In this document: positions 1 to 64,000 of the stretch, piece by piece | Layout: each line of letters begins with the position of its first letter | Numbering within the stretch: the first letter of the stretch is position 1 | Source: Desulfomonilia bacterium | Lineage (GTDB): Bacteria > Desulfobacterota > Desulfomonilia > UBA1062 | Direction: 5' to 3' | NCBI GenBank assembly: GCA_050014195.1 | Contig: JBEKDT010000002.1 | Coordinates: forward strand, 320,001-384,000 | Length of the DNA stretch: 64,000 nucleotides | Made by a program: the position numbers and the translations under genes | Notes under the pieces: generated by a model | The model's database searches: none | Told to the model about the DNA's origin: nothing | The model's input: the letters and a program-made list of their open reading frames with translations, nothing else

Positions 1-666
1 TGTACTGACGGAAACACGTTGTTCAAGATCACCCTTTGAAATACTCAGGGCTGTTTGCGTGACTTCCTCTACACCCTGCAGGGCGTGCCTGCCCATGAGC
101 CATCCTGTACACGTTGCAAATGGTATAACCAGGACCATGACAATGCCGAATACGGTCCGGAATATCCTCAGGAACTCCTCATCCTCTTCCAATTTCTCGC
201 CTATCTGCATGACAAGCCCGGGACCGATCACGCTATAAACGCTGCGGGCCTTGAGCTCCCTACCGGGTTTTTCCAGGGTCTCAAAAAAATGAGGGGAACC
301 GTTCTTGAGATGCGCCAATGCAGCATATGATACTTTGACATTTTTCCATGAGGCCATGTTAGATGAGAAGAACACTTCCCCGTCAGCGGTGAAGAGTCGA
401 AAAAAAGTGTCTGCTACTCCGTGTGCCTCTGAATCAATGATAATCTCGTTTTTAAGTTCACTGAGCCCTTTTATTTTTAAGATAGATGCATACTCGTGAA
501 TGTTTCCCAAAAGGTGCTGATCGCGGTTATGCTGTATCTCGGAACTGATTATGAAATAAAAAACGAGAAAGGCGATAAAAGATGAAATGGTAAATATCGC
601 TGTATAATGTACAGCCAATCTAAACGCGAGGGTATGTCTCAGGTTAAAAGTCTTCTTTAAGAACAT
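1..666 (-). CDS. Two-component sensor histidine kinase, N-terminal part (TM-periplasmic-TM-HAMP), runs off window edge
   Basis: Absent from the ORF track. Manual translation from ATG 666: MFLKKTFNLRHTLAFRLAVHYTAIFTISSFIAFLVFYF...GWLMGRHALQGVEEVTQTALSISKGDLEQRVS (HAMP-like); open to position 1; overlaps the end of the response regulator. Confidence 0.88.
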   Translation of the reverse strand, partial: MFLKKTFNLRHTLAFRLAVHYTAIFTISSFIAFLVFYFIISSEIQHNRDQHLLGNIHEYASILKIKGLSELKNEIIIDSEAHGVADTFFRLFTADGEVFFSSNMASWKNVKVSYAALAHLKNGSPHFFETLEKPGRELKARSVYSVIGPGLVMQIGEKLEEDEEFLRIFRTVFGIVMVLVIPFATCTGWLMGRHALQGVEEVTQTALSISKGDLEQRVSVST

Positions 667-1324
667 AGCCGACACTACGCACGGTATGGATGAGCTTACT
701 CTCGAAATTATTATCGATCTTATCCCTTAGCCTGCATATCCGCACTTCAACGACGTTCGTATGAGGGTCAAAATTATAATCCCATACATGTTCCATTATC
801 ATGGTTTTAGTAACAACATTTCCGACATTACGCATGAGATATTCAAGCAGGGAGAATTCAAGAGGCTGGAGTTCTATCTTCTCTTTGCCGCGCATAACTT
901 TCCGGGTGAGAAGATTCATTGTGAGGTCCCTCACCTGGAGGGTATGCGGCTCGGAAATGCCGCTGGATCTTCGGATCAGGGCCTGAATGCGGGCCAGAAG
1001 TTCTGAGAAGGCGAAAGGCTTGGTCAGGTAATCGTCACCGCCTGTCTGGAGGCCTCTTACCCTATCATCCACAGAGCGTTTTGCGCTTAAGATAAGCAAA
1101 GGGATATTATTTTTCTTTTTCCGCAATCCTTCTATAAGCGTCAACCCATCGAGCTTGGGCAACATAATATCGATTATTGCTGCATCGTAAGATTCGCTCA
1201 GCGCCCTATGAAGGCCTGTTTCTCCGTCATAAGCCTGATCCACGGCAAAACCGGCCTCACGCAACCCGCTTGCAATGAAGGACGCTATTGTCTCGTCGTC
1301 TTCAACCAGTAATATTCTCATCAT
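644..1324 (-). CDS. OmpR-family response regulator (CusR/CopR-like)
   Basis: ILLVEDD, DIMLP, KPF receiver motifs; winged-helix VWDYNFDPHTNVVEV...IHTVRSVGY; SD AAGGAG upstream. Confidence 0.95.
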   Translation of the reverse strand: MMRILLVEDDETIASFIASGLREAGFAVDQAYDGETGLHRALSESYDAAIIDIMLPKLDGLTLIEGLRKKKNNIPLLILSAKRSVDDRVRGLQTGGDDYLTKPFAFSELLARIQALIRRSSGISEPHTLQVRDLTMNLLTRKVMRGKEKIELQPLEFSLLEYLMRNVGNVVTKTMIMEHVWDYNFDPHTNVVEVRICRLRDKIDNNFESKLIHTVRSVGYVLKEDF

Positions 1325-1343
1325 TATTCACTCCTTAAGAATA

Positions 1344-1577
1344 TCACATTCTGCTTGAATCAGAATAATTTTTGTTCATAACACAGTTCGTAAAGGAACC
1401 ATAGGGTATGATAACCGACTCTGCGACGCTGAACACCTCTGTCTTATCTTCTGACATTGCAATTACGTTTGCACAAACATCTGAGAGACCAAGCATGATA
1501 AAGACCATGAATATGAAGAGTATCAGTATGATTACGATAATGATCTTTATAGCCACCGTGTTCTTGGATTTATCCAT
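1344..1577 (-). CDS. Small hypothetical protein with one hydrophobic helix
   Basis: 77-aa ORF co-oriented directly upstream of the regulator, one TM/signal stretch, weak SD. Confidence 0.4.
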   Translation of the reverse strand: MDKSKNTVAIKIIIVIILILFIFMVFIMLGLSDVCANVIAMSEDKTEVFSVAESVIIPYGSFTNCVMNKNYSDSSRM

Positions 1578-1648
1578 GCATCCCGCATTCTTTAAATATA
1601 TTTTATCAAGACATACCTACTCATTAGATGTTTTAAGCTTGCCGGCAG

Positions 1649-1675
1649 ATTACAGAAAAATTACTAATTTGTAAT
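1649..1675. promoter_or_regulatory. Putative OmpR/CusR-type regulator binding site
   Basis: ATTAC at 1649 and 1660 (11-bp period) plus dyad ATTAC-N6-GTAAT (1660-1675) in the divergent spacer; resembles cus/cop boxes. Confidence 0.55.
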
Positions 1676-1729
1676 ATTTGGTCCTTTATCTTTTTTAATT
1701 TCGAAATTTCGCTTAAACCCTTCGACAAT

Positions 1730-3427
1730 ATGAGAACAAGAAGAGATGAGCCATCGGTAATGACGGCAACTATGCACGTCAGAGTGATTCTTCTTCTGAT
1801 GGTGAGTATGTTCGTTATCCTCACTGGTCAGGCAGGACGTGAACTGCTGCCGCCTGATGATCTACGTGAAGTTGAAATTGCGCGGGAGATGTATGAGGGA
1901 GGTGACTATATCATACCACACCTCGCAGGGCTTCCCTTTGTTGAGAAGCCATCAGGATTCCAGGCCGTTGTCGCTACCATCTTCAAAGTCATTGGTGGGC
2001 CGAGTGCTGATGCAGCACGTTTTACTGCTGCAGCCTTCGCCCTTATATCTATCACTGCTGTTTTTCTTCTCGGACGGCAAATAGCGGGGGTAGAAGGTGG
2101 TGCTTTTGCAGCAGCCATACTGGCACTCTCTCAGAGATTCTGCCGTACGGCACACGAGGTCCTTCTTGACAATGCTTTGACTGCTGCAGTCGCCCTCACG
2201 ATCATCTTCACCTGGATTGCCCTCGAGTCGGATATTCCGCGCAAAAAGCGTCTTGCCTATGCCGCAGCAGGTTTTTTTCTTGGAGTAAGTTTCCTATTCA
2301 AGGGATTTGTCGGATTAGCCATCTTTGGTTCAGGTTTCATTCTCTATATTATTGTAAGCAGGCGGTTTGGTGAGCTTCGTCACATTTTCCGGCTTCTACC
2401 GATCATTGCCTTTCTCGTACCTTTTTTAAGCTGGACTGTGCCGTTCCTCTTATACGCCCCTCCCAATCTTATTCGGGAGTTCTTTATCACCAACCACTTC
2501 TATCGTTTTATGTCCGGATATATGAGCCATCAACGGCCGATATACTTTTACATCATAAACATCTGGCCGGATTTTGCTCCAGGGTCGATCCTGCTGCCAT
2601 ATGCAACCTGGTTAGCCTGGAAGACGAGAAAGGAACGGGAAGGTCGGGCCGGTATCTTCCTCCTTTCCCTCTTTATTGGCCCATTGCTGGTTCTCTCTGC
2701 TTCTTTGGCAAAAGACAGCGTTTATTTGCTCCCAGTGCATCCGATACTTGCACTGCTTGTTGCCTGGAGTATGGTAAAGCTTTTATCGCCGTCAAGTCGT
2801 GGTATGAGGATTCTTATCTGGGGAACAACCTGCACAGCCATCCTTGCTGCAGGCATCATAATGTGTATAAACGGCTATCTTGGAGGCAGTGCCTTATCAA
2901 TAATATTGGCAGGCATAATTTTCTTCTCTACCTCGGCGGTATGCATACTCTTGATCAGACGCGAGGACTTTAAATGGGCCGGCTTCTGCATTGCCATCCT
3001 TTTTGTACTGGGATGGAGCCTCTGGTTCATCGGCCCAATTTCGAAAACTGAAGTGGCAAAAAACAGCATACGCCAACCCATGATGGAAGTCTTGTCCCTG
3101 GTGAAGAACCGGGATATTGTACTTTACAAAACGGATGACGGCATCCGTGGCGCAGCAAGTTTCTATCGAAACAGGACAGCGCAAGAAATCAGATCTCCGG
3201 CAAGACTGGTTGCATGCCTTGCGGATGATCCTGACAAACATGTTGCCTTAATCTCCTGGCATAACAAAGACATACTCCCACCTGAGTTGCAGAAGACTGG
3301 ACAAGATATGGGTGTGAATCTTCAAATCAAGGCACACATAGGCTTCGGCACACATTACCTGCTGCTTATCGAAGCAGTACCAAAGGTCAGTGAGGAACAA
3401 GTGGCATTCAAACAAAAGGATTCTTAG
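1730..3427 (+). CDS. ArnT/PMT-family (GT-C) membrane glycosyltransferase
   Basis: PDDLREVEIAREM...PHLAGLPFVEKP, KGFVG, K..VYLLP motifs; many TM helices. True start may be a slightly later ATG. Confidence 0.88.
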   Translation: MRTRRDEPSVMTATMHVRVILLLMVSMFVILTGQAGRELLPPDDLREVEIAREMYEGGDYIIPHLAGLPFVEKPSGFQAVVATIFKVIGGPSADAARFTAAAFALISITAVFLLGRQIAGVEGGAFAAAILALSQRFCRTAHEVLLDNALTAAVALTIIFTWIALESDIPRKKRLAYAAAGFFLGVSFLFKGFVGLAIFGSGFILYIIVSRRFGELRHIFRLLPIIAFLVPFLSWTVPFLLYAPPNLIREFFITNHFYRFMSGYMSHQRPIYFYIINIWPDFAPGSILLPYATWLAWKTRKEREGRAGIFLLSLFIGPLLVLSASLAKDSVYLLPVHPILALLVAWSMVKLLSPSSRGMRILIWGTTCTAILAAGIIMCINGYLGGSALSIILAGIIFFSTSAVCILLIRREDFKWAGFCIAILFVLGWSLWFIGPISKTEVAKNSIRQPMMEVLSLVKNRDIVLYKTDDGIRGAASFYRNRTAQEIRSPARLVACLADDPDKHVALISWHNKDILPPELQKTGQDMGVNLQIKAHIGFGTHYLLLIEAVPKVSEEQVAFKQKDS

Positions 3428-3456
3428 TCAGACTGTTATTGGATGAGAAAGTTGAG

Positions 3457-3478
3457 TAAGGGGGCAAATGCCCCCTTA
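3457..3478. terminator. Intrinsic terminator between convergent genes
   Basis: TAAGGGGGCA-AA-TGCCCCCTTA inverted repeat between the arnT-like gene and secF. Confidence 0.7.
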
Positions 3479-3483
3479 AATGT

Positions 3484-4395
3484 TTATTTCTTTTCCTTGT
3501 GAAAGATGAGCACAAAGGGTGCTGCAATATAGATTGATGAATAGGTGCCTGTGAGTACCCCGATAAGCATGGCAAAGGCAAATCCGTGGATCACATCGCC
3601 ACCCATGAGATAAAGACAGAGCACAACAATAAAAACTGTCATGGAGGTGAGTATGGTTCTGCTCAAGGTCTGGCTGACGCTGTCGCTCATCAGGCTCGCC
3701 AGGTCGTACGAGCCTGACTGCTTCTTCATATTCTCCCTGATCCTGTCAAACACGACAATGGTATCGTTCAGGGAATAGCCTAAGAGGGCGAGTAATGCCG
3801 CAATCACGGTCAGAGATATCTCTTTGCCCGTTAACGAGAAGATGCCCACCGTGAGCGTGATATCATGCACAAGAGATAATATTGCCCCGATGGAAAAACT
3901 GAACTCGAATCTCCACCAGATAAAGGCAATAATGCCGATGCATGCATACAGACATGCGAGGAAGCCCTTGTTCTGAAGATCCTTGCTCACCTCACCGCCG
4001 ACCACTTCGGCCCTTCTGATGTCTACCTTGTCCTTGCCGAAGGTTGAGAAGAGGACATTCTGGATCTTTGTGGACTCGTTCTCCTTGGGGCTGCTCTGAA
4101 CCTTTTGCATGCGGATGAGGTACTCATTACCCTGCGTATTGGCACTCGTGATACTCTGTATCCGTGCATCCTGAAAACCTAATGTAGCAAGGGCCTTTCT
4201 CAACTCCGCGGTCTGCACGGATTTTTTAAAGGCAACCTGCATCTCGAGCCCGCCTGAGAAGTCGATCCCCAGGTTAAGCCCTCTCCAGAAAAATATGGAT
4301 ATCAAGCCTATTGCAATGAGAACTCCCGAGAAGACATAGGCATATTTTCTATAACCGATGAAATCAATTCGTGTACCTGGTCGTATGAGCTCCAT
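3484..4395 (-). CDS. secF: Protein translocase subunit SecF
   Basis: GIDFSGG, GYSLNDTIVVFDRIREN, GTYSSIYIA. Confidence 0.97.
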   Translation of the reverse strand: MELIRPGTRIDFIGYRKYAYVFSGVLIAIGLISIFFWRGLNLGIDFSGGLEMQVAFKKSVQTAELRKALATLGFQDARIQSITSANTQGNEYLIRMQKVQSSPKENESTKIQNVLFSTFGKDKVDIRRAEVVGGEVSKDLQNKGFLACLYACIGIIAFIWWRFEFSFSIGAILSLVHDITLTVGIFSLTGKEISLTVIAALLALLGYSLNDTIVVFDRIRENMKKQSGSYDLASLMSDSVSQTLSRTILTSMTVFIVVLCLYLMGGDVIHGFAFAMLIGVLTGTYSSIYIAAPFVLIFHKEKK

Positions 4396-4406
4396 GGATT
4401 CCTCCT

Positions 4407-5981
4407 CTAGATACTGATCCGCTCGATTTTTCTGTTATTGACAAACCACTCCATGATCCACCTGGAGAGTACGAGGCACGTAAACAGCGTAGCCAGAATA
4501 CCAACAGATAAGGTGACCGCGAAGCCCTTGACAGGTCCTGTTCCGAACTGGAACAGGACTAATGCAGCGATCAATGTTGTGATGTTGGCGTCGAAAATGG
4601 CGGAGAAGGCATTCTTGAATCCCGCCTCTATAGCCATTTTGGACGTCCTACCGAATCTCAGTTCCTCGCGTATGCGTTCAAACACGAGGATGTTGGCATC
4701 TACAGCTATGCCTATGGTAAGACCCATGCCCGCAATACCCGGCAGTGTGAGTACTGCACCCAATATCGCCATAACACCAATGATGATTATCATGTTCCAT
4801 ATTAATGCGAAATCAGCTAATGAACCCGACCACCTGTAGTAGATCACCATGAATACGATAACCAACAAACCACCCACAAAAGCCGCATGAACACCCATTC
4901 TTATGGAATCCCTACCCAAGGAAGGTCCTACAGTCCGCTCTTCCAGGATATCTACCGGAGCCGGGAGAGCGCCAGCCCGGAGAACGAGAGCCAGATCCCT
5001 GGCCTCCTCATCGGTAAACCTCCCCTCGATCATGGCCTTGCCTCCTGCTATGGCATCACGGATCACAGGTGCAGAGTAGACCTTGCCATCCAGCAAGATC
5101 GCCAGCTTTTTACCCACATTCTCCCTGGTGACCTGCTCAAATATTCGTGCACCATCAGAGTTAAAGGATATGGAGACATAGGGCTCATTGTAAGTGGCCT
5201 TGATACTGACCCGTGCATCATCAATCATACTGCCGTTGAGCACGGCCTGCTGCCGGAGCAAAATAGGCTGGCGGCCGTCCTTCATGTATGCGACATAGTC
5301 CCCCTCGGGCACATCTCCTGCGAGAGCCTTCTCAACGGGATGTTCATCATCCACCAGTTTGAATTCGAGGGCCGCAGTCTTGCCGATGATCTTCTTTGCC
5401 TTTTCCGGGTCAGTAAGGCCCGGGATCTGTACGACGATGCGTCCGTCCCGCTCCGGGATTGTGGACGTCTCGCTGATACCAAGCCCGTTGATGCGGTTTC
5501 GGATAACCTCGAGGGCCTGTTCATCAGCCTGGTCCTTTATCTTTTGTGCTTCTTCGGCTTTTATCTGGTAGGTGATAGTCATCAGGCCCTCTTCACTTTT
5601 CTTATCCACTTCTATCATGTAAGGGTAGGAATCGCCCATAAGCTTTGATAGGGCATCATAATCTTCCTGGCTCCTGACTTGTACGGCAAGCTTGTCCGGC
5701 TGTACAAATACGACCTTGCTGTAGCGAATACGTGCAGTTATCATCTGAGGCTTTATATCGCCTGCAATAACGCCGATCCTTCCTTCCACTGCCTTGGCCG
5801 ATTCCACCCTCAGTACCATGTGGATTCCGCCCTTGAGGTCAAGGCCCAGACTTACCTTTGATTTCGGTCCGATCCAGCCTTGGGGCAACTCCGCATCCCC
5901 GATCAGGCTGGGAATCGCAAAAAGCAATCCGATGACCAGCACCACCAGGATGAGTATCCCTTTCATTTTAAATGTTTCCAT
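4407..5981 (-). CDS. secD: Protein translocase subunit SecD
   Basis: LGLDLKGG, VGPSLG, AVDANILVFERIREE. Confidence 0.97.
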   Translation of the reverse strand: METFKMKGILILVVLVIGLLFAIPSLIGDAELPQGWIGPKSKVSLGLDLKGGIHMVLRVESAKAVEGRIGVIAGDIKPQMITARIRYSKVVFVQPDKLAVQVRSQEDYDALSKLMGDSYPYMIEVDKKSEEGLMTITYQIKAEEAQKIKDQADEQALEVIRNRINGLGISETSTIPERDGRIVVQIPGLTDPEKAKKIIGKTAALEFKLVDDEHPVEKALAGDVPEGDYVAYMKDGRQPILLRQQAVLNGSMIDDARVSIKATYNEPYVSISFNSDGARIFEQVTRENVGKKLAILLDGKVYSAPVIRDAIAGGKAMIEGRFTDEEARDLALVLRAGALPAPVDILEERTVGPSLGRDSIRMGVHAAFVGGLLVIVFMVIYYRWSGSLADFALIWNMIIIIGVMAILGAVLTLPGIAGMGLTIGIAVDANILVFERIREELRFGRTSKMAIEAGFKNAFSAIFDANITTLIAALVLFQFGTGPVKGFAVTLSVGILATLFTCLVLSRWIMEWFVNNRKIERISI

Positions 5982-5995
5982 TATAACCCCCGCAA

Positions 5996-8406
<2,411 letters not shown>

Positions 8407-8411
8407 TGGTG

Positions 8412-8609
8412 CTACATCCCTATAATATGTCTGCCCAGGTATATGATGAGAACCCCTGCGAATGCCGCAATGATGCCGACAGCCTGCAGTCTGGAATCAG
8501 GTACTGTATGAAGGAGCTGGGCAAAGGACTTCATCTTGCTTGGGAAAAGGATATAAGGTACCGCCTCAATAACTAAAACCATGCCTAAAACGCTTAAGAA
8601 GTAACCCAT
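8412..8609 (-). CDS. DUF2065-family small membrane protein
   Basis: 65 aa, two TM helices, LGMVLVIEAVPYILFP pattern. Confidence 0.8.
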   Translation of the reverse strand: MGYFLSVLGMVLVIEAVPYILFPSKMKSFAQLLHTVPDSRLQAVGIIAAFAGVLIIYLGRHIIGM

Positions 8610-8668
8610 ATTGCTATGGTCTTATATCCAAGATGAGATCAGAACGTCAATCATGGAAGGAAAGTACA

Positions 8669-8702
8669 AAGTCTATACCTCACTAAAGTGAGGTATAGAC
8701 TT
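8669..8702 (-). terminator. Terminator after the tRNA pair
   Basis: Perfect 16-bp inverted repeat AAGTCTATACCTCACT-AA-AGTGAGGTATAGACTT, followed on the - strand by a T-rich tract. Confidence 0.85.
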
Positions 8703-8706
8703 CTTA

Positions 8707-8784
8707 TGGCGGGAGCGACGAGACTTGAACTCGCGACCTCCGGCGTGACAGGCCGGCGTTATAACCAATCTTAACTACGCCCCC
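8707..8784 (-). tRNA. tRNA-Asp (GTC)
   Basis: Acceptor GGGGGCG/CGCTCCC, anticodon arm CCGGC-CTGTCAC-GCCGG, GTTCAAGT T-loop, encoded CCA. Confidence 0.96.
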
Positions 8785-8801
8785 TTACTTCCTCATCGGC
8801 T

Positions 8802-8877
8802 TGGTAGGCGGAACAGGGATTGAACCTGCGACCTTCGGCTTGTAAGGCCGACGCTCTCCCGACTGAGCTACCCGCCC
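8802..8877 (-). tRNA. tRNA-Val (TAC)
   Basis: GGGCGGGTAGCTCAG..., anticodon arm TCGGC-CTTACAA-GCCGA, GGTTCAATCC, encoded CCA. Confidence 0.96.
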
Positions 8878-8902
8878 TGAATCTTTTTACAATCAGAAAG
8901 AA

Positions 8903-9178
8903 TTACTTGTTTACGACTTCCTTAAAAGCCTTACCAGGCCTGAAACGCGGAGCTTTGGATGCCTTAATCTTGATGGTCTCTCTGGTCCTGGGATTGACTC
9001 CCTGCCGTGCCGCCCTCTGAGCAACATCAAATGTTCCAAAACCGACTAATGTAACCTTGTCCCCCTTCTTCAGTGCAGACTGGATGGCCTCTGTAGTGGC
9101 ATTTATCGCCTTCTCGGCTGCTGCCTTGGGGATCCCCGCCTTATTTGCCACAACGGATATCAATTCTGTCTTCGTCAA
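8903..9178 (-). CDS. hup: DNA-binding protein HU
   Basis: MTKTELI...GFGTF...R.GVNPRT...P.F.PGK; TTG start with AGGAGG SD. Confidence 0.96.
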   Translation of the reverse strand: MTKTELISVVANKAGIPKAAAEKAINATTEAIQSALKKGDKVTLVGFGTFDVAQRAARQGVNPRTRETIKIKASKAPRFRPGKAFKEVVNK

Positions 9179-9229
9179 AGCATACCTCCTATAAATGATA
9201 TTTGTTTTCCCATGCCCAAGTGCTCCTGA

Positions 9230-9258
9230 AAAGTAACAACATTTAGAATGGCTGTCAA
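9230..9258 (-). promoter_or_regulatory. Sigma70-type promoter for hup-tRNA transcript
   Basis: TTGACA-17 nt-TACTTT with TG extension, on the - strand. Confidence 0.6.
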
Positions 9259-9262
9259 TAGC

Positions 9263-11572
9263 TCAGTTGAGGGCACATGCGATTATCTGGTCCATGTGCT
9301 CTACAAGATGGACCTGCATTCCACGTAATATATCATTGGGGGTCTCAAACAGATCTTTCTCATTATCTATAGGGATGAGAACCGTCTGTATGCCTGCCTC
9401 TTTAGCGGCCAGCAGCTTCTCTTTCAGGCCGCCGACAGGCAGGACCCTCCCACCCAGGGTCAGCTCACCGGTCATGGCAAGCTGGTTTTTAACACTCCTC
9501 CCGGTCAGGGCGGATACGATGGAAGTAGCCATGGTAATACCTGCGGATGGACCATCCTTTGGAACCGCACCTTCGGGGATATGAATATGGATGTCGATTG
9601 TTTGATAAAAATCCTTATCAAGCCCAAGCTCTTTTGCACGCGACCTTACATAACTCATTCCTGCCTGGGCGGACTCCTGCATGACATCACCCATCTTGCC
9701 GGTGAGCAGCAGCTTGCCTTTTCCCGGCATCACGGTGGTCTCCACCCTGAGGAGTACACCCCCTGCCTCAGTCCAGGCAAGGCCGTTCACAACCCCTATA
9801 TAATCCTTCTTCTCACGGATTGGGCGGCGGAATCGCGGCACACCCAGAAGGCCGTGAACCTTTTTATCGGTGATCTTTATCTGCTGCTTCGCATCACCTG
9901 AGATGATCCCCTTGACGAGCTTCCTGCATACAGAGGATATCTCCTTTTCCATGTTCCTTACACCTGCCTCGCGGGTGTACTCATTGATGATCGTGTTGAT
10001 GGCTTTTACAGAAAAATCAATACCTCTCCCATCCAGGCCGTGGAGCCTGAGCTGTTTGGGTAGTATATGATGGGTTGCAATCTTTAGCTTATCATATGAT
10101 GTGTAGCCTTCGAGTTGGATCAGTTCCATTCGGTCAAGCAGCGGGGGTGGTATTGAATATGTGGTGTTGGCAGTCGTGATGAACATCACCTTGGAGACAT
10201 CATAATCCGCATCCAAATAATGATCATTGAAGGTGTTGTTCTGTTCGGGATCAAGTGCTTCTAAGAGGGCGGCAGATGGATCACCCCGAAAATCCACGCT
10301 CATTTTGTCCACCTCATCCAGGAGAAACACCGGGTTTGACGTCCCCGCGCGCCTTAAGCCCTGGATGATCTTCCCCGGCATAGCACCAATGTAGGTGCGT
10401 CTGTGGCCCTTTATCTCGGCCTCATCGCGAATACCGCCCAATGAGACCCGCACAAATTTCCTTCCAACGGCTCTGGCTATGGATTTGCCCAGCGATGTCT
10501 TCCCCACACCCGGCGGTCCCACCAGACACAGGATAGGCCCCCTTATGGTACCTACCATCTGCTGGACGGCGAGATATTCTAATATGCGCTCTTTCACCTT
10601 GTTCAGTCCGTAGTGGTCTTCATCCAGGATCTGTTGAGCGAACTTGATATCCTTCTTGTCTTCAGTGATCTCATTCCAGGGCAGTGCAAGGAACCAATCC
10701 ACATAGTTCCTTATGACGGTCGCTTCTGCACTCATAGGGGGCATCATACGCAGACGTTTGAGCTCTTGAGATACCTTCTCCCTGGCATGTGAAGGCAGAT
10801 TCTTATTTTTAAGCTGCTTCTCCAGGGCGGATACTTCGTCCTCAATGCTCTCCATAGGGATGTGTTGAGGCTGCATCTGCTCGAAGACCGAGCTCTTTTT
10901 ACCGGCAGCGGCCTTCTGCCGTGCCTGCTCCCGCATGCTCGACTGGATCCTTGCAATATCGATTTCTGTCTGGAGAAATCCATAGACCTTCTCGATCCGT
11001 GATTCTATATGGTTATCCTCCAGGATTTCCTGCTTTTTCTCTGTCTTGAGTGTCGTGTAAGACACAACCATATCACAGACCATTCCCGGATCATCCTGGC
11101 ATTCCATCTTTGCAACAACATCGGAAGCGATATCAATTCCGTAGATCTCGCAGTATTCCTTAAACGATTCTACCACAAGACGCCTTAAGGCCTCCGCCTC
11201 GTGCTCATCGGCAATGAAGTCTATAAACTGTTCAGTTGCAGCAAAGAGCTGGTCCTTATCATAGAGGATATTCTTGATGTGCTGGCGGCTCTTTCCCTCG
11301 ATGAAAACCTTTATGGACCCGTTGGGCAACCTGAGCAACTGGAGGATGGCTGCAGAGACACCCACTGCGTATAAGCTCTCCTGTTGTGACTCAGCAGGGG
11401 CGAATCGTCTCATGCAGCAGACGAGGATGTCCTCCTTGCCATCAAAGGCGGCGCTCACCACCTTGGCGGTATTCTCATTCTCAATGAATAGCGGGATAAT
11501 TGTATGGGGGAATACCACGATGTCTTTCAGAGACAGCAGGGGAAAGACATGCTCTGATGCCTCAATCTTCAT
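9263..11572 (-). CDS. lon: ATP-dependent protease Lon
   Basis: LON N-domain, [24 protein letters not shown] (Ser), GGLKEK (Lys). Confidence 0.97.
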
Positions 11573-11582
11573 AACCTAAAGC

Positions 11583-12836
11583 TCATGCCTGAGAGGTTTT
11601 TCTCTCGTATACGATGATAGGCGGCTTCCCCTTCAAAACTACATCCTGGCTGATGATACACTCCTTGACACCTTCCATGTCGGGGATATCGTACATGATA
11701 TCGAGCATAATCCCTTCCATGATGGACCGCAAACCTCTTGCTCCGGACTTGCGTTTCATGGCCTCCGTCGCTACTGCCTTCAGGGAGTCTTTGGTGAACG
11801 TGAGGTCCACTCCTTCGAGCTTCAGCAGCGCCTGGTACTGCTTCACAAGTGCATTCTTAGGCTCGGTGAGGATGGTAATGAGGGCATCTTCATCAAGTTC
11901 ATGAAGCGTGGAAACAACAGGCATACGACCGACAAACTCGGGTATCATGCCGAACTTGATGAGATCTTCGGGCTGGACGTTTTTCAGAATCTCGCCGATG
12001 TCATGCTCTTTTTTGCCGGGGATCTCAGCAACAAAACCGATAGTCTTCTTGTCTAATCTCTGCGAAATTATCTTATCGAGGCTAATGAATGCCCCTCCGC
12101 AAATAAAGAGGATATTGGAAGTGTCGATCTGGATAAACTCCTGCTGGGGATGTTTGCGCCCGCCTTTGGGCGGGATCGAGGCCATGGTACCCTCAATCAT
12201 CTTGAGCAGGGCCTGCTGCACGCCCTCGCCGGATACATCTCTGGTTATGGATGGATTGTCGCCCCTCGAGGCAATCTTGTCGATCTCATCGATATATACA
12301 ATGCCTTTCTGGGTGCGCTCTACATCATAGTCGGCGTTCTGGAGGAGGTTCACAATGATGTTTTCAACATCCTCCCCGACATATCCCGCCTCGGTGAGGG
12401 TAGTGGCATCGGCTATCGTGAAAGGTACATCAAGGATTTTCGCCAAGGTCTGCGCAAGCAGGGTCTTGCCGCTTCCTGTGGGGCCGATAAGCATGATGTT
12501 GCTCTTGCTTATCTCCACACCGCCGATGTTGGTATTTGATTCAATCCGTTTATAATGGTTATGCACCGCCACGGACAGGATGCGCTTGGTCATCTCCTGG
12601 CCGATAACGTACTCGTCAAGAACTTCCTTGATCTCAGAAGGCTTGGGGATATTTGATGATGTACTGAAATGCCGGTACTCCCCTTCCTCTTCCGCCAAGA
12701 TCTCGTTACAAAGGGCGATGCACTCATCACAGATGTATACGTCAGGACCCGCAATGAGCTTCCGGACCTCTTCCTGCGATTTACCGCAGAAAGAGCACCT
12801 CAGTCCGGGTCTGTAGTGATCATTAATTTTTGGCAT
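11583..12836 (-). CDS. clpX: Clp protease ATP-binding subunit ClpX
   Basis: CSFCGK zinc finger, [21 protein letters not shown] loop. Confidence 0.98.
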
Positions 12837-13446
12837 CCGCCTTCTCCCCTTCTTTCTCCTTGGTGGATCTCTTAAACATGACGTGATCTATTATACCATA
12901 CTTTTGTGCATCTGTCGCATCCATGAAAAAATCACGCTCTGTATCAGCCCCTACCTTATCTATAGGCTGGCCGGTATGCTTAGACAATACCTTGGTGAGT
13001 GCATCCTTGAGCCGCAACATCTCTGCAACCTGGATATTCACGTCCGTGACCTGCCCCTGTACTCCACCTAAGGGCTGATGGATCAAAATGCGCGAATGGG
13101 GCAAAGCATAGCGCATTCCGGATTCTCCGGCCGCGAGAAGCACTGCGGCCATGGATGCAGCCTGTCCAATACACATAGTGCTCACTTTGGGTTTTATGAA
13201 TTGCATGGTATCATAAACAGCCATTCCTGCGGTAACAGATCCTCCCGGTGAATTGATATAGAAAAATATATCCTTATCCGGGTCTTCTGATTCCAGAAAG
13301 AGGAACTGAGCTACCAGCAGATTCGCAATATCGTCGTTAATATCGGTGCCCAGCATGACAATTCTGTCCTTGAGTAGCCGGGAATAAATATCGTAAGATC
13401 GTTCACCTCTACTCGTTTGTTCCACTACTATCGGGACCAGTGTCAT
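12823..13446 (-). CDS. clpP: Clp protease proteolytic subunit ClpP
   Basis: [19 protein letters not shown]; start set at ATG 13446 (MTLVPIV) after GAGGAG. Confidence 0.97.
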
Positions 13447-14746
13447 CCTTATTCTCCTCAATCCTGTCCACCTCTACTATGGTGGAATTGGCTATGATAT
13501 AATCATACACCTTATGCTCCAAGATGCCAAATCTCATCTCTTCCAAACTTCCCCTTTCTTCAAAGCTCTTCCTTACAGCATCAGGGGTCATAGAGTACTT
13601 TTCGGCCATTGATGCAATTTCCTTTTCCAAATCTTCATCAGTGGCCTCAATGGCATTTGCCTTCGCAATGGCCTCTATAAGCAGTGTCGTCTTTACGAGC
13701 TTCTCAGCTGATGTCATGGTCTCTTCCCTTAAGGCCTCACCGTCGGGATATATATCCTGCATCCTGATACCCTGCGACGAAAGCCTTTGAGATATTCCCT
13801 GGAGCATCATAATGGCCTGATACCTTACCATGGACTCGGGCACATCAAACTTGTTTGCCTCCATGAGCCCCTCTGAAAGCTGTCTCTCCATGTAAGCCCT
13901 GGCATCGGCTTCAAGCCGCCCGATAAGATCCTCCCGGACGGCATTATTGAGCTCATCCATGTTCTGTACGTCCTTATGAACCATCTTGGCGAATTCGTCA
14001 TCCAGCTCCGGCAATTCCTTTTGCTTTATTCCATGGACCTGAATCTTGATATGGGCGGTTTTGCCCCTCATGTCTTCCAGAAAATGGGCCTCAGGAAAGG
14101 TGATGTCCGCCTCTTTGGCATCTCCGGCCTTAAGCCCCAGGACCTCGTTCTCAAGTCCCGGAAATGCGCTCCGGACACCGGCCTCGATCGTAATCTTCTC
14201 GCGATTCAGCTTATCGTTTTCATCGCATGAGAGGTTAACGATGGCATAGTCACCTTTATTTACGATATATTCTGGGTCATCCACGTCCTTTACCGAGGCA
14301 TAGGTCTCCTGCAGCTTGGTAATGACGTCATTAATGTTCTTATCTTCCACTGCGATCTTCGGCTTTTTTAACTCAAAGCCCGTATATACCTGGGGGGTAA
14401 CTTCCGGTTTCACATCAAACTTGGCAGAAAATGTGAAATCCTCATTTTCTTTCGGCGGCTCGTTCTCGAACTCCGGGATAGAAACGACCAACAGGTTCTG
14501 TTCTTTTGCCGACTCTTCGAATTTCTCGCGGACAAGCTTGCGTGAAAGCTCGTTTACAATATAATCCTGATAGTACATCTTGATGACATGTCTTGGGGCC
14601 TTTCCCTTTCTGAAACCTTTTATTGCAACACCCTGGGCGATATCCCGGTAGATCTCTTCCGTAACAGCGGTGACTTCCTCTTTGGGTATGAACACCCTCA
14701 TCTGCTTTTTAATGCTGTCAACATCAATAATTTCGACCTTCATCAT
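13409..14746 (-). CDS. tig: Trigger factor
   Basis: GFRKGKAP ribosome-binding motif, FKBP-like middle domain, tig-clpP-clpX-lon synteny. Confidence 0.95.
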
Positions 14747-14800
14747 GAATCCTTTCTCTATAAGCCTTTCGTGGCTATTCCTTTCTCATGTATCACATAT

Positions 14801-15556
14801 TCAGGTCAATGGCTTTTTCTGTAGTGTTAGGCCCTGGAAGACTCTCTCCATATCTTTATGATATGTGTCATCTTCATTGAATACGATCAAAGGGGGACCG
14901 ATGGTAAACTCCTTGCCCCCGTCACGCACCCCACACATCAGACAGATCTCGGATGTACTTTTCAGTGATGTGTAGACACTTCTCATATGTTTTGGCTCGA
15001 TCCGTCTTGTGCGCATGGCACAGATAAGGTCGGGAATCCGCCATGCCGGATATACAATATAAAATCTTCCGAAGGGTCGCAAGAGCCCATATGATTTCTT
15101 GAGCAATGCATCAAGATCCAGCGATATCTCGTGCCTTGCTATGGCCTTTGATCTGTTGGGGTTGATCCTTCCTGTATCAATGGGCCTGTAAGGGGGGTTC
15201 GTTACTACTGCATCAACACTTGGTCCGGAATATTCTTTGATATCGCAGCAGACGATCCTGACATTGTCCGACAGGTTGGACCGCTCAATGGATCGCATGG
15301 ACATCTCCACCAGGGTATCCTGGACCTCCACGCCGGTTACATGTAGCCCCTTCACTGCTGCCAGAAGTATGGAGACAACCCCTGATCCGGATCCGATCTC
15401 GAGTACTTCCGTCCCCGGGGCCTCTTCTACGAAGGCACCAAGCAGGTAGGCATCGAGGGAATACCGGTATCCCTTCTTTTTCTGCAGGATGGATAGGTTG
15501 CACCCTGAAAGGGTGTCGAGTGTCTCATCATTTCTCGGTCTGTAATTTTTCTTCAT
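14801..15556 (-). CDS. tRNA1(Val) A37 N6-methyltransferase family (TrmN6/YfiC-like)
   Basis: Q...GYRYSLDAYLL, EIGSGSG, NPPY, ARHE. Confidence 0.85.
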   Translation of the reverse strand: MKKNYRPRNDETLDTLSGCNLSILQKKKGYRYSLDAYLLGAFVEEAPGTEVLEIGSGSGVVSILLAAVKGLHVTGVEVQDTLVEMSMRSIERSNLSDNVRIVCCDIKEYSGPSVDAVVTNPPYRPIDTGRINPNRSKAIARHEISLDLDALLKKSYGLLRPFGRFYIVYPAWRIPDLICAMRTRRIEPKHMRSVYTSLKSTSEICLMCGVRDGGKEFTIGPPLIVFNEDDTYHKDMERVFQGLTLQKKPLT

Positions 15557-15611
15557 CCATCCATTACACTGCCGGATATCTCTTCAAGGATTTTGTACCT
15601 GACACAGGTGT

Positions 15612-16322
15612 CTATTCAGGTATAAGATCCTCAAATAGGCTTGGAGCCATGGCCATGACGTCATTGAACATAAGATATGCCAGGCGTCTGATCTCCCATT
15701 CAGCGGATTTTTCCAGGCGAAGCTCAAAGAAATGCCGTAAAGAACGGGCATTGACATAGACATAAGCAGCCGTGGACCACCCCACGGGCATGAGCCTTCT
15801 CAGCTCCTGGTTGCGCACCCCGAGTGACTGGAGCTCTTCATAGACCTCCATGGCATGCTTGTGCTCCCGGTCATAGGCCTCATAGACTTTCCTTACCTGG
15901 TCTTCGGATTCGATGTACTCCATTGCCGGGTAGATGAACAAATTCTTATTGGCCTTCACATACCTCGTGGAACGGAAGGTCCACCCGATACCGATGCGGT
16001 GACGGGTCCATTGGCCGGCCAGAGACTTGGATACGCCGGTCACATAGTAGACAAACTGCACGGCCTCAAGGCAGGTATGGTGGCCCCATGAGATAAGCTT
16101 TTTATTAAGCCTCAGGTCGTCCTCGTGGGTGCCTTCGGACTCATGGCTTTGCCTGGCTGTATAGGCAGGCAGCGTCTCGATCGTGACACCCTGGGATGCA
16201 ATTTCTTCGATCGGCGTTGTTACACCGATGAGCTTTATCATGGGCTCTTCGTTTCTAAAGAGACTCTGCCTGAGATGTCTCCACCTTTCAATGTGTTCCA
16301 GCTCATGATTAAAATACTTCAA
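15612..16322 (-). CDS. thyX: Flavin-dependent thymidylate synthase
   Basis: GHHTCLE, RHR-X8-STRY, NARSLRHFFELR...AEWEIR. Confidence 0.9.
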   Translation of the reverse strand: MKYFNHELEHIERWRHLRQSLFRNEEPMIKLIGVTTPIEEIASQGVTIETLPAYTARQSHESEGTHEDDLRLNKKLISWGHHTCLEAVQFVYYVTGVSKSLAGQWTRHRIGIGWTFRSTRYVKANKNLFIYPAMEYIESEDQVRKVYEAYDREHKHAMEVYEELQSLGVRNQELRRLMPVGWSTAAYVYVNARSLRHFFELRLEKSAEWEIRRLAYLMFNDVMAMAPSLFEDLIPE

Positions 16323-16903
16323 AATGGTCTCTCCTCCTCGCCATTTGTTGAAACCCTGTCACCCTGCCACACACCCCTGTAAGGTACTGCCTTACCCTCA
16401 ATGGGGAAAAAGGCAATGCACAGGATGCGGAACCCCATCTGAATCTCCACCTCCATGAGCCCTTGATGCTTCATACCTACCGTGAGCTTCCCCTGATAGT
16501 TGGGAGATATAAAAGCCGTTTCCAGAGGGATGCCTGAACGGATCAGCGTCGTTCGCGGCCTGATATAAGCAAAAAGATCACCCGGCAAATTAATCTGCTC
16601 AATGGTCTGGAATAGCAGGTATTCACCCGGCTTGACAACGAACACCCCATCAGGAGAATCGATGATGTCCATGAGTTTCTCTATCTGAGGGGTGACCCTG
16701 CTGTCCCGCATGAGACGAGCAGCGCCTACGGGCCTGTATATGGCTCCCAGCCTTAGGTCCACGGTAGTACCCTCAATGCCGTCAATCTGGTCAGAGTCGA
16801 GATACTCGACAAGGGGTTTCTTTACACTTTTACCCGAAATATGATCTTCCACGCCAACACCGCCGCGGACCATCTCGATGATCCTGTCAGCCCCCAATAC
16901 CAT
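16319..16903 (-). CDS. Trimeric dCTP deaminase/dUTPase-family protein (possibly dUTPase)
   Basis: VDLRL, PGEY, PRTTLIRSG, SPNYQG, YRG.WQG; no Glu at the Dcd catalytic position. Confidence 0.8.
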   Translation of the reverse strand: MVLGADRIIEMVRGGVGVEDHISGKSVKKPLVEYLDSDQIDGIEGTTVDLRLGAIYRPVGAARLMRDSRVTPQIEKLMDIIDSPDGVFVVKPGEYLLFQTIEQINLPGDLFAYIRPRTTLIRSGIPLETAFISPNYQGKLTVGMKHQGLMEVEIQMGFRILCIAFFPIEGKAVPYRGVWQGDRVSTNGEEERPF

Positions 16904-17440
16904 CTACAACCTCCTCTTCGATGTGTCTGAACTCATGAATAGTAAGGCATTCTCCATTGTCTCATCATGGATAATAATCTGTTCAACCGTCGTGCGGCTT
17001 AAGGAAAGCACATCCTTCCAGTATTGGTCGCGCTCAGGGATGGGCGAGTCATAGGGATGCTCGTAGACTACCCTGGTGATGCCAGACATCACGATAAGCT
17101 TTGAGCAGGTGATACAAGGCTCGAGCGTGCAATATATGGTTGATCCCTCGAGGCTGACCCCTTTTTTTGCTGCCAGTGATATGGCATTGGCCTCTGCATG
17201 GGCAGACCTGCACATATCATACTTCATGGCCTCGGGCCACTTGAGCGACCTCCGGAAACAAACCCTATCATCCATGCAGTGTTTTTGGCCCGGAAGAGAG
17301 CCGTTATAGCCTGTTGTAATGACCTGCTTGTCATTTACCACCACTGCACCAGTAGGCCTTGACAGACACGTTGAGCGTGATGCGGCAAGCTTGGCCAGCA
17401 TCATGAAATATTCATCCCACGAAGGTCTCTTCTGATTCAT
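16904..17440 (-). CDS. dCMP deaminase (ComEB-like)
   Basis: RPSWDEYFM, TGYNG, HAEANA, EPCITC; start set at MNQKRP. Confidence 0.92.
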   Translation of the reverse strand: MNQKRPSWDEYFMMLAKLAASRSTCLSRPTGAVVVNDKQVITTGYNGSLPGQKHCMDDRVCFRRSLKWPEAMKYDMCRSAHAEANAISLAAKKGVSLEGSTIYCTLEPCITCSKLIVMSGITRVVYEHPYDSPIPERDQYWKDVLSLSRTTVEQIIIHDETMENALLFMSSDTSKRRL

Positions 17441-17648
17441 ACCGGCAGCCTCAAAACTTCTGATTATTAACCAACAGGTGGGCTCCATATAATACGAAGT
17501 CCTTGAACCTGTAAAGAATCAACAGGTACATTCCCATTAATAACTCACCATACCATGGACAAAGTCCTGACCATGCTATAAATATAATCATAAATAGGCT
17601 TTTTCGCCATGATGAACAAGAAATTTCGGATCATCAGAAGGTGCGTGA

Positions 17649-18953
17649 ATGCTTGATGTAATCATCATCGGTGCAGGGTATGGCGGCATGGGCGTTGCAG
17701 CACTCCTTGCACGGTCGGGGCTCAAGATCATTGTTATTGAACAGTCAGCACTTATTGGTGGAAGGGCCAGCTATTTCACCGATGAGGACGGATACCGATG
17801 GGAATACGGAGCCCACTCCCATCGACTGGCTGAAAAGGGCATTGCCAACCAGCTATTTCTGCGTCTCAATGATGAGATTACCTTCATCCCAAGGGCAAAC
17901 GATTCAAAACTCATTTATAAAAACCAGCTCTGGGACAGGCCCGAGGGACCGATCGGCTATATGAAGACACCCATGCTCTCTCTGATCGGGAGATTAAACC
18001 TGTTACGGCTTTTAGTAAAAATAAAACGGTCTGATCCCGGGCAGTGGTTTGACAGGACACTGGCCGATTTCTTTCACACATATTTCACGAACAGTGAGAT
18101 TGAAGAAATACTGCCGCTGCTCGGTATGTCAGTTATGTGCCCGTATCCTGCCAAGGTCAGTGCCGGAGAGGTGATCGACTTTGTCAAACGGATGCTTACA
18201 GCTGGTGTCAGCGTTGGGGAGCCTGTAGGCGGATCTTCCCAGATATTCAAAAAGCTTCAGTTCCATGTGGAATCAGGTGGTAAAATTCATACTGAAGAAA
18301 AGGCGGCTGCGCTCATTATCGAACAAGGGGTAATCAAGGGTATCAAAACCAACAAGGGAGTCTATGAAACACAGCGGGTAATTTTCGCCGCGCGTCTACC
18401 CCTGCTCTTTGATCTTGCAGATAAGAACCTCTTTCCCAAAGAATTCGTGGCATACTGCGATTCTATAGAGAACAGCTCCTGTCTGAGCTTTGACTTCATC
18501 ACCAACTATCCCGTCACCGACATCAAAGGCGGTATCCTGGGCATTGATATCCCCGTCTGGGCCCGTTTCCAGACAAACTCGGATCCAAGCTTTACCCCGC
18601 AGGGTAAGTATCTTTCCACCTGGGGGATCATGCTGCCCTGGGGATTCAATGGAGACCCTGAGGTGGTAAAGGCTACTGAGAAGAAGCTTAAGATCACCAT
18701 CGCCCTTCTCTTCCCCCACCTGCTACCCAACCTGATCAAGGAACGCAGGCTCATTATACAGATAATGAATGGTAACGTCCTAACCCCCCGACATGCCAAG
18801 CCGCACAGACCCGATGTAGTGAGCGACTCCATAAAGGGGCTCTATTTTGTGGGTGATACTGTTCGGGGTGACGGCTGCTCTGGAGATATAAGCTTTTCTT
18901 CTGCCATGAAGGTCTCTGATATGATCCTCTCTGAAATGGGCCGGCATACTTGA
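17649..18953 (+). CDS. FAD-dependent oxidoreductase, phytoene-desaturase/amine-oxidase superfamily
   Basis: IIGAGYGG, IGGRA, C-terminal GLYFVGD. Confidence 0.85.
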   Translation: MLDVIIIGAGYGGMGVAALLARSGLKIIVIEQSALIGGRASYFTDEDGYRWEYGAHSHRLAEKGIANQLFLRLNDEITFIPRANDSKLIYKNQLWDRPEGPIGYMKTPMLSLIGRLNLLRLLVKIKRSDPGQWFDRTLADFFHTYFTNSEIEEILPLLGMSVMCPYPAKVSAGEVIDFVKRMLTAGVSVGEPVGGSSQIFKKLQFHVESGGKIHTEEKAAALIIEQGVIKGIKTNKGVYETQRVIFAARLPLLFDLADKNLFPKEFVAYCDSIENSSCLSFDFITNYPVTDIKGGILGIDIPVWARFQTNSDPSFTPQGKYLSTWGIMLPWGFNGDPEVVKATEKKLKITIALLFPHLLPNLIKERRLIIQIMNGNVLTPRHAKPHRPDVVSDSIKGLYFVGDTVRGDGCSGDISFSSAMKVSDMILSEMGRHT

Positions 18954-18996
18954 CCCCGAACCGTAACCAAATGCATCTCATGAAAGGACTATCCCC

Positions 18997-19680
18997 ATGG
19001 GCCAGATAGCGGCTTTCTTCGACATGGACCACACAATCACCTGGAAGAATTCGGGCCTGTCATCAGTGCAGTACGCCCGCAAGCATGGGATGGTCCCCTT
19101 GGGCTTTCTTCTGCTGGGAATACTCAAGATTGGCCTCTATCGGCTTTCTCTGCTGAACATCGAGGAATGGTATGAGCGGAACATGGGGCTCCTTTCCGGA
19201 TTGAGCCTTGCGGATATGGATCGATTTTCACAAGGTTGGTTCGAGGTCGCGATCAGGAAGTCTATTTACCGGGAGGCGGTAGAACTCATACGCCAGCATC
19301 AGATTAAAGGTCACCGTCTTGTTATCATCTCCAACTCCCCTCCCTTTTTTGTGAAGCCCCTGGCCGATGCACTTGACATCAATGAAATCATCACATCAAA
19401 AGTTGAAATGAAAGACGGCATTCTCACAGGCAAGCTCATCAAGCCCCTGTGTTATGGAAAGGGGAAAAAGGAATATGCCTTCAATTGGGCCAATGAAGAG
19501 AATATCGACCTTTCACAAAGCTATTTCTACACGGATTCATTCTATGACATTGATCTCCTGTATGAAGTAGGTTTTCCGGTAGCGACAAATCCAGATAGAA
19601 AACTCAGACAGGCAGCCTTGAAGAATAACTGGAAAGTCTTGGTTTTTAAAAGAGAACCAGCGTTTTTAGAAAATCGATGA
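18997..19680 (+). CDS. HAD-IB family phosphatase (SerB-like)
   Basis: FFDMDHT, ISNS, YTDSFYD, NPD. Confidence 0.9.
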   Translation: MGQIAAFFDMDHTITWKNSGLSSVQYARKHGMVPLGFLLLGILKIGLYRLSLLNIEEWYERNMGLLSGLSLADMDRFSQGWFEVAIRKSIYREAVELIRQHQIKGHRLVIISNSPPFFVKPLADALDINEIITSKVEMKDGILTGKLIKPLCYGKGKKEYAFNWANEENIDLSQSYFYTDSFYDIDLLYEVGFPVATNPDRKLRQAALKNNWKVLVFKREPAFLENR

Positions 19681-19695
19681 GTATGAGTTTGAAAG

Positions 19696-19736
19696 GAAAT
19701 ACGGACCGAGGCATGTCGCCTGCGGCCCGCTATTTC
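19696..19736 (-). terminator. Terminator of the HMGR-like/DUF2156 unit
   Basis: - strand GCGGGCCG-C-AGGC-loop-GCCT-CGGTCCGT followed by ATTTCCTTTC. Confidence 0.6.
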
Positions 19737-19749
19737 ATTAACAAAACAA

Positions 19750-20817
19750 TTACAGGATATTAGAAATCATGAACACCGTGAGCATGGACTTCGATGGCAG
19801 TATTTCTCGGTGTGCACAGAATGTCTTTTGCACTGCTCCATCAAACCTGGACTTGGTGAAGTATAATCCCTTGAAGCTGTATATCATGTTCCCAAACTTA
19901 TAGAGCAATCGGATAACCATCTTCAGGAGCTTTGACTCGCAGGGCTCATCCTGATCATCCACAACCGCCGGGCAAAGGCCGAGGTGCAAATACTTCACAC
20001 CCTCTTTCTTGAAGACCTCCATGGCATGGCACATGAGGGGATAGAAGATCCCCTGCTTGAACTTGTTGCTGAACCGGGAGATGTTGGGCACATAGCTGAC
20101 TACCTTGCCGTCCTTATAGAGCGGATCGAAGCAGATAAAGCCTACGAGTTCTCCATCATGGTATGCACAGAACTTTCTTGTACCTTCCTGGTATTCTTGG
20201 TCCATGGGGCGGATGAGAAAAACGACCTCGCGGTTTCTGACCTTGCGGGTCTTGAGCCATTCCTTGGTGAGCTGGTGGCACCCATCTTCTGAACAGTTCT
20301 CTTCTATCGTCACGCCCTCTTTCTTGGCATGATTTACCGATGTCCTCATGACCTGCTTCTTCTTGCCCTTGAGATCCCATTTCTCAAGATCAACGACTGA
20401 TTCGATACCAAACTGGGTCGCGTAATACCCGAACTTTTCATGAAGAAATTCTCCCATGCCCTGAGAGATCTGGATAAAGGCCGTGTTTGTCCTATCCTTG
20501 AGAAACTCCCGGATGAGGAGTTCTCTATCTTTCACATCACAGACAGGGTCAGCAAGGACAAATCGCGTACCCCATTTCTTCCTGAAGGTGATGAACCCGA
20601 CCCCTGACATATCGAAAAAGTGCATTTCTGGTTGCAGCATTGAAAAGGACAGGCAGTGATCACCGTATTTCCTGAGATAGGAGATCCTCTCATCAAATGT
20701 GAAGACATCAATCCCTGTACGGGTCCCGGGTCTATAATCATCTATGGAGATAACCTTGGCTGGGAAGAACTCCCCTGGACTATCTACGAGTGGTTTTACC
20801 TGCGCCATGGTACTCAT
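19750..20817 (-). CDS. Stand-alone DUF2156 / phosphatidylglycerol lysyltransferase C-terminal-like (aa-tRNA-dependent transferase) protein
   Basis: LADPVC, FGIESVVDL..WDLKGKK, LVGFICFDP, LHLGLCP, YSFKGLYFTKSRF; no TM flippase domain. Confidence 0.85.
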   Translation of the reverse strand: MSTMAQVKPLVDSPGEFFPAKVISIDDYRPGTRTGIDVFTFDERISYLRKYGDHCLSFSMLQPEMHFFDMSGVGFITFRKKWGTRFVLADPVCDVKDRELLIREFLKDRTNTAFIQISQGMGEFLHEKFGYYATQFGIESVVDLEKWDLKGKKKQVMRTSVNHAKKEGVTIEENCSEDGCHQLTKEWLKTRKVRNREVVFLIRPMDQEYQEGTRKFCAYHDGELVGFICFDPLYKDGKVVSYVPNISRFSNKFKQGIFYPLMCHAMEVFKKEGVKYLHLGLCPAVVDDQDEPCESKLLKMVIRLLYKFGNMIYSFKGLYFTKSRFDGAVQKTFCAHREILPSKSMLTVFMISNIL

Positions 20818-20853
20818 ATATTCATCTCTCCTTTTTTGTTATCCGTTCATGTC

Positions 20854-22461
20854 CTAGCGATTTTTCCCGAAACGCTCATGGCTTGTAACCCAATCCAGTG
20901 ACGAGAGCGCACCAGCTAGCGAGATCTCTCCAGCCATCACTACGGCAGCTGCGATCTCGGCAAGCTTAAGAACCTTGCCTTGTCCGTAACAACCGAGAAT
21001 CTCCAGACATTCTTTTTGTGTAGGAAGGCCGGTACCGCCGCCGTGGGTTGCCACGATGAGGGAAGGAAGCGTTATGGAGGCATAGAGGTCCCCTTCCGGT
21101 GTAATCTCTGTATAGATAAGCGTGGTAGTGGATTCGGCCACATTGGCCACATCCTGTCCTGTGGCAATGAACAATGCCGTCAGCGCGTTTGCCGCATGGA
21201 GTGCATTGCTCGATGAACCTGCCATGAAGGAGCCTAGGCTGGCTACCCTGCAGAGATGATCAAGCGTCTCGGGATCCACCCGCATATGCTGGATCATGAC
21301 CTCTCGCGGAATAACGATCTCCGCCGTGACTCTCTTCCCCCGTGTGTTCATGGTATTGATCAAGGATGCCTTCTTATCGGTGGCGAAGTTCGATTCCATA
21401 TAGAAATGGCGGACCGTATTTACCTGGGAGAGGATCCAGCTGCATGCCGTAAAGGTGGCCATGCTCACCATGTTCTGCCCTGCTGCATCGCCTGTGAAAT
21501 AATTGAATCGCAGGTAGATGAACTTGCTCGCCTGGTACCTTTCTATATTGAGAAGCTTTGCAACCTTGGAGCAAGACTCAGCCTGCCCCTTGATTTCATC
21601 CATATGCTCATCGAGCCATGTCACGAAGTCCCTGGCCTCTCTGGCTGATTCGAATGCGAATGCAGGGGCCCTTTGCATGCGGTCTTCAACAACGGTGACA
21701 GTAACACCGCCGCACATATTGATGATTTTCATGCCCCGATTATAGGATGCAACCAATGTCCCTTCACTGGCGCACAAGGGGATGAGGAACTCGCCTTTGG
21801 CATGTTCGCCATTGACCTTCAACGGTCCGGCAAATCCGAGGGGGATTTGTGCCACACCGGTAAAGTTTTCGATATTCCCTTTTGTTACGGCAGGATCAAA
21901 GGAATGATGCTTTACATGATGAAGGTGAACGCCGGTATACTCTTCCACGAAATCCTGGCGCTGACGGACGATATCCATGTCGTAATTGTTCTGCTTGTCG
22001 CATGGTATTTTTTTCTGTGTTGACCTGGTCTCAATAACCGAGTCTGTGGCTTCCAGATCCAGTATGCCGTAAGGATCGGTATTGCAGGATATGATGATCT
22101 GATGTTCGACATTTTTTGCAAGGGCGATTGCCTGTGCATGAAACTCTACATCCATGCCCATGGGGAAAGGAAGAGCCTGGTCCTGGTTTATCTCGCTGGC
22201 CTTGAGTCTTGTTCCGTTATTCCTCATGGTCACATCATCAAGGGGGATTTCAAGTCCATTGATGATGAGGCCGGAAACGCCTGTAATGATAGCGTCTTTC
22301 ATGGGATTTTTGATGTTGAATGATACACCGTCTTCGACATTCTTCAGGCTTCCAATAGAATAGATCTTTTTCATGATGAGCGGAGATATCGTTACATGAC
22401 TCTTGGGTTCCGATGCCCTCGTGATGGATACAAGCCTTGGTTCTGTCGTTGTATTTCTCAT
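20854..22461 (-). CDS. Class I HMG-CoA reductase-like enzyme with an extra N-terminal domain
   Basis: ENFTG, SEGTLVAS, GDAAGQNM, NFATDKK, GQD, GGGT, C-terminal SHER; start set at MRNTTTE after GAAAGG. Confidence 0.9.
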   Translation of the reverse strand: MRNTTTEPRLVSITRASEPKSHVTISPLIMKKIYSIGSLKNVEDGVSFNIKNPMKDAIITGVSGLIINGLEIPLDDVTMRNNGTRLKASEINQDQALPFPMGMDVEFHAQAIALAKNVEHQIIISCNTDPYGILDLEATDSVIETRSTQKKIPCDKQNNYDMDIVRQRQDFVEEYTGVHLHHVKHHSFDPAVTKGNIENFTGVAQIPLGFAGPLKVNGEHAKGEFLIPLCASEGTLVASYNRGMKIINMCGGVTVTVVEDRMQRAPAFAFESAREARDFVTWLDEHMDEIKGQAESCSKVAKLLNIERYQASKFIYLRFNYFTGDAAGQNMVSMATFTACSWILSQVNTVRHFYMESNFATDKKASLINTMNTRGKRVTAEIVIPREVMIQHMRVDPETLDHLCRVASLGSFMAGSSSNALHAANALTALFIATGQDVANVAESTTTLIYTEITPEGDLYASITLPSLIVATHGGGTGLPTQKECLEILGCYGQGKVLKLAEIAAAVVMAGEISLAGALSSLDWVTSHERFGKNR

Positions 22462-22926
22462 TGTCCTTTTCCTTTCATTGAATCTGGAATATATTCCAAT
22501 TTGCCGATTGCCGGTTATTCCATAGAGAGATCTTGACCATACGTATTGATAATCACGAAACGTGCCAAGATTGGGCAAATAAATTACGAAACTACCCCCA
22601 GTTGAATATCAGGGGTTGTCTAGTATTTATTTTATCATATTTAGTTATTTCAATCAGTTATGAAACATTATACTGGTGGATAATATTTTGTTATGTGTAT
22701 TATTTTTCCACTATTCGAAGAAAAGCTTTTCCTGGGAATTATTCTCAGGGCTTATTTCCCCGGGCTAGGATTCAAGGATGATACCAGTCATGATAGAAAA
22801 AATCATAATGGTTTACCAAGCGAAGATTAAACTGCTATGAAAAATAGCAACAAGTATTCGTAGGGGTGGTTCAATATTCAATGCCAGCGTAATGGTGCCC
22901 ATAACGGTAAACGAAAAGATATTCTT

Positions 22927-24777
22927 ATGATTTCTACAAAAGGGTTAATTACAAAACTCACCATACGTCTCGAGCTATACATCAATCTCATTGTAGTTCC
23001 TTTGGCCGTATATTACGGAACCATTGCAGGAATGTTTCAGGGTAAAAAGTTATTATACGTTATCTATACCGCAATAATCTCAGCAACCCTTGCCACCCTC
23101 TTCGGCATGTCCATCCGTATCTGGAAGCTTACCGGGATCTTGAATGCCCTTAATGCAGGGACAGAAGACTATGCAACGATCAAGCTTGATCTTCTCTCAT
23201 ACCCCACAACCGAGAGTATTGTCATTGTCCTTCGATGGGTCCTCGGCCTGATGTGCCAATATGCTATTTTACAGTCATCGGTTGGGATTACATGGTTTGA
23301 GACATTGCCGGTATTCTTTATCCTTCTTCTCTGTGTACCCATAAATAGCATAATATCCTATTGCACTACGGAACATCTCCTTTCGCCTGTCCTCATGGAT
23401 GATCGCATCAAAGGCGTACACCTCCCACGGGATTCATATACCTTATTCAGCGCCTCTTTCAGAACTACACTCATCGTCATCTCTGTCCTTATCATTCCAC
23501 TGGTCACCCTGGGGCACTTTCTTTTCATATCCAATCTACAGGCATTCAGGCTGAGCGACCTCTCTATCAATGTTTTCATCATCATGGCGCTATCTCTCGC
23601 TGCTATCTTCGTAACCGTGCATGAATCGAATGCAGGAATACATACGGGCCTGAAGATGACCCTGGATACCCTGGAGGAACTGGAGAAAGGGAATCTGCTT
23701 GTGGAGCCCATACCATTGTTAGCCAAAGGAGAGATCGGAATCATTAGTCAATCGGTGAATGTACTGGCCCATTCTTTGCGGAATTCGGAAGAAATGTTCT
23801 CAAAGGCATTTAGATCCAGCCCTGTTGGAATTGTCATATGGAGGATACAAGACGGTTGTTTTCTCAATATAAATGAAAGCTTTCTCAAAATATCGGGGTT
23901 TTCAAGAGATTCTGTCTTAGGGAAGACCCTTGAAGAGGCAGGATTGTTCAAATCGATCTCTGATTACTACAGGATCGTCCAGACCCTTCAAGGACTTGGG
24001 CAAGTCAGAGGATTCGAAACGGAATTATGTACCAATACCAACGAGATCAGGATGGTCACAATCTCTGCAGAGATAATTATGCTCTCGGATGAACGGTGTA
24101 TGATAGCCACAATAGAAGATGTTACTGAGAAAAAGACCCTGGAAAGAGAGATCCTCAGTATCGGCGAAAGAGAGCGACAGAAAATAGGCCAAGACCTGCA
24201 CGACGATCTCACACCACATCTGATAGGCATCGAGGTCATGAGCGAGTTATTGAAAAAAAAGCTCCAAGAAAACAGTGTCCCTTCAACAAGTGAAGCAGAA
24301 AAGATTAGAAGTCTGATTGAACAGGCTATTCAAAAAACAAGGAGACTCTCCAGGGGATTATGCCCGGTATTCCTCGCCGACCACGGGCTTGAGTCACTAC
24401 TGCAGGAGATGGCGTCAAACATTAAAGAAGTACATGGGATAACTTGCAATTTCAACTATCAACGATCCATTCTCATTGATGATATTTCAATATGTACCCA
24501 TATATATTATATCGTCCATGAAGCTATCTATAATGCCATAAGACACGGAAAGGCAGACAGGATTACTATTGATTTATTGTATAAAAATGGTGTTGTAACA
24601 CTTACAACCGAAGATGACGGCATAGGCATCCGAAACAATGAGAGCCCTCAAGGTATGGGGCTCAAGATTATGAATTTTCGCGCGAATATGATAGGGGCGG
24701 ATTTAAAAATTAAGAGTAATCCGAATGAAGGGACAAAAGTAATATTATCATTCGAGTATGATGGTTATAATAAATGA
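22927..24777 (+). CDS. Membrane sensor kinase (multi-TM, HAMP, PAS, HisKA_3, HATPase)
   Basis: ~6 TM helices, PAS, ERQKIGQDLHDDL, EAIYNAIRHG, DDGIG, GMGL. Confidence 0.92.
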   Translation: MISTKGLITKLTIRLELYINLIVVPLAVYYGTIAGMFQGKKLLYVIYTAIISATLATLFGMSIRIWKLTGILNALNAGTEDYATIKLDLLSYPTTESIVIVLRWVLGLMCQYAILQSSVGITWFETLPVFFILLLCVPINSIISYCTTEHLLSPVLMDDRIKGVHLPRDSYTLFSASFRTTLIVISVLIIPLVTLGHFLFISNLQAFRLSDLSINVFIIMALSLAAIFVTVHESNAGIHTGLKMTLDTLEELEKGNLLVEPIPLLAKGEIGIISQSVNVLAHSLRNSEEMFSKAFRSSPVGIVIWRIQDGCFLNINESFLKISGFSRDSVLGKTLEEAGLFKSISDYYRIVQTLQGLGQVRGFETELCTNTNEIRMVTISAEIIMLSDERCMIATIEDVTEKKTLEREILSIGERERQKIGQDLHDDLTPHLIGIEVMSELLKKKLQENSVPSTSEAEKIRSLIEQAIQKTRRLSRGLCPVFLADHGLESLLQEMASNIKEVHGITCNFNYQRSILIDDISICTHIYYIVHEAIYNAIRHGKADRITIDLLYKNGVVTLTTEDDGIGIRNNESPQGMGLKIMNFRANMIGADLKIKSNPNEGTKVILSFEYDGYNK

Positions 24778-24797
24778 ATATTGGGAAGTAAATTGGT

Positions 24798-25454
24798 ATG
24801 AACATCGCAAAAAAGGTTAAGATATTGATTGTAGAAGATCATGAGATATTCCGGCTAGGAATCAAAGAACTTATCAACCATGAGCCTGATCTGGCTGTGT
24901 GTGCCGAGGCGGAGGATGTAGATACGGCCAGGACACTGATTAATGCATTTCAACCTGATATGGTCATTATTGATATAACGCTAAAAAAGAGCAACGGCAT
25001 GGATCTCATTAAGGAGATCAGCTCATTCCATAAGACCATGAAGATGCTCGTTCTGTCTATGCATGATGAGCTTCTCTATGCTGAACGGTCTCTCCAGGCA
25101 GGTGCGCAAGGTTATATCATGAAGCAGGAGACCTCAAAATCTATAGTCAAGGCCATTCGTCACATCTTACAAGGTAACATCTATGTAAGCGAGAATATTA
25201 TGAGCAATCTTCTGAACAGAGTGAGAACAGGCCAAGATAATTTCGAGAAATCACCTGTAGAAAACCTTTCCGATAGGGAGCTTGAAGTCTTGAGAATGAT
25301 AGGACAAGGAAGATCAACCGGTGAGATAGCCGCTGAAATGAACCTGAGTGTAAGTACCATCAGTACGTATCGTGAAAGAATCAAAGAAAAGCTCCAGTTA
25401 AAAAATTCTGCTGAGCTCATACGATATGCCGTCCACTGGGTAGAGGATAATTAA
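24798..25454 (+). CDS. NarL/LuxR-family response regulator
   Basis: VEDH, DITL, LSMH, LSDRELEV HTH. Confidence 0.95.
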   Translation: MNIAKKVKILIVEDHEIFRLGIKELINHEPDLAVCAEAEDVDTARTLINAFQPDMVIIDITLKKSNGMDLIKEISSFHKTMKMLVLSMHDELLYAERSLQAGAQGYIMKQETSKSIVKAIRHILQGNIYVSENIMSNLLNRVRTGQDNFEKSPVENLSDRELEVLRMIGQGRSTGEIAAEMNLSVSTISTYRERIKEKLQLKNSAELIRYAVHWVEDN

Positions 25455-25709
25455 ATTTATAGATTTCATGTATTTCTCACAATAATCTTTCAGCCTTCTA
25501 AATATAATTATCTATCTTGTAATTCCTTTTGCTACATCGCCATAAAAGCAGCCGCCACAAAAGATTCGCTTCCTACTGGATTGAAGCGAACACAGAATTA
25601 TTTGTATAATATAATTAAGCTATCAAAAGGAGCTCTGCTGAATATTCTCCCGGCGGATAATTAATCCTTATTTGAAAATATAGTAACCGATCTGTGTAAC
25701 AAGAGGGAT

Positions 25710-25738
25710 TTGATTTTGTATCTAAATAAGACTATATT
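25710..25738 (+). promoter_or_regulatory. Sigma70-type promoter upstream of the AOR operon
   Basis: TTGATT-17 nt-TATATT; a second candidate TTGAAG-18-TATAAT at 25581-25610. Confidence 0.5.
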
Positions 25739-25772
25739 ATGATATTATCTTCACTCCGGGTAGGAGGTAATT

Positions 25773-27632
25773 ATGGCTAACGGATATGCAGGAAAATTCT
25801 TACATGTCAATTTAACAGATTCCACCTGTTCCGACTTCATCATTGATGATGCCACATTGCAAAAATATATCGGTGGGAGTTGTCTTGCTGCAAAGCTCTT
25901 CCTCGACAGGTATCCCATAAATCTCGATCCGCTGGCTCCGGACAGCCCCTTTATGATTATGACAGGCCCCATGGTGGGCAGCGGCTTTCCCGGCACATCA
26001 AGGTTCAGCATCTCTGCAAAATCTCCCCAGACAGGGATCTGGGGCGAGTCCGCATGCGGGGGTACCTTCAGCCCGGATCTGAAGCGGGCAGGTTATGATG
26101 GTATTGTGATTGAGGGAAAGGCCAAATCTCCCGTTTACCTCGCCATTACAGATGACAGTGTTCAGATCCTGGATGCCTCCCATCTATGGGGCAAAGACAT
26201 CTATGAAGCCACTGATATCTTAAAAGAAAAGGATAAATCCTTCAAGGTGCTGACAATAGGCCAGGCCGGCGAAAATAAGGTGTTGATCGCTGCTATCGGC
26301 AATGACAAGGGTCATTTCAGCGGCAGGACAGGTCTCGGGGCTGTCATGGGATCAAAAAATCTGAAGGCCATCATCGTGAAAGGTTCAAAGAAGCTATCCA
26401 AGGCAGATGATGAGAAATTTAAGCTGTTCCAGAAGGAAGCCATGCAGGAGGTGAAAGATTCGGCCCTTGCAGACGGCATCCACCAGATGGGGTCCGACGC
26501 CAACATGGACCTTGGGATGATCACTGGCGATGTACCCATCAAGAACTGGACCGTTGGCCAGGACTTCGAGCTTTCCTCCAACTTGAGCGGACCGACCATG
26601 AAAGAGAAGTATCTCACCAAGGCCCATGCATGCTCGAACTGCCCCGTTGCCTGCAAGAGGGTGGTCAAGGTTGACGACGGCCCTTTCAAGACAGAGGAAG
26701 GCCCGGGGCCCGAATACGAGACCTGCGGCACCTTCGGGACAATGATGATGAATCCCGATCTGGCTGCCGTGATAAAGGCCAATGAACTCTGCAACAAGTA
26801 CGGCATGGACACCATCAGCTGCGGATCGGCCATTGCCCTGGCTATGGAACTCTATGAAAAAGGGACTCTGACAAAGGACGACCTGGATGGGCTCGATCTC
26901 ACCTGGGGAAACATGGATGCCGTGATGGTATTGATCAAAATGATCGCCTTCCGGGAAGGTTTTGGCAATGTGCTGGCTGAGGGAAGCTTGAAGGCCGCCC
27001 AGAAGATAGGAAAAGGGACAGAAGACCTTGTTGTCCAGGTCAAGGGCCTCGAGGCCCCTATGCACGACCCGAGGGGGTTTCATGGAATGGGCCTTGCCTA
27101 TATGATGTCCAACAGGGGAGCCTGCCACCTCCAGCACGCAGTACTTGCCACAGAACAGGGCATGGCCTCGTGGCCCCAACTCTTCGACATGAAGGACGAC
27201 TACATGGGTACGACCAGTGTCGGCAAGGCGGCGTTGGTATACAATTCCGAGAACTACGGCATCCTGGGGAATTCGCTCGCCATCTGCCACTATCTCATCT
27301 ATATATTAAAACCCGAGACCATCCTTGGTGCCTTCAATGCGGTTACCGGCTGGAATCTGAGCTCCCAAGACCTTCTCAAAGCAGGAATGAGGGACTGGAC
27401 CCTGAAACGTGGCTTCAACAACCTGCTGGGAATCACGGCTAAAGATGACAAGCTCCCCAAGAAGCTCTTGACAGCCCTCGAGGAAGGAGGGGGGGCGGGT
27501 TCAGTGCCCGACGTAGAGCTCCTCTTGAAAGAGTACTACATCCTCAGGGGACTCGATGTTCGTGGCTATCCAAAGCAGGAGAAACTCGTTGAACTTGGCC
27601 TTGATGAATTAAAGAACAGACTCTATACATAA
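25773..27632 (+). CDS. aor: Tungsten-dependent aldehyde:ferredoxin oxidoreductase (AOR/WOR family)
   Basis: KSPQTG, GRTGLGAVMGSKNLKA, CSNCPVAC, GPEYET, GMDTIS, DPRG, RGACH. Confidence 0.93.
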   Translation: MANGYAGKFLHVNLTDSTCSDFIIDDATLQKYIGGSCLAAKLFLDRYPINLDPLAPDSPFMIMTGPMVGSGFPGTSRFSISAKSPQTGIWGESACGGTFSPDLKRAGYDGIVIEGKAKSPVYLAITDDSVQILDASHLWGKDIYEATDILKEKDKSFKVLTIGQAGENKVLIAAIGNDKGHFSGRTGLGAVMGSKNLKAIIVKGSKKLSKADDEKFKLFQKEAMQEVKDSALADGIHQMGSDANMDLGMITGDVPIKNWTVGQDFELSSNLSGPTMKEKYLTKAHACSNCPVACKRVVKVDDGPFKTEEGPGPEYETCGTFGTMMMNPDLAAVIKANELCNKYGMDTISCGSAIALAMELYEKGTLTKDDLDGLDLTWGNMDAVMVLIKMIAFREGFGNVLAEGSLKAAQKIGKGTEDLVVQVKGLEAPMHDPRGFHGMGLAYMMSNRGACHLQHAVLATEQGMASWPQLFDMKDDYMGTTSVGKAALVYNSENYGILGNSLAICHYLIYILKPETILGAFNAVTGWNLSSQDLLKAGMRDWTLKRGFNNLLGITAKDDKLPKKLLTALEEGGGAGSVPDVELLLKEYYILRGLDVRGYPKQEKLVELGLDELKNRLYT

Positions 27633-27660
27633 CACCTTATCCATACAGGAGGTATTTTTC

Positions 27661-28089
27661 ATGGCAAAAGTGAAGGCACTAACGCAGGAGTGGATGGATG
27701 CATACAAGGCAGCGATCGTGTCAGACCCTGAGTACAAGCAGATCGCCAAGGACTGGGAAGGCAGTGTGTCGCTCATTGTGAATGCAGACCCAAGTAAGGG
27801 CGTCCCCGAGCCGGTCTATCTCTTCCAGGATTACTGGCACGGTGATGTGGGCGATTTTATCGTGTGCGACAAGGCAAAGGCCGAGAGCGCGAAGTTCGTC
27901 ATGATCGGTGACTATTCCCGCTGGAAGCAGGTAGCCCGCAAGGAGCTCGATGCCACGAAAGGCCTCCTCCAGGGTAAGCTGAAGATGAAGGGCGACCTGC
28001 CTTATGTGGTCAGGAACATCAAGGTCGTCAACAAGGTCGTCGATGTCCTCGGGAAGTTCGAAACACAGTGGCCTGATGACCCTGAATGA
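27661..28089 (+). CDS. SCP2 sterol/lipid-binding domain protein
   Basis: ELDATKGLLQGKLKMKGDL SCP2 signature. Confidence 0.85.
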   Translation: MAKVKALTQEWMDAYKAAIVSDPEYKQIAKDWEGSVSLIVNADPSKGVPEPVYLFQDYWHGDVGDFIVCDKAKAESAKFVMIGDYSRWKQVARKELDATKGLLQGKLKMKGDLPYVVRNIKVVNKVVDVLGKFETQWPDDPE

Positions 28090-28224
28090 CAAGGAGTAGG
28101 AGACACCAGGCTCATCCTACATTGGTGTAGGTTTAGCTGAATCCGGGATACGCGAGCAGCAATCGTCCTAATGCATTCGTTTATGTAAGGACGTTTGTCT
28201 ACGGATATCCATAAGGAGCGAGGC

Positions 28225-29388
28225 ATGGGTTACGATTCAGATCTATCATTCAATTATTTCGGACCGACCAAGATCATCTTCGGTATAGATGCATCCAAGG
28301 ATGTGGAGATCGAGATGGGCCAGCTGGGCGGGACCAAGGCGGTCGTGGTCACGGACCAGGGCATCATGAAGGCAGGCCTTATTGACCACATTGTAAAGGC
28401 CCTCGGCAGCAAGTGCGTGGGCGTCTTCAGCGACGTCCCTCAGGATACCGGGGTGGAGGTGGTCGATGCGGGTGCCTCCTTTGCCAAGAAAAACGGAGCG
28501 GATATAGTAGTCAGTGTTGGCGGCGGCAGCGTCATCGACACCGGTAAGGGCATGTGCATCCTGCTCACCGAGGGTGGAAACCTGCGGGACATCAATGGGG
28601 TCCAGCTTCTGTCAAGGCCCCAGACCCCGCACGTCGTGATCCCCACCACTGCAGGCACGGGCAGTGAAGTGACCAATGTCGCAGTCATCATGGACAAAGA
28701 GATGGGCCAGAAGCGGCTGGTCGTTGAAAATTTTAATGTCCCCCGGCTTGCCATCCTTGACCCCAAGATGACGGCCAAGCTGCCCAAGCTCATGACCGCA
28801 GGCACGGGCATGGATGCCATGACGCATGCAGTGGAGTCTCTCCACGCCTTACCTCACGAACCAATAACCGATGCGCTGGGTATCCATGCAATAAGGCTTC
28901 TGTCCCGATACCTGCCGGTATGCATAGAGAACGGAAGCGATCTCGTTGCCAGGGGCCAGGTGCAGATTGCAGCCACTATAGCCGGATGGGCATTCGGCAT
29001 CGCGGGTGTTGGAAATGTACACGCCCTGGCACATTCCATCGGTGCTGTTGCCCATGTACCGCACGGCATAGCCAATGGAATCCTTCTGGCAGAATGTATG
29101 GAATTTAACATTGAGAGTTGCCCTGATGCCTATGCCATGGTGGCCGAGGCCTTCGGTGTCCGCGAGAAGGGTATGGATGACATGGGTGCCGCCAAGGCAG
29201 CCATTGCCGCCATCAGGAGATTCACCAAGAAAATCGGACATCCTCAGAAACTCTCGGAGATGAAGGTGAAAGAGGATGATATCGCTAAGGCCGCCGAGCT
29301 GAGCCTGGGTGATGGAGCTATTGTCAACAATCCGCGCTTGGTCCTCGACGCATCCGAAATGCTCGAGATTTACAAAAAAGTGCTTTAA
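28225..29388 (+). CDS. Iron-containing alcohol dehydrogenase
   Basis: GGGSVID, PTTAGTGSE, DAMTHAVE, HALAH, HG; start after TAAGGAG. Confidence 0.95.
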   Translation: MGYDSDLSFNYFGPTKIIFGIDASKDVEIEMGQLGGTKAVVVTDQGIMKAGLIDHIVKALGSKCVGVFSDVPQDTGVEVVDAGASFAKKNGADIVVSVGGGSVIDTGKGMCILLTEGGNLRDINGVQLLSRPQTPHVVIPTTAGTGSEVTNVAVIMDKEMGQKRLVVENFNVPRLAILDPKMTAKLPKLMTAGTGMDAMTHAVESLHALPHEPITDALGIHAIRLLSRYLPVCIENGSDLVARGQVQIAATIAGWAFGIAGVGNVHALAHSIGAVAHVPHGIANGILLAECMEFNIESCPDAYAMVAEAFGVREKGMDDMGAAKAAIAAIRRFTKKIGHPQKLSEMKVKEDDIAKAAELSLGDGAIVNNPRLVLDASEMLEIYKKVL

Positions 29389-29397
29389 AATCCATTC

Positions 29398-29428
29398 GGC
29401 AGGGAGGCACATACCTCCCTGCCCTACA
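29398..29428 (-). repeat. Perfect 10-bp hairpin with GTAG foot (single REP-like element or intra-operon stem)
   Basis: - strand TGTAG-GGCAGGGAGG-TATGTG-CCTCCCTGCC; no U-tract. Confidence 0.5.
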
Positions 29429-29456
29429 GACATGATACTACTTGGAGGAAATTCAT

Positions 29457-29876
29457 ATGGCTGATAACATCGTTGAGAACCATGCCGAGGAAGTCCCCTT
29501 TTCCTATGTGATCTCCGACCTTCTCGCAGGTAATCTCCAGCAAAAACCAGACAAGATGAAGACATTAGAAAACATGTACGGTGTAGTTGCCTTGAATCTC
29601 CCTGATATCGAGGCAGCAGTCACGCTCATCTTTGCAGGGGGCAAGGTGAGGATCGAGCCGGGGATCGTGGGTAAGCCCGACCTGATTATTAACTCCAGCT
29701 CTGAGAAGATCATCTCGCTCAACTCCATCAATATCAAGTTCGGACTTCCCTATTACTTCGACGAGCCCGGGATGAATGTGCTCAAGCAGTTGTTGAGCGG
29801 AGAGCTCAAGATCCAGGGCATGTTCACCCACCCCATTCTCCTGACACGCCTCACCAAGATCATGTCGGTGATGTAA
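29457..29876 (+). CDS. SCP2-like lipid-binding protein
   Basis: PDLII...LLSGELKIQG pattern; start after GGAGG. Confidence 0.7.
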   Translation: MADNIVENHAEEVPFSYVISDLLAGNLQQKPDKMKTLENMYGVVALNLPDIEAAVTLIFAGGKVRIEPGIVGKPDLIINSSSEKIISLNSINIKFGLPYYFDEPGMNVLKQLLSGELKIQGMFTHPILLTRLTKIMSVM

Positions 29877-29885
29877 GATTGACTG

Positions 29886-29916
29886 CCCCCCTTCCCTTAA
29901 AGGGGATCAAGGGGGG
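29886..29916. terminator. Hairpin between convergent genes
   Basis: CCCCCCTT...AAGGGGGG with inner CCCTT/AGGGG. Confidence 0.55.
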
Positions 29917-29917
29917 T

Positions 29918-30730
29918 TCAACCTTGATCGATGATGATGCCGTCTCTTTTTAGATGGTCCGCCCAAATCACTGCCATGAGGCGGTAGCCATTTGTATTAA
30001 GGTGGAGCCTGTCTTTGAGCCAGATCTTCTCCTGGTCTTTCAATAGATGGTGAAAATCCGGGCCTCTTCGTGCAAGGTCGGGATAGGTCTCTAGAATCTC
30101 TTCGATCCTGTTATTGATCATCTTCGTATATATACCAAGCCGTTCCCGGGCGCTGTCTGACATGAAAAATAGCCTATCGATGCCGAAATATTTCAACCCG
30201 CCACGGTAAGCATTGGGCGGGATTTTGGCAAGGTAAGTGGTGAGCCCTCGTTCCTTCAGTTTGATAAGGCACGCCAGGATGTTTTCCTTGGTGAGGAGAA
30301 AATCCCCATTTTCATACCCGGCAACGCCGCCGATGAAACGAGCTACCACATCAGGCACCACTGAATGGCTGGCATCATTGGTGCCGATCATCATGAGGCA
30401 CACACGGTAGTCCTTATCCGATTCCATGATTTCATCCAGCGGCTTTCCATTCAAAGGAAAGTCCTTCACCCCGCTCTTGGTCCATATACCCCCGGGCAGC
30501 CAGTCACGGGAGGTGCTCCCGCTCCTTCCGAGATTAAGCACAAGCCTACCGTTCCATTTTTTAGAGAGCATCTCGCCAAGCATGTATGGATATGTCGTAT
30601 TCAGAAGTTCACGTGTCCTGATATCCGCGAATGGGGCATACCGGGTGATACCCGGCTGGGAACCTGCGGTAAGTGAGTCTCCGATGGCGATGATCTGACC
30701 AGGCCCATTGATGAGAGACCCAGTACCCAT
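29918..30730 (-). CDS. SGNH/GDSL hydrolase
   Basis: GDSLTAG, G.SG, GTND, DRLH. Confidence 0.9.
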   Translation of the reverse strand: MGTGSLINGPGQIIAIGDSLTAGSQPGITRYAPFADIRTRELLNTTYPYMLGEMLSKKWNGRLVLNLGRSGSTSRDWLPGGIWTKSGVKDFPLNGKPLDEIMESDKDYRVCLMMIGTNDASHSVVPDVVARFIGGVAGYENGDFLLTKENILACLIKLKERGLTTYLAKIPPNAYRGGLKYFGIDRLFFMSDSARERLGIYTKMINNRIEEILETYPDLARRGPDFHHLLKDQEKIWLKDRLHLNTNGYRLMAVIWADHLKRDGIIIDQG

Positions 30731-30732
30731 GA

Positions 30733-31491
30733 CTACAGTACCTTGTCCATAAAGGCCTTGACCCTGGGGTTATCCATATTTTCCGAGAATACCTCCCTGG
30801 GGGTTCCATCAAAGATGAAGGAGCCGTTATCCATGAAGATCACCCGATCAGCCATCTCACGGGCGAAGCCCATCTGGTGTGTGACGATTACCATGGTCAT
30901 GCCCTCTGCAGCCAGGGCCTTGATGGTCCCAAAGACCTCACCCACAAGCTCGGGGTCAAGGGCTGACGTGGGCTCGTCGAAGAGCATGAGCCGGGGTTTC
31001 ATTGCCAGGGCCCTGGCAATGGCAACACGCTGCTTCTGTCCGCCTGAAAGGAATGCAGGGAATATGTCCTTCTTATCGAGCAAGCCCACCTTGCCCAACA
31101 GGTCCATAGCTATGTTCCGGGCCTGCTCTTTGGGCTGTTTCTTTACCGTGACAGGGCCCTCCATAACATTCTCGATCGCAGTCATATGGGGGAAGAGATA
31201 AAAATGTTGAAACACCATGCCGATCTCGGAGCGGAGAGCGCAGATCACATCGGGTTTGTCCAAGACAAGCCTGCCCTTCTTATCGCGCCGGTATCCCACC
31301 TCATTGCCGTCCAGCAGGAGCCTGCCCTCATCGATCTTTTCCAGAAAGTTGATCATCCGCAGCAGGGTGGTCTTGCCTGATCCTGAGGGTCCGATGATGA
31401 CGATCCGCTCGCCTTCTTTGATGCTTAGGTCTACATGGTCAACAGCAGTTAATGTGCCGAAGCGCTTGAGAACACCCTGCAGCTCAATCAT
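30733..31491 (-). CDS. Polar amino-acid ABC transporter ATPase
   Basis: GPSGSGKT, LSGGQKQRVAIARAL, FDEPTSALDPE. Confidence 0.96.
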   Translation of the reverse strand: MIELQGVLKRFGTLTAVDHVDLSIKEGERIVIIGPSGSGKTTLLRMINFLEKIDEGRLLLDGNEVGYRRDKKGRLVLDKPDVICALRSEIGMVFQHFYLFPHMTAIENVMEGPVTVKKQPKEQARNIAMDLLGKVGLLDKKDIFPAFLSGGQKQRVAIARALAMKPRLMLFDEPTSALDPELVGEVFGTIKALAAEGMTMVIVTHQMGFAREMADRVIFMDNGSFIFDGTPREVFSENMDNPRVKAFMDKVL

Positions 31492-32549
31492 CGGTTTTCA
31501 TATACCCCCAGTCGATCCTCGACTTTTCTGAACGAGACAGTGAATATGCTTGTAAGCACAAGGTAGATAATAGCGGCCTGGATGAGGATATATACATTGA
31601 ACGTGGCACTGAAGATTTGATTTGCCGCCCTCATGAGTTCCACCATGGCAATGGTCGATACTAATGCGGTATCTTTAATGAGTGCGATGAATTCATTACC
31701 CACAGGCGGCATGAGGCGCTTGTACGTCTGGGGTATGATGATGCGGCGCATGGCCTGCCAGTAGGTCATGCCGATGGCCTTGGCTGCCTCCATCTGGCCC
31801 GGATCAATGCTTTCTATTGCCCCGCGCATGATCTCGGCGAGATATGCCGAGTAATTCAGGCCGAGCCCGAGTATCGCAGCGGTGAAAGGCTTGAAGGTGA
31901 CGCCCAGTGACGGCAGGCCGTAATAGATGAAGAAGAGCTGGAGCAGAAGCGGCGTGCCCCTGAATATCCAGATATAGCACCAGAAGAGGGATGAGAGAAT
32001 CCTGATGCGGCTGATCCTGCCCAAAGCAATGAAGAGTCCTCCTATGGGAGAGATCGCCATGGTGATGAAGACGAGGAGCAGGGTCATGACCGTGGCCTTG
32101 ACCAGGGTGGGAAGAAATGTCTTCATATCCTTGATGAAGAGGAGCCACTCGGGGGTCTGGGTTTCCTGAATCTCGGCAAGGAGGTTCTTGGCTTCAAGAT
32201 TATCCGGCAGCAAGACCAGTATCTTGTGGCACATCACAGAGCTATCCTTGTAATCCTTCTTGCTGAAAAGGATCTTGGCAGCCTCCATCCGTGAACGCAC
32301 GAATATGCCTGCATCTTCACCGGGGGCCGGTGCAGGCACCTTCTTGAACATCTCGACAGCCGCATCGCCTTTGTCTTCCTGTATCAGCTGCATGCCTTTT
32401 GCCAGCAGTTCATACTGGTCAGGCCCCTTGGCTGCATGCACCGAAGAGTTCGAGAAAGGGATGATAATGAGGAACAAGAGGCCCAGCACGCCTGAAAGCA
32501 CGCTGAGCCTCGATACGGTTCTGTAGTTATTTCCAGGACGTGATGTCAT
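31488..32549 (-). CDS. Amino-acid ABC permease (HisM-type) with N-terminal TPR-like extension
   Basis: FRGTPLLLQL, GQMEAAKAIG, KDTAL; ~135-aa helical N-terminal addition after a signal-like stretch. Confidence 0.92.
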   Translation of the reverse strand: MTSRPGNNYRTVSRLSVLSGVLGLLFLIIIPFSNSSVHAAKGPDQYELLAKGMQLIQEDKGDAAVEMFKKVPAPAPGEDAGIFVRSRMEAAKILFSKKDYKDSSVMCHKILVLLPDNLEAKNLLAEIQETQTPEWLLFIKDMKTFLPTLVKATVMTLLLVFITMAISPIGGLFIALGRISRIRILSSLFWCYIWIFRGTPLLLQLFFIYYGLPSLGVTFKPFTAAILGLGLNYSAYLAEIMRGAIESIDPGQMEAAKAIGMTYWQAMRRIIIPQTYKRLMPPVGNEFIALIKDTALVSTIAMVELMRAANQIFSATFNVYILIQAAIIYLVLTSIFTVSFRKVEDRLGVYENR

Positions 32550-33330
32550 CTCCGAACCACTTGATGGATATCTTCTTCATGGTGCCGTCCTTGAACATCC
32601 CATCCAGGGTCTTCTGGATCTTGTCCTTTAAAGCGACGTCCTCTTTTCTGAGCCCGACACCGATGGGCTCGGAGAGAAGCTCTTCCTTGAGGACAGCGTA
32701 CTCACCGGGCTTCTGCGAGAGATAATAGCGGCCCACCAGTTCATCCACTGCCAGGGCGTCGATCCTGCCGATCTTGAGATCCATAAAGGCATCGGTGTTC
32801 TTGTCGTACTTCTTGATCTCCTTAAACTTCTTGTTCTGCTTGGCAAGGGCCTCTTCGGAGGTGGAGCCGAGCTGGACACCAACTGTCGTTTCAGCACCGA
32901 GGTCCTTCAAGCCTTTGATCTTCTTGTTGCCTTTCTTCACTACGATGACCTGCTTCTCCATGATGTAGGGTTTGGTGAAGGAGATCTCCTTTTCACGCTC
33001 CGAGGTAATGGACATGGCGGACCAGACGATATCGAATTTCTTGGACTTCAGTGATAAGATAACGGTATCCCACACGGTCGGGATATGTTCGACCTTGATC
33101 CCAAGCCTCTTTGCAACTTCTTTTGAAGCATCGATGTCAAAGCCTACGAGCTCGTTCTTGTCGTTGCGGAACTCCATAGGCGGAAAGGCATCATCTATGC
33201 CGATCGTAAGTTTACCCTCCTTCTTGACCCGGGTCCATGAGCCATCGTCTGCTGCGAATACGATGTTAGAGAACACAAACGCCAGGGCTGCCATCAACAC
33301 AACAGCTAATAATCCTTTCTTCATATACAT
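32527..33330 (-). CDS. Amino-acid ABC substrate-binding protein (family 3)
   Basis: Signal peptide, FPPMEF, GFDID, MSITSER, GVQLGST. Confidence 0.95.
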   Translation of the reverse strand: MYMKKGLLAVVLMAALAFVFSNIVFAADDGSWTRVKKEGKLTIGIDDAFPPMEFRNDKNELVGFDIDASKEVAKRLGIKVEHIPTVWDTVILSLKSKKFDIVWSAMSITSEREKEISFTKPYIMEKQVIVVKKGNKKIKGLKDLGAETTVGVQLGSTSEEALAKQNKKFKEIKKYDKNTDAFMDLKIGRIDALAVDELVGRYYLSQKPGEYAVLKEELLSEPIGVGLRKEDVALKDKIQKTLDGMFKDGTMKKISIKWFGDDITSWK

Positions 33331-33425
33331 TCCCCCTCAGGTAAGTATTGGTACAGAACAGGTCTATTTAATCACAAACCAGGATAATTACAAGCAGACA
33401 TAAAGAGCGCAGTGGACAGTGATTG

Positions 33426-33487
33426 ATGTAGGAGCGCCTTCAGGCGCGACCATGCTCACCTTGTCGCGGCTAAACCCGCTCCTACAT
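33426..33487. repeat. GTAG-family REP doublet (REPIN)
   Basis: ATGTAGGAGCGCCTTCAGGCGCGAC (33426-33450) and inverted ATGTAGGAGCGGGTTTAGCCGCGAC (33487-33463), 12-nt spacer, each with an internal palindrome. Confidence 0.8.
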
Positions 33488-34531
33488 ATTCTTCACAACG
33501 ATCCTGCCCGGATGCTCATCCGTGATCACCCCAATGACGGCTGCTGCCTCCACACCTCCTGCATGGAGTTGGGAGACCAGTTCATCAGCCTCTCCATCCG
33601 GCAGCACGATGAGCAGGCCGCCAGAGGTCTGGGGATCGAAAAGAGTTATTGCACACTCATCGCTGATACCGTCTTGAATATCCACCATCTTCAATCTGAA
33701 GTCTCTGTTACGGTATGCCCCGCCCGGGATCAGCCCCATACGGGCATACTCCAGGACCTCGGCAAACAGGGGCACTTTCGATGCATAGATGCACATGCCT
33801 ATATCAGTCTTCTCTACCATCTCGCATGCATGGCCCAACAGGCCAAATCCGGTCACATCCGTGCATGCGTGGACAGGAAAGCCCGCCATGATCTCTGCAG
33901 ACCTCCGGTTGAGGGTCTTCATGGATCTAACGGCCTTATCCTCTGCACCCTTGCTGGCCATGTCGGCTTTGATGGCCGTGCTGATGATCCCGCATCCCAA
34001 TGGCTTGGTGAGGATGACGGCATCACCAGGCAATCCGCCGACATTCTTCAGGATCTTATCCGGATGAACGGTTCCTGTGACGGACAGGCCGTATTTTATC
34101 TCAGGGTCATCAACGCTGTGGCCGCCTACCAGCAGAACACCCGCCTCGGCCATCTTGTCATAGCCGCCCTTCAAGATCTCCTGAAGTATGGCGATATCCA
34201 TACCCTTCCCCGGGAAGCAGATGATGTTCATGGCGAGAACCGGCATGCCTCCCATGGCATAGACATCGCTCAGGGCGTTGGCAGAAGCGATCTGGCCGAA
34301 GTCGTAGGGGTCATCCACGATAGGGGTGAAGAAATCCAGCGTGAGGATCAATGCCAGGTCCTGGGCAATCCTGTACACCCCCGCGTCGTCGGGTCTTTCC
34401 ATACCTACGAGCAGGTTCGGGTCATGCATGACCGCCATAGAGCGCAATGCCTTGTCCAGAACCTCCGGACCAAGCTTGCAGGCTCAACCGGCGCCGTGGA
34501 CTGTTTTTGTCAGCTTCATTTTCTTGTCCAT
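33482..34531 (-). CDS. selD: Selenide, water dikinase; selenoprotein (Sec16)
   Basis: MDKKMKLTKTVHGAG-UGA-ACKLGPEVL continues in frame into the track ORF (DDAGVY, DFFTP, NALSDVYAMGG, GGHS, DVTGFGLLGH, DPQTSGGLL); SD GGGGAG. Confidence 0.96.
34451..34474 (-). promoter_or_regulatory. Putative bacterial SECIS hairpin
   Basis: CTTGGTCCGGA-GGT-TCTGGACAAG begins ~10 nt 3' of the UGA at 34484-34486. Confidence 0.7.
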
Positions 34532-34638
34532 CTTCTCCCCTTATCGAGCTGATTCCTTATACCTTATGCATTTATAGAATTCAAAATATTCCATCTTTCG
34601 ATTGCTCGGCGTTTTAACACCATGTATCATCATCTGCC

Positions 34639-35568
34639 ATGAAAACCGATCAGTTCAGATTCATCACCCTCCAGCAAATGGAAGCACTTGTGTGTCTCGT
34701 GGAGGTACGGAGTTTTTCCGGAGCCGCCCGGAAGATGCTTCTCACCCAACCTTCTTTAAGTAAGCATATTAAAAACCTGGAGGACTTCACCGGCTGTATG
34801 CTCATCAACCGTACCAAGTCCGGCATCAGCCTCACCGCCGAGGGTTCCATCCTCTACGGGTATGCAAAGAGGATCCTCAGGCTCAGGGATGAGGCATGGG
34901 ACAAGATCCTGATATCAAAGGATTCGGTTTCCGGCCTCATCTTCACCGGTGCCAGCACAATTCCGGCCACATACCTCCTCCCCCCGGTTCTCACAACACT
35001 GAGGAAGTCATATCCGGAGATCAGGATCTGCTTATCTCCAGGCGATAGCGACAGTGTCATTCACATGGTACTTGACTCCCATGCAGAGATCGGATTCATC
35101 GGGAAACCCGTCCATGACCGGAGATTATACTCCGAGCCCATCTGGGACGACGAGCTTATCCTCATAGCACCAAAGGGCCATCCCTGGGAGGATTCCAGTG
35201 GAGTTACCATCTCCGGCCTCGCGCAGGAACCCTTCATCATCAGGGAAAAAGGCTCGGGCACCATGTCTGCATTCGCAGACTACCTGAGGGACAATCACAA
35301 GACAATGCTTTCCCGTTTCCATGTGGTCGGTGAGATGGGCTCCACAGAGGCGGTCAAAGAGGCTGTTATTGCAGGTCTCGGGGTGTCCGTGCTCTCCGTC
35401 CATGCCGTGCGGCGTGAGCTCGTTCAGGGCATCCTGGTGCGTGTCCCCATAGTGGGGCATAAGATTACCCGCTCATTTTTCATGATACGACGACGCCAAT
35501 TCACACCCTTACCCCACCACCTCCTTTTCATGGACACGGCAAAATCCTACCAACCCTGGGTTTCATGA
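34639..35568 (+). CDS. LysR-family regulator (selenium-metabolism-associated/CysL-like)
   Basis: SFSGAA..LTQPSLS HTH, GASTIP, REKGSGT; divergent from selD. Confidence 0.9.
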   Translation: MKTDQFRFITLQQMEALVCLVEVRSFSGAARKMLLTQPSLSKHIKNLEDFTGCMLINRTKSGISLTAEGSILYGYAKRILRLRDEAWDKILISKDSVSGLIFTGASTIPATYLLPPVLTTLRKSYPEIRICLSPGDSDSVIHMVLDSHAEIGFIGKPVHDRRLYSEPIWDDELILIAPKGHPWEDSSGVTISGLAQEPFIIREKGSGTMSAFADYLRDNHKTMLSRFHVVGEMGSTEAVKEAVIAGLGVSVLSVHAVRRELVQGILVRVPIVGHKITRSFFMIRRRQFTPLPHHLLFMDTAKSYQPWVS

Positions 35569-35700
35569 ACCTCACGGACTGAATCCCTGTGGCATACGCA
35601 GAGTCCATACGAGAGAACTTTATGCTTCCCGTAAGAAATACTATCTGATAAGAGTACCCGCGAAGTTGGCATCAGCATCTCATTTATAGGTGAGACCATT

Positions 35701-36852
35701 ATGCACCAAGACATCATCCATGTAGATTATCAGGAGTTAAGACGGTTCATAAAAGAGGGATTCATTGCCTTGGGTGTACCCGAGGCCGATGCGGAGATTT
35801 GCACCACCGTCCTCATCGAGTCTGATTTAAGGGGCATTGAATCCCACGGCATAGGCAGGTTCAAGATGTATGTCGATCGGATGAAGGACGGAATCATCAG
35901 CCCTGTCTGCCGGGAGACCATCATCAAGGAAACCGAGAATACTGCGGTTATAGATGCTCTCGACAGCCTGGGCCATGTGGTTGCGGTCCATGCCATGCAG
36001 CTCGCCATAGACAAGGCGAAGGTGCACAATGTAGGTCTCGTGGCGGTAAAGAACAGCTCGCACTTCGGGATCTGCGGCTATTACCCCATGATGGCGGTAA
36101 GAGAGAATATGGTCGGACTGGTCTTTTCCAACGCACGGCCTTCCGTGGCGGCCACCTATGGAGTCGAGCCGGTCCTCGGCACCAACCCCATCAGCTTCGG
36201 CGCTCCGTCCGATGAGGTATTTCCCTTCCTTCTGGACATAGCGACATCCACCACCCAGCGAGGCAAGATCGAGGTCTATGCCCGCGAGGGCAAAAAGACC
36301 CCGAAAGGCCTCACCATAGACCTTAAAGGCAACGAGCCCACAGACAGCAAGGCACTACTCAAAATGTTCGTGGACGGCACGGCTTCGCTGCTTCCTCTTG
36401 GAGGCGCCGGTGAAGAACTGGGCGGGCACAAAGGCTACGGCCTTGGTGTCATGGTGGAGATCCTGTGCGCAGCATTCTCGGGCGGAAGTTTCGGCAAGGC
36501 CCTGTCCGGCCTTGAAGGCGGGGTAAGCGTCCCCCACAGGCTCGGCCACTTCTTTGTTGCCATCAATATTGAGAGCTTCGTGTCCATCGAGGTCTTCAAG
36601 AAGATCACGGGCGCCATTATGCGCGAGGTCAGATCATCCGCAAGGGTCCCGGGGCAGGACAGGATCTTCCTTGCGGGTGAAAAAGAGTTCGAAATGATTC
36701 AACGATGCAAGAAAGAGGGTGTGCCGGTCAACAAGTCAATGCAAGACATCATGATCAAGCTCAAGCACGAGCTGAATCTCGGGAGTTTCAACTTCCCTTT
36801 TTTCTCAGATGACAGGGCTTCCTTACAGGACGCTCAACGCACTCCTGCGTGA
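35701..36852 (+). CDS. Ldh_2-family (type 2 malate/lactate/sulfolactate) dehydrogenase
   Basis: GIESHG, SSHFG, GTNPI, GHKGYGL. Confidence 0.92.
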   Translation: MHQDIIHVDYQELRRFIKEGFIALGVPEADAEICTTVLIESDLRGIESHGIGRFKMYVDRMKDGIISPVCRETIIKETENTAVIDALDSLGHVVAVHAMQLAIDKAKVHNVGLVAVKNSSHFGICGYYPMMAVRENMVGLVFSNARPSVAATYGVEPVLGTNPISFGAPSDEVFPFLLDIATSTTQRGKIEVYAREGKKTPKGLTIDLKGNEPTDSKALLKMFVDGTASLLPLGGAGEELGGHKGYGLGVMVEILCAAFSGGSFGKALSGLEGGVSVPHRLGHFFVAINIESFVSIEVFKKITGAIMREVRSSARVPGQDRIFLAGEKEFEMIQRCKKEGVPVNKSMQDIMIKLKHELNLGSFNFPFFSDDRASLQDAQRTPA

Positions 36853-37720
36853 ACGGTTCGGGGTTCGTGTCCGGAAGATCACCCTTGACGCGGGCCTGAC
36901 CTGCCCTCACCGCGACCCTGGCAAGATCGGCGGATGTATCTACTGCAATGCTCAAGGCTCAGGCACCGGCGCATTCTCACAGGGGAAAAGCCTTCTACAG
37001 CAAATCGAGGACCAGGTCACGTTCATGAAAAGACGTTATGGGGCAGAAGGGTTCATCGCCTATTTCCAGTCTTATTCCAACACCTATGCACCGCTTAATG
37101 TACTGAAATCCCTCTATGATACCATAGTGCCCTATCCTGAGATTGTGGGTCTCGCCATCGGCACCAGGCCCGACTGTATTGACTCTAAGAAGCTGGAGCT
37201 CATCGAGTCATATACACCTGGGCACCTGGTCTGGATGGAATACGGGCTCCAGTCAGGCAATGATGAAACCTTGAAGCGCATCAACCGGGGTCACACAGTG
37301 AAGACCTTCATTGATGCAGTCACCCTTACCTCGCACTTCGATCTTCGTCAGTGCGTACATGTAATCATTGGGCTGCCCGGTGAAGACATGGATGATTTTA
37401 TTGCCACTGCACGACTTGTCTCCTCCCTGCCCATCACGGACATAAAAATCCACCTGCTCTACGTGATAAAGGGAACGCCTCTGGAGAAAATGCTCGAGAG
37501 GGGTGACTATACCGTCCTGACCTTGGATAAATATGCAAGGGCTGTTGCAAACTTCATTGCCCACCTGCGCCATGACGTCGTGATCCAGCGCATCACCGGC
37601 GACCCGCATAAAGAAGAACTTATCAAGCCGAAGTGGGCGCTGGAAAAGGGCAAGGTGCGCCAGGCCATCCTTCAGGAAATGGCTCGCGAAGGACTAACCC
37701 AGGGGTGCATGGTCCGTTAG
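36809..37720 (+). CDS. Radical SAM protein, YhcC/TIGR01212 family
   Basis: TCPHRD...GGCIYC, YFQSYSNTY, GTRPDC, RINRGH. Confidence 0.92.
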   Translation: MTGLPYRTLNALLRERFGVRVRKITLDAGLTCPHRDPGKIGGCIYCNAQGSGTGAFSQGKSLLQQIEDQVTFMKRRYGAEGFIAYFQSYSNTYAPLNVLKSLYDTIVPYPEIVGLAIGTRPDCIDSKKLELIESYTPGHLVWMEYGLQSGNDETLKRINRGHTVKTFIDAVTLTSHFDLRQCVHVIIGLPGEDMDDFIATARLVSSLPITDIKIHLLYVIKGTPLEKMLERGDYTVLTLDKYARAVANFIAHLRHDVVIQRITGDPHKEELIKPKWALEKGKVRQAILQEMAREGLTQGCMVR

Positions 37721-37723
37721 GCT

Positions 37724-38671
37724 ATGAGGGCGTACAACCTTAACTTCGAGAAAGGCCTCTTCCTGGCCCCTTTATCCGGCTACACAAGTTGGCCGATGAG
37801 GATGCTGTGCCGTGAATACGGTGCGGAGCTCTGCTACACCGAGATGATCAGCGCTGCCAGCCTCATCCGGAATATACAAAACACCGGTGCGCTCCTGGAT
37901 AGGCCCCATGCGGATGCACCACTGGTGGCCCAGATCTTCACCAATTCGCCGCAGGAGGCGGCATTGTCGGCACGCATGATCGAGGACCAGGGCTTTGACG
38001 GCATTGACATCAACATGGGCTGTCCGGTGAAGAAGGTGGTGTCCAAAGGCGCAGGGGTCGCACTCATGGCCGAGCCCGACCTTGCCGTCCGTCTGGCAGA
38101 GGCAGTGATAAGAAGTGTGAATATCCCGGTGAGCGTGAAGATGCGTGCAGGATGGGACTCGACATCACTCAATGCAGTCCAACTCGCCGAAACCTTTGAA
38201 TATACAGGGGCAAACACGATCATCCTCCATCCCAGGACGCGTTTGGATATGTATCGGGGAAGGCCCAGGTGGGAAATCCTCTATGAGATGAAGAAGCATA
38301 TTATGATCCCTGTAGTGGCGAGCGGCGATATAAGGACGAATGAAGATCTCGGCATGCTCTCGGGCCTCGGGGCCGATGCATTTATGGTAGGCAGGGGCGC
38401 CATCGGCAGACCGTGGATCTTCCGCGAGCTTATCGGCGGACCAGCAGCCTCCATCCATGAGCGCAAAGATATCATGCTCAGGCATTTGGACATGCTCTGT
38501 ACCTGTCATGGGTCAAGGACCGGTGTGCGCCACATGAGGAAGTTTCTCTCTTCGTACGTGAAAGGGTTGCATGGTGCATCGCACTTCCGCTTGAAGGCAT
38601 GTATCATCGATGCCCCGGATCAACTTACCAAAACCATTTGCGATTTCTTTTCCAGCATCGATCCCCTTTGA
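37724..38671 (+). CDS. dusB: tRNA-dihydrouridine synthase (DusB-like)
   Basis: LAPLSG, DINMGCP, VSVKMRAGW, HPRT, GRGAIGRPW. Confidence 0.88.
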   Translation: MRAYNLNFEKGLFLAPLSGYTSWPMRMLCREYGAELCYTEMISAASLIRNIQNTGALLDRPHADAPLVAQIFTNSPQEAALSARMIEDQGFDGIDINMGCPVKKVVSKGAGVALMAEPDLAVRLAEAVIRSVNIPVSVKMRAGWDSTSLNAVQLAETFEYTGANTIILHPRTRLDMYRGRPRWEILYEMKKHIMIPVVASGDIRTNEDLGMLSGLGADAFMVGRGAIGRPWIFRELIGGPAASIHERKDIMLRHLDMLCTCHGSRTGVRHMRKFLSSYVKGLHGASHFRLKACIIDAPDQLTKTICDFFSSIDPL

Positions 38672-38700
38672 TTTTTTTCAGAAAATCCGATATACATATC

Positions 38701-39495
38701 ATGATGTTTATGCACCCGAGATTCCGCCTCTTGGGAATATGTGTTTGTACTGCTCTTGTTCTGTGCATAGGCAACAAACCTTGCCCTAACTTCTGGGCAT
38801 CCGCTGTGCTTGCCGGGCAGAAACCGATACCGTACCTTGTTGAGAAGGCAAATCAAGGGAAGCTCCTCTTGATCGGCACCAGGCATGATAACATAGATAT
38901 GCATAACTTCATTACTGAATCCCTGCCGATGCTCGTTAAGGAAGCCGGGGTGAACACCCTTTTCCTGGAGATACCATCCAGCCAGCAAAAGAATATAAAC
39001 CGGTTCCTTAATGGTGATGCCGGCCTTCAAGAGATAGGCATGTGGAAGATTATTTCATCCGATGCTTATTGCAATATCCTCTGCAAAGCACGTGAACTGG
39101 GCATGAATGTCGTTGCAATGGACAACGACGAAGATCCCTGCATCCCGAGAGACAAATGGATGGCAATGCACGTTGCAGAATACCTGAAGACCAACCCCTT
39201 AACCAGGGGGATGATAGTGGTGGGAAACTGCCATATACTAAAAAATATCAAATGGGCCTTGAGAGAAGGGCAATCGCTCGCGGACTACCTGAATGAATAT
39301 AAAACGTTCTCTGTGCTTATGTGGCAAGGTGATTTCGATTCTTCCTGCCCCCTTGCCTTGGATATCGACCCTGTAGTATTCCAGGGGGTGAAAGATCCGA
39401 CCCTTAAGAGCCTGAACCTGCTCCCTCAGATATCGCTCTCCAACACGGCAGATGGGGTGATTTTCTTACCCATTCCGGTCAAGGGCAATAGCTAA
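38701..39495 (+). CDS. Exported protein, possible ChaN/EreA-like fold
   Basis: Signal-like N-terminus; LLIGTRH, LFLE, VVAMD, RD..MA, VGNCH pattern. Start uncertain. Confidence 0.55.
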   Translation: MMFMHPRFRLLGICVCTALVLCIGNKPCPNFWASAVLAGQKPIPYLVEKANQGKLLLIGTRHDNIDMHNFITESLPMLVKEAGVNTLFLEIPSSQQKNINRFLNGDAGLQEIGMWKIISSDAYCNILCKARELGMNVVAMDNDEDPCIPRDKWMAMHVAEYLKTNPLTRGMIVVGNCHILKNIKWALREGQSLADYLNEYKTFSVLMWQGDFDSSCPLALDIDPVVFQGVKDPTLKSLNLLPQISLSNTADGVIFLPIPVKGNS

Positions 39496-39580
39496 ACCCG
39501 CCTCATCCTTTATTTCTTACTGAACAGTGCATGCTCAGTAAGCATTGCAATTCTTTCATGGCACCGCTACAATACCTGTC

Positions 39581-40171
39581 ATGCCGACCATCTTTATCGG
39601 AGAAAACCCCAGGTTAGAGGCAGTTGTTGAGGATACGGGCTCGGATAAGTATGTGGTCATTACACATCCGCACTCCCTTATGGGCGGAAACATGAGCAAC
39701 AACGTAGTCATGACCGCCTGGAGGGCATCCCTGGAAAAGGGCCTATGCTCGGTGCGCTTCAACTTCAGGGGTGTTGGCAGAAGCGACGGTTCGTTCGACG
39801 AAGGCAACGGGGAGATGAACGACCTGGCCACGGTGATCGGCTTCGTTCAGAAGCCGGTGATCATCATCGGGTATTCCTTTGGAGCATGGGTGGCTGCACG
39901 GCTCATGCAACGCCTGGAAGATCCCATTCCCTGTATCTTTATCTCACCGCCCACTGCCATGTTTGCCTTCCCATCCATGAAGCGCCATAGTGTCTTGGCT
40001 ATCACCGGCGAGGCCGACCAGTTCTGCAGCATACCTACCCTGGAAACCCTCCTGGACAAGGACCGCATCTTCATTGTGAAGGATGTGGACCATTTCTGGT
40101 TCGGCGAAGAGGACCGGCTTGTGCCGTATTTAAAGGATAAGCTTGAGCTCATCAACCCGGTTACAAAATAA
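39581..40171 (+). CDS. Alpha/beta hydrolase
   Basis: HPHSLMGG.M.NNVV, RFNFRGVG.S.G, GYSFG, DHF. Confidence 0.9.
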   Translation: MPTIFIGENPRLEAVVEDTGSDKYVVITHPHSLMGGNMSNNVVMTAWRASLEKGLCSVRFNFRGVGRSDGSFDEGNGEMNDLATVIGFVQKPVIIIGYSFGAWVAARLMQRLEDPIPCIFISPPTAMFAFPSMKRHSVLAITGEADQFCSIPTLETLLDKDRIFIVKDVDHFWFGEEDRLVPYLKDKLELINPVTK

Positions 40172-40222
40172 TTTTCCTTTCATGAAAATTGCTTCAAACC
40201 CACTGATAGTCCATGGTATTGA

Positions 40223-42121
40223 GTGAAACTTGAACTTGAAGTTCACAGAGATTTTCCTTTGGAGGCTTTAGGGATGGATGTAGCAGACATCATCGTACAA
40301 AACGGGACAGAGCCTGCCGTTAGGGACCGTGTCTTCATCCTGTTCAGGGATGACACAGAGATGCTTAAGACCTTTACCTATGCCGAGTTCTACGAACAGT
40401 CCCTGGCGTACGGAAATATGATAAGCGGCATGAAGCAGTCCTTAAGGATCGGTGAGAACGACCGTTTCCATGTGGGTGTGTTCATGCAGAACATCCCGGA
40501 GTTCTTTTTCCTGCTCGGGGGCTGTGCCTTCACGAATGCCACCCTTGTGGGGGTAAACAATGCCCAGGTGGGAGAAAAGCTGGCTTTCGACATCAACAAC
40601 ATAGACATGCATGTGCTCTTTGTGGATCATGCAATGCAGCCGGGTACAAGGGGAACCTTTTTAGACACGGTTCTCTCCGCCAAGGAGACCTTCGGTTTTA
40701 CCGGTTTGGCCGAGGACTTTATCTTTGCGACAGACGCCCTTCAGAAAATGGCACGACCGCCGATCAAGACCATCTCCCAAAAACTGCACGGGTCATCAAA
40801 ATCAATCTCCACCTTCCTCCCCTGCCCCCTGGATCCTTCAAGGGCGGCGGTGATCATCTTCACTTCCGGCACAACAGGGGCGCCCAAGGGCATCGAGGTA
40901 ACCTGGCAGAAGCTCTTTGACACCGGGGTGAACGGAACGAAGATATTGAACTATACAAAAGACGATGTGGGTTATGTATGCATGCCCATCAACCACTCCA
41001 ATTCACTCTACCTCAACATCATGCCCGCCATGCTGAACGGGGCCAAGATCCTGCTGCGCAGACGATTCAGCGTGCGGAACTTCGTCAAGGACATCGAGGA
41101 CTCCGGGGCAACGGTGTGGAACTGTGTAGGCGACCCGGTGCAGTATGTCATCAACCATGTCAAGAACACCATCGGGTCCCTGGCCGATTTCTCGCATCTC
41201 CCGCTGCGGACGGTCATCAGTACCGGCACCAACGCCCCCAACCGGGCCACCTTCACCAAGATGTTCGGCCTGGATATCTTCACCGAGGTCTACGGGTCCA
41301 CCGAGGCCGGGGCCGTTACGGCAGTGGATGGCCTCACCCCGGATTACAGTGTCGGCAGGCTCCTGAAGGACATCCGCATCATTCATGAAAACACCCTTAC
41401 GGAATGCACCCCGGCCAAGGTGGATGAGACAGGCAAGATCCTGAACCTTGACACCTCTGCAGGCGAGATCGTGGTAAGCCAGAGTTCCTTGGGTGCCTCT
41501 GCCTTTACGGGCTATTACCGCCTTCCCGAGGAGAGCGCCAAAAAGATCATCTTTCTTGAGGGTGATGCATTCTACCGCATGGGCGACCTCGGCGCCATTG
41601 TAGAGCATGACAAGGTCAAATACCTCGTGTTCCTGGGCCGCACCGGAGACTGGATACGTTTCAAGGGCGAAAACTGGACGCCCGTTGATGCAGAGAAGAT
41701 CATCGGCAAATATGAAGCAATCACCAATGCGGGCATCATCGGAGTGCCCCAGGCAAAGGGCAGGGAGGACGACCCCATGTACATCATCGAGGTAAGAGAT
41801 CCCGGCACCTTTGAGGTGGGGCCATTCCTGTCCTTCTGCAAGAAAAGCCTGCCCCACTACATGCAGCCGCGCTTTATCCGCATCGTGAAGGGCGTGCCCC
41901 TGACCGAGACCATGAAGCTCAAGAAGTCCGTGCTCAAGAACGAGTTCTACTACCGTGCATCCGACTCAGACGGCCTGGAAGACGACATCATCTACCTGAT
42001 CGAGAGCGGCCATCCGCGCCGGTTTGGCGCAGCGGACTATCTTGCCGAGATTGCATTGTTCACACATGCAACAAACCGTGATACGCTTCAGGCCTTCACC
42101 AAGCGCTCGGACCTGTTCTAA
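40223..42121 (+). CDS. Long-chain acyl-CoA ligase (FATP/FadD-like AMP-binding enzyme)
   Basis: FTSGTTGAPKG, YGSTE, MGDLG, GRTGDWIRFKGEN. Confidence 0.9.
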   Translation: MKLELEVHRDFPLEALGMDVADIIVQNGTEPAVRDRVFILFRDDTEMLKTFTYAEFYEQSLAYGNMISGMKQSLRIGENDRFHVGVFMQNIPEFFFLLGGCAFTNATLVGVNNAQVGEKLAFDINNIDMHVLFVDHAMQPGTRGTFLDTVLSAKETFGFTGLAEDFIFATDALQKMARPPIKTISQKLHGSSKSISTFLPCPLDPSRAAVIIFTSGTTGAPKGIEVTWQKLFDTGVNGTKILNYTKDDVGYVCMPINHSNSLYLNIMPAMLNGAKILLRRRFSVRNFVKDIEDSGATVWNCVGDPVQYVINHVKNTIGSLADFSHLPLRTVISTGTNAPNRATFTKMFGLDIFTEVYGSTEAGAVTAVDGLTPDYSVGRLLKDIRIIHENTLTECTPAKVDETGKILNLDTSAGEIVVSQSSLGASAFTGYYRLPEESAKKIIFLEGDAFYRMGDLGAIVEHDKVKYLVFLGRTGDWIRFKGENWTPVDAEKIIGKYEAITNAGIIGVPQAKGREDDPMYIIEVRDPGTFEVGPFLSFCKKSLPHYMQPRFIRIVKGVPLTETMKLKKSVLKNEFYYRASDSDGLEDDIIYLIESGHPRRFGAADYLAEIALFTHATNRDTLQAFTKRSDLF

Positions 42122-42140
42122 GGCGTAAGGAGATACACCC

Positions 42141-43382
42141 ATGACGAAGAAAAGCCCTGTGAGCTCGCTGCAGAAACAGCTGATGACACGGCATTACAAC
42201 AATGCCTTTCATGCAAAGCAGGAAGGCAGACCGGTAGTATATGTCACCGCCATGTTCCCGGTGGAGATCGTCAGGGCCTTCGAGCCCCATGTGGCCATAG
42301 TATACCCTGAGAACCATGCAGTGAACATCATTGTCAGCGGTATGGCCGAGGAATTGTCATCGCTCGCGATAACCAGAGAGCACCTCGACACCATGGGCTG
42401 TTCTTATGAACTGGCGAACACAGGCTACCTGCTGGCAATGCATGGCTTACAGGAATCAGGGGCGTCCGAAGCGATGAAGAAACTCCCTCCCCTGCCAGCC
42501 CCTGACATACTGCTCGCATGTAACAACCAGTGTGACGTGGTGGCCGAATGGTACCAGAACCTGAGCGCACTATGCGGCAATATCCCTTACCGGGTGATCA
42601 ATGTGGGCAACCGTTATGACGGTGTGGTGGATCCTTCACGTGTTCAATATGTAAGAGAGCAGCTCCTCGATGTCATTAGCCTGCTCGAAGAAAAGACTCT
42701 CACCCATCTGGACCGGGACCTATTGCTGGAGATCGCCGGCCGGGCCAACCAGGCCGCAGGGCTGTGGAAACGCTACCTCGATTTCGGGAAGCGCATACCC
42801 TCGCCCATAACCGCATTTGACGGCTTCTTCCACATGGCACTCATTGTTTCCGAGCGCGGGACCAAGAGTGCCATTGATTATTATGAAAAGCTCCTGAAAG
42901 AGACTTTAGACCGCGTGGATTCGGGAGAAGCGGCTGTGAGCCCGGAGCGGCACCGGGTGCTGTGGGACAACCTGGCCACCTGGTTCAACTTCGGAGAGCT
43001 CAAGCGGACCCTGGCAGGCCGGGGCACGGCAGTGGTAGGCTCCACCTATCTTGATGTCTGGAAAAAGGAGTTCGACACATCGAGCTTTGATACCCTGCTT
43101 ACCAGCATGGCCGAGGCGTATTGCGTCATGTATACCAATCTCACACTGCAAGAGCGTATTGCATTGTGGAAGCAGATGGTGCGCGATTACCGGGCCGAGG
43201 GCGTGCTCTTCCACAACAACAGGAGCTGCCATACCTTCTCGCGCCTGCAGGGCCAGATCGCCGAGGCCCTGAAGAAAGAATTCGGCGAAGGCTTCAAGGC
43301 AATCGTCTTTGACGGCGACATGGGGCTTGAAGAACGCTTTCAGAAGCACCGGTTCTTTACTGCCATCGAAACCTTCTTTTAA
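42141..43382 (+). CDS. 2-hydroxyacyl-CoA dehydratase subunit (HgdA/B family)
   Basis: YPENH, CSY, CNNQC, RSC, FDGD. Confidence 0.85.
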   Translation: MTKKSPVSSLQKQLMTRHYNNAFHAKQEGRPVVYVTAMFPVEIVRAFEPHVAIVYPENHAVNIIVSGMAEELSSLAITREHLDTMGCSYELANTGYLLAMHGLQESGASEAMKKLPPLPAPDILLACNNQCDVVAEWYQNLSALCGNIPYRVINVGNRYDGVVDPSRVQYVREQLLDVISLLEEKTLTHLDRDLLLEIAGRANQAAGLWKRYLDFGKRIPSPITAFDGFFHMALIVSERGTKSAIDYYEKLLKETLDRVDSGEAAVSPERHRVLWDNLATWFNFGELKRTLAGRGTAVVGSTYLDVWKKEFDTSSFDTLLTSMAEAYCVMYTNLTLQERIALWKQMVRDYRAEGVLFHNNRSCHTFSRLQGQIAEALKKEFGEGFKAIVFDGDMGLEERFQKHRFFTAIETFF

Positions 43383-43524
43383 GATATGAGATAAAAGCTT
43401 CATGAGAATACCCGGCAAAAAGTGTTAGAAAAGAACGTGCACATCATTTTTTTCAGTAATCTTGCACCGTATCTCTTGACCATTACACGCTTGGCGGTAT
43501 TCATAGAATGAAAAGAGAACCTTT

Positions 43525-44949
43525 ATGCACAACCCTCGGAGCTATGCCTTTTATAACATGGGGCTCTTTGACGGTGAGTCGGAGAGGCTGCACCACGGCA
43601 AATGTGTCGTGGTGGAAGGGAAAAACATCCTGTCCATAGATGAAGGCCCGGATGCGGCTAAGTCTGCAGGATTTATAACAATCGATCTCAACGGCTTCAC
43701 CCTCATGCCCGGCCTCATCGATTGCCATGTGCACCTCACTATGCCGTTCATGACGCATGTTACTCGCAAGGCGATCATGGATTTATCCACCCAAATCGAG
43801 CGGAACGCCAAGGTATGCATAGAAGCGGGCATCACCACAGTCCGTGATGCAGGAGGCTTCCCCCGCAGGCTTATGAGCCTTATCACCGAGGTGAACAGCG
43901 GTGATCTGCCAGGCCCCAGGATTATCAGATGCAACTCTAGCATCACCACCCCTCGTGGATGCCCTGAGTGGGTTCCTTATTTCAACCCTCTTGTAAGATA
44001 CTTCATGGGCGGGCAGTATGTCGAACGGGTGAAAACACCCTCAGAGGCAAAGAACCGGGTTGAGGAGATGGTACGCATGGGCGCGGACTGGATCAAGATC
44101 TACTGCCAGCACAAATCAACACTGCTCGGCAGGGGGGATCTTCCCGTGTTCGACTCCTCGACCTTCAAGGCCATCATGGATACTGCCCGCAGGTATAAGA
44201 AGAAGGTATGCTGCCGCATCAGCTCCATTAAAGATCTAAAATACGCCATGTCCATGGGTGTTAACACCTTCGAGCACGGCCCCATCGAGGAGATACCGGA
44301 CGATACGGCCATGGAGTTTTCAGCCAAGGACATGGTGTTGAACCCCACACTCGCCTGCCTTGACCTCGGAGACGAATCATTATGGGCAATGCTTGAGACA
44401 ATAGTGAATAAACATGGCAAGACCTTCCTGGAGCCCGAGCCTTTGAGGCAGGTCAAGGAGTATATCGCCATCTACCGGGAAAGGCCCTACCCTCCTCCTG
44501 AGGAGGAATATCTGAAGAGACCTTATATAGACAAACCGCTGCTTTCCAGGGGCTTCCATCTGGCACTTGCCAATGTCGGAAAAATCCTGCATGCAGGCGG
44601 GCGCATAGGGGTAGCAAGCGACTCGGGGGGGCTCCCTGCCGCATTTTTTGGGGTGTTCTATCCTGAAGAGCTCAAGAGGCTTAACCGGGCAGGGCTTACG
44701 CCTGCACAAGTGCTTGCGGCCGCCACATCGGGAAACGCATCCATACTGGGCATTGATCACACCCTTGGCACCATAAAACCCGGGATGACAGCCGACCTGA
44801 TAGCAATCGACGGCAACCCCCTGGAAAACCTCGATGCCATGAAATATGTCAAGATTGTCATGAAGGGCGGCAACTTCATGAAAGGCGAGCCGGAAGCGGC
44901 TTCATTCCAGAGTATGGTGATGTCGCGGCATCAAATATACATGCACTGA
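43525..44949 (+). CDS. Metal-dependent amidohydrolase
   Basis: PGLIDCHVH, IKIY, EHG, ASDSG, GTIKPGMTADL. Confidence 0.9.
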   Translation: MHNPRSYAFYNMGLFDGESERLHHGKCVVVEGKNILSIDEGPDAAKSAGFITIDLNGFTLMPGLIDCHVHLTMPFMTHVTRKAIMDLSTQIERNAKVCIEAGITTVRDAGGFPRRLMSLITEVNSGDLPGPRIIRCNSSITTPRGCPEWVPYFNPLVRYFMGGQYVERVKTPSEAKNRVEEMVRMGADWIKIYCQHKSTLLGRGDLPVFDSSTFKAIMDTARRYKKKVCCRISSIKDLKYAMSMGVNTFEHGPIEEIPDDTAMEFSAKDMVLNPTLACLDLGDESLWAMLETIVNKHGKTFLEPEPLRQVKEYIAIYRERPYPPPEEEYLKRPYIDKPLLSRGFHLALANVGKILHAGGRIGVASDSGGLPAAFFGVFYPEELKRLNRAGLTPAQVLAAATSGNASILGIDHTLGTIKPGMTADLIAIDGNPLENLDAMKYVKIVMKGGNFMKGEPEAASFQSMVMSRHQIYMH

Positions 44950-45086
44950 TACTACTCCTTAGTAAACCGCACCGGGTTGCAGATTAGTTTTCGAATTAGT
45001 AAGCACATCCTTTTCCTGAATGCAAAGATAGGTTATAGTCCCATGTTCAATAAGGCTTCACATCTATCCAGAAAGGGTAAGAATTC

Positions 45087-46448
45087 ATGGGCGGGATTAT
45101 GGTAAGCAAATTCGGCGGCAGCTCGGTGGCCAATGCTGTCCAGATTGAAAAGGTCAGAAGAATCGTCATGGCGGATAAGAGACGGCACATCATCGTGGTA
45201 TCGGCCCCGGGCAAGGATGCAAACGATACCGAGAAGGTCACCGACCACCTTTTCAATCTTGCCACGAACGGCGAGTACTTCCAGATACGGGGAAAAGACG
45301 TCAACCCCAGGGAAAGTCACGAAAGTGTGGTGGGTAAATTCAAAGGCCTTATTCGTGATTTTGCAATCGAGGGTGACGACATCATCGAAGACCTGGAGGC
45401 GGACCTGAACAGCGCAATCGAAGGCCGCAAACGGATTGACTTCTTTGCATCAAGGGGTGAACACTACAGCGCCAAGGTAATTGCCCGTTACTTCAGAAAC
45501 AAGGGTATGCAGGCCGCCCTACGGCTGCCTGAGGATATCGGTTTTCTCGTAACGGAGCGTTTCGGCAATGCCAAGATCCTCCCCGGCACCTATGTCAACC
45601 TGAAGGAGAACCTCACGGATGAAGGGATAATCATTATCCCCGGTTATTACGGCATCACCCTGAAAGGCGATATCGCAGTCCTGTCCCGTGGAGGCTCCGA
45701 CCTCACGGGTGGAGATGTGGCCTATGCCATGGATGCAGCCATCTATGAGAACTGGACCGACACGGACGGCATCTTTCAGGTGGATCCGCGTATCATCCCG
45801 GAGGCAAAAGTCATACCTGAGCTGACCTACAAGGAGATACGGCTGCTGAGTTATCGGGGGTTCAATGTCTTCCACTTCGATGCGATGCTCAACTGCAAAC
45901 ACAAGAACATCCCCATCAATATCCGGAATACAAACAACCCCGATGCACCGGGGACGATGATCGTGGGTTCGCGCATACCCGAGGAGACCGTGGTGGGCAT
46001 CGCCCGCATGGATGGGCTCGCCTATGTCTACATCGAGAAAGACATGATCGGTGAGACCATCGGCTTTACCATGGAATTGCTAGATATCTTCAAGGACTTC
46101 AACATCAATACCCACCACTACCCGTCCGACATGGACGATATCGCTGTTATCGTAGATCAGGTGGACCTTGCCGGCAAGGTCGATGACATAAAGGCCCTGA
46201 TCAAGCAGCAGCTCAATCCTGATTATATAGATATCCAGACGAATCTGAGCCTTCTTTCCCCGGTAGGCTCAGGCATGAAGGACACCCCCGGTGTATTGGC
46301 CAAGGCCGCCGATGCGCTCTACCGTGAAGGCATAAATATCGATGTGGTCGACCAGGGGCCGTCCCAGATGAGCTTTCATTTCGGGATCAATCAAAAGTAT
46401 GGTGATGCCGGGCTCAAGGCCCTCTTTAAAGAGATGCTGAGGCATTAA
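45087..46448 (+). CDS. lysC: Aspartate kinase
   Basis: KFGGSS, VVSAPG, SRGGSDLTG, C-terminal ACT domains. Confidence 0.92.
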   Translation: MGGIMVSKFGGSSVANAVQIEKVRRIVMADKRRHIIVVSAPGKDANDTEKVTDHLFNLATNGEYFQIRGKDVNPRESHESVVGKFKGLIRDFAIEGDDIIEDLEADLNSAIEGRKRIDFFASRGEHYSAKVIARYFRNKGMQAALRLPEDIGFLVTERFGNAKILPGTYVNLKENLTDEGIIIIPGYYGITLKGDIAVLSRGGSDLTGGDVAYAMDAAIYENWTDTDGIFQVDPRIIPEAKVIPELTYKEIRLLSYRGFNVFHFDAMLNCKHKNIPINIRNTNNPDAPGTMIVGSRIPEETVVGIARMDGLAYVYIEKDMIGETIGFTMELLDIFKDFNINTHHYPSDMDDIAVIVDQVDLAGKVDDIKALIKQQLNPDYIDIQTNLSLLSPVGSGMKDTPGVLAKAADALYREGINIDVVDQGPSQMSFHFGINQKYGDAGLKALFKEMLRH

Positions 46449-46551
46449 ACAAAGGATTCACCGGGATTACTTACATCATATTCTTCAAGACAAACGTTCC
46501 TTATCAGTGGTAGATATTTTAGTTGATAAACACCAAGAAAGGAGGGTTTGT

Positions 46552-46869
46552 ATGATCGTCGTCGTTGCCGTAATGAAGGCCAAGAAAGGGAAAGAACAGG
46601 AAATGGAGGATGCATTAAGATGGCTCATCCCCCAGGTGGATTCCGAATCGGGCACCTTGCAGTATGTCCTCCATCGGGCCAGGAAAGACACAGGCAAATT
46701 TCTCTTCTACGAGAAGTACCGGGACAAGGATGCGCTCAATACCCACAGCTCAACACCTTACTTCGCAGAGCTCTTCGGGAAGATAGCACCTTTACTCGAT
46801 GGTGATCCTTCCATCGAGATCTATGAGGATATTGCATCGATCCAGGAAAAGATCTACCAGGCCCCATGA
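46552..46869 (+). CDS. Antibiotic-biosynthesis-monooxygenase family protein (putative quinol monooxygenase)
   Basis: E.GTLQY.LH, FYEKY.D..A...H..TPYF; start after AGGAGG. Confidence 0.88.
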   Translation: MIVVVAVMKAKKGKEQEMEDALRWLIPQVDSESGTLQYVLHRARKDTGKFLFYEKYRDKDALNTHSSTPYFAELFGKIAPLLDGDPSIEIYEDIASIQEKIYQAP

Positions 46870-46948
46870 GGATATTAGGTACTATTCAATAATATTGGGT
46901 AAATCTTATCATTCCATTGCCCAAGGGTGCATGATCTCTTGAAAGGAG

Positions 46949-47503
46949 ATGCGCATGAAACCTATTGGACCATTGATGTGGGAACACAGGCTCATCGAGC
47001 AGATCATCCCCCTCATTAAGAATGAAATTAAAAACATTGAAAACACCAAGAGAACGAACGTGATATTCATAGAGAAGGCAGTGGACTTTTTCAGGACCTA
47101 TGCCGATCGAACCCATCACGGCAAGGAGGAGGATATTCTCTTTAAGGCCCTGGAAGAAAAGCCTCTCTCGGATGACCTTGTGAAAATAATGAATGAGCTT
47201 ATGGACGAGCATACCATTGCCAGAAAGAATGTGCATGCCATCCTGGATGCAAGGCATGAGTATGTGAACGGCAAGGATGAGGTCATAGGGATTATCCTTA
47301 AAGGTCTCACCGACCTTTCGAACCTCTACCCGGTGCACATTGAAAAGGAGGATAAGCGTTTCTTCTTCCCTGTCATGGAATATTTCACGAACAAGGAACA
47401 GGAAAAGATGCTCGATGCGTTCCGGGAGTTTGACCGCAAGATGATCCACGAGAAATATCAGAATATCATGGAGCAGCTTGGGGTAAGGGTAAAGAGATGG
47501 TGA
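46949..47503 (+). CDS. Hemerythrin/HHE domain protein
   Basis: EHRLI, HHGKEE, EH, HIEKED. Confidence 0.9.
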   Translation: MRMKPIGPLMWEHRLIEQIIPLIKNEIKNIENTKRTNVIFIEKAVDFFRTYADRTHHGKEEDILFKALEEKPLSDDLVKIMNELMDEHTIARKNVHAILDARHEYVNGKDEVIGIILKGLTDLSNLYPVHIEKEDKRFFFPVMEYFTNKEQEKMLDAFREFDRKMIHEKYQNIMEQLGVRVKRW

Positions 47504-47603
47504 AGCAGCCGTGATCCTTGCCTTTTCATGCAGCCTTCATCTGTCACATTTATATTGCATCAACACCCTGAAGATCAAAATAATGTAGAAGTGTAATGGG
47601 TTG

Positions 47604-47612
47604 TGTTATAAT
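47604..47612 (+). promoter_or_regulatory. Extended -10 promoter element
   Basis: TGTTATAAT ~45 nt upstream of the first methyltransferase. Confidence 0.45.
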
Positions 47613-47657
47613 CTTAAAGAGTATACATTCTTGTAAAATTAGGTTGAGAGGATACAC

Positions 47658-48329
47658 ATGAAAGACGAACACGGGATAAAAGACGGATACTGGTTAATGG
47701 GGTTTCAGTATGAGTTTACCGGCAGTCTTTATAGTTTGGGGCAGATTCCACGATGTAAAGTTGCAATGCTGGATCATTTGAACAGGGATGATAAACTCCT
47801 CGTAGCAGGTGTGGGACATGGCATTGAAGCAATAGAAGCCGCCAAGAGAGGGGTTAATGTTACGGCGGTTGATATTTCAAAAACCATGTTAAAGTACATG
47901 CAGAAGAAAATTGACCGGGCAAACCTGGATAAGCCGATACAGATAATAAACAATAATATCCTTAATGTTAACTATCCTGCCGAGTATGACATGGTTATAG
48001 CAAACTACTTCCTGAATGTGTTTCCAAAAGAAAAGATGCTGCAGATTCTGACCCATCTCACAACCTTTGTAAAACCCGGCGGGTATATGGTGATAGGCGA
48101 TTTTGCGCTGCCGCTAAGCGGCGGATGGTTCTATAAGGCATTTCAAAACATCTATTGGTACTTAGCTGCAACACTCTACTGGCTTACCGCGGATAATGCC
48201 GTCCATCCCATATATGATTATCCCGGTCTTCTCAAATCATTGGGCTTTGAGATAGCTGAGATAAAGTATTGTAAGATGCTTACCATGAACTGCCATTGGT
48301 CTATACTGGGAAAGAAAAAGGCGGCATAA
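47658..48329 (+). CDS. Class I SAM-dependent methyltransferase (paralog 1)
   Basis: LVAGVGHG, VTAVDIS, ANYFLNVF, KPGG. Confidence 0.9.
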   Translation: MKDEHGIKDGYWLMGFQYEFTGSLYSLGQIPRCKVAMLDHLNRDDKLLVAGVGHGIEAIEAAKRGVNVTAVDISKTMLKYMQKKIDRANLDKPIQIINNNILNVNYPAEYDMVIANYFLNVFPKEKMLQILTHLTTFVKPGGYMVIGDFALPLSGGWFYKAFQNIYWYLAATLYWLTADNAVHPIYDYPGLLKSLGFEIAEIKYCKMLTMNCHWSILGKKKAA

Positions 48330-48390
48330 TATCTATGCCCCACTCCATGAACACATGATGGATATGCCCTCATAATAAAAGGAGCGGTTC

Positions 48391-49041
48391 ATGAAAGACG
48401 GGTATTGGCTGGTTGGATATCAGTATGAGTTGTCTGGTTATTTATACAGCTTGGGACGGATTCCCAAATGTAAATCAGCTATGCTCAAACACCTTAACCC
48501 GAACGACAAGGTGCTTGTCGCCGGCGTCGGGCACGGGACGGAAGCGATAGAAGCGAGTAGGCTGGGTGCGGATGTAACGGCTGTCGACTTGTCGGAGACC
48601 ATGCTCAATCAATTTCGTAAGCGCATAGCAAAGGAGAACCCTCCCAAAGAGATCCGGGTCATCCATGATGACATCTTCAATGTCAAGGATACCGGGCAAT
48701 ATGACATGGTGATTGCCAATTTCTTCCTGAATGTTTTTTCCGAAACAAGGGTGGTGGAAGTAGCAAACCACCTTGGGACACTTGCCAAACCGGGCGGCTA
48801 CTTTGTTGTGGGAGAATTTGTTCTGCCGGAAAAAAACGGATGGCGAGGGATTCTTCAGAGGGCCAACTGGTATTTCGCCATAACGTTTTACAGCGCTACC
48901 ACGGAAGCGGTTTTTCACCCGGTGTGGGATTATCCTGCCCTCGTGGAGGGATCCGGCTGTAAAATCCAGGAGATTGAATATTTTAAAATTTTTAATACCA
49001 ACTTGTACTGGTCGATCTTGGGAAAAAAATCTAGACAATAA
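48391..49041 (+). CDS. Class I SAM-dependent methyltransferase (paralog 2)
   Basis: Same motifs as the upstream paralog (LVAGVGHG, ANFFLNVF, KPGG). Confidence 0.9.
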   Translation: MKDGYWLVGYQYELSGYLYSLGRIPKCKSAMLKHLNPNDKVLVAGVGHGTEAIEASRLGADVTAVDLSETMLNQFRKRIAKENPPKEIRVIHDDIFNVKDTGQYDMVIANFFLNVFSETRVVEVANHLGTLAKPGGYFVVGEFVLPEKNGWRGILQRANWYFAITFYSATTEAVFHPVWDYPALVEGSGCKIQEIEYFKIFNTNLYWSILGKKSRQ

Positions 49042-49086
49042 CCCCACTTCCTTTGCTCTTGAATAAAAGCCAAGCTCATTATATTA

Positions 49087-51816
49087 TTGGTCTTCATGAA
49101 AGAATCGATTAAAAAGAAGAAGATCAAACCACAAGGATCGCCGGGGATCTCACATCGAGACACACGACCACTCATGACAAGGGGCGCTTTTTTCATTGTC
49201 GGTATCGGTGCGTCCGCCGGAGGACTGGAGGCGCTGGAACAGCTCCTGGGCAATGTATCAGAGGGCAGAGGCATAGCCTATGTCATCGTCCAGCACCTGG
49301 ACCCCACACACAAGGGTATCATGCCCGAGCTCCTGCAACGCATGACACACATGAAGGTCACCCAGGTAAAAGACCGCACACCGGTCAAACCGGGCCAAGT
49401 CTATGTGATCCCGCCGAACAAGGACATGTCGGTCCTGCATGGGGTTCTTCATCTGCTCGAGCCCACAGCGGCGCGGGGGCTTCGTCTGCCGATTGATTTC
49501 TTTTTCCGCTCCCTGGCAGAGGACCAGCGGGAACACAGTGTGGGCATTATCCTTTCGGGCATGGGCACCGACGGCACGCTGGGTATCAAGGCCATCAAGG
49601 AACTTGGTGGGTTGGTCCTGGTGCAGGATCCGGCCACCGCCAAATTCGACAGCATGCCTCGCAGCGCCATAGGAACAGGGCTCGTCGATTATGTGGCTCC
49701 GGCAAAGGAACTGTACGGCAAGCTCATTGACCTTCTCCAACACCCCCTTCGCGACCAGCGGGCCGAGCCTCTCCTGGAAAGCAAGATGCAGTCGGCTCTG
49801 GAAAAGATCATAATCCTGCTCAGGACCCACACGGGCCAAGATTTCTCACTGTATAAAAAGGGCACCTTGTACCGCCGGATCGAGCGGCGCATGGGCATCC
49901 ACCAGATTGACAAGATCGCCCATTATGTCCGTTTTTTACAAGAAAATTCCCAGGAGCTGGAGCTTCTCTTCAAAGAGCTCCTCATCGGCGTAACGAATTT
50001 TTTCCGGGATCAGGCAGCCTGGGAGTACCTGAAGGAGCATGCCATACCGGCCCTCCTGGCAAGCAGACCGGATGGCGGCTTGATCCGGGCATGGACCCCG
50101 GGCTGCTCTACAGGCGAGGAGGCCTACTCGCTCGCCATCGTGTTCAAGGAGGCACTGGATCGTAGCAAACTTAAGGGGAATTATACGTTGCAGGTCTTTG
50201 CCACCGACCTGGACAAGGATGCCATTGATAAAGCCCGCCAGGGCGCTTACCCCTCCAACATTGCCGCGGATGTCTCCCCCGAGCGCCTGCACAGGTTTTT
50301 CGTCAGGGAAGAGAGCAGCGGCTACCGGGTCGTCAAGGATATCCGCGAGATGGTGATAATGGCGGTGCAAAATGTCACCATGGATCCGCCCTTTACCAAG
50401 CTGGACATCCTGATATGCCGGAACCTCCTGATTTACCTTACCCCGGAATTGCAGAAAAAGATCTTACCGTTGTTCCATTACAGTTTGAACCCAGGCGGTA
50501 TCCTGTTCCTGGGGAGCGCCGAGACCACCGGCGGCTTTTCCGACCTCTTCACCCCGCTTGAAAGAAAATGGAGGATCTATCGGCGCAAAGAGTCTCATGG
50601 AAAAGCGAGGCTGGTGGAATTACCGTCCTCATTCTTCATTGAGCCCCCGGCCCTTCTCAGAGAGGCAGAACTGCCCGCGCCGGTACCAAATCTCCAGTCA
50701 CTGACGGATCAGCTGATACTGCAGCAATTCTCCCCACCCGCCGTACTGATCAACGACAAGGGCGACATCCTCTACATCACCGGCAAAACGGGCAAGTATC
50801 TTGAACCGGCAGCCGGCAAGGCCAACTGGAACATTTTTGCCATGGCCCGTGAAGGGATGTACCATGAGTTGTCACGCGCCTTCCAAAAGGTGCTACGGCA
50901 AAAAGGCAACGTCACCATACAAGGTCTGAAGGTAAGGACCAATGGCACAGAGCATGTCGTGGACTTCACCCTCCAGGCGATTGAAGAGCCGGAAGCCCTG
51001 CAAGGGATGTTCCTGGTCGTCTTTAAGGATGTGGCGACCTCCACCGGCAGGAAACCGGCTGTCCGCGTCACGGGCCATTCATCACCACACGCCGCTATCG
51101 CTGAACTGGAGGAGGAGAGCAGACACCTCCGCGAGGATCTGCTGAATACCCGTGAAGAGATGCAGACCTCACAGGAAGAGCTCAAAGCAACCAACGAAGA
51201 GCTTCAGTCCGCCAACGAGGAGCTGCAATCCACCAATGAGGAACTGACCACGTCCAAGGAAGAGATGCAGTCTCTGAATGAGGAACTGCAGACGGTCAAT
51301 GCCGAGCTGCAATCCAGGGTGGATGAGCTTTCGCGATTGAATAACGACATGAAGAACCTGCTCAACAGCACGGAAATCGCCACAGTGTTTCTGGACAAAA
51401 CACTCAATCTGCAGCGGTTCACCCCCCAGACGACCCGGATCATCAAGCTGATCCCAGGCGATGTAGGACGGCTCATCACCGACATCGCATCCGACCTGAT
51501 CTACCCCGCAATGCCCGATGACATTCGGGACGTGCTGCAGACGCTGGTGTTTGTGGAAAAGCAGGTTACTACCCGGGACGGACGCTGGTTTCTCACGCGC
51601 ATCATGCCATACCGCACCCTCGAGGACAAGATTGACGGCGTAGTGATTACCTTTACGGACATCACCGTAGCCAAGACTCTCGAGATGGAACTACGCCGGT
51701 CGCACGACGAGATAGAAGCGAAGGTTGCAGAACGCACTCTCGAGCTTGCAAAGGCAAACGAGGAGCTTCTCTCAGAGATTGCTAAACACAGACAGGGACG
51801 AATCGATAAAGGCTAG
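49087..51816 (+). CDS. CheB methylesterase / CheR methyltransferase / PAS fusion
   Basis: GASAGG, QHL, GMGTDG (CheB triad); GCSTGEEAYS, CRNLLIY (CheR); coiled coil; PAS. Confidence 0.94.
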   Translation: MVFMKESIKKKKIKPQGSPGISHRDTRPLMTRGAFFIVGIGASAGGLEALEQLLGNVSEGRGIAYVIVQHLDPTHKGIMPELLQRMTHMKVTQVKDRTPVKPGQVYVIPPNKDMSVLHGVLHLLEPTAARGLRLPIDFFFRSLAEDQREHSVGIILSGMGTDGTLGIKAIKELGGLVLVQDPATAKFDSMPRSAIGTGLVDYVAPAKELYGKLIDLLQHPLRDQRAEPLLESKMQSALEKIIILLRTHTGQDFSLYKKGTLYRRIERRMGIHQIDKIAHYVRFLQENSQELELLFKELLIGVTNFFRDQAAWEYLKEHAIPALLASRPDGGLIRAWTPGCSTGEEAYSLAIVFKEALDRSKLKGNYTLQVFATDLDKDAIDKARQGAYPSNIAADVSPERLHRFFVREESSGYRVVKDIREMVIMAVQNVTMDPPFTKLDILICRNLLIYLTPELQKKILPLFHYSLNPGGILFLGSAETTGGFSDLFTPLERKWRIYRRKESHGKARLVELPSSFFIEPPALLREAELPAPVPNLQSLTDQLILQQFSPPAVLINDKGDILYITGKTGKYLEPAAGKANWNIFAMAREGMYHELSRAFQKVLRQKGNVTIQGLKVRTNGTEHVVDFTLQAIEEPEALQGMFLVVFKDVATSTGRKPAVRVTGHSSPHAAIAELEEESRHLREDLLNTREEMQTSQEELKATNEELQSANEELQSTNEELTTSKEEMQSLNEELQTVNAELQSRVDELSRLNNDMKNLLNSTEIATVFLDKTLNLQRFTPQTTRIIKLIPGDVGRLITDIASDLIYPAMPDDIRDVLQTLVFVEKQVTTRDGRWFLTRIMPYRTLEDKIDGVVITFTDITVAKTLEMELRRSHDEIEAKVAERTLELAKANEELLSEIAKHRQGRIDKG
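51154..51312 (+). repeat. Coding heptad repeat (EELQSxN)n, degenerate 21-nt period
   Basis: EEMQTSQ-EELKATN-EELQSAN-EELQSTN-EELTTSK-EEMQSLN-EELQTVN. Confidence 0.8.
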
Positions 51817-51852
51817 GCACAGGGGTGAAGTGATACCGGAAGAGGTCAAACC

Positions 51853-54567
51853 ATGAAAGAGGGCAATGGCAAAGAGGCAAATGCCCCTGATCTGCGTCTC
51901 CGCGCAGAAAAGCGGCTTGCAGAGGCACGGACCTCAAAAGGACCACACCCGAAGAAAGAAGACACCTCAAAACTGATCCACGAACTGCAGGTCCACCAGA
52001 TAGAGTTGGAGATGCAGAACGAAGAGATCATGCAGGCACGCACCGAGATCGAGGTGAGCCTGGAAAAGTACTCCGATCTCTACGATTTTGCTCCGGTGGG
52101 TTATTTTACCCTTACAGACGAAGGTATCATCCGGGAGGTCAACCTTACGGGCACGGCCCTTCTGGGGGAGGATCGTTCACATCTGATCAACCGGAGCTTC
52201 GGTCTTTTCATTGCCGATGAGACGCGACCCGCCTTCTTTGTATTTCTTAAAAAGGTATGTGAGGGCAACACAAAGGAGAAATGCGAGGTCGTGCTCACAC
52301 GAGGTAAAGATAACCCAAGGTATATCCACCTCGAAGGTAGAGCTTGGGAGACCGATAACAGCATGGACCGACTGTGCCTGATGGCTGTCCTTGACATCAC
52401 GAATCAAAAGCTTTCTGAGAAATCGCTCCATCAGAAAACAGAAGAACTGGACCGCTTCTTCAGCGTTGCTCTGGACTTGCTCTGTATTACGGACACTGAC
52501 GGTTATTTCCGTCTATTGAACCAGACCTGGGAGAGAACCCTGGGATTTACCCGTGAAGAGCTCATGTCCAAACGTTTCTTTGATTTTATTCACCCTGATG
52601 ATGTGGAGAGCACCATTGAGGCGGTTGCCGTTTTGGCCTCCCAACGGGAAGTTATTAATTTTACTAACCGCTATCGCTGCAAGGATGGTTCATACCGCTG
52701 GCTCGAATGGCGTTCAGCCCCTGCCGGCAACTTGATCTATGCAGCAGCCCGGGATATTACCAAGCGCAAACTGGCGGAGGAGGCATTACTGAAGGCCAAG
52801 GAAGCGCTGGAAAGAAAAGTGGCGGAACGCACCGCCGAATTACAGAAAACCAATGAGCAGCTGCAACTTGAACTCACTGAGCGGAAGCGGACGGAAAGGC
52901 GTTTGCGTAAGGATACGGAGCGCACAAGCCTTCTCCTTGAACTCTATCTGAACGCCCCGCAGATGTCGGACAAGGAGCTTTATGACTATGTCCTTGAGAA
53001 GGCGGTCAACCTCACGGATAGCTCCATCGGCTTTTTTCACAAGGTCGCTGAAGACCAGAAAACCATTATACTGACCGCATGGAACAACAAGGCTCTCATG
53101 AACTGCACGGCCGTCTTTGACGATCACTATCCCATTGATCAGGCGGGGAACTGGGTGGACTGTGTTCGTCTCAAGAGGCCGGTAGTGTACAATGATTATC
53201 CGAACTCCCCAGACAGAAAAGGGTACCCGGAAGGTCATTCTCCCGTAGTGCGCTTCATGAGTATTCCCGTCCTCGATCGGAATAAAGTCAGGATAATAAT
53301 CGGCGTGGGGAACAAAGCGGAAGAGTATGATGAACATGACGTTGTCCAATTACAGCTGGTAGCCAATGAAATGTTCAAGATCATCAAGCAGCGTCAATCT
53401 GATGAAGCATTGTGGAACAGTGAGGAGAGCTACCGCATGCTGTTTAATAGCATTACGGACGCTGTATTTGTCCATGAGGTCAACTCAGATGGTACACCAG
53501 GTCTATTCCTGGAAGTAAACGGTGTTGCCTGTGAGCGTTTGGGTTACACACGAGAGGAACTGCTCGCAATGTCACCTGTTGATATTAACGCTCCCGCCTC
53601 TGAGTCCGGGATCGACAATATGCTTACTATCGAGCAATCGGCAGCTGCCCATAATGTAGTCTTTGAGCAGGTCCATGTCACCAAGAACCAGCGGCGCATA
53701 CCGGTGGAGATCAACAGCTGCAAAGTTTCTTTACACGGATGCTCATGTGTAATCTCATTAGTGCGTGACATCACCGATCGCAAGCGGGCGGAAGAAGAAA
53801 AGAAGAGACTAGAGACTCAACTCATTCATGCCCAGAAAATGGAGGCTCTCGGGGCCTTGGCGGCTGGAATAGCTCATGATTTCAATAACATAATTCAACC
53901 CATTCTGATCAATTCAGAACTCATCTCAGATACACTTCCCCTTGGCACACAGGAACGTGAATACCTTGATGTGATCATTGATGCTGCACAACTCGGGAAA
54001 AACTTTGTCAGACAGATCAAGGCGTTCGGCTCCGGCACAAAAACGACGTCCAAGCCCATTGTTTTGGGCCCTGTCGTTCGCGATGCCCTGATCTTCTTCA
54101 AGCGATCGCTTCCTCATGATATCAAATTCAGGCAGAGGATAACCACAAAAGAAAGCCTTGTACAAACAGATCCAACACAGGTCAATCAACTGATTCTCAA
54201 TCTCTGTGTAAATGCGGTACAAGCCATGAACTCCGGTAAGGGTTCCCTCGAAGTATTTCTCAAGGAAACCGAGGTCACTTCGGCTACCCCTGCCCTCGTC
54301 AATAACCTCAAACCGGGAAAGTATATGAGACTCACGGTTTGTGATACCGGATGCGGGATCAATCCGGAAACGCGAGAGCGGATATTCGATCCGTTCTTTA
54401 CCACCAGGAAGGCACGTATGGGCACCGGGCTTGGGCTCGCAATCGCACATGAGGTGGTAAAGAATGCTCAAGGGTCCATACTCTTATATAGTGAAGTAGG
54501 AAAGGGAACACGATTCGAGATTTTCTTCCCGCTGCACCTTGATTCTTTGGATCAGCCTCTTATTTAA
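51853..54567 (+). CDS. PAS/GAF sensor histidine kinase
   Basis: Three PAS domains and a [32 protein letters not shown]. Confidence 0.93.
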
Positions 54568-54576
54568 GCTCCACAT

Positions 54577-54954
54577 ATGGACACAGGGATCGAGAAGTAC
54601 ATCCTCTTGGTTGATGACAACACAATAGACCTGCGCAGTATCCATCAATTGCTCGTCAATCTGGGGTACGAAGTGACCTCAACCACTAATTCTCAAGAGG
54701 CCCTCTCCATGTTCCGTAACGAGCCGGATAAATTCGATATGATTATAACCGATCAGTTCATGCCGAGGATGAAAGGTGATGAACTGGTAATTAGTGTGCG
54801 TGAGATCCGAAAAGATATTCCCGTCATTGTCTGTTCCGGGTCTGAAGGAGCTCTCCAGGAGCTGCAAAAACAAATGAGAGACTTTCAGGAATTCTTGCTC
54901 AAGCCTTTTTCAAGATCTGAACTTGCAGATACCATCCACCGTATACTGGCATAA
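54577..54954 (+). CDS. Receiver domain, in frame with the preceding kinase (probably a split hybrid kinase)
   Basis: ILLVDD, TDQFMP, KPF; separated from the kinase only by TAA + 9 nt in frame, no SD. Confidence 0.8.
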   Translation: MDTGIEKYILLVDDNTIDLRSIHQLLVNLGYEVTSTTNSQEALSMFRNEPDKFDMIITDQFMPRMKGDELVISVREIRKDIPVIVCSGSEGALQELQKQMRDFQEFLLKPFSRSELADTIHRILA

Positions 54955-55104
54955 GATCACTTTATTTTTTTAAACATGATACCCGCCAGAGCCTAGACTT
55001 GAAACCAATAACACCATACTTTAAGATCTAGGCATGGAAGCATACACTACTTTCTTTCGTAATCGCTAAATATTTTCTCATAAAAGGTCGATGGATAAAT
55101 AAGT

Positions 55105-55962
55105 ATGAACGCAATCATTGGTGCAGTCGTGGTATTGTCCTGTGTGGTCGGCGGATACCTGCTGGAGCACGGGAACCTCAGTGTCATCATGCAGCCGACG
55201 GAAGTCCTCATCATCTTCGGCGCCGCCACAGGGGCACTCCTCATCATGTCTCCTTTCAAGCTCCTTAAGGAGATCCTGAAAAACATATCCAGTGTAGTGA
55301 AGCCGAAACATTACGACTCAAAGAAATACATAGAGGTACTCTCGCTGCTCTATGAGATCTTCAACAAGATGCGCAAGGAGGGTATCATCGCCATAGAGTC
55401 TCACGTGGAGGAACCGAACAAGAGCGAGATCTTTAAAAAATATCCTGCAATCCTGAAGAACAAGCGCACACTTGATTTCATCTGCGACAGCCTTAAGATC
55501 CTGCTTTCCATCGATATACCGCCTCATGAATTCGATAATCTATTGGAGGTGGACATAGATGCCAATACGGCGGAGGCAAGCCATCCCTACCACCGCATCG
55601 CCAAGATAGCCGATTCATTGCCCGGACTCGGAATCGTGGCCGCGGTGCTCGGCGTTGTGCTCACCATGCAAAAGATCAACGAGCCGCCTGCGGTGCTCGG
55701 TGAAAGCATCGGGGCGGCACTCGTAGGAACCTTTCTCGGCGTGCTCACGTGTTATGGCTTTGTCGGCCCTCTTGCAACACTGATGGAGCACCAGATCAAG
55801 GAGGAGGAGTCATATTACCAAGTGGTCCGCATAGCAATCGTCTCTTATGTGGCGCGCTCCATCCCTCAAATCGCTATTGAATTCGCACGCAGGGCCATCC
55901 CGGAGAGTGTGCGGCCCGGCTTCAATGAGCTCGAAAAGATCATGAAGGGCAAAGGCAAGTAA
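55105..55962 (+). CDS. motA: Flagellar motor stator protein MotA
   Basis: PGLGIVAAVLG, IGAALVGTFLGV, EFARRAIP. Confidence 0.93.
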   Translation: MNAIIGAVVVLSCVVGGYLLEHGNLSVIMQPTEVLIIFGAATGALLIMSPFKLLKEILKNISSVVKPKHYDSKKYIEVLSLLYEIFNKMRKEGIIAIESHVEEPNKSEIFKKYPAILKNKRTLDFICDSLKILLSIDIPPHEFDNLLEVDIDANTAEASHPYHRIAKIADSLPGLGIVAAVLGVVLTMQKINEPPAVLGESIGAALVGTFLGVLTCYGFVGPLATLMEHQIKEEESYYQVVRIAIVSYVARSIPQIAIEFARRAIPESVRPGFNELEKIMKGKGK

Positions 55963-56795
55963 TGTCTGAAAATAGAGAACAGCCTGTCATCATAAAAAAA
56001 TATAAAAAGGGCGGCGAAGAAGGGCACGGCGGGTCATGGAAGGTGGCTTATGCCGACTTTGTCACCGCAATGATGGCCTTCTTCCTTCTCCTGTGGCTGT
56101 TGACCATGACCTCCCAACAGAAAAAGATTGCGCTATCCCAATACTTTATGAATTATTCGATCTTTGAAAAGGGCGGTGGTGCTGCCGTTGCAACCCTCCA
56201 GGATGTCCCCGGCAAAGGTATGTTTGATGTAGGCAAGGGTGCAAAGCCCCCTCCCCCATCATCCATGGTTGCGAGCCAGCTTGCAGATAAAGTCAAGAAG
56301 CAGGTTCAAGATAACCTCAAAGAATTTCAGGACAGGGTGCTTGCCTTCGATGATAACGGCAACCTGCGTATCGAGATCATCGATACAGGGGGCACCTCAT
56401 TTTTCAATGTGGGCGGCATCGATCTCTCAGAGAGCGGGAAGGCCCTTATCAAGAATATAGCCCCTGCGCTGAAAGGGTTGGACAAAAAAATCATCATCGA
56501 GGGCCACACGGATTCACTCGGATATAAAGGAATGACGTTCACCAACTGGGAATTATCCACACAGCGTGCATCGGCGGCACGTCTTGAACTCGAGAAAAAC
56601 GGGATACCGCCAAACCAGATCGAGATGGTGGCGGGGTACGCCGACAGCAAACCCTTCATTAAAAACAATCCTGCCGATCCCAAGAACCGCCGTATCTCAA
56701 TTGTGGTTGACAATAAGTCATCAACAAAGCAACCACCTCCAGCCCAGAGCATGCAAAAACCAAAGCTCCCGGATTCGCCGCCTGGCCTGCAATAG
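55962..56795 (+). CDS. motB: Flagellar motor stator protein MotB
   Basis: WKVAYADFVTAMMAFF, EGHTD, NWELSTQRA, NRRI; TAATG coupling to motA. Confidence 0.94.
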   Translation: MSENREQPVIIKKYKKGGEEGHGGSWKVAYADFVTAMMAFFLLLWLLTMTSQQKKIALSQYFMNYSIFEKGGGAAVATLQDVPGKGMFDVGKGAKPPPPSSMVASQLADKVKKQVQDNLKEFQDRVLAFDDNGNLRIEIIDTGGTSFFNVGGIDLSESGKALIKNIAPALKGLDKKIIIEGHTDSLGYKGMTFTNWELSTQRASAARLELEKNGIPPNQIEMVAGYADSKPFIKNNPADPKNRRISIVVDNKSSTKQPPPAQSMQKPKLPDSPPGLQ

Positions 56796-56970
56796 ATCAC
56801 TACCGGATAACCTCACGCAAAGGTATTTGGCCGATTAAGGAAGACTGGCTCCGGCCCCTGCAGGCATGTATGACCTCCAATAAAGGGTTGCCTCTTTACA
56901 AAGGCTGCCTCTTTAAGAGATCATTACTCGTGTTAAAGAAATTACCTATGAAGGAGATACATCAAGGCTC

Positions 56971-57480
56971 ATGACGGATGTGATTCGCAGGTGCACTGAT
57001 TCGGATCTTCATACCATTTTTGAGATAATCAATGACGCCGCTAAAGCCTACAAGGGTGTGATCCCTCAAGACCGCTGGCATGAACCGTACATGAGCCGGG
57101 CTCAGCTTCAATTTGAAATTGAGGATGGGGTTGTGTTCTGGGGGATCGAGATTGACGGAAAACTTGCAGGTGTCATGGGGATACAGGACAAGGGCGATAT
57201 AACCCTGATCCGTCACGCCTATGTAAGGTCGTCCTTAAGGAATACCGGTATCGGCACAAGGCTCCTGAAGCACCTTGAGCCCATGAGCGACAAGCCTATC
57301 CTTATGGGAACCTGGGCGGCTGCGGACTGGGCCGTTGCCTTTTACCGGAAAAACGGTTACCGCCAGGTGAGCCCGGAGGAAACAAACCGCCTGCTGCGGA
57401 AATACTGGTCCATCCCTGAAAGACAGGTCGAGACATCGGTAGTGCTTGCAAACGAAAGATGGAAAGGGTCGACACCATGA
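56971..57480 (+). CDS. GNAT-family N-acetyltransferase
   Basis: RHAYV...R.TGIG..LL, AFYRKNGY. Confidence 0.9.
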   Translation: MTDVIRRCTDSDLHTIFEIINDAAKAYKGVIPQDRWHEPYMSRAQLQFEIEDGVVFWGIEIDGKLAGVMGIQDKGDITLIRHAYVRSSLRNTGIGTRLLKHLEPMSDKPILMGTWAAADWAVAFYRKNGYRQVSPEETNRLLRKYWSIPERQVETSVVLANERWKGSTP

Positions 57481-57573
57481 GGCCTTCACATTCCGGGCAT
57501 TCGCATTATAAAAAGCCCTGAACCTGCTCCACTATGAGTAGACAAGAGGATCGATGAGAGAAGGAGGCTTAGA

Positions 57574-57963
57574 GTGTTTACCAGCATGTTGTTCATTCTC
57601 ATAGCAATTGGTTTGATCGCCGGGATCCTTTCCGGCCTGTTCGGTATCGGCGGCGGAATCATCATCATCCCGGCCCTGATATATATTCTGGGATATTCCC
57701 AGCACAAGGCCACAGGCACCAGTCTGGCCGTGCTCCTGCCGCCGATAGGCATCGCTGCTTTCATCGAGTACTATCGTCATAACAATGTCGATCTGAAGGC
57801 CGCATTCATCATAGCCGCGTTCGCCATCATGGGCGGCTGGGTCGGTTCACTGTATGCAAACCGGCTATCAGGACCGGTGCTACGCCTCCTCTTCGGCATT
57901 CTCATTATCGTGCTCGGAGGATATATGGCAATCGGTGCCCTGAGGAAACTCGGATACCTGTGA
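57574..57963 (+). CDS. Half-size TauE/SafE (TSUP) transporter
   Basis: SGLFGIGGG.IIIP, A.GTSL; ~4 TM helices. Confidence 0.85.
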   Translation: MFTSMLFILIAIGLIAGILSGLFGIGGGIIIIPALIYILGYSQHKATGTSLAVLLPPIGIAAFIEYYRHNNVDLKAAFIIAAFAIMGGWVGSLYANRLSGPVLRLLFGILIIVLGGYMAIGALRKLGYL

Positions 57964-58023
57964 TCATCAGGCTGATCCTTTTCTCTCTTATGGTAATGTT
58001 TAACTCTGCGTATTAAAATACAC

Positions 58024-59175
58024 ATGACTTTTCGCATAGGGGGTCTTCAGGTGAACAAGAAAGTCGATGACACACGGGTCCATCCCCATCAGCAAATGCT
58101 TGCAAAGATATTCACCTCTGTCCGCCTCATGGGGCCGCCCATGAGTGAGAAGCTTCTGGAACTCGTTTGCCATCTCTTCAGCCCGGAAGAGGCCTGCATT
58201 GCGATACATCTGCCCTTCTACCTGCCCAAGTCCCTTGAAAAGATCGCCCGCCGGACCCGGCAAAGTCCCAATGTAATCAGGCAGAATCTGGAGGTTATGG
58301 CACAGAGAAGGGTAATTTACGGTTCTGAGGAGGGATACGCCCTCCTGCCGCTCATCCCCGGCATGTTCGAGTATCTGCTCATGGATGGGAGGGATTCGCC
58401 CTGGCACAGGAGATATGCACAGCTCATCAACGCCCTCTATGCCACCGGCTATACAAGTGAATACAGCACAAGGCCCTCTCCGCTCATCCGCAACATACCC
58501 GTGGAGACTGTCATAGAGAGCACGAACCGTGTTGTGGATTCAGACCTCATGAGCGAGATGATTGAAGCCCATGATAAACTGGCTGTATTGAACGTATGCC
58601 AATGCAGGCAGTCACACATATTCTCGGACCACGAATGCAAACGGTCCAGTGCGGCTGACGGATGCCTCGTCTTCGGAAGCTTTGCCGAGGCTGCCGTTGA
58701 GAAGAGAAGCGGAAGATTTGTGAGCAGGGAAGAAATGCGGGATATCGTCCAGGACCGCTGGGAGAAAAACCTTGTCTTCATGTCGGCCAACCTCGTGCCT
58801 TCAAGCACGAATGCTATCTGCACGTGCTGCGACTGCTGCTGCCACTATATCGAATCCGTCAACCAGTTCGGCGGCCGGGTCTCCCTGGCCCGACCCCACT
58901 TCATCGTGGCTGTAGACGAATCCGCCTGCAATTCATGCGGCAGGTGTGCGAAGGTCTGTAACACATACGCCCACACAGTGAAAGACAAGCAGCATGTCTA
59001 CGATTCGGACCACTGCCTCGGGTGCGGCCTGTGCGTCAAGGCATGCCCGAAAAAGGCCGTCTCCATGAGAGAGAACAGCGACTATTCGCCGCCGTCCAAG
59101 AGTTGGCTGCATTTCGGACTGCGAATAATGCCGGCAAGCATTTTGACTCAAATCAGGGTGGCGATGTCGAGGTAG
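58024..59175 (+). CDS. 4Fe-4S dicluster protein with Cys-rich middle domain
   Basis: CQCR, ICTCCDCCC, CNSCGRCAKVC, CLGCGLCVKACP. Confidence 0.85.
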   Translation: MTFRIGGLQVNKKVDDTRVHPHQQMLAKIFTSVRLMGPPMSEKLLELVCHLFSPEEACIAIHLPFYLPKSLEKIARRTRQSPNVIRQNLEVMAQRRVIYGSEEGYALLPLIPGMFEYLLMDGRDSPWHRRYAQLINALYATGYTSEYSTRPSPLIRNIPVETVIESTNRVVDSDLMSEMIEAHDKLAVLNVCQCRQSHIFSDHECKRSSAADGCLVFGSFAEAAVEKRSGRFVSREEMRDIVQDRWEKNLVFMSANLVPSSTNAICTCCDCCCHYIESVNQFGGRVSLARPHFIVAVDESACNSCGRCAKVCNTYAHTVKDKQHVYDSDHCLGCGLCVKACPKKAVSMRENSDYSPPSKSWLHFGLRIMPASILTQIRVAMSR

Positions 59176-59228
59176 ATCGATCGGTACCCATCAGAAATAA
59201 AATGAACATATTGCAAGCGAGGTGAGGG

Positions 59229-59708
59229 ATGGAGACCTGGAAACTCCCGCCTAAGGCTAAAATATATGAGGCCATGAGTGCGGTCGCCGACAACAGAATA
59301 AAGATCACGGGCACAACAAACGCCGAAGTAACCTCATCGTCGCATGACAAGACTTATACCGTGGTATGGAGCGAGGACCTCACCCGGATCACGTCCAATG
59401 ACAATGCCTCCTATTGGCAGGGTTACTTGGGCTACCCCATCGTTGCGGTGCTCATGATGAGGGGGGATGTCACCTTCGACAGGGAGATCACAGAGCACCT
59501 CAAAGGCATTCCCTGGAAAGATATCAACAAACGGTTCAGGAACGACTATGAAAAGGCCGTGGACTCGGTGCTGAGCTCGCTTGAAGAAAAGGGGATCGAT
59601 ACGGGTATTCTCACAGCAGAAATAGAACGGATCATGGCCCAGCTCGGGCATCTCTCATTAAAGAAACTCTCCAAGGGTGCACGACCACCGAAAGAACGGT
59701 CCGGCTGA
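59229..59708 (+). CDS. Conserved-looking hypothetical protein
   Basis: Good SD (GAGGTGAGG), 159 aa, WKLPP..KIYEA...SNDNASYWQGYLGYP. Confidence 0.75.
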   Translation: METWKLPPKAKIYEAMSAVADNRIKITGTTNAEVTSSSHDKTYTVVWSEDLTRITSNDNASYWQGYLGYPIVAVLMMRGDVTFDREITEHLKGIPWKDINKRFRNDYEKAVDSVLSSLEEKGIDTGILTAEIERIMAQLGHLSLKKLSKGARPPKERSG

Positions 59709-59772
59709 CGATATTCTCACTTGTATCTGTTCCGTGCAGAAATGCCTTTTTAATTGTCGGCATAAGTCTTTA

Positions 59773-61047
59773 TCAAGTCAGCCAATGGGGCCGGTCAGAC
59801 ATCCAAACCCTCACCGTCTCGTGCAGCCAATCATCGAGTCCTTTCACCATATAAAATCGCGGGAAAAGGAGATTGTCATGAGGGGAGATCACACCCTCAT
59901 CAACGGCGATTTTCGCCAGGGTCGTATAAGGATAAATGCGGATGCCGATGGTAATCTTCAAGGCATCCAATCGAAGCGAATCAGCAAAGACAAGGCTTTC
60001 TTCAACCGACTCTTTCGTCTCGCCGGGACCTCCCAAAAGCAGGAAGCCCATCCTTTTTATCCCGAAGTCCTTCAGCATTTCAGAAGTCTTGAAGATTGTA
60101 TCAAGGTTATACTTTTTATTCATGGTGCGAAGAATTCGCTCACAACCGCTTTCGAATCCCAAACTTACCTCTGTGCAACCGGCCCTTGACAAGAGATCAA
60201 TAAATTCTTCATCAACCTTCCCGGGGTAAATGATGCACCGAAAGGATATCTTCAATCCGCTCTTCATAAGCTTAGAACAAATCTCTTTGGCATAGGGCAA
60301 AGGGATATTAAAGGTATTATCGACAAAATAGAACCGTTTGAATCCTGCATCAACGTGGCCGGCTATTTCCTCAATGACTAATGAGGGACTTCGTTTCCTG
60401 ATGGAGCGGCCTTCGATTACACTGGTTGAACAATAACTGCAGTCCATGGGACAGCCGCGCCTCGTCTGAACCGGCATCCATATCTCCTGTTCGTTGGAGA
60501 CACTGAGAGACGAGATGAAGCTATCGGCCAAAGGCAACGTATCCAGGTTTTTCACAAACTTCCTTTTCCCCTGAAGTCCAAGACCCCGCAGATAGAGGCC
60601 GGGCGTTCCGGAAAAGCCTGCACCACGTCTGATCCGATCCAGAAGGATGGGGAATATGCCTTCTCCCTCTCCTTGTATTCCCATATCTGCTTCCAGATAA
60701 TCCAAGACACTTTCCGGGAAGATGCTGTACCCTGCCCCGCCCAAGACGATTATGGCGCGAGAAAGATCTCGACAATCCGTTACGGTTTTCTTGACCTGAT
60801 CCAATAAAAATCTCGGGCCTTCCATCTTCTGGTCGTCTATATTTCTTACGGAGATGCCTATAACCTCTGGATGAAAGGTTTCAACTGCCTCCATGATGGA
60901 CAACCGGTTGTCCTGCCGGGTCATAAGGTCAAGCAATCTTACCTCATGCCCTGCGTTTCGTGTCGCTGCGGCAACACAATTCAATCCCAAGGGCAACGGA
61001 AGGATATTGATCTGTTCAGTATTTGCGGAAATGAGGAGTATTCGCAT
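59773..61047 (-). CDS. B12-binding radical SAM protein
   Basis: PLGL, SVRNIDD, LGGAGYS, RGCPMDCSYC, VDNTFN, GGPGET. Confidence 0.92.
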   Translation of the reverse strand: MRILLISANTEQINILPLPLGLNCVAAATRNAGHEVRLLDLMTRQDNRLSIMEAVETFHPEVIGISVRNIDDQKMEGPRFLLDQVKKTVTDCRDLSRAIIVLGGAGYSIFPESVLDYLEADMGIQGEGEGIFPILLDRIRRGAGFSGTPGLYLRGLGLQGKRKFVKNLDTLPLADSFISSLSVSNEQEIWMPVQTRRGCPMDCSYCSTSVIEGRSIRKRSPSLVIEEIAGHVDAGFKRFYFVDNTFNIPLPYAKEICSKLMKSGLKISFRCIIYPGKVDEEFIDLLSRAGCTEVSLGFESGCERILRTMNKKYNLDTIFKTSEMLKDFGIKRMGFLLLGGPGETKESVEESLVFADSLRLDALKITIGIRIYPYTTLAKIAVDEGVISPHDNLLFPRFYMVKGLDDWLHETVRVWMSDRPHWLT

Positions 61048-61259
61048 GTTTTATTCTGACTCAAGGATGTTAGATCAATATCGATCTTTTTTCAATAATC
61101 AAGAAAATGTGGCCAAATTAATAGTAAAAATGATGGACTGTTGCAATAGACAGGGTTCATGATACATAAGAGAAATGAGCGTAAGGGTCTGATCTTGATG
61201 AAAACGCAAACCCTTGCAGATGATGTCCAGTTCAATGACAAAGGGGAGTATTACCCGTC

Positions 61260-62831
61260 ATGTCCTCTATAAGGATTGAGATCTGGGTCGTTATTTCAAT
61301 CTTTGTCTTGCTCTTCTTCCTCATTCCCGGTATTAACCACGGGTTGTGGAGGCCTGATGAACCACGGGTTGCAGGCATATGTGCCGAGATGGCACGGACC
61401 CATGATTTTGTCATTCCCCATCTAAACGGCAAGCCCTTTCTCGAAAAGCCTCCCCTTTACTATGCTGCAGGGGCTCTCGCCGGTTCTCTCCTCGGAGTGG
61501 ATAGCGACATCCCTTACCGCCTTGTATCGCTCTTCTTCGGCACTCTCACGATCATTATTACCTTTTTAGCGGCATCAAGAAAGGGCGGGCCCATCATGGG
61601 CATCATTGCAGGGGGTATCCTGGCAAGCTCATGGGAGTTCTTCATGTTATGCAGGTGGATACAGGTGGATGTCATCCTTGTTTTTGGTGTGACTATTGCC
61701 ATGTATGCATATCAAAAATGGCTGGATTCCGCCAAGGCCTCCTATTCCATCCTTTTAGGCCTTGCTGTGGGGATCGCCTTCATGGGGAAAGGCATGGTCG
61801 GACCGGCGATCGTTGCTGCTGCCGTATTAACTGATATCATACGCCGCAGAGATCTCGGTACATTCAGGCGGATCAGGCCGTTTGTGGTTCTTGCATTCAT
61901 ACTTATTGCTGTACTGCCCTGGATTGTCGCCCTCTGGGCCCGCGGAGGCTGGCCTTTCATCAGAGAGGTAATCGTGGTGAACAACCTCATGCGTTTCACG
62001 GGCGCTCCCGAAGGTGCGGCACTCGGGCATCAGAACGGCCCCCTGTATTATCTTGAACACTTTCCGGGGAATTTTCTGCCATGGACCCTGATCTTTATCC
62101 CTGCTTTCATTGCATCCATCAGGAAGTTCAAGGATGACCCCTATATCTGCTGGTTCATCGCCCCGTTCATCCTTCTATCCATCGCTTCGACCAAGAGGGG
62201 CTTATACCTGGTGCCGTTGTACCCCGCTGCTGCATGCATGATAGCAGACTGGATCTCGAATGCGCACCTAATGAAATGGGAAGAGCTTCTCATAAAGATT
62301 ACCTGGGCCGTCTCTATCGCCGGCTGTCTTGCCCCCTTCGCCGGCGCTTTTCTCGGGATGCCGGCACTCGGGATAGCTTTTGGTATGCTCGCAGTCTTCT
62401 CTCTGGTTCTCATCACAAGGGCGAGGGTGAAACAGCAAGAGGCCGTATCCCTGGTCATGATGGTGTGCATAGCCATGTGCGCATGCACGATGATATATTT
62501 CCCCTACATGAAGCCGGACAAGGACTACCTTGGTTTTGCACAGCAGGCCCTTGCTGCGGCGGGCAACAGCGAGATAACCCTTATCGACACTGATGAGTCA
62601 TTGGAGGGGGTGTTCCCTCTTGTTGCCGGCAAGACCGCAAGAGAGGTGTCTTCTCGAACGGATATCAGGGATGAGGGTTTCTATCTCTTGGCCGGGAATA
62701 ACGATACATTCATGAAGGCATTGCAACAGCGATCCAGGGTGGAGGTATTCATGGAGAGGAAGCTGGGTCAGAAAACGACACGGCTTTTGTATATCAGGCC
62801 CGACACGGCCGGTAAAAAACCAAACATCTAG
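61260..62831 (+). CDS. ArnT-family (GT-C) glycosyltransferase
   Basis: PDEPRVA, PFLEKPPLYY, KGMVG, KRGLYLVP. Confidence 0.9.
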   Translation: MSSIRIEIWVVISIFVLLFFLIPGINHGLWRPDEPRVAGICAEMARTHDFVIPHLNGKPFLEKPPLYYAAGALAGSLLGVDSDIPYRLVSLFFGTLTIIITFLAASRKGGPIMGIIAGGILASSWEFFMLCRWIQVDVILVFGVTIAMYAYQKWLDSAKASYSILLGLAVGIAFMGKGMVGPAIVAAAVLTDIIRRRDLGTFRRIRPFVVLAFILIAVLPWIVALWARGGWPFIREVIVVNNLMRFTGAPEGAALGHQNGPLYYLEHFPGNFLPWTLIFIPAFIASIRKFKDDPYICWFIAPFILLSIASTKRGLYLVPLYPAAACMIADWISNAHLMKWEELLIKITWAVSIAGCLAPFAGAFLGMPALGIAFGMLAVFSLVLITRARVKQQEAVSLVMMVCIAMCACTMIYFPYMKPDKDYLGFAQQALAAAGNSEITLIDTDESLEGVFPLVAGKTAREVSSRTDIRDEGFYLLAGNNDTFMKALQQRSRVEVFMERKLGQKTTRLLYIRPDTAGKKPNI

Positions 62832-62865
62832 GCGATTCCATCCGTTCATCATACGTTCTCCGGCA

Positions 62866-63558
62866 CTAAGTGATATCTCCTATTCCCCTTCCACCGGGAC
62901 AATTGCCCCTGCAGGCATGGCAGGTTTCCAAGGTATAACCTTTTAACGTAGTGACGATAGACTTCTCCCTGCAGTTTTTCTGTATTACCCTTGATCCGTC
63001 CAGGGCCTTGCCGGGGCAATTATCAACGCACAGGCTGCACTTCCCGGAACAGAACATATACCGCGCAATCGGGTCTTCATCCAGTGCTTCGTCTAAAAGC
63101 ATTGCCCCAATCGTAATCCTGTTTCCGAACACATCATTGGTGAGCAGGGTGTTCTTTCCCATAACACCCAATCCGGCCATATACCCGGCATGCTTCAGCG
63201 ACAGTATCCCCTTGCCTTCTTTTGCATCTGCATCCCAGTACTCATACGGCTCACTCGGGATCGGCACTGCGATAACACCTGCATCCTGCAGATCAAGTGA
63301 AAGCCGGCAGGTTAGACGGAATACCTCATGAAGGATAGTCTCTGATGCAAACGTGTATGGAACAGGGCTTGCCGAATAAAAGGCGCCCTCGGGGAAACGC
63401 TTTGCCAGTACAACAACCGACCTCGTGCCGGAGAAAATATCTCTTGGCCCGAAACCTTGCGGTGCATCTTTGAACCTTTCAACCGGTGCGATCCCGCACA
63501 GGTCCGCACCAAGATTCTTAGCCATACTCTTCAGTCTTTTTGCAGTCATCTTTTTCAT
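62866..63558 (-). CDS. Epoxyqueuosine-reductase (QueG)-like Fe-S protein
   Basis: GADLCGIA, SLKHAGYMAGLGVMGKN, C..C..C...CP and C..C...CP; start after GGAGG. Confidence 0.8.
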   Translation of the reverse strand: MKKMTAKRLKSMAKNLGADLCGIAPVERFKDAPQGFGPRDIFSGTRSVVVLAKRFPEGAFYSASPVPYTFASETILHEVFRLTCRLSLDLQDAGVIAVPIPSEPYEYWDADAKEGKGILSLKHAGYMAGLGVMGKNTLLTNDVFGNRITIGAMLLDEALDEDPIARYMFCSGKCSLCVDNCPGKALDGSRVIQKNCREKSIVTTLKGYTLETCHACRGNCPGGRGIGDIT

Positions 63559-63606
63559 GTGATCTTTCCTCCGTGACATCGGATGCACTTCATATTTTTT
63601 CATCAT

Positions 63607-63807
63607 CTAATGCAGGCAGGCAACGGATAGAGAAAACAATACGGATGCTATTATCCAGAACAAGGCCTTTATCATCCCCAGGAAAGTCGCCGCTTCCCGA
63701 TACCGGCAAAGAGACTCCTCTCTCGGGACATACCTGATCGAGTACTCAGGGGTGAACAGATACACGATATATGCAATCACCTTGCCCACTTTCATACTTC
63801 CATACAT
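63607..63807 (-). CDS. Small hypothetical membrane protein
   Basis: 66-aa ORF with a C-terminal TM helix, divergent from a LysR gene; start uncertain. Confidence 0.35.
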   Translation of the reverse strand: MYGSMKVGKVIAYIVYLFTPEYSIRYVPREESLCRYREAATFLGMIKALFWIIASVLFSLSVACLH

Positions 63808-63860
63808 TGCAGCCTGCTGTCCATAATGATTCCCTACAGTATTTTACTTGGTCGAATCCA

Positions 63861-63875
63861 ATCGTCATATCTGAT
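63861..63875. promoter_or_regulatory. Putative LysR recognition site (T-N11-A)
   Basis: ATC-N9-GAT dyad in the spacer upstream of the LysR gene. Confidence 0.45.
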
Positions 63876-63911
63876 GGACACGTTCACAAATCCTGATTAT
63901 ATACCCTTTAT

Positions 63912-64000
63912 ATGGAACTCTATCAGCTGCGGACCTTTGTAACGGTGGCAGAGGAAGGGCACCTGACACGTGCCGCAGGAAAGCTTTTTACGAGTCAACC
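63912..64000 (+). CDS. LysR-family regulator, N-terminal fragment (runs off window)
   Basis: Absent from the ORF track. MELYQLRTFVTVAEEGHLTRAAGKLFTSQ is a LysR HTH start. Confidence 0.9.
   Translation, partial: MELYQLRTFVTVAEEGHLTRAAGKLFTSQ

Follow-up and report, generated by a model that had tools for sequence, protein, structure and literature searches.

A recurrent pairing of an FcrA-type fatty acyl-CoA reductase gene with a freestanding DUF2156 gene in Desulfomonilia: a candidate route to amino lipids built on fatty alcohols

We describe a gene for an FcrA-type fatty acyl-CoA reductase that is followed directly by a gene for a freestanding DUF2156 protein in a 64,000-nucleotide stretch of Desulfomonilia DNA (the window), and we find that the pairing recurs in relatives. 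In our judgement the chances are about even that the two genes form an operon for making an amino lipid based on a fatty alcohol, an O-aminoacyl fatty alcohol. The FcrA family was published in 2025, and the reductase half of the finding is therefore not new; the new part is the pairing with DUF2156. An initial sequence-only reading of this DNA knew of no described pathway with such a pair, and no FcrA-DUF2156 pairing was found in the literature that we searched, which included the main text of the FcrA paper.

Organization of the locus

The sequence-only reading had reported two genes 36 nt apart with one terminator, and both parts of this description stand (Table 1). The reductase frame has an alternative TTG start at 22578, which would give a protein of 574 aa, and the AGGAG in the spacer lies 8 nt 5' of the DUF2156 ATG. 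The 68 nt 3' of the DUF2156 stop hold a hairpin with a folding energy of -25.3 kcal/mol (z = -4.76), which none of 200 shuffles equalled, and a U-rich run comes after it. Although a scan for consensus terminators listed none past 19750, this hairpin is likely to be an intrinsic terminator.

Table 1. Features of the window discussed in the text
Feature	Coordinates	Strand	Description or basis
FcrA-type reductase gene	20854..22461	-	535 aa from ATG; putative Lad domain (PF25653), linker, catalytic domain of class I HMGR fold
Intergenic spacer	20818..20853	-	36 nt; holds Shine-Dalgarno AGGAG for the downstream gene
Freestanding DUF2156 (LPG_synthase_C) gene	19750..20817	-	355 aa; tandem-GNAT putative aminoacyl-tRNA transferase
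Hairpin and U-rich tract past the DUF2156 stop	19685..19749	-	Folding; between convergent genes
PAS/HisKA_3 histidine kinase	22927-24777	+	Pfam/NCBIfam; divergent from the pair
LuxR-type response regulator	24798-25454	+	Pfam/NCBIfam; divergent from the pair
Class I SAM methyltransferase, copy 1	47658..48329	+	tblastn, 81% to the methyltransferase beside a paralogous pair in L087; Pfam
Class I SAM methyltransferase, copy 2 (tandem)	48391..49041	+	tblastn, 51% to the methyltransferase of L103; Pfam

Assignment of the reductase to the FcrA family

Grossi et al. (2025, ISME J 19:wraf035, PMC11948995) described FcrA as a sister group of HMG-CoA reductase (HMGR) that converts long-chain acyl-CoA to fatty alcohol. 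As set out in the main text of that paper, the assayed FcrA reduced acyl-CoA of C14 or longer to the alcohol with NADPH, was inactive on HMG-CoA and was insensitive to statins. The differences from HMGR include an acidic residue in place of Ser684 (Glu360 in N. pharaonis FcrA), a small residue in place of an HMG-binding Lys and a Trp in place of Leu862; the paper prints the Lys as Lys795, which we read as Lys735 from its own residue offsets. Some FcrA proteins also carry an N-terminal domain, Lad, of 10 beta-strands with an unstructured linker.

The protein encoded here matches PF25653 at residues 29-142 (83.3 bits) and PF00368 at residues 165-532 (410.9 bits). When it is aligned with human HMGR (1dq8) and archaeal HMGR (6hr7), its catalytic residues fall at E198, K363, D437 and H528, which correspond to human Glu559, Lys691, Asp767 and His866 and are invariant in 17 homologues. 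Comparison with human, plant and archaeal HMGR bore out the earlier observation that these residues are kept while DAAGQN stands in place of DAMGMN (GDAAGQN against GDAMGMN). The canonical HMG-pocket residues Ser684, Lys735 and Leu862 are all changed. The first is E356 in the 1dq8 alignment, with D or E in 45/45 long homologues; the second is V406 (1dq8 alignment, chain position 314) or A407 (6hr7 alignment); and the third is W524, four residues ahead of the catalytic H528 in the 1dq8 alignment. This Trp is invariant in 17/17 aligned sequences and in all 45 long homologues, and a pattern search found it in 46/47, the single miss (short_C12) reading DWISSH on inspection. The AF2 model has 10 strands at residues 40-142 and a linker with pLDDT below 50 at residues 144-149. 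We take PF25653 to be the Lad domain on its position and description rather than on a scan of a reference FcrA sequence.

On these sequence features the product is an FcrA-type fatty acyl-CoA reductase, predicted to convert long-chain acyl-CoA to fatty alcohol. Features common to it, to Pb-FcrA of 'Ca. Promineifilum breve' and to N. pharaonis FcrA are the HMGR fold and catalytic Glu/Lys/Asp/His, the acidic, small and Trp substitutions, the N-terminal 10-strand domain and a host free of the mevalonate pathway. The published FcrA genes are partnered by WS/DGAT or ether-lipid genes, whereas the FcrA predicted here is partnered by DUF2156, in a genome with four FcrA paralogues and no wax synthase.

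The sequence-only reading had left two sources for the alcohol: mevalonate, or a derivative of it, and another acyl-CoA. The first would call for a true HMGR whose product is then aminoacylated, and there is something to be said for it: the PF00368 match is strong, TIGR00533 matches as well (353.7 bits, below the cut-off of 441.8), the catalytic residues are retained and the genome encodes, on contig C9, an archaeal-type HMG-CoA-synthase-like/DUF35 fusion with a thiolase. That fusion is the sole synthase-like match in the genome and a weak one, at 185.7 bits against a cut-off of 244. Mevalonate is nevertheless an unlikely product because the reductase combines three FcrA-specific pocket changes (E356, V406/A407 and W524) with the N-terminal alkyl-carrier domain of FcrA; the assayed FcrA, moreover, does not reduce HMG-CoA (PMC11948995, main text), and in a sister clade an unrelated thioester reductase replaces FcrA (see below). 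The genome runs the MEP pathway and is without the mevalonate pathway: Dxr and IspH are present, GHMP kinases number merely 2-3, and neither mevalonate kinase (TIGR00549) nor the decarboxylase (TIGR01240) had a match in this genome, which scored 100% complete. The window itself gave no match to HMG-CoA synthase (TIGR01835) or mevalonate kinase (TIGR00549), as had been noted from the sequence, and the complete mevalonate pathway elsewhere that would have told against the proposal was not found in the genome. Hence we reject the mevalonate branch, which we regard as highly improbable, while the FcrA-diagnostic residues and the Lad domain support the branch with another acyl-CoA.

The DUF2156 protein resembles aminoacyl-tRNA transferases

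PF09924 is the only Pfam match of the DUF2156 protein, at residues 48-335 with 177.1 bits (cut-off, 27.5), and it spans profile positions 4-297 of 298. The protein scored 99.9 bits against the NCBIfam MprF model NF033480, for which the cut-off is 600. No hydrophobic segment was detected (top 19-residue Kyte-Doolittle mean, 0.96), compared with 14 segments at or above 1.6 in the full-length MprF of the same genome, in keeping with the earlier statement that the protein has no membrane domain.

A search of PDB sequences matched 4v36, and the AF2 model (pLDDT 78.5) had the same structure as its top Foldseek match (TM 0.72-0.78). The matches to 4v36, 5vrv, 4v35 and 6lv0 had TM values of 0.70-0.78 with a probability of 1.00; MprF synthase domains ranked first and FemX next, and acetyl-CoA tandem GNATs reached TM values of 0.3-0.4. 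In DUF2156 aminoacyl-tRNA transferases, a positive helix between the GNAT halves binds the tRNA acceptor stem. A basic helix at residues 152-166 of the model aligns with the GKK...R helix of 4v36; there are 8 K/R among the 27 residues 144-170, and G151, K152, K154, R158 and K166 are invariant in the DUF2156 clade. As modelled, the protein looks like a tRNA-dependent aminoacyl transferase, a function that we regard as putative.

A different use of the fold would be that the DUF2156 protein stands in for a wax-ester synthase, filling the WS/DGAT slot and esterifying the FcrA alcohol from acyl-CoA rather than from aminoacyl-tRNA. The main text of PMC11948995 gives FcrA-WS/DGAT linkage in other taxa, and wax esters and, for some FcrA, ether lipids are the fates proposed for FcrA alcohols; our genome is without WS/DGAT, and GNAT folds commonly use acyl-CoA. 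Neither the fold ranking nor the conserved basic helix fits this reading, since the nearest folds are aminoacyl-tRNA transferases and the helix is typical of these, and it offers no obvious role for the methyltransferase that recurs near the pair. We consider it improbable. The FcrA/FAR plus WS/DGAT pathway is, all the same, among the closest known analogues of the amino lipid pathway that we favor, in that a fatty acyl-CoA reductase adjoins an alcohol-esterifying enzyme; as the ester-forming enzyme here is a homologue of aminoacyl-tRNA transferases, the predicted ester would carry an amino acid and not a fatty acid.

Substrate specificity of DUF2156 proteins cannot be read from sequence, and the characterized bacterial members all act on glycerolipids, according to the sections of PMC8913301 on which we draw. 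The protein studied here shares with MprF and the aminoacyl-phosphatidylglycerol synthases (4v36, 4v34/35, 6lv0 and 7duw) the tandem-GNAT fold and the basic helix, but it is without a flippase or membrane domain, and a long, supported branch of the tree parts its clade from the MprF synthase domain of the same genome. Its acceptor is probably not phosphatidylglycerol (PG). Fungal sterols are, to our knowledge, the only non-glycerol acceptors in tRNA-dependent lipid aminoacylation. ErgS, a freestanding fungal DUF2156 protein, aminoacylates the 3-beta-OH of ergosterol, and ErgS and ErdS alike draw on aminoacyl-tRNA to aminoacylate the hydroxyl group of a lipid alcohol other than a glycerolipid (PMC8913301 and PMC7334510, in the sections used here). 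By analogy the same may hold for our protein, except that the acceptor we propose is linear, a fatty alcohol supplied by the product of the neighboring gene, the host is bacterial and there is no fusion to an aminoacyl-tRNA synthetase.

Recurrence of the pairing

The pairing is not unique to this locus or to this genome; uniqueness to this genome was among the points that the sequence-only reading had named as refuting its proposal. A second FcrA-DUF2156 pair in the same genome is 70% (FcrA) and 63% (DUF2156) identical to the first and lies in unrelated surroundings. Among 49 Lad-FcrA loci in genomes of the class Desulfomonilia, DUF2156 is directly downstream in 39, absent in 4 (L026, L073, L086 and L093) and beyond assessment in 6 that are cut by contig ends; hence 39/43 assessable loci are paired. 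A single bacterial family supplies most of the FcrA-linked loci, so these counts are not independent. Among the genomes of the family, 32 carry Lad-FcrA together with DUF2156, 1 carries DUF2156 alone, none carries Lad-FcrA alone and 19 carry neither. In metagenomes, an FcrA-like gene lies within 400 nt of DUF2156 at 46/80 loci, some of which, from other lineages, show another order (MT-DUF-FcrA-DUF-FcrA), a tandem duplication of the unit. Long frames across both genes (L166 and G508), which might have been natural FcrA-DUF2156 fusions, turned out to be out of frame, artefacts of the GC-rich DNA. One paired copy has an in-frame TGA (G209) and another is split (G496).

The reductase may also be of another type. 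In a sister clade of DUF2156, a PF07993 (NAD_binding_4) 'thioester reductase-like' gene lies 16-83 nt downstream of DUF2156 at 9 loci. Automatic annotation calls it anything from an epimerase to a thioester reductase; among solved structures, its best relatives are the reductase domain of MxaA, which is alcohol-forming, and a fatty acyl-CoA reductase. The DUF2156 clade is thus recurrently linked to two unrelated reductase types. A gammaproteobacterial DUF2156 clade (8 entries) has no adjacent reductase; there DUF2156 follows signalling genes, and a FAR-type gene is found 5-8 kb away at just 3 loci. The freestanding DUF2156 clades as a whole comprise 205 representatives at E <= 1e-30.

It is also possible that the two genes are conserved neighbors with no common pathway, their synteny having been passed down in a single family and the remaining arrangements being coincidental. 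Loci with the pair also show synteny of thyX, dCTP deaminase and dCMP deaminase, which are unrelated to it, and solo copies of both genes exist (for the DUF2156 clade, G321:C56, G209:C1 and G209:C2). Coincidence would, however, have to account for a pair that survives duplication into unrelated surroundings, a change of order and tandem duplication as a unit, for the replacement of the reductase by a non-homologue and for the co-occurrence across genomes given above; we think it a poor prospect. Recurrence supports the earlier view of the pairing as a functional unit of a four-electron acyl-CoA-to-alcohol reductase and a freestanding transferase of the aminoacyl-tRNA type. A complex prediction for the two proteins returned a score of 0.00 with no call either way.

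The proposed pathway and a methyltransferase partner

In the pathway that we propose, the FcrA-type reductase would use NADPH for the four-electron reduction of a long-chain acyl-CoA to a fatty alcohol, its N-terminal beta-domain holding the alkyl chain, and the soluble DUF2156 protein would esterify an amino acid from aminoacyl-tRNA onto the new hydroxyl to give an alkyl ester of the amino acid. The genome has no FAR-type reductase (tblastn), and a short FcrA paralogue adjoins a gene for a long-chain acyl-CoA synthetase. A small SAM methyltransferase may then N-methylate the amino head group. The family of this methyltransferase adjoins FcrA-DUF2156 in many relatives and lies within 2.5 kb of DUF2156 at 36/80 metagenome loci; in the genome studied here the two copies are unlinked to the pair, about 25 kb away in the window. 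It is a generic class I enzyme with UbiE-like automatic names. The best solved match is the bacterial phosphatidylethanolamine N-methyltransferase PmtA (8ys9), of the same length, although the sequence match is weak (E 1.3e-6). The likeness to head-group N-methylation by PmtA lies in the genetic linkage between a small class I SAM methyltransferase and an enzyme for adding a head group with an amino function. OlsG and BtaB likewise N-methylate the head groups of amino lipids. That the acceptor is a fatty alcohol and the donor aminoacyl-tRNA, and what the methyltransferase does, is in each case what we infer from these associations.

The strongest competitor, which we still hold to be unlikely, is that the FcrA alcohol goes to ether lipids while the DUF2156 protein aminoacylates a glycerolipid head group (PG, diacylglycerol or alkylglycerol), with MprF or another protein acting as the flippase. 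It would agree with the glycerolipid acceptors of the characterized bacterial DUF2156 enzymes (PMC8913301) and with the ether-lipid roles proposed for some FcrA (PMC11948995), both as given in the sections cited above; a full-length MprF is encoded about 8 kb from the second pair, and methylation of an amino head group could be accommodated too. Against it, none of the arrangements examined has an AGPS-like or PlsC-like gene next to the pair, the smallest units that recur are reductase plus DUF2156 or methyltransferase plus DUF2156, and the long branch separates the DUF2156 clade from the MprF synthase domain.

More broadly, and with somewhat less assurance than for the operon itself, we tentatively suggest that a module of reductase (FcrA or, interchangeably, NAD_binding_4), DUF2156 and methyltransferase makes undescribed amino lipids free of glycerol and phosphate, namely O-aminoacyl fatty alcohols that are possibly N-methylated, and that its carriers, among the loci studied here, include Desulfomonilia and other Thermodesulfobacteriota, with some marine Gammaproteobacteria as probable further carriers. 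So far, in the sections of PMC8913301 used here, tRNA-dependent lipid aminoacylation in bacteria concerns glycerolipids (MprF and relatives). If the proposed pathway is correct, the DUF2156 protein would be the first aminoacyl-tRNA transferase in bacteria to act on a lipid other than a glycerolipid, FcrA-made alcohols would have a fate beyond wax esters and ether lipids, and the FcrA-DUF2156 module, sometimes with the methyltransferase, would extend the known lipids by a new class and the known acceptors by a new type. It would also explain why bacteria with the MEP pathway and no wax synthase have several "HMG-CoA reductase" genes, an annotation that is misleading for genes of the FcrA type.

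Flanking genes

Several other neighbors were considered as pathway members. Genes for a HAD-IB phosphatase and an FAD amine-oxidase-like protein converge with the pair and are in synteny with it in type-A loci, but neither the paralogous pairs nor the other clades have them, and we therefore regard them as neighbors only. An Acyl_transf_3-SBP fusion gene after the second pair was dropped because it recurs only in a near-identical contig (L139). The divergent histidine kinase and LuxR-type regulator may regulate the reductase-DUF2156 pair; their synteny with it is restricted to close relatives (L085, L088, L096, L121, L132 and L135).

The two-gene locus

The reductase gene and the DUF2156 gene are separated by 36 nt that include an AGGAG ribosome-binding site, and the sequence observation on which the sequence-only reading was built stands: both open reading frames and the spacer were recovered, GDAAGQN replaces GDAMGMN in the alignments, and the DUF2156 protein lacks a membrane domain, its highest 19-residue hydropathy mean being 0.96. 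The single terminator proposed there was not found 3' of the DUF2156 gene by a consensus scan, but the 68 nt past the stop fold into a strong hairpin with a U-rich run after it (-25.3 kcal/mol; z = -4.76, a value that none of 200 shuffles equalled). In Pfam, the reductase combines an N-terminal PF25653 domain (residues 29-142) with PF00368, HMG-CoA reductase (165-532), and its partner is PF09924 alone (LPG_synthase_C, formerly DUF2156). Close relatives share the synteny of the dCMP deaminase cluster of the window with the pair, but the cluster is unrelated in function. An aldehyde:ferredoxin oxidoreductase and an iron-containing alcohol dehydrogenase lie just past the divergently oriented kinase and regulator genes; this dehydrogenase family, sometimes with a peptidase-C45/AAT-like gene, is directly upstream of methyltransferase-FcrA-DUF2156 in many relatives.

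Features of the window (plain coordinates), of contigs (C) of the source genome and of other genomes (G) or fetched loci (L)
Feature	Position	Strand	Description
FcrA-type reductase gene	20854-22461	minus	535 aa from ATG; 574 aa from upstream TTG
DUF2156 gene	19750-20817	minus	355 aa
dCMP deaminase, dCTP-deaminase/dUTPase-like gene, ThyX	15612-17488	minus	cluster
Aldehyde:ferredoxin oxidoreductase	25773-27632		
Iron-containing alcohol dehydrogenase	28195-29388		
Methyltransferase, tandem copies	47658-48329, 48391-49041		unlinked to either pair of the source genome
CheB methylesterase-CheR methyltransferase-PAS fusion	49087-51816		909 aa
Short FcrA-like paralogue, then long-chain acyl-CoA synthetase	C12:86436-89569 (L013:8437-11570)		paralogue of 393 aa, without Lad
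Fourth HMGR-like paralogue	C10:114286-115449 (L014:8287-9450)		387 aa, mixed residues
CoA-transferase, synthase-like/DUF35 fusion, thiolase	C9:77326-81138 (L009)		
Third freestanding DUF2156 with its neighbours	C5:194960-199742 (L015)		DUF2156 of 290 aa, outside the studied clade
Acyl_transf_3/SBP_bac_3 fusion, then DUF6160 protein	C12:139545-141892 (L012:10546-12893)		fusion of 605 aa; after the second pair
PF25653-URO-D-like fusions	L029:8889-10478, L030:1956-3503, L031:561-2072		other families of the phylum
Broken-looking DUF2156	G209:C23:10988-12052		in-frame stop
Broken-looking DUF2156	G496:C8:57118-58103		two pieces

Identity of the reductase

Grossi et al. 2025 (PMC11948995) describe FcrA as a family that is sister to class I HMGR. 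The FcrA assayed there is NADPH-dependent and converts acyl-CoA of C14 and longer to fatty alcohol, does not reduce HMG-CoA, and showed no inhibition by simvastatin at 10 uM; Lad, an N-terminal alkyl-carrier domain of 10 beta-strands with an unstructured linker, is present in many members. The family keeps the catalytic Glu559, Lys691, Asp767 and His866 of HMGR and has an acidic residue for Ser684, a small residue for the HMG-binding Lys and Trp for Leu862 (PMC11948995); the lysine is printed as Lys795, and we took it as Lys735 from the paper's own offsets.

Aligned to human HMGR (chain 1dq8), the window protein retains the catalytic residues as E198, K363, D437 and H528, as had been noticed, and places E356 at Ser684, V406 at Lys735 (A407 by alignment to archaeal 6hr7) and W524 at Leu862. 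All 45 long homologues collected have D or E at the first of these pocket positions and W at the last, and none of 17 aligned sequences departs from W524 or H528. The AlphaFold2 model made with that alignment has exactly ten strands in residues 40-142, then a low-confidence linker (144-149). Judged by its pocket residues and this Lad-like domain, the reductase is a member of the FcrA family and not an HMGR, whereas the sequence-only reading had called it class I HMG-CoA-reductase-like. PF25653, which we take to be Lad, is also fused to URO-D-like domains and, in metagenomic protein P0031, to a BcrAD/BadFG ATPase domain, and hence appears to be a mobile module not specific to FcrA.

Were the enzyme a true HMGR, its substrate could be available, because the source genome has an archaeal-type HMG-CoA-synthase-like/DUF35 OB-fold fusion (a weak match of 185.7 bits, where the cut-off is 244) with a family III CoA-transferase and a thiolase (NF004810, above cut-off); the pocket residues, however, argue against use of HMG-CoA. 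A search of this genome (4.2 Mb; completeness score 100%) for mevalonate versus MEP genes recovered Dxr and IspH and neither mevalonate kinase nor diphosphomevalonate decarboxylase; its GHMP kinases number just two or three. It holds four HMGR-like genes, and tblastn found no FAR-type reductase in it. The short paralogue on C12, which has Asp in place of Ser684 and Trp ahead of the catalytic His, immediately precedes a gene for long-chain acyl-CoA synthetase (NF006134; 664 bits, over its cut-off), a FadD-FcrA unit like that described in Halovenus; the unit is divergent from neighbouring cardiolipin-synthase-like and DedA/VTT genes. The paralogue on C10 has an HMGR-like Ser at the Ser684 position and an FcrA-like Trp at the Leu862 position, and adjoins an ArnT/PMT_2-type glycosyltransferase and an SDR.

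The putative DUF2156 transferase

The DUF2156 protein matches the Lys-PG synthase domain of Bacillus licheniformis (4v36; E 2.8e-20). Its AlphaFold2 model (pLDDT 78.5) superimposes on MprF synthase domains with TM 0.70-0.78 and on FemX and other aminoacyl-tRNA-dependent transferases with TM of about 0.5. It is conceivable, though unlikely, that the protein is an acyl-CoA wax synthase; WS/DGAT wax synthase was not found in the source genome, but acetyl-CoA tandem GNATs give TM of 0.3-0.4. Between its GNAT halves lies a strongly basic helix (152-166), near-invariant across the clade; such a helix has been assigned a role in tRNA acceptor-stem binding (PMC7334510, PMC6103681). The full-length MprF of the source genome has 14 segments above the usual hydropathy threshold, whereas the DUF2156 protein has none. 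Freestanding forms are a large group, since an exhaustive HMMER search gave 205 cluster representatives at E <= 1e-30 and almost every one of the 150 listed has a length of 320-400 aa. The third freestanding copy of the source genome, on C5, has an HDOD/HD protein before it and DUF4185 and alpha/beta-hydrolase genes after it; HDOD-domain proteins also precede gammaproteobacterial methyltransferase-DUF2156 units (loci L042, L043, L195, L196).

Conservation and rearrangement of the pair

The pairing is not unique to this genome: it is conserved, and it has undergone duplication, rearrangement and displacement. Mere synteny is an unlikely rival reading; a second pair on C12 (70% and 63% identical, same order, 25-nt gap) has surroundings unrelated to those of the first. 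The fusion that follows it, of membrane Acyl_transf_3 and periplasmic amino-acid-binding SBP_bac_3 domains, is kept in near-identical contigs only. In the class, 36 of 122 genomes carry PF25653, and all 36 belong to one family, where DUF2156 is directly downstream at 39 of 49 Lad-FcrA loci fetched, is missing at four (L026, L073, L086, L093), and is cut off by a contig end at six. Both genes occur in 32 family genomes, DUF2156 only in 1, Lad-FcrA only in 0 and neither in 19, counts which, like most here, derive from related genomes and are not independent. Against the pairing, solo DUF2156 copies occur, and two related genomes have broken-looking FcrA-adjacent copies, which may be pseudogenes or assembly errors.

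A metagenome scan with the DUF2156-clade alignment gave 80 loci. An FcrA-like gene lies within 400 nt at 46, a PF07993 NAD_binding_4 gene 16-83 nt downstream at 9, and a methyltransferase is the sole adjacent partner at 9; 3 have no such partner despite at least 600 bp per side, and 13 are too short to judge. A tree built from 65 dereplicated sequences has a long supported branch between the clade and the MprF domain of the source genome, and four groups are supported: Desulfomonilia, with FcrA then DUF2156 (40 rows); one with loci of the form methyltransferase-DUF2156-FcrA-DUF2156-FcrA, in which the gene order differs and the unit is tandemly duplicated; the loci with NAD_binding_4 (9 rows); and gammaproteobacterial methyltransferase-DUF2156 (8 rows), which speaks against the coupling in having no adjacent reductase, with a FAR-type gene 5-8 kb off at three loci.

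The NAD_binding_4 partner has a fold unrelated to FcrA; among solved structures it is closest to the alcohol-forming thioester-reductase domain of MxaA and to a fatty acyl-CoA reductase. Its homologues are named "thioester reductase-like" by their sources, the named ones being from Thermodesulfobacteriota or Desulfobacteraceae MAGs. This exchange of FcrA for a non-homologous, putatively alcohol-forming reductase beside the same transferase clade argues more strongly than any other evidence that the transferase depends on what the reductase makes.

A candidate pathway and its methyltransferase

By family assignment and the activity of the assayed homologue, FcrA would reduce long-chain acyl-CoA to fatty alcohol. 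The soluble DUF2156 protein may then esterify the hydroxyl of this alcohol with an amino acid taken from aminoacyl-tRNA, as suggested by its fold, basic helix and gene linkage and by the precedent of ErgS, a fungal DUF2156 enzyme, likewise freestanding, which glycylates ergosterol (PMC8913301). A less likely alternative is that the two enzymes are coupled indirectly, via ether or glycerolipids. FcrA and DUF2156 transferases are each already known, as is tRNA-dependent lipid aminoacylation; we rate as new the candidate, genetically supplied acceptor, because our literature search found no paper joining DUF2156 to HMG-CoA reductase, aminoacyl-tRNA transferase to fatty alcohol, or MprF to fatty acyl-CoA reductase, and the main text of PMC11948995 does not mention aminoacyl, lysyl, LPG, MprF or methyltransferase.

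The third partner in the proposed fatty-alcohol ester route is a class I SAM methyltransferase of ~215 aa. Its gene stands directly upstream of FcrA-DUF2156 at many loci, and in the other clades it stands directly upstream of DUF2156; with some paralogous pairs it lies downstream in antisense orientation. At 36 of the 80 metagenome loci it is no more than 2.5 kb away from DUF2156. It may N-methylate the aminoacylated product; among solved structures it matches best a bacterial phosphatidylethanolamine N-methyltransferase of equal length (8ys9; E 1.3e-6), and automatic annotation goes no further than "UbiE-like / class I methyltransferase", so that head-group N-methylation is put forward tentatively. 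In the window, the CheB-CheR-PAS fusion directly follows the tandem methyltransferases.
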